The notes under the pieces were generated by a model that saw only the letters and a program-made list of their open reading frames with translations, was not told the DNA's origin and made no database searches. The translations under genes and the position numbers were made by a program. A DNA stretch of 24,973 bases from Tubiluchus corallicola (taxonomy: Eukaryota; Animalia; Priapulida), in the NCBI GenBank assembly GCA_030141605.1, contig JAQGDQ010001801.1:1-24973 (forward strand). Reading direction: 5' to 3'. This document shows, in pieces, positions 1 to 24,973 of the stretch (position 1 is its first letter; each line of letters begins with the position of its first letter).

Positions 1-321
1 ATGAAGTACAGCTTTCAGCATGTGGTGCCACTTTGAGTATCAGGTGCATGAGATATTTTGAGCATGAGCGGAGCACACTGAGCATCATCAGAAACCTACA
101 ATGTGAGTTGGTAAAAAAGCCAAATAAGAGCTCGTAATTTATACCAATATTTCATAATGATTTTACATAAATGTTTTTTTTGAAATAAAAATAATTCTAG
201 TTGAGACATGTTTTGTTGATGAATTAATATTGTCACAACTCACCAGAAAAGTCGTCTGCACGTGTGAATATTATTTTTATAAGATTGGTACTTATATAAA
301 TTTCTTTCTTTCTTTTGACAG

Positions 322-733
322 AACCTGCAGAGACTTGTACTTCCTGGAAGAAATGTGAGATTTTGATTTGTCATTATTTTTGAAAGTTGTTTTTTATCTA
401 ATCATTTTAGCGCTTAACAATGCTGGATTATTTGGGTATCTATTAAATTGAAGATCAATCATGATTGCAGTGGTAGGGTTGGCTGTATTGGATGTGTGAT
501 TTAAAGTCTCTAGTTCGAATCCAAGACTGGTTATGTTTTGTTTTTGTAATAGTGGATTTTTTTACTAACAATAGCTAGTGTAGCTCTGAAAACATTATGT
601 TATGTAATTCGAAATGTGAGACATGATTTTTACTATTATCTAACTAATTTTAAAATAGTTAAACTAATTTTTGCTCTTGTTTTTATAGCAGCAGACACAG
701 CCGGTCGCGTAAGCCTAAACTTTGCGCATGGAG
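322..733 (+). pseudogene. Inverted duplicate of two cytoplasmic exons (322-354 and 689-733); paralog or pseudogene 3' end without its own terminal exon
   Basis: Exact mirror of exons 3538-3570 and 3159-3203 with intact splice sites. Upstream exons would lie left of the window. Confidence 0.55.
461..530 (+). mobile_element. Degenerate tRNA-derived SINE-like head (mirror copy at about 3362-3431, minus strand)
   Basis: B-box GTTCGAATCC at 513-522 with an A-box-like TGCAGTGGTAGG about 45 bp upstream. No cloverleaf is evident. Confidence 0.35.
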
Positions 734-905
734 GTAAGAATGAGTCTCTTTTATTGCAGTAATAATTTTGCTAGGTGGCAGCATAGGTTATTTAAACACT
801 CTTATATGTTGCCTCCTCGAGTGAGGGAAATCCTAGTTTTAAACTGCCCATTATTTTGTTATTTTTTTAATTTTGATTAAGTATTGCCTGCTTAGCAAAG
901 TGCTT

Positions 906-2201
906 TGCTAGCCATCAGCACCACCTGGTGTTCACAACATTCAGTATGCTAGCCATCAGCACCACATGGTGTTCACAACATTCAGTATGCTAGCCATCAG
1001 CACCACCTAGTCTTCACAACATTCAGTATGCTAGCCATCAGCACCACATGGTGTTCACAACATTCAGTATGCTAGCCATCAGCACCACCTGGTGTTCACA
1101 ACATTCAGTATGCTAGCCATCAGCACCACCTGGTGTTCACAACATTCAGTATGCTAGCCATCAGCACCACATGGTGTTCACAACATTCAGTATGCTAGCC
1201 ATCAGCACCACCTGGTGTTCACAACATTCAGTATGCTAGCCATCAGCACCACCTGGTGTTCACAACATTCAGTATGCTAGCCATCAGCACCACCTGGTGT
1301 TCACAACATTCAGTATGCTAGCCATCAGCACCACATGGTGTTCACAACATTCAGTATGCTAGCCATCAGCACCACCTGGTGTTCACAACATTCAGTATGC
1401 TAGCCATCAGCACCACCTAGTGTTCACAACATTCAGTATGCTAGCCATCAGCACCACCTAGTGTTCACAACATTCAGTATGCTAGCCATCAGCACCACAT
1501 GGTGTTCACAACATTCAGTATGCTAGCCATCAGCACCACCTAGTGTTCACAACATTCAGTATGCTAGCCATCAGCACCACATGGTGTTCACAACATTCAG
1601 TATGCTAGCCATCAGCACCACCTAGTGTTCACAACATTCAGTATGCTAGCCATCAGCACCACCTGGTGTTCACAACATTCAGTATGCTAGCCATCAGCAC
1701 CACCTAGTGTTCACAACATTCAGTATGCTAGCCATCAGCACCACCTAGTGTTCACAACATTCAGTATGCTAGCCATCAGCACCACCTGGTGTTCACAACA
1801 TTCAGTATGCTAGCCATCAGCACCACCTAGTGTTCACAACATTCAGTATGCTAGCCATCAGCACCACCTGGTGTTCACAACATTCAGTATGCTAGCCATC
1901 AGCACCACCTGGTGTTCACAACATTCAGTATGCTAGCCATCAGCACCACATGGTGTTCACAACGTTCAGTATGCTAGCCATCAGCACCATCTGGTGTTCA
2001 CAACATTCAGTATGCTAGCCATCAGCACCACCTAGTGTTCACAACATTCAGTATGCTAACCATCAGCACCACCTGGTGTTCACAACATTCAGTATGCTAG
2101 CCATCAGCACCACATGGTGTTCACAACGTTCAGTATGCTAGCCATCAGCACCATCTGGTGTTCACAACATTCAGTATGCTAGCCATCAGCACCACCTGGT
2201 G
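906..2201 (+). repeat. 41-bp minisatellite, about 31 copies
   Basis: Unit TGCTAGCCATCAGCACCAC[CTG/ATG/CTA]GTGTTCACAACATTCAGTA, period 41 (907, 948, 989). Confidence 0.97.
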
Positions 2202-2263
2202 GTTTGTGCATGGAAATCTTGATTTGCAAAAGAAAAGACTTGTGACCGAACTTCAAACAATCT

Positions 2264-2363
2264 TTTATTGTCTTGGAACAAAGAGCACAAACATGGTGTC
2301 AATATCAACACGACCGTAAAATATTTGAAATATTTCAGTAATATTTGCCATACTAATTTTATT
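2264..2363 (-). promoter_or_regulatory. Candidate polyadenylation signals (AATAAA at 2363-2358 and 2269-2264)
   Basis: Two AATAAA hexamers just downstream of the predicted stop codon. Such hexamers are common in AT-rich DNA. Confidence 0.4.
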
Positions 2364-2388
2364 GATTGGTGGCAAATTGTGACTGACG

Positions 2389-2435
2389 TCAAATGCAAAG
2401 CATACTTGAAATATTTATGCACTGTTTAGAACTCT
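2389..2435 (-). CDS. Ig-superfamily receptor, putative terminal coding exon (ESSKQCINISSMLCI*)
   Basis: Acceptor cttccttcatttcaaatgttcgcctctAG| at 2437-2436, phase-1 frame ending at TGA 2391-2389, followed by two AATAAA. Summed exons give 1407 nt = 468 aa plus stop. Confidence 0.55.
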
Positions 2436-2463
2436 CTAGAGGCGAACATTTGAAATGAAGGAA

Positions 2464-2972
2464 GGTGCTGATGGCTAGCATACTGAATGTTGTGAACACC
2501 AGGTGGTGCTGATGGCTAGCATATTGAATGTTCTGAACACCATGTGGTCCTGATGGCTAGCATACTGAATGTTGTGAACACCAGGTGGTGCTGATGGCTA
2601 GCATACTGAATGTTGTGAACACCAGGTGGTGCTGATGGCTAGCATACTGAATGTTGTGAACACCAGGTGGTGCTGATGGCTAGCATACTGAATGTTGTGA
2701 ACACCATGTGGTGCTGATGGCTAGCATACTGAATGTTGTGAACACCATGTGGTGCTGATGGCTAGCATACTGAATGTTGTGAACACCAGGTGGTGCTGAT
2801 GGCTAGCATACTGAATGTTGTGAACACCATGTGGTGCTGATGGCTAGCATACTGAATGTTGTGAACACTAAGTGGTGCTGATGGCTAGCATACTGAATGT
2901 TGTGAACACCAGGTGGTGCTGATGGCTAGCATACTGAATGTTCTGAACACCAGGTGGTGCTGATGGCTAGCA
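2464..2972 (-). repeat. Same 41-bp minisatellite inverted, about 12 copies
   Basis: Reverse-complement units, period 41. Confidence 0.97.
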
Positions 2973-3158
2973 AAGCACTTTGCTAAACATAAAATAGCAG
3001 GCAATACTTAATCAAAATTAAAAAAAAAAATAACAAAATAATGGGCAGTTTAAAACTAGGATTTCCTTCACTCGAGGAGGCAACATATAAGAGTGTTTAA
3101 ATAACCTATGCTGCCACCTAGCAAAATTATTACTGCAATAAAAGAGACTCATTCTTAC

Positions 3159-3203
3159 CTCCATGCGCAAAGTTTAGGCTTACGCGACCGGCTGTGTCTG
3201 CTG
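3159..3203 (-). CDS. Ig-superfamily receptor, cytoplasmic mini-exon (SADTAGRVSLNFAHG)
   Basis: Acceptor ttgctcttgtttttatAG|, donor GAG|GTAAGA. 45 nt, phase 1-1, no stop. Confidence 0.72.
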
Positions 3204-3537
3204 CTATAAAAACAAGAGCAAAAATTAGTTTAACTATTTTAAAATTAGTTAGATAATAGTAAAAATCATGTCTCACATTTCGAATTACCTAACATAATGT
3301 TTTCAGAGCTACACTAGCTATTGTTAGTAAAAAAATCCACTATTACAAAAACAAAACATAACCAGTCTTGGATTCGAACTAGAGACTTTAAATCACACAT
3401 CCAATACAGCCAACCCTACCACTGCAATCATGATTGATCTTCAATTTAATAGATACCCAAATAATCCAGCATTGTTAAGCGCTAAAATGATTAGATAAAA
3501 AACAACTTTCAAAAATAATGACAAATCAAAATCTCAC

Positions 3538-3570
3538 ATTTCTTCCAGGAAGTACAAGTCTCTGCAGGTT
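3538..3570 (-). CDS. Ig-superfamily receptor, cytoplasmic mini-exon (KPAETCTSWKK)
   Basis: Strong pyrimidine tract tttctttctttcttttgacAG|, donor T|GTGAGA. 33 nt, phase 1-1, no stop. Confidence 0.7.
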
Positions 3571-3857
3571 CTGTCAAAAGAAAGAAAGAAATTTATATAA
3601 GTACCAATCTTATAAAAATAATATTCACACGTGCAGACGACTTTTCTGGTGAGTTGTGACAATATTAATTCATCAACAAAACATGTCTCAACTAGAATTA
3701 TTTTTATTTCAAAAAAAACATTTATGTAAAATCATTATGAAATATTGGTATAAATTACGAGCTCTTATTTGGCTTTTTTACCAACTCACATTGTAGGTTT
3801 CTGATGATGCTCAGTGTGCTCCGCTCATGCTCAAAATATCTCATGCACCTGATACTC

Positions 3858-4658
3858 AAAGTGGCACCACATGCTGAAAGCTGTACTTCATGTTAAAAGT
3901 GGCACCTCATGCTGAAAGCTGTACTTCATGTTAAAAGTGACACCTCATGCTGAAAGCTGTACCGCATGTTAAAAGTGGCACCTCATGCTGAAAGCTGTAC
4001 CTCTTGTTAAAAGTGGCACCACATGCTGAAAGCTGTACCTCATTTTAAAAGTGGCACCACATGCTGAAAGCTCTACCTCATGTTAAAAGTGACACCACAT
4101 GCTGAAAGCTGTACTTCGTATTAAAAGTGGCACCTCATGCTGAAAGCTGTACTTCGTGTTAAAAGTGGCACCACATGCTGAAAGCTCTACCTCATGTTAA
4201 AAGTGGCACCACGTGCTGAAAGCTCTACCTCATGTTAAACGTGGCACCACATGCTCAAAGTGGCACCTCATGCTGAAAGCTGTACTACGTGTTAAAAGTG
4301 GCACCTCATGCTGAAAGCTGTACCTCATGTTAAAAGTGGCACCACATGCTGAAAGCTAAACCTCATGTTAAAAGTGGCACCTCATGCTGAAAGCTGTACC
4401 TCATGTTAAAAGCGGCACCACATGCTGAAAGCTAAACCTCATGTTAAAAGTGGCACCTCATGCTGAAAGCTGTACCTCATGTTAAAAGCGGCACCACATG
4501 CTGAAAGCTAAACCTCATGTTAAAAGTGGCACCTCATGCTGAAAGCTGTACCTCATGTTAAAAGTGGCACTTCATGCTGAAAGCTGTACTTCATGTTAAA
4601 ATTGGCACCATATGCCGAAAGCTGTACCTCATGTAAAAAGCGGCACCTCATGCTCAAA
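3858..4658. repeat. 38-bp minisatellite (dimer of two related 19-mers), about 21 copies
   Basis: AAAGTGGCACCTCATGCTG + AAAGCTGTACCTCATGTTA, period 38 (3861, 3899, 3937). Confidence 0.95.
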
Positions 4659-4669
4659 ATTACACTTAC

Positions 4670-4792
4670 TGTCACTGGAAAACCATTGCTTTGTTGTGTA
4701 TGCAAACAAGACAAATCCAGCAACAATGATAGCAGCTAACAATGCAGCTATAGAACCAGATACTGCCAAGATTGGTTTAATGAGGGCTAATT
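4670..4792 (-). CDS. Ig-superfamily receptor, transmembrane exon
   Basis: Long T-rich tract then AG| at 4794-4793, donor A|GTAAGT at 4669. 123 nt, phase 1-1, encodes ELALIKPILAVSGSIAALLAAIIVAGFVLFAYTTKQWFSSD. Confidence 0.88.
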
Positions 4793-4833
4793 CTATTAAT
4801 ACAAAACAAAACAAAGCAAAACTTATGTGACTG

Positions 4834-5281
4834 TCTTTAGAATAAGCCACAAACAACTGTGCAACAATTACTCAATAATACTGTGAGAATCTTTAGAATA
4901 AGCCACAAGCAACTGTGCAACAATTACTCAATAATACTGTGAGAATCTTTAGAATAAGCCACAAGCAACTGTGCAACAATTACTCAATAATACTGTGAGA
5001 ATCTTTAGAATAAGCTACAAGCAACTGTGCAACAATTACTCAATAATACTGTGAGAATCTTTAGAATAAGCCACAGACAACTGTGCAACAATTACTCAAT
5101 AATACTGTGAGAATCTTTAGAATAAGCCACAAGCAACTGTGTAAGAATCACTCAATAATACTGTGAGAATCTTTAGAATGAGCTACAAGCAACTGTGCAA
5201 CAATTACTCAATAATACTGTGAGAATCTTTAGAATGAGCCACAAGCAACTGTGCAACAATTACTCAATAATACTGTGAGAA
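4834..5281. repeat. 56-bp minisatellite, 8 copies
   Basis: CTTTAGAATAAGCCACAAGCAACTGTGCAACAATTACTCAATAATACTGTGAGAAT at 4835, 4891, 4947 and onward. Confidence 0.95.
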
Positions 5282-5312
5282 AATCTTGAAGAAAGTAGTT
5301 ACTGACCAGCAC

Positions 5313-6535
5313 AAGTATTTACCTATCAATAACTTACATCATCCTACACAATACAGTACTGTAAACATACTCTGGGTTCGGCATGATCGTATAGTAAGTA
5401 TTTACCTATCAATAACTTACATCATCGTACACAATACAGTACTATAAATATACTCTAGCTTCGGCATGATCGTATAGTAAGTACTTACCTATCAATAACT
5501 CTCATCATCCTACACAATACAGTACTGTAAACATACTCTGGCTTCGGCATGATCGTATAGTAAGTATTTACCTATCAATAACTTACATCATCCTACTCAA
5601 TGCAGTACTATAAATATACTCTAGCTTCGGCATAATCGTATAGTAAGTATTTACCTATCAATAACTCTCATCATCCTACTCAATACAGTACTGTAAACAT
5701 ACTCTGGCTTCGGCATGATCGTATAGTAAGTATTTACCTATCAATAACTTACATCATCCTACGCAATACAGTACTGTAAACATAATCTGGCTTCGGCATG
5801 ATTATATAGTAAGTATTTACCTATCAATAACTTACATCATCCTACTCAATACAGTACTGTAAACATAATCTGGCTTCGGCATGATTATATAGTAAGTATT
5901 TACCTATCAATAACTTACATCATCCTACTCAATGCAGTACTATAAATATACTCTAGCTTCGGCATGATCGTATAGTAAGTACTTACCTATCAATAACTCT
6001 CATCATCCTACTCAATACAGTACTGTAAACATACTCTGGCTTCGGCATGATAATATAGTAAGTATTTACCTATCAATAACTTACATCATCCTACGCAATA
6101 CAGTACTGTAAACATAATCTGGCTTCGGCATGATTATATAGTAAGTATTTACCTATCAATAACTTACATCATCCTACTCAATACAGTACTGTAAACATAA
6201 TCTGGCTTCGGCATGATTATATAGTAAGTATTTACCTATCAATAACTTACATCATCCTACTCAATGCAGTACTATAAATATACTCTAGCTTCGGCATGAT
6301 CGTATAGTAAGTATTTACCTATCAATAACTCTCATCATCCTACTCAATACAGTACTGTAAACATACTCTGGCTTCGGCATGATCGTATAGTAAGTATTTA
6401 CCTATCAATAACTTACATCATCCTACACAATACAGTACTGTAAACATACTCTAGCTTCGGCGTGATCGTATAGTAAGTATTTACCTATCAATAACTTACA
6501 TCATCCTACACAATACAGTACTGTAAACATACTCT
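5313..6535. repeat. 83-bp minisatellite, about 15 copies
   Basis: GTAAGTA recurs at 5394, 5477, 5560 and onward (period 83). Confidence 0.95.
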
Positions 6536-6742
6536 TACCTGGTAACTTTCAATTCTTACTGAGATCAAACAAAAACATTCAACAAATTCCTCTTTTCTAT
6601 ATCTAAATCTCAGCGAAAATAAGTAAAAATATTCAGTCATTCGTTAGCCTAGCATAAAAAAGGTGAACACTGCAATACAAATAAAAGCTTAAAAGTGATT
6701 TGCGTTGCATCAGAGTAGATGCCCGTTTAAAAGAATACTTAC

Positions 6743-7114
6743 CAATTCTTCTAGCACCACGATCCACCTCCACAAGCACTCGGAATTTTTTCATAGCGTT
6801 AAGATTCTTTACAACAAGCCAGTAAGTTCCCGTGTCTCTTTCTCTTGCTGAAACAATGAGAAGTGTTGCGGCATAGCATAGCTCCTCTTTACCACTGCTG
6901 CTGTTCTGAGAGAACACGTAGCGGATGCTGCCAATTATACGACCCTCAAAGTCCATCCGAGAAGTCGTGGGCGTCAGAGTAATCTTCCCGTCTGTCCACT
7001 CCCACCGAACCTCGGTAAACAGTGTCAATGAGCAGAAGTAGGTGGTGACATTGAGTTTGCTGTAAGCAGGTGTATGAAAAGCTGTCTGGCTTCCTGGCAT
7101 TAATTCTGGTTCTT
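6743..7114 (-). CDS. Ig-superfamily receptor, exon for Ig-like domain 3
   Basis: Acceptor tttgcAG| at 7116-7115, donor G|GTAAGT at 6742. 372 nt, phase 1-1: YFCSL..RWEW..LCYAATLLI..DTGTYWLVVKN. Confidence 0.9.
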
Positions 7115-7225
7115 CTGCAAACGTCACAAACTTACAATGTTTTATAAGATGAATATCATCATTTTCATGTTTCTTTGCTCAGTAGCTTGGAACTTTTCAA
7201 ACAACTCTACAATTGAACTTTATCC

Positions 7226-7599
7226 TTGTAACATTTGTAACATTGTTAATCTGTAACATAGTGTGACATAGTTGTAACATTGTTAATCTGTAACATAGTT
7301 GTAACATTTGTAACATTGTTAATCTGTGACATAGTTGTAAAATTGTTAATCTGTAACATAGTTGTAACATTTGTAACATTGTGAATCTGTAACATAGTTG
7401 TAACATTGTTAATCTGTAACATAGTTGTAACACTTGTAACATTGTTAATCTGTAACATAGTTGTAACATTTGTAACATTGTTAATCTGTAACATAGTTGT
7501 AACATTTGTAACATTGTTGATCTGTAACATAGTTGTAACATTTGTAACATTGTTGATCTGTAACATAGTTGTAACATTTGTAACAAATGTGTAACATTT
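7226..7599. repeat. TGTAACA-based compound tandem repeat (36-bp and 27-bp units)
   Basis: CATAGTTGTAACATTTGTAACATTGTTAATCTGTAA repeats, which explain the 12-aa periodic ORFs. Confidence 0.93.
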
Positions 7600-8212
7600 A
7601 GTGAGAAAGAGAAGGCATCCCGTATTACACAATCATCTGATGAAAATGATCAATAATTTATCACTTTTTAATTCAGTATTGCTTTTGTAAGTTTATCACA
7701 CCTGCATTGATGAGTGCCGGTGATCGTTTCGACTACAACTGTCATCATCAACGCTTGAAATCAAGTGAAAAAATCAATACATTTACAGCACATTAACGCA
7801 CAAAATACAGATACAAACACAAAAAAGTGAAATTTAAATTATCAAAAACTAGTGGAAATAACTGGAAAGAGTTTCATACGAAAATGTAAGAAATTGTACC
7901 TCACACAAGAGGCAACGACCACAACTCCAGCAAACAATTCAACATACAATAATATTACAAAGTGCAAAAGTAATTATTGATTGGTGGTGAAAGGGTGGCG
8001 AAAGAACTATAAGTTATCGAGGTCAGCCACCCTCTCAGGATTGTTACTAATATAATTAACTTGTTAATGCGCATGTACCAGGTAATTAAAAATTATCAGA
8101 TTTTGCATTTAAGATGAATGAAAATTGAATTATTATACAAATGTGTTAGTTTATAATAAAATAATGTTCAATAATGGGAAAGAAGGACACACGTGACCAT
8201 CTTTAAATATCA

Positions 8213-8677
8213 CCGTATTTTCCCATGTATAAGAGACCCTTTTTGGCTCAGAATTTTCACTTTAAAAATAGGGGGTCTCTTATACATGGGAGTAAGTCTC
8301 CGACTCCAATCTGACACCAACTAGCAAGGTAAGAAAGCCAACCCTTGGAGAAGTCTGCAGCTGGGTCCTCAAGGCATGGAATGGTGTAAAGCCAGAGGTC
8401 ATTATTAAATCTTTCAAGAAGTGTGGCATCTCCAATGCCATGGACGGCACAGAGGACAATGCCATTTTTGAGCAGAGTGACTCCTCTGATGATGAACTGG
8501 CTCGAATTGCTGAAGGTCTGACTCCAGTTGATATTTTTGATGAGAGTGATGAGGAATTTAATGATTTCTATGATGAATAAAGTTATTCATTACCAAAAAA
8601 CTTTTTTCCAGAATTTTTGCCTAAAAATTGAAGGGGTCTCTTATACACAAGGGTCTCTTATACATGGGAAAATACGG
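8213..8677 (+). mobile_element. Non-autonomous pogo/Tigger-like DNA transposon, copy 1 (465 bp)
   Basis: 27-bp TIRs CCGTATTTTCCCATGTATAAGAGACCC, flanks CA/TA. Internal transposase C-terminal remnant KPTLGEVCSWVLKAWNGVKPEVIIKSFKKCGISNAMDGTED plus acidic tail. Confidence 0.9.
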
Positions 8678-9109
8678 TAATTTAACCATTACATATTTAA
8701 AATTAATGTTATGAGGACCTAGAGCCAAAGGAAGAAAAAATTAATTTTCCGCTTGCAGCTAGCAAAAGTGGATAAACATGTAAGTTTAGTTATGAAAAAA
8801 AGAGTTGAAAGAAAAGTATCTTAAAATTCTTTAGGATTAGCGTCCATTATTGCAACATCTACATAATGGGAGAAACTTGTTATGACAGTAATGAGTATTA
8901 AGAGAATGAATTGGTTGTTGAGTCATAAATGTATTGAATATTGATTTTGGTTTGATTTCTAACATTGATAATAACAGATATTGTTGTAATGATTATCTGC
9001 AGTTTGTACACGCCATAGGAACTGATTCTTTCATATATTTAAGAAGCTAGAGCAGCGGAACATTGAAAACAAACACTTGTGGCAGGAACGGTACCTAATC
9101 ATTACATAC

Positions 9110-9457
9110 CTGACTCAGCCACTAAAAGACCGACTGTAAGGTTCTTTTCACCATCCCCGTTTGCCACTGATAATGAGTAGTTCCCCGAGTCAGTGAGCTC
9201 TGATGAGCTAATCGATAACGTTGCACTGTAGCAATCATTTGCAGTGCTGTTAGTCACAATGCTCGCTGCAATGCGATCCTCAAATGACCCCTGTGTTTTC
9301 GAGTGTGTGAGGTTTATCTGACCGTTGGACCATGTCCATCTGGCTTGTATATACTCGGGTAGCGAACAGAAGTAAAGAGTCAAAATAATGCTTTCACCAA
9401 CGTAACATTTGTATTCTGTTTTAGTATCCCGCCAAACTCTTATCGTGTTACTTCCTG
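9110..9457 (-). CDS. Ig-superfamily receptor, exon for Ig-like domain 2
   Basis: NAGNAG acceptor tttttCAG|CAG (start 9457 or 9454), donor G|GTATGT at 9109. 348 nt, phase 1-1: GESIILTLYFCSLP..RWTW..DCYSATLSI..DSGNYSLSVAN. Confidence 0.9.
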
Positions 9458-9836
9458 CTGAAAAATACGAATCAATACTTTTTGCTATTGATCAACATAT
9501 TTAAATATTGGTCAAGGGCAGGACTACAACTTTTTGGAAGCCCTTAGGTTAATGAAATTACAGAGCCCCCTTAGATGGAGCTACCCTTTAATTCGCACGA
9601 ACACGTCTCAAGTATTTCTTTTACTCTTGACATATTTTAGCGACAATTACATAGCTTGAAGGAAGACCATTGCAAGTTTTATAAATAAACTGGAATAATT
9701 ATGTTTTTATGTCAATAAAAATGTTGTTTAAGAAATGGCACCATTTTAGTAATTAGTGCAATAAATTGTTGCAGTATCAAATTAGTATGAATTTTAACAC
9801 AGCTGTAGTGAAAAAGAGACTTTACACTAACTTACA

Positions 9837-11269
9837 CTATGCTTGCACGTGTGTTTCTATGCTTGCATGTGTGTCTCTATGCTTGCCTGTGTGTTTCTAT
9901 ACTTGCATGTGTTTCTATGCTTGCATGTGTGTTTCTATGCTTGCATGTGTGTCTCTATGCTTGCATGTGTGTTTCTATGCTTGCACGTGTGTCTCTGTGC
10001 TTGCATGTGTGTTTCTATGTTTGCATGTGTGTCTCTGTGCTTGCACGTGTGTCTCTACGCTTGCCTGTGTGTTTCTATGCTTGCATGTGTGTCTCTATGC
10101 TTGCATGTGTGTCTCTATGCTTGCATGTGTGTCTCTGTGCTTGCATTTGTGTTTCTATGCTTGCATGTGTGTCTCTGTGCTTGCACATGTGTCTCTATGC
10201 TTGCACGTGTGTCTCTATGCTTGCATGTGTTTCTATGCATGCATGTGTGTCTCTGTGCTTGCACATGTGTCTCTATGCTTGCACGTGTGTCTCTGTGCTT
10301 GCACATGTGTCTCTATGCTTGCACGTGTGTTTCTATGCTTGCATGTGTGTCTCTGTGCTTGCACGTGTGTTTCTATGCTTGCATGTGTGTCTCTATGCTT
10401 GCCTGTGTGTTTCTATGCTTGCATGTGTGTCTCTATGCTTGCATGTGTGTTTCTATGCTTGCATGTGTGTCTCTATGCTTGCATGTGTGTCTCTGTGCTT
10501 GCATTTGTGTTTCTATGCTTGCATGTGTGTCTCTGTGCTTGCACATGTGTCTCTATGCTTGCACGTGTGTCTCTATGCTTGCATGTGTTTCTATGCATGC
10601 ATGTGTGTCTCTGTGCTTGCACATGTGTCTCTATGCTTGCAGTGTGTTCTTGCTTCACTGTGTCTCTATGCTTGCATGTTCTATGCTTGCATGTGTGTCT
10701 CTATGCTTGCAGTGTGTTTCTATGCTTGCATGTGTCTCTATGCTTGCATGTGTGTTTCTATGCATGCACGTGTGTCCCTATGCTTGCATGTGTGTCCCTA
10801 TACTTGCATGTGTGTCTCTATGCTTGCATGTGTGTTTCTATGCTTGCATGTGTGTTTCTATGCTTGCATGTGTGTTTCTATGCTTGCATGTGTGTTTCTA
10901 TGCTTGCATGTGTGTTTCTATGCTTGCATGTGTGTCCCTATGCTTGTATGTGTGTTTCTATGCTTGCATGTGTGTTTCTATGCTTGCATGTGTGTTTCTA
11001 TGCTTGCATGTGTGTTTCTATGTTTGCATGTGTGTTTCTATGCTTGCATGTGTGTTTCTATGCTCGCATGTGTGTCTCTATGCTTGCACGTGTGTTTCTA
11101 TGCTTGCAAGTGTGTTTCTATGCTTGCATGTGTCCCTATGCTTGCATGTGTGTTTCTATGCTTGCATGTGTGTTTCTATGCTTGCATGTGTGTTTCTATG
11201 CTTGCATTTGTGTCTTTATGCTTGCATGTGTGTTTCTATGCTCGCATGTGTGTTTCTATGCTTGCATGT
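9837..11269. repeat. 20-bp minisatellite, about 70 copies
   Basis: CTATGCTTGCATGTGTGT[T/C]T units, stop-free in all + frames. Confidence 0.97.
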
Positions 11270-11746
11270 CTGTATTATTATATGGCTAGTATACGTCCAG
11301 TTGAGCTTTGGTAGCATTTAGTAAAAAGTTTTTTTTTTCATTAAAGTTGTATTGAAGTGTCTGCCAATGTGATACAAAATTGTGGTATTTCTTAAAGAAT
11401 ATTTTTATTGACAAACAAAAGACAGCCATTCTGGTTTATTTAAAGAATTTACAAGTAGGTTCACTTCAAATTATGTAAATGTCGCGAGTAAAATATATCA
11501 GGAGCAAAAATATTTAAAAATTCAAGACGTGTGGGGTCGAGTTAGAGGGTGACCCCGTCTACAAGGACCCCAAAATTTCATGCGCTTGCAGACACCAAAA
11601 GATCACTACATGGCCCTGCTCACAGCATTTACTGAGCCCAGCAAAAACCACTTTATACTCTGAAGAGGCCCTGTACCAGTCTTCACTTGTTGCCAAGCAT
11701 TCTAACCACTAAGCTATTTCCTTTGCCTACACACTAACCGTCTTAC

Positions 11747-12115
11747 CTTTGCTTATATTGGTTAAGCGGCCATTTGCGGGAGCAAGATGGACGCTGACAT
11801 TAAATCTAGTCCACGTATTGTTCGCCTTCACTAACAACGAATAGACTTTTGCATCCGTGGCCGAGATTGAATGTAACAGCAGAGTGGCCATGTAGCAGAA
11901 CTTGCCGAAATCGAGAGCTAGTCGTGTGAGTGGTGCGATGCCGGTCCTAACGGGTGTTGCCATGGTAACGGCGGCTCTTACATCCGCATGATTTTTCCAC
12001 TGCCACTTTACGCCACTGACATTGTGCTCGCCGCAAAAACGCAGCGAAATGTTGAGGTCCTCGCCGAGTACCCCTTCAAATGATATTTTGCTGTTTGGAA
12101 TCAGCACCGGTTTAC
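11747..12115 (-). CDS. Ig-superfamily receptor, exon for Ig-like domain 1
   Basis: Acceptor tttatttgcAG| at 12117-12116, donor G|GTAAGA at 11746. 369 nt, phase 1-1, open frame: GEDLNISLRFC..KWQW..CYMATLLL..D..VYSLLV. Confidence 0.88.
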
Positions 12116-12506
12116 CTGCAAATAAATAAATTTGAAAACACAAATAAATAAAATAAATGAATAAAATCAAAACTTTTCATGACAATTTTTTTACTTTTGC
12201 TCACAGCCATCTTTCATTTGGTCAAGAACATTTTTTTACCTATTCGAAGCACTAAAATGGTGCATATTCTATTATTCTGTTCTAAAAATGGATTAGTGGA
12301 CTAAACAGTGCACTTATTATAATGTTCTTGACACTCAACTGACTACATACTAAATTCTTGCTTATGTATCAAGCAGGATATAGTTGCGGATTCATAACAT
12401 GAAATTATCTCAAGGTCACTCCATGCAGGGCTTCGCTTTCACTACCCAGTGTTTAACTACTAACTGCCTATATATAGGATTCAACATTAGGGACAGAGAA
12501 ACTGCT

Positions 12507-13913
12507 AACATGTTGTTGATGCTAGATGTTGATAAACATGTTGTTGATGCTAGATGTTGATAAACATGTTATTGATGCTAGATGTTGATAAACATGTTAT
12601 TGATGCTAGATGTTGATAAACATGTTGTTGATGCTAGATGTTGATAAACATGTTGTTGATGCTAGATGTTGATAAACATGTTGTTGATGCTAGATGTTGA
12701 TAAACATGTTGTTGATGCTAGATATTGATAAACATGTTATTGATGCTAGATGTTGATAAACATGTTATTGATGCTAGATGTTGATAAACATGTTATTGAT
12801 GCTAGATGTTGATAAACATGTTGTTGATGCTAGATGTTGATAAACATGTTGTTGATGCTAGATGTTGATAAACATGTTATTGATGCTAGATGTTGATAAA
12901 CATGTTATTGATGCTAGATGTTGATAAACATGTTATTGATGCTAGATGTTGATAAACATGTTGTTGATGCTAGATGTTGATAAACATGTTGTTGATGCTA
13001 GATGTTGATAAACATGTTATTGATGCTAGATGTTGATAAACATGTTATTGATGCTAGATGTTGATAAACATGTTGTTGATGCTAGATGTTGATAAACATG
13101 TTATTGATGCTAGATGTTGATAAACATGTTATTGATGCTAGATGTTGATAAACATGTTGTTGATGCTAGATGTTGATAAACATTTTGTTGATGCTAGATG
13201 TTGATAAACATGTTGTTGATGCTAGATGTTGATAAACATGTTGTTGATGCTAGATGTTGATAAACATGTTGTTGATGCTAGATGTTGATAAACATGTTGT
13301 TGATGCTAGATGTTGATAAACATGTTGTTGATGTTAGATGTTGATAAACATGTTGTTGATGCTAGATGTTGATAAACATGTTGTTGATGATGCTAGATGT
13401 TGATAAACATTTTGTTGATGCTAGATGTTGATAAACATGTTATTGATGCTAGATGTTGATAAACATGTTGTTGATGCTAGATGTTGATAAACATGTTATT
13501 GATGCTAGATGTTGATAAACATGTTGTTGATGCTAGATGTTGATAAACATGTTATTGATGCTAGACGTTGATAAACATGTTATTGATGCTAGATGTTGAT
13601 AAACATGTTATTGATGCTAGATGTTGATAAACATGTTGTTGATGCTAGATGTTGATAAACATGTTGTTGATGATGCTAGATGTTGATAAACATGTTGTTG
13701 ATGCTAGATGTTGATAAACATGTTGTTGATACTTGATGTTGATAAACATGTTGTTGATGCTAGATGTTGATAAACATGTTGTTGATGCTAGATGTTGATA
13801 AACATGTTATTGATGCTAGACGTTGATAAACATGTTATTGATGCTAGATGTTGATAAACTGTTATTGATGCTAGATGTTGATAAACATGTTATTGATGCT
13901 AGATGTTGATAAA
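12507..13913. repeat. 28-bp minisatellite, about 50 copies
   Basis: AACATGTT[G/A]TTGATGCTAGATGTTGATA, period 28 (12507, 12535). Confidence 0.97.
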
Positions 13914-14119
13914 AAAGACAAGTGGTTTCAAGCAAACAGAAAGAAATTAATCAGCCGAAACATAAGTAAAACTCACAAGACATTTAATTTATGTGATTCA
14001 AGCAGCACTGATTTTTGTCTCAGAAATGCGTCTCAAATCTTTTATATTACTCGGGAAATCCTGGTTTTGTTTAATGACGTTTAGCTTGACGGCGCGTTTT
14101 GCTGAAATCCCTTAAACTA

Positions 14120-14513
14120 CCGTATTTTCCCATGTATAAGAGACCCTTTTTTGCTCAGAATTTTCACTTTAAAAATAGGGGGTCTCTTATACATGGGAGT
14201 AAGCCAACCCTTGGAGAAGTCTGCAGCTGGGTCCTCAAGGCATGGAATGGTGTAAAGCCAGAGGTCATTATTAAATCTTTCAAGAAGTGTGGCATCTCCA
14301 ATGCCATGGACGGCACAGAGGACAATGCCATTTTTGAGCAGAGTGACTCCTCTGATGATGAACTGGCTGGAATTGCTGAAGGTCTGACTCCAGTTGATAT
14401 TTTTGATGAGAGTGATGAGGAATTTAATGATTTCTACTTTTTTCCAGAATTTTTGCCTAAAAATTGAAGGGGTCTCTTATACACAAGGGTCTCTTATACA
14501 TGGGAAAATAAGG
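14120..14513 (+). mobile_element. Non-autonomous pogo/Tigger-like DNA transposon, copy 2 (394 bp)
   Basis: Same TIRs as copy 1 (one mismatch at the 3' end), TA on both sides, near-identical interior with 41-bp and 30-bp deletions. Confidence 0.9.
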
Positions 14514-15564
14514 TAATTTTGCTGGAATGCCTTAACTAATTTTGCTGGAATGCCTTAACTAGTTTTGCTGGAATGCCTTAACTAGTTTTGCTGGAATGCC
14601 TTAACTAATTTTGCTGGAATCCCTTAACTAGTTTTGCTGGAATGCCTTAACTAATTTTGCTGCAATGCCTTAACTAATTTTGCTGGAATGCCTTAACTAG
14701 TTTTGCTGGAATGCCTTAACTAATTTTGCTGGAATGCCTTAAACTAATTTTGCTGAAATGCCTTAACTAATTTTGCTGGAATGCCTTAACTAATTTTGCT
14801 GGAATGCCTTAACTAATTTTGCTGAAATGCCTTAACTAATTTTGCTGGAATGCCTTAACTAATTTTGCTGGAATGCCTTAACTAATTTTGCTGCAATGCC
14901 TTAACTAATTTTGCTGAAATGCCTTAACTAATTTTACTGAAATGCCTTAACTAATTTTACTGAAATGCCTTAAACTAATTTTACTGGAATGCCTTAACTA
15001 ATTTTACTGAAATGCCTTAACTAATTTTACTGGAATGCCTTAACTAATTTTGCTGGAATGCCTTAACTAATTTTGCTGGAATGCCTTAACTAATTTTGCT
15101 GCAATGCCTTAACTAATTTTACTGAAATGCCTTAACTAATTTTACTGGAATGCCTTAACTAATTTTACTGAAATGCCTTAACTAATTTTACTGGAATGCC
15201 TTAACTAATTTTGCTGCAATGCCTTAACTAATTTTACTGGAATGCCTTAACTAATTTTGCTGCAATGCCTTAACTAATTTTGCTGAAATGCCTTAACTAA
15301 TTTTACTGGAATGCCTTAACTAATTTTACTGAAATGCCTTAACTAATTTTACTGAAATGCCTTAACTAATTTTACTGGAATGCCTTAACTAATTTTGCTG
15401 CAATGCCTTAGCTAATTTTGCTGCAATGCCTTAACTAATTTTGCTGCAATGCCTTAACTAATTTTGCTGCAATGCCTTAACTAATTTTGCTGGAATCCCT
15501 TAAGTAATTTTGCTGGAATGCCTTAACTAATTTTGCTGGAATCCCTTAACTAATTTTGCTGGAA
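14514..15564. repeat. 23-bp minisatellite, about 45 copies (first unit at 14097-14119, split by the transposon)
   Basis: TTTTGCTGGAATGCCTTAACTAA units. Confidence 0.96.
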
Positions 15565-15814
15565 CGCATTATTAACTCCTTTCCAACAGGTAGATACATC
15601 ATCTGTGATGGCTAAACACTTTGTGCTCTTCAAATTTGATGAAATTTGGAGAAAAATAACTAACATACAATAAAATTATATGAAAACAAAAAAGTTGTGT
15701 TGTTATCTTTGTTTTCACTCTTTAAAAGAATATTTTCTAATGGACAAAAATTTTGCTTTGTGCTTATACAGCAATTCAGTGCATCAGTGACATTGATCTG
15801 CCTTGTGCTGATTA

Positions 15815-15949
15815 GCTAGGCTACTGTCAGCAATGGCTAGGCTACTGTCAGCAATGGCTAGGCTACTGTCAGCAATGGCTAGGCTACTGTCAGCAATGGC
15901 TAGGCTACTGTCAGCAATGGCTAGGCTACTGTCAGCAATGGCTAGGCTA
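15815..15949. repeat. 21-bp minisatellite, about 6 copies
   Basis: GCTAGGCTACTGTCAGCAATG units. Confidence 0.93.
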
Positions 15950-16415
15950 TTGCTGTCCACTCCAAACTAACTTTTATTGTCATCATCCGGGCGTGTGTTC
16001 ACAGAATGTGACAGCAGCAAGCACTGGTCACTGTCCAGTGCACATGAGCTCTACGAGCTCTACTCTGAACAGACTTGATGTTGTTTTGCTTCTGAATGTA
16101 CAAAATGCCTTTGAATGCAGGAAAACGAAAAAAAGTTACAATGTTTTGGGATATTTCTTTAATATTTGGTGTAATTTCACAGTTGGACTTATCACTTGGA
16201 CAGTTGGACTTATCACTTGGGCAGTAATGAGTTACATGATTACAATCGGATACTTTCTGTTTGTTTCACTTATTAGCAGTACTGCATGTATGCTAGCAAA
16301 TATTAAGCCTTTGCAAAATCTCTTGGAAGTAGACCAATGTTCATAAAAAATATTAATGGCCACTATCTTACTATACAATTACTGATCATTAAGGAAGTGC
16401 TGGCTGTCAATTAAC

Positions 16416-16938
16416 CACACCAGTGGCTGGTTGATAACTACCTGCTGCCAGCAGAGGGCAGACACACCAGTGGCTGGTTGATAACTACCTGCTGCCAGCA
16501 GAGGGCAAACACACCAGTGGCTGGTTGATAACTACCTGCTGCCAGCAGAGGGCAGACACACCAGTGGCTGGTTGATAACTACCTGCTGCCAGCAGAGGGC
16601 AGACACACCAGCGGCTGGTTGATAACTACCTGCTGCCAGCAGAGGGCAGACACACCAGCAGCTGGTTGATAACTACCTGCTGCCAGCAGAGGGCAGACAC
16701 ACCAGTGGCTGGTTGATAACTACCTGCTGCCAGCAGAGGGCAGACACACCAGTGGCTGGTTGATAACTACCTGCTGCCAGCAGAGGGCAGACACACCAGT
16801 GGCTGGTTGATAACTACCTGCTGCCAGCAGAGGGCAGACCCACCAATGGCTGGTTGATAACTACCTGCTGCCAGCAGAGGGCAGACCCACCAGTGGCTGG
16901 TTGATAACTACCTGCTGCCAGCAGAGGGCAGACACACC
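16416..16938. repeat. 47-bp GC-rich minisatellite, 11 copies, each with a CTCF-consensus motif
   Basis: CACACCAGTGGCTGGTTGATAACTACCTGCTGCCAGCAGAGGGCAGA, period 47. Confidence 0.95.
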
Positions 16939-17391
16939 GCGGCAAGTGTTGCAATTCTAGCACAAATTTCATAATGCCTGAGCGCATCTAAACAGCTGTC
17001 AAATGTACAAACTTTAATTGATCTGAACACTTTTTGTGAAATTTTATGCAGAAATAAATACTTTACAATATTTATGTTGAACAGTTTTAGATACAAGCTG
17101 TCACTTGAAAGCTGGGAAGGTTTAATATAAAAAAAATTCGAATTATCCTATTAATAACACCACTGAGTAAAAAAATCTAAACTTTAAATTTACAATGCTA
17201 GAAAAAAAGTGTCTTCAGAAAATATAATAAGGTATGCACTAGTATCTCACACATGTAAGCTGTTATGGGCAGCTTTATTTGGGGATGTCAAAACTTTACA
17301 AATATTCATCATCGTAAACAAGTTAAGTTAATGGAAATAAATAAATTTACTATTTACTAATATTTACTCATTTAAGCAAGAACTCACAGTA

Positions 17392-17718
17392 CAGTCAACC
17401 CTCGTTAAACCGGATTAATTGGTGGGGGTGGGGTGGTCCGGTTCAGCCGATTGTCCGATTTATCCGATATGCTTATATATGATCTATATTATACACGAAT
17501 AATCACCTTAATAAGGCCTATATACATTGCACTATATACTATACTGTATATTACTTTAAAATAGTTAGCCTGTGAGGATAAAGAAATTATTGTACAGTTG
17601 GTAGGTCGTGTTGTGTTTAGCGCTCTGGCTCGGATGGAAATCGGTCAGTCTACCACGGATGACGTCCGTCTTATCCGATATCCGGGCTAACGGGGTCCGG
17701 TTTAACGAGGGTCGACTG
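17392..17718. mobile_element. Tc1/mariner-pogo type MITE (327 bp)
   Basis: 23-bp TIRs CAGTC[A/G]ACCCTCGTTAAACCGGA with TA on both sides. Confidence 0.9.
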
Positions 17719-17806
17719 TATCTATGAATGCGTTTCGGAAATGATTAAAATAATGAAGCTTTACTATAAAAGCTATTAGAAAAGTTTTGTCTCGTATTAA
17801 ACTTAC

Positions 17807-17876
17807 CAGATATTGCAATGAAAGATACGCTGGTAATGAAAACCGAGATCCGCAAAAATATTACATAATTCTTCAT
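17807..17876 (-). CDS. Ig-superfamily receptor, coding exon 1 (signal peptide)
   Basis: ATG at 17876 gives MKNYVIFLRISVFITSVSFIAIS+G (basic N-terminus, hydrophobic core). It ends at the consensus donor G|GTAAGT (17806-17801), phase 1, matching the next exon. Confidence 0.8.
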
Positions 17877-20800
17877 AACAGATCAACATCCTCACAATTT
17901 CAAAACTTTCAAAATTTAAGGGTTTTTTGCAATCGAAGCAAATCCTGAAAAGCGATAGTAATTATTTAGGTCCCATTATAAGTGAGGGACAAATCAAGAA
18001 AAACATCATACACTAAAAAATTATTCAGTACCCACCAGCTCTAAGTGAGAGAAAAACAACTAACCAAGCAAATGCAAAATTAAGTTTTATCAGTAATATT
18101 ATCGATTTGAGCGATGTGAGAGTGCGTTAAATAAGAACCACCTAAACTGCAAACTACCCTAGTTCTTTCATATAAGTCATTCTTAAAACCACTATTTCCC
18201 TTTAATATTACACGGTAGATCGTTCTCCATTGCGGTATAAAATTCGGCCGATTTACTACACTAATCCTGTCCATGACAACAAGAGCTCCAACTTCACCTA
18301 CTTATCATAATAAATTATTGTGTCTGTAGATCATCATGCACTCATTAGATGTGTTTAAAAACATCATATTTTACAAGTACAACATATTGAAATGATATTC
18401 AGGCATGTTCTTACTCAATTATACTAGAAATCCCCAATTATAATTACATTTTAAAACTAAATTTAAAAGACGGGAAATGTCACAAAAACAGGCAGCCATT
18501 TAAATTTGCTGAAAAAACAACAGCAACATAAGGACTTTTTTGGTTTGCAGATTATTACCAAACATCGAATACAGAGCTATATACAGAATGCAGAACACAA
18601 AAAACAGCAATATTTGTAGGGGCTTCGATTAATATTTCTGTTTAAGATACGCCTGCCATTCCGACTTTGCAGACTAATAACAGCCGCTTTTTAACGTTAA
18701 CCATGTTGTTTATCCTAGTTACGGACGCGCATTTATCTCTTAAGCGCACTGCTGTTTTGCCACGACAATTACGCACGCCAACCTCATCAAGGTTACAGGT
18801 GATTTACGATAACCACAAGTGACACTATTTAAGGAGTACCTCTTCCAATAACAATGCTGTAATTATATCCTCCACAAAAATAGTAAAACGTAAATCACAT
18901 ACAGACTATTTAACATCTCGTCATTTAAATGCTCGCACCGTCTAAAACATGATTGGCATGCTCAAGGTGTCCCTGACAGGCACTCCTATCCCCTGCCACC
19001 ACTTACTATATATCATAGCCCCAAATATAAAGTTGCACGTGCTAAATCTTTTGCAGTACGCCTATATACTTTAGCGTGGCTGAGACCTTTGCAGCTATTT
19101 GATAGTTATAATTTTTCAAGGTTTTAAATAATGTTGTATTAAAAGGAAATTATTGAGGTGATGTTTGTACATGTCAAATTCAGTCGTCTTACTCAGATTT
19201 GCCTACCCCAAGGATTCTTCTTTACCACATTATGCAGATCATAATCATAATGCTGATTATTGACTATTTATCTAATGCTGATTCATAATCCACCGAGCTA
19301 AGTAGTTACATCAATATGCAGTCGTTTTCTTGGCACAATAAATACATACAACCTAAGAATCACTATTGCTTTAACACTTAATTGCAATGTCAATACAATT
19401 TCGTCTATTTAATTTTCTTACTATGCGAATTTTATGCTAGCTTTTTGCAACATGATTTACTTTATGACTTGCAAAATGTCTGCATTCATACTTTTGTTAA
19501 CCATGTTGTTGACATAGCCAGACCAGTAATATGCCTCACTGTAATGCTATACTAATATTTATCTGCCACAAGAAGCTAACAGTTACTGTCTGTGTCAATT
19601 TGTTATAGAAATATGTTTGACAAAGCACAAAAGAAAGCTCTACATTCTACAAGCAGCAGTACATAATCTAGAATGTACACTTTTTTATATGTTTTGACTG
19701 ACAATTATATACTGAACTACAGGCGGTACCTCAGCGACTAAAACTAGCAAATCTGGGTCGGTAGCAGCTGATGCGGAGGGCATGCGGTCTATAACTCTTT
19801 TGACATCCAGCCACAAAACCACAGGATGATGTGCAAAAAAAACTATACCTTCATTGGCAAATTACATGAAGTCGATTTAAAAATAATGATGAAATAGAGT
19901 TTACACCATCATGGATTAATCTAACTGGACAAGTAAAAGAACAGAGAAAGCCACTGTTATACAGACCAGGTATAATGTGGCTTCCAATTTAGCATGAAAG
20001 TGTTAAACACAATACTAGCAACATTTTTTTTTGAATATGAACTTCCCTTGACGCAGTGGTGTATGTGGCAATTATTCAATATAATTTTAGATTTTGTACC
20101 ACTGCTGTAGCAATTATTATAAGAATTTGTTTAATTTTTGATGAATTATGCGTAATATCTTGTACCCAAGCAACAAAACACATAATAATCACACGAATAG
20201 AAAGCTTCCGATTATTTAGAAGTATATTATTATTGTAATGTCATATAATACCACAATAATTAGTTTTATTAAACTTTGTTATTATACAGTATGACTCTAT
20301 AATAAATCACAATTGTATAACCAACAGTATACAAAGATATAGAAAACTAATATAATAAACAACCTTGCATATCAAAAAATTTCATTTGCAATACAAAATA
20401 GATACGCAATTTGAAAAAAAAGAATAATTTTTTACAACATAACAAAGCATTTACTGTAGCAAAGGTATTCATAACACATATACACGTATTGATAAAATAA
20501 ATAAATAAAATATAAAACAATAATCAGTAAGATCATTAGAATATTAGCTAGTGCAAGTAGTTATTGATCGAGTCATTGGCTTAAAGGAATTTAGTTCAAA
20601 ATTTAAATAATTTGTGTAATTTGGTTTACAAAACCATCTGGTAAGTATGGCGCTGAACATGCAAAAGTTTACAAAATAATGCAGTTTAAATTGCATAAGA
20701 AACCTGTAATGTTTACGTTTTTTGTATGTCTAACGTGAATGTACTACATTCGTTCTGTATTGGACATTCAACTTAATAATGATTGCAACTTCAATTAAAT

Positions 20801-21488
20801 TTTCAGGATACTCGAAAACGGTGCAAACTTTCGTCTGATTCGGTACGTTTAACTTCAACGTTAACAATACGTTGAGTGCGCTTATTCAGTACTGGACATA
20901 CAATGTAATATTATAACTGCAATTAAATTTTCAGGACACTTGAAAACAGCAAAAGCATTGAGGATCTGATGCATTGTCTTAGGATGTCATACCACAAATG
21001 CGAGACAGGTTACAATGTTTTAAAAAAAAAGTGCTTCACAAATCTTACATTGTAGCATTGTAAACAAATTTAATTGTAGTAAATATCACAAAACAAACAA
21101 GTACTTGTCTGTACCACTTTGCAAAAAAAAACATACATGTTTAAGCTTTAGATTTATCAAGAATCACGCAAATACGTTTGATCGTAAGATAATTCCTAAG
21201 AATGACAGCAGAGCTAAAAGGGATTTATCAAGCTTCTTTACTTACAAAATGTTTCACAAAGTATCATTAGAATGCTGGCTAAACACAACCTAAGAATTTT
21301 GTTATGAACTCTTTTGTGTAAGATCATTCTTACGAACTCAATGATAAATGAGTCTGATTTTCAGACAAGGGCTCTACATTCAACTAACAAAATTTGTATT
21401 GCAACACAAAACGTATAATCTATATACAGCAGTGGTGTATCCATTATACAACATGCTACACACAGCCATTTCTTCTAAAAATTTCTGT

Positions 21489-21730
21489 TTAAAGATAAAG
21501 CACAGAGTGCGACTCATTAGGAAGGGAGCAATATTCAAAATCATAGGAGTTAACAACAAAACTACAACCTAGACTATCTAATGGCTTTGAAAAAATTTGG
21601 TAACATGAGTGATCTAGCACAAGAAAGGTTTTTTGAACAAGTAGCTTAATGTTCACTCCATTGGCAAAGTTGAGCACATCATAAATGGCATTAGACTTCT
21701 GATAGCAGGTGGTAACTTCGCTGTTGCCAT
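21489..21730 (-). other. Probable last exon of an upstream gene (alternative coding tail or start of a ~1.5-kb 3' UTR)
   Basis: Strong acceptor ctttgtttttcttttactAG| at 21732-21731, phase-1 frame open to 21489, U-rich downstream sequence and AATAAA at 20270-20265. Confidence 0.45.
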
Positions 21731-21868
21731 CTAGTAAAAGAAAAACAAAGCTTTAGCTCATTTCTGCCTAAATTCTAATTCTGAAATACTTCAATTAAGT
21801 TAGTAAAATATAAGAGTTGTGTGGCTAAATATTCGTACAAAATTAAGCCCATCAGGACTTGCAATCAT

Positions 21869-22239
21869 TAAGGGGTGAGCATTCTCCATCAGAAAATGAT
21901 TTGAATCTAATCGAATTTTCCACTTTCGAATTTTAATCAAACCGAATTACGAGAATTAAATTCTGTGTCAAAGATTTCCAAATTATTAATTTTCAAAAAC
22001 TCTGTCTCACGAAGGTTATGCATATTGCTTGATTTTATTCTACAGTAAAAACATCAATAATTTGTTTGAAAATTGTTCTGATTGGACGGTGTTTCAAACG
22101 TTTAAATGATAAAAAAATTTTGTAGTTGAAATGGAAAATTAATTGAATCAAAATTTTAGATGCAAATTTAATTCGAATTAGGAAAATTGGTTCGAATTCG
22201 ATGTGGCTATTCGACCTTGAAAGTTCGATGCTCACCCTG
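21869..22239. mobile_element. hAT-type MITE, family A copy 1
   Basis: TIR core AGGGGTGAGCAT / ATGCTCACCCTG, 8-bp TSD GCAATCAT/GCGATCAT, TTCGAA-rich subterminal motifs. Confidence 0.75.
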
Positions 22240-22346
22240 GCGATCATGCATAAATGAACAATAAATTAGAGTCAGCTAGAACAGGTAAATTAAAGTGAAT
22301 CAATCTTTATCTTAAAACAGCAGAACACAACACTCATGACACTTAC

Positions 22347-22444
22347 TTAAACATCAAACAGCTGACTTATTTGCTTTTTAGACAATGTCCTGCGCATTGT
22401 TTCCTCATTTCCTCCCAATTCCTGCTGTTGTTGGTGCAAACTGA
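22347..22444 (-). CDS. Coding exon of an unidentified upstream gene (xSLHQQQQELGGNEETMRRTLSKKQISQLFDV*)
   Basis: Acceptor atctttattattatAG|, the only frame open across the exon, TAA as its last codon directly followed by GTAAGT. Confidence 0.55.
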
Positions 22445-22516
22445 CTATAATAATAAAGATAAAAATGAAATTTATATTTACACATGGATCCTGGAGAGAG
22501 AATCTCTGATTTAGAG

Positions 22517-22965
22517 AAGGGGCGGAACTAGGGGGAGCGAGGGGGGCACGCACCCCCCTTGTCAAAATTTGCACCCCCCAGCGAAATCGGACAAATAATT
22601 TTTTGCAGTGAAAATTGCAGTTCGCATGTAATCATTTTCGATATGAATTTGAATTAGATAAAAAAATGTTTGGTAGCTTCAGTGTATTATTTTCTTAAAA
22701 CTTGTGTGTGATAAATTTCTGTAAATAACAATTTAGTTAGAGGCACATTAATAACGTTAGGTTAACTGAGAGTTCATTTTCTCATTATTGCTCTGTCCGC
22801 TACGCCGTCCTACACACATGCTAATTATAGGCCTGCATGCAGTATAAAAGGGCTTAAAATTGGCTTAACCATTATTTAACCACTTCGGATACCTCACCCC
22901 CCCCCCCCCCCCCAGAAAGTTTTTGCGCCCCCCCCCCCTGCTTGCCACATCTAGTTCCGGCCCTG
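22517..22965. mobile_element. hAT-type MITE, family B
   Basis: TIRs AAGGGGCGGAACTAG / CTAGTTCCGGCCCTG, 8-bp TSD ATTTAGAG/AATTAGAG, G/C-run subtermini. Confidence 0.8.
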
Positions 22966-23004
22966 AATTAGAGAATATTAAAATAAATTGCACGTTAATT
23001 CAAA

Positions 23005-23463
23005 TACACCTCCGGACAGGAAAAAACAGTCTCTTATATCCGATGTCCCTTATAGCCGAAGTTGAGTCAGACCGAGGGTGTATCTAGACCCGTACTTTTC
23101 TGTACCCATATTTTTATGGATTATTGCTAAACATTCTGTGCAAACGGTATGTAGGAAGCTCCTTCAGTGATGCGAGATGTATGTGACTGCGGAAACCGAG
23201 CTGTTCAAAGGCAGAGTTTGCGAAAAATTGAGGTTTTCACTTTATTTATAGGGTGCCTTATATGCGAGGTAATTTACCTGGGTTTCTATTATGCGGGAGC
23301 TCAAGATATCGTCCCTTATAACCAAAAGTCGCTGACATCCAATTACCTTATATGTAAAGATTTTTACATAACAAAAACATTACGAAAAATCGGGACCAGT
23401 GTTGGTGGTCCCTTGCAAGAGAGTGTCCATTATAAGCGAGTACCTTGTACCTGAGGTTGACTG
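23005..23463. mobile_element. Degenerate Tc1/mariner-type MITE
   Basis: 3' end GAGGTTGACTG|TA resembles the 17392 element, with repeated CTTATA subterminal motifs. The 5' TIR is not recognisable. Confidence 0.5.
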
Positions 23464-23517
23464 TACAAATAGGTGACAGTCAGACATCATTATAGCACTC
23501 CCCTTTATAATGTCAGC

Positions 23518-23932
23518 TAGGGGTGAGCATCGAATGTTCGAGTTTGAAGGCTTGAATCAAATTCGAACGAGTTTTTTTTAGTTCAAATTCGATTCGAACC
23601 TAAAACTATAAATTCAAATAATTCAGCATTTCAATCACATACGTTCTTTATCATTAAAGTGAATGAAACTATTAGCATAATTTAGCTGTGATTTCTGTGC
23701 ACAATTTTACACAAGTTATTGGTGGTTTTACTGCAGAATAAAATCCCGTAACATGCACGATCTTTGTAAGACTAATTTTTACTGGTGGTTCGAAAACATG
23801 TTCGAAAATCTTTCGTTCTCGATTTGAATTTGATTCGGATTTGAAACACCGCAGTTTGGTTTGACTGGAATTCGAAAGTCACAAGTTCGAGTCGATTTGA
23901 ATTCGTTTTCTGGTGGGGAATGCTCACCCCTA
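23518..23932. mobile_element. hAT-type MITE, family A copy 2 (inverted relative to copy 1)
   Basis: 13-bp TIRs TAGGGGTGAGCAT / ATGCTCACCCCTA. Its 3' end is homologous to the 5' end of 21869-22239. TSD decayed (5/8). Confidence 0.8.
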
Positions 23933-23976
23933 AAGCCAACCTCACTTAGTACCCAAACTGTAAGCAAAATAAGCTG

Positions 23977-23978
<2 letters not shown>

Positions 23979-24021
<43 letters not shown>

Positions 24022-24074
24022 CAGGGCACCTATATATATATATATGTTTATATATATATTTCTATATATATATA
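23979..24074. repeat. Interrupted (TA)n microsatellite
   Basis: TA runs interrupted by GACAGGGCACCT, which recurs at 24075. Confidence 0.9.
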
Positions 24075-24852
24075 GACAGGGCACCTCATTATAAAGCCAA
24101 ATTTCCTTAATGCGAATTTTTTGCAGTCAAACAGTAGGTGGCAGCACAAAGAGGTTTGAATGTACACAAACAGAGCGTAAGTTCTGCATGAGTTTTTAAT
24201 ATGCTGATATAGTGAAACTGTGATATAGTGAGGTTATAGTACAATTGTAGTAGTTGAGCCCTCTTCACATCTTTGACTAAGATTCCTCTTTGCCCGTTGT
24301 CCCTGAAGAATGTTCGTAAATAAATTGCCGATGCTTTGCTCTTTTCGGATGTTAAAGCTTTGGGCGGATTTCGTTAAAATTTAGCTGTTGAGAATCTCTT
24401 CACCATTTGAACCGATCCATTGAGTTCCTATTTTAGCGTAATCCATATCCGATAACTGGATGTTAAACACGACTTACGAGGGTTAATTACTATTTTAACA
24501 TTTAAAAAACAAACAAGGAGAAATAAAAGTGTTCTTGCAAACCAAAACTCTCCACAAGTCGGCATAGTTAAGACTAGAATGCACCAAAAATTTGGTCTAG
24601 TGGTATTTTTTTTTGTTTTTTGTAAAAACAAATGCTAAATGTATTGGATTTTTATATTCCAGCATCAAATTACCAATAAAATATCCAAAAATGCTAAAAA
24701 TCTAATTTTATAACTACATGTCCACTTCTCTGTCTAGAAACTAGTACTGGAATTACAAAAAATGCGTCATTTCAAACTCGGATAGTAGCTCGTGGAAGCA
24801 GTAATTTTTCTTCAGGTTTTTTTCTGTTGACAAGGCCAGATCTTTGTGAGGA

Positions 24853-24867
24853 AGCGCCATCTACTGG
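24853..24867 (-). promoter_or_regulatory. CTCF-consensus motif CCAGTAGATGGCGCT
   Basis: Exact match to CCASYAGRKGGCRS. A near match, ACAGTAGGTGGCAGCA, is at 24131-24146 (+). Binding is not demonstrated. Confidence 0.5.
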
Positions 24868-24973
24868 ATTTAAACGTAACTTCAAAGTGTTCTTGCAAAG
24901 TCTGTAGCAACCAACATTCATACGGTTTGTTAAGTGTTTTGTAGAAATGCGACAAAAAATGATGGGAAATTAT

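What the first reader, a model, noticed from the sequence alone, without database searches (positions are those of the whole stretch)
2389..17876. Hidden receptor whose ectodomain is three tandem non-canonical Ig domains
Seen: all three domains share FC (end of strand B), W-x-W, CY-x-ATL (strand E) and D-x-x-x-Y-x-L-x-V with Leu in place of the canonical F-strand Cys, and carry about 11 N-x-S/T sequons. This implies a B-E rather than B-F disulfide (inference). From memory, not a search, the pattern and the post-TM FAYTTKQWF resemble the single membrane-proximal domain and juxtamembrane motif of arthropod Fasciclin-3-like proteins. An ectodomain built only from three such domains would be an unusual architecture. 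With local duplication, it is a candidate lineage-specific adhesion or recognition (possibly allorecognition) family.
Basis: partly seen in the sequence, partly recalled or inferred. Interest (0 to 1): 0.8.

Follow-up and report, generated by a model that had tools for sequence, protein, structure and literature searches.

The report
Triple-staple Ig cell-surface receptor
This invertebrate gene carries three intact exons for an unusual immunoglobulin-type domain that other animals mostly use once, next to the membrane; they are likely spliced in a row into a sugar-coated cell-surface protein that likely works in cell adhesion, which is a new layout of known parts rather than a new kind of system.

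Summary
Eight minus-strand exons with strong GT-AG sites give an open 468-aa frame: signal-like start, three Ig domains (22-32% identical), one TM helix, short Tyr-free tail. All named motifs and 11 ectodomain sequons are present (4 expected). D1 and D3 fold as Ig domains. Both canonical cysteines are gone; a new pair sits in register on neighbouring strands B and E, predicted as a surface in-sheet disulfide (distance not measured). The domain is not new: it is the single membrane-proximal module of spider 'Kirre/IrreC-like' proteins, a Priapulus protein and unnamed proteins; a profile made without the window scores the domains 50-90 bits. No Fasciclin-3-named protein came up. Three copies alone were not seen elsewhere (one unnamed protein has two), but the search was shallow. 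The 'local duplication' is an inverted near-copy of the gene's 3' end that looks like a second haplotype or assembly fold-back. Nothing supports allorecognition. No junction is confirmed by RNA, and any subset of the domain exons keeps the frame, so either/or splicing stays open. Verdict: new variant of a known kind, likely an adhesion receptor; interest 0.4.

The parts
17807..17876 (-). Exon 1: ATG and hydrophobic signal-peptide-like segment (aa 1-23)
   Evidence: hydropathy 1.6-2.1 in windows starting aa 3-12; donor top 0.2%; no SignalP-type test run
11747..12115 (-). Exon 2: Ig domain D1 (aa 24-146), Cys51/Cys97, 5 sequons, flexible 12-aa tail
   Evidence: 50 bits with window-free profile; pLDDT 80.4; Z 13.0, rmsd 2.1, 99 aligned, Dscam Ig
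9110..9457 (-). Exon 3: Ig domain D2 (aa 147-262), Cys177/Cys222 plus an unpaired Cys164 on strand A', 4 sequons
   Evidence: I-set E 0.001, below cut-off; 90 bits; not folded
6743..7114 (-). Exon 4: Ig domain D3 (aa 263-386), Cys290/Cys342, 2 sequons
   Evidence: 70 bits; pLDDT 94.4; Z 13.8, rmsd 1.5, 95 aligned, NCAM2 Ig
6539..6558 (-). Candidate 20-nt micro-exon; its inclusion would shift the frame and end the protein before the TM helix (394 aa)
   Evidence: (acceptor top 3.5%, donor top 0.1%); unconfirmed, abuts a tandem array
4670..4792 (-). Exon 5: transmembrane helix and FAYTTKQWF (aa 387-427)
   Evidence: (hydropathy peak 2.53)
3538..3570 (-). Exon 6: cytoplasmic (aa 428-438)
   Evidence: acceptor top 0.1%
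3159..3203 (-). Exon 7: cytoplasmic (aa 439-453)
2389..2435 (-). Exon 8: predicted last coding exon, stop at 2389, AATAAA near 2363; least certain exon
   Evidence: acceptor top 6.8%
1..2201 (+). Inverted near-copy of 2464-3891 (copies of exons 6 and 7 and the 41-bp array); likely second haplotype or assembly fold-back, possibly a recent real duplication

Best explanation
A type I membrane glycoprotein whose three Ig exons are likely spliced in a row, built by tandem duplication of a membrane-proximal Ig module that is widespread in invertebrate IgSF proteins, and which likely acts as a cell-adhesion or cell-recognition molecule. Shown: exon structure, open frame, family membership of the domains, sequon excess. 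Predicted: Ig fold (D1, D3) and an in-sheet B-E disulfide on the outer face of the ABED sheet in place of the buried B-F bond. Inferred: glycans on strand B and the disulfide cover the ABED face, leaving the GFC face of the outer domain for binding in trans, as Kirrels and nectins bind through their first domain; the odd Cys164 could tie two chains into a cis dimer; the 50-aa tail without Tyr would anchor rather than signal through SH2 partners. The parent's canonical outer domains would have been lost, so copies of the former stalk domain took over the binding end.
For: Open 468-aa frame, seven phase-1 introns with strong sites. Sequons 11 against 4.0 expected, 1 of 5000 shuffles, which points to selection as a surface protein. 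A profile from the 13 outside rows scores D2 90, D3 70, D1 50 bits; one from 8 rows of arthropod-type and Priapulus proteins 73, 49, 41 bits. In 9 of 9 distinct relatives checked that have a TM helix the module ends a few residues before it. Strand register: D3 B 20-28 and E 76-86 pair Cys27 with Cys79; D1 B 20-28 and E 72-80 pair Cys27 with Cys73; both cysteines are present in 15 of 16 aligned domains and are lost together in the 16th. One unnamed protein (P0009) holds two copies in one frame (98 and 29 bits), so tandem use exists. Kirrels bind through the first Ig domain (PMC10084454, passages); FasIII is homophilic (PMC3915571, passages).
Against: No junction is confirmed by a transcript. 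All 7 non-empty subsets of the three domain exons keep the frame. Adhesion is argued from architecture and from relatives whose names are automatic annotations, not tested functions. The tree does not resolve the three domains as one clade (not rejected, p-AU 0.065). The last exon sits beside a fold-back, so the true tail may be longer.
Confidence: 0.6

Rival explanations
1. The three domain exons are cassette or mutually exclusive exons: signal exon + one domain + TM gives three single-domain receptors with very different surfaces (221-229 aa), or a set of one- to three-domain forms.
For: All are phase 1-1 and every subset is in frame. The family norm is one copy directly before the TM helix: 0 of 32 held proteins with a domain of 60 bits or more have a second one that strong; Priapulus LOC106810513 has one domain plus TM. 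D1 ends in a flexible 12-aa tail that could serve as a stalk. Earlier unchecked notes report many such exon arrays in this genome (leads only).
Against: One exon per domain in phase 1 is the usual layout of constitutive IgSF genes (own knowledge). Introns of 2289 and 1995 nt between the domain exons do not force exclusion. P0009 has two copies in one frame.
Confidence: 0.17
2. A ligand or microbe-binding immune receptor with a secreted decoy form made by the 20-nt micro-exon.
For: Micro-exon 6558-6539 has strong sites and would stop the protein at 394 aa before the TM helix. A shrimp three-Ig protein similar to FasIII binds a virus (PMC6380602, passages).
Against: The micro-exon's donor abuts an 83-bp tandem array and may be chance; the product could be an NMD target. 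The tail has no signalling tyrosine.
Confidence: 0.1
3. A member of a clustered, highly polymorphic allorecognition family, like Hydractinia Alr.
For: Divergent Ig domains without the canonical disulfide and with an in-sheet one also occur in Alr proteins (PMC9546547, passages). An unnamed protein (P0006) is the nearest relative of D1 and D3 and may be a paralogue or from a related species. Two upstream candidate exons may end another receptor gene; the likeness to exon 7 is weak (16 of 19 nt, 5 of 200 shuffles, 1 of 4 exons tested, not seen at protein level).
Against: No Tyr, hence no ITIM or ITAM, in the predicted tail after the juxtamembrane motif. No Fn3-like domain. In run X1 contigs covering 335 of the 348 bases of exon 3 show no difference from the window, at depths 156 and 174 against 83.5 for a split allele elsewhere, which reads as two like alleles (depth is a rough guide and X1 may be the source sample). 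No fourth domain exon in the window. The inverted copy holds no ectodomain exon inside the window.
Confidence: 0.08
4. A decaying or mis-joined gene: the exons belong to more than one gene or the 3' end is wrong.
For: The sequence folds back at 2201 in a 41-bp array; the last exon is short and unconserved.
Against: No stop or frameshift in 1407 nt, intact splice sites, conserved core and sequon excess; only one signal exon and one TM exon were found.
Confidence: 0.05

Closest known systems
Arthropod five-domain IgSF proteins annotated 'kin of IRRE-like 1/2', 'irregular chiasm C-roughest', 'syg-1-like' (e.g. GFS72601.1, XP_042903906.1, CAL1280843.1)
   Same: Same membrane-proximal Ig module with FC, W-x-W, CY and no F-strand Cys (24-33% identity); similar basic-aromatic motif after the TM helix (K-W/C-C-F in 6 of 9 relatives checked, K-Q-W-F here)
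   Different: They carry one copy behind four canonical Ig domains; here there are three copies and no canonical domain, and the motif lacks the Cys
Priapulus caudatus LOC106810513 (XP_014669378.1)
   Same: One such domain plus TM; 27% identity to D2 over 89 aa, E 4e-11 for the pair
   Different: Single domain, keeps an F-strand Cys, no closer to the window than arthropod rows; not an evident orthologue
Drosophila Fasciclin 3 and Fas3-like proteins
   Same: Ig ectodomain, one TM helix, homophilic adhesion (PMC3915571 passages); that its third domain is this module is recalled, from no call
   Different: No Fas3-named sequence was returned; Fas3's outer domains are recalled as of another type
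Hydractinia Alr proteins (PMC9546547, passages)
   Same: Ig-type domains lacking the B-F bond; predicted disulfides between neighbouring strands, including B-E in the Fn3-like domain
   Different: Alr: V + I + Fn3-like layout, six invariant Cys, ITAM/ITIM tails, large polymorphic cluster; none shown here
Siglec V-set domain
   Same: Intra-sheet disulfide in an Ig domain (PMC9875244, one passage; that it links B and E is recalled)
   Different: No sequence kinship found; in Siglecs the canonical B Cys is kept (recalled), here the Cys lies 3 residues later

Membership tests
Immunoglobulin superfamily (V-frame I/V-set) | A/A' B C (C' C'') D E F G sandwich | tested here: met
   D3 and D1 models; Z 13.8 and 13.0 to I-set domains; Atlas features 0.95 to Ig clusters for D2, D3. 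D2 was not folded
Immunoglobulin superfamily (V-frame I/V-set) | C-strand Trp and D-x-x-x-Y corner before strand F | tested here: met
   3 of 3 domains
Immunoglobulin superfamily (V-frame I/V-set) | Canonical B-F disulfide (absent in some members) | tested here: not met
   Leu at the F position in 3 of 3; Leu, Leu, Thr at the canonical B position
Unnamed membrane-proximal FC...CY Ig module of invertebrate IgSF proteins | Profile match over the whole domain | tested here: met
   50-90 bits with a profile built without window rows; the rows were first found with the window's own profile, so the test is not fully independent
Unnamed membrane-proximal FC...CY Ig module of invertebrate IgSF proteins | Cys pair on strands B and E | tested here: met
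   register only, distance not obtained
Unnamed membrane-proximal FC...CY Ig module of invertebrate IgSF proteins | One copy, directly before the TM helix | tested here: not met
   three copies; only D3 is membrane-proximal in the model
Kirrel/Kirre/SYG-1 | Five Ig domains, invariant architecture (PMC10084454) | tested here: not met
   three domains, none canonical
Kirrel/Kirre/SYG-1 | C-terminal PDZ-binding motif | tested here: inconclusive
   predicted end L-C-I is hydrophobic, but the last exon is uncertain
Fasciclin 3 | Sequence orthology to Fas3 | not testable with these tools
   no Fas3 sequence was returned by any search
Fasciclin 3 | Homophilic adhesion | not testable with these tools
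   needs cell aggregation assay
Alr-type allorecognition proteins | ITAM or ITIM in the tail (many members) | tested here: not met
   no Tyr in the predicted tail after FAY; true tail may be longer
Alr-type allorecognition proteins | Fn3-like domain before the TM helix, six invariant Cys | tested here: not met
   D3 is a V-frame Ig domain with two Cys
Alr-type allorecognition proteins | Extreme allelic polymorphism and paralogue cluster | tested here: inconclusive
   one sample without differences in exon 3; no genome held for a paralogue search

The most novel reading that the evidence does not exclude
One gene holds three ancient, swappable exons for a surface-stapled Ig domain and splices them either/or (or in combinations, plus a secreted form), giving a small menu of recognition receptors built from what is elsewhere a mere stalk domain, as part of a lineage-specific receptor family.
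Probability: 0.17. Interest if true: 0.65.

Novelty: new variant of a known kind. Interest (0 to 1): 0.4.

Why it matters
It shows a stalk-type Ig module turned into a whole ectodomain, and it draws attention to a widespread invertebrate Ig subtype with a predicted surface B-E disulfide. The window's three copies reach no Pfam cut-off and my ten paper searches did not find the module described as a family, though subscription papers are outside that library. Repeating an Ig domain is routine in IgSF evolution, so the surprise is moderate. It would rise if the exons prove swappable or the gene proves polymorphic and clustered.

Tried and rejected
RNA: no RNA holder listed; the one RNA-guess run X8 laid nothing on two stretches, which is no evidence either way. 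Run X3 left most of exon 3 and all of 2975-3850 uncovered; a hole proves nothing. Whole genome: none held, so no paralogue search. Word-indexed homologue search with the three-domain alignment, longer proteins: 0 hits among 7996 candidates; with the 16-row alignment 9 of 7993 longer and 2 of 408 near-length candidates. Metagenome contigs: no locus for D3 (0 of 390 pattern matches) or D2 (0 of 115). PDB by sequence: only generic matches to the E-G half of titin, Dscam and similar domains; no solved member of this module was listed in fold searches, which does not exclude one. D1 homodimer prediction: no verdict, score 0.00, alignment not used. Trees: unresolved with long branches. Earlier findings near this place or like D2/D3: none. 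Papers opened without use: PMC2116432 (0 passages found), PMC8353475 (3 passages), PMC2200178 (abstract and references), PMC12051499 (6 passages; gives the canonical B and F anchors). Rejected: that the long Cys-rich ORFs at 9757-11321 are genes (they are a 20-bp tandem array); that the inverted copy is a paralogue. The offset check had an off-by-one pattern; the register was taken instead.
Full report
Gene model. The window is animal-like genomic DNA with long intronic tandem arrays. On the minus strand eight exons (17876-17807, 12115-11747, 9457-9110, 7114-6743, 4792-4670, 3570-3538, 3203-3159, 2435-2389) join into 1407 nt with one stop at the end, 468 aa; all seven introns are GT-AG and phase 1. 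All 14 splice sites fall in the top 9% of their kind under a rough matrix. The protein has a hydrophobic start, three domains each on one exon, one TM helix and a tail of about 50 residues without tyrosine. The organism was not identified here; unchecked earlier notes on the same genome call it a likely priapulid.

The domains. Pfam gives only sub-threshold Ig hits for D2 and D3 and none for D1. AlphaFold models D3 at pLDDT 94.4 with strands A, A', B, C, C', C'', D, E, F, G and D1 at 80.4 with a poorly defined C-D region; both match I-set domains at Z 13-14, with many rows tied, so the fold names no partner. D2 was not folded. The 11 ectodomain sequons exceed the 4.0 expected (1 of 5000 shuffles).

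The cysteines. In the profile alignment to titin the family's B-strand Cys lies three residues after the canonical Cys position, and the E-strand Cys five before the conserved Leu. From the strand limits in the models, B and E pair so that the two cysteines are direct cross-strand neighbours (27 and 79 in D3; 27 and 73 in D1). The odd offsets imply both point away from the core; this is inference from Ig geometry, and no distance could be read. Both are kept in 15 of 16 aligned domains and lost together in one. In-sheet disulfides have precedent in Siglec-8 (PMC9875244, one passage) and are predicted in Alr domains (PMC9546547, passages). D2 has a third Cys on strand A', leaving an odd total of seven in the ectodomain.

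Relatives. An HMM search of 1.84 billion representatives gave 173 hits at E 0.001 or better, 150 listed; most are generic matches to the E-G half of long multi-Ig proteins, and 13 proteins carry this module or a near form over most of its length. Named ones are spider 'kin of IRRE-like', 'irregular chiasm C-roughest' or 'syg-1-like' proteins and Priapulus LOC106810513. In the full-length spider proteins four canonical Ig domains precede one copy of the module, which ends just before the TM helix. Profiles built without the window rows recover all three domains and nothing else in the window's six frames. Of 180 proteins held, 32 have a domain of 60 bits or more and none has two that strong; these include near-identical cluster members and fragments, and single-exon fragments cannot show tandem arrays, so rarity is suggested, not shown. 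P0009 has a second, weaker copy next to the first (29 bits, with FC and CY). The nearest single rows are unnamed (P0006 39% to D3; P0014 38% to D2). One clade for D1-D3 is neither shown nor rejected. No protein named Fasciclin 3 was returned.

The duplication. Bases 1-2201 are an inverted copy of 2464-3891. The unique arms differ by two substitutions and two short indels in about 900 bases, and the 41-bp array has 31.6 against 12.4 copies. In DNA run X1 the contigs over this region have depth 139-142, against 156-174 for unique sequence near exon 3 and 83.5 for a split allele; X1 and X2 contigs mix letters of both arms (my reading). This fits two haplotypes joined by a fold-back better than two loci. 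Contig depth is only a rough guide, and a recent or polymorphic real duplication is not excluded. Either way it is no evidence for a gene family, and it leaves the last exon in some doubt.

How it likely works. Best reading (0.6): a constitutively spliced three-domain adhesion or recognition molecule, a glycan-coated rod that would bind through the open face of its outer domain, with a short anchoring tail. This rests on architecture and on how Kirrels, nectins and FasIII act (PMC10084454, PMC3915571; passages), not on a test. Against it: no transcript confirms a junction, and all seven subsets of domain exons are in frame, so either/or splicing stays open (0.17). An immune receptor with a secreted form (0.10), allorecognition (0.08) and a broken or mis-joined gene (0.05) have less support.

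Verdict. Real gene, accurately described; known module in an unusual layout; new variant of a known kind; interest 0.4. Supplements of the papers were not opened; the domain drawings in the supplement of PMC6380602 might bear on the Fas3 comparison.

Noticed in passing
window 22444-22347 and 21730-21657, minus strand: Two candidate exons with good acceptors (top 3.7% and 0.4%) upstream of the gene, probably the 3' end of another gene. One reading of the second has a Y-x-x-L motif and ends like exon 7 of this gene (16 of 19 nt; 5 of 200 shuffles); frames and donors are uncertain.
   Followed up: partly
window 1-2201 against 2464-3891: Fold-back at a 41-bp tandem array with a 262-nt unique spacer; likely haplotype join or assembly artefact.
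   Followed up: yes
window 6539-6558, minus strand: Candidate 20-nt micro-exon with strong sites that would give a TM-less product.
   Followed up: partly
window about 8208-8680 and 14120-14510: Two copies of a short element with a DDE_1 transposase remnant (Pfam E 0.01-0.02, below cut-off), very high depth in runs X1, X3 and X5: a deleted pogo-like transposon.
   Followed up: partly
window about 21870-22240, 22520-22970, 23515-23935: Segments bounded by inverted termini, MITE-like; seen by eye only.
   Followed up: no
introns throughout: Minisatellite arrays with units of 20-83 bp fill much of the introns and create long spurious ORFs.
   Followed up: yes
P0014 and P0009 (unnamed proteins): P0014 joins EGF repeats to this module; P0009 has two copies before a TM helix. 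The module appears to be shuffled into several layouts.
   Followed up: partly
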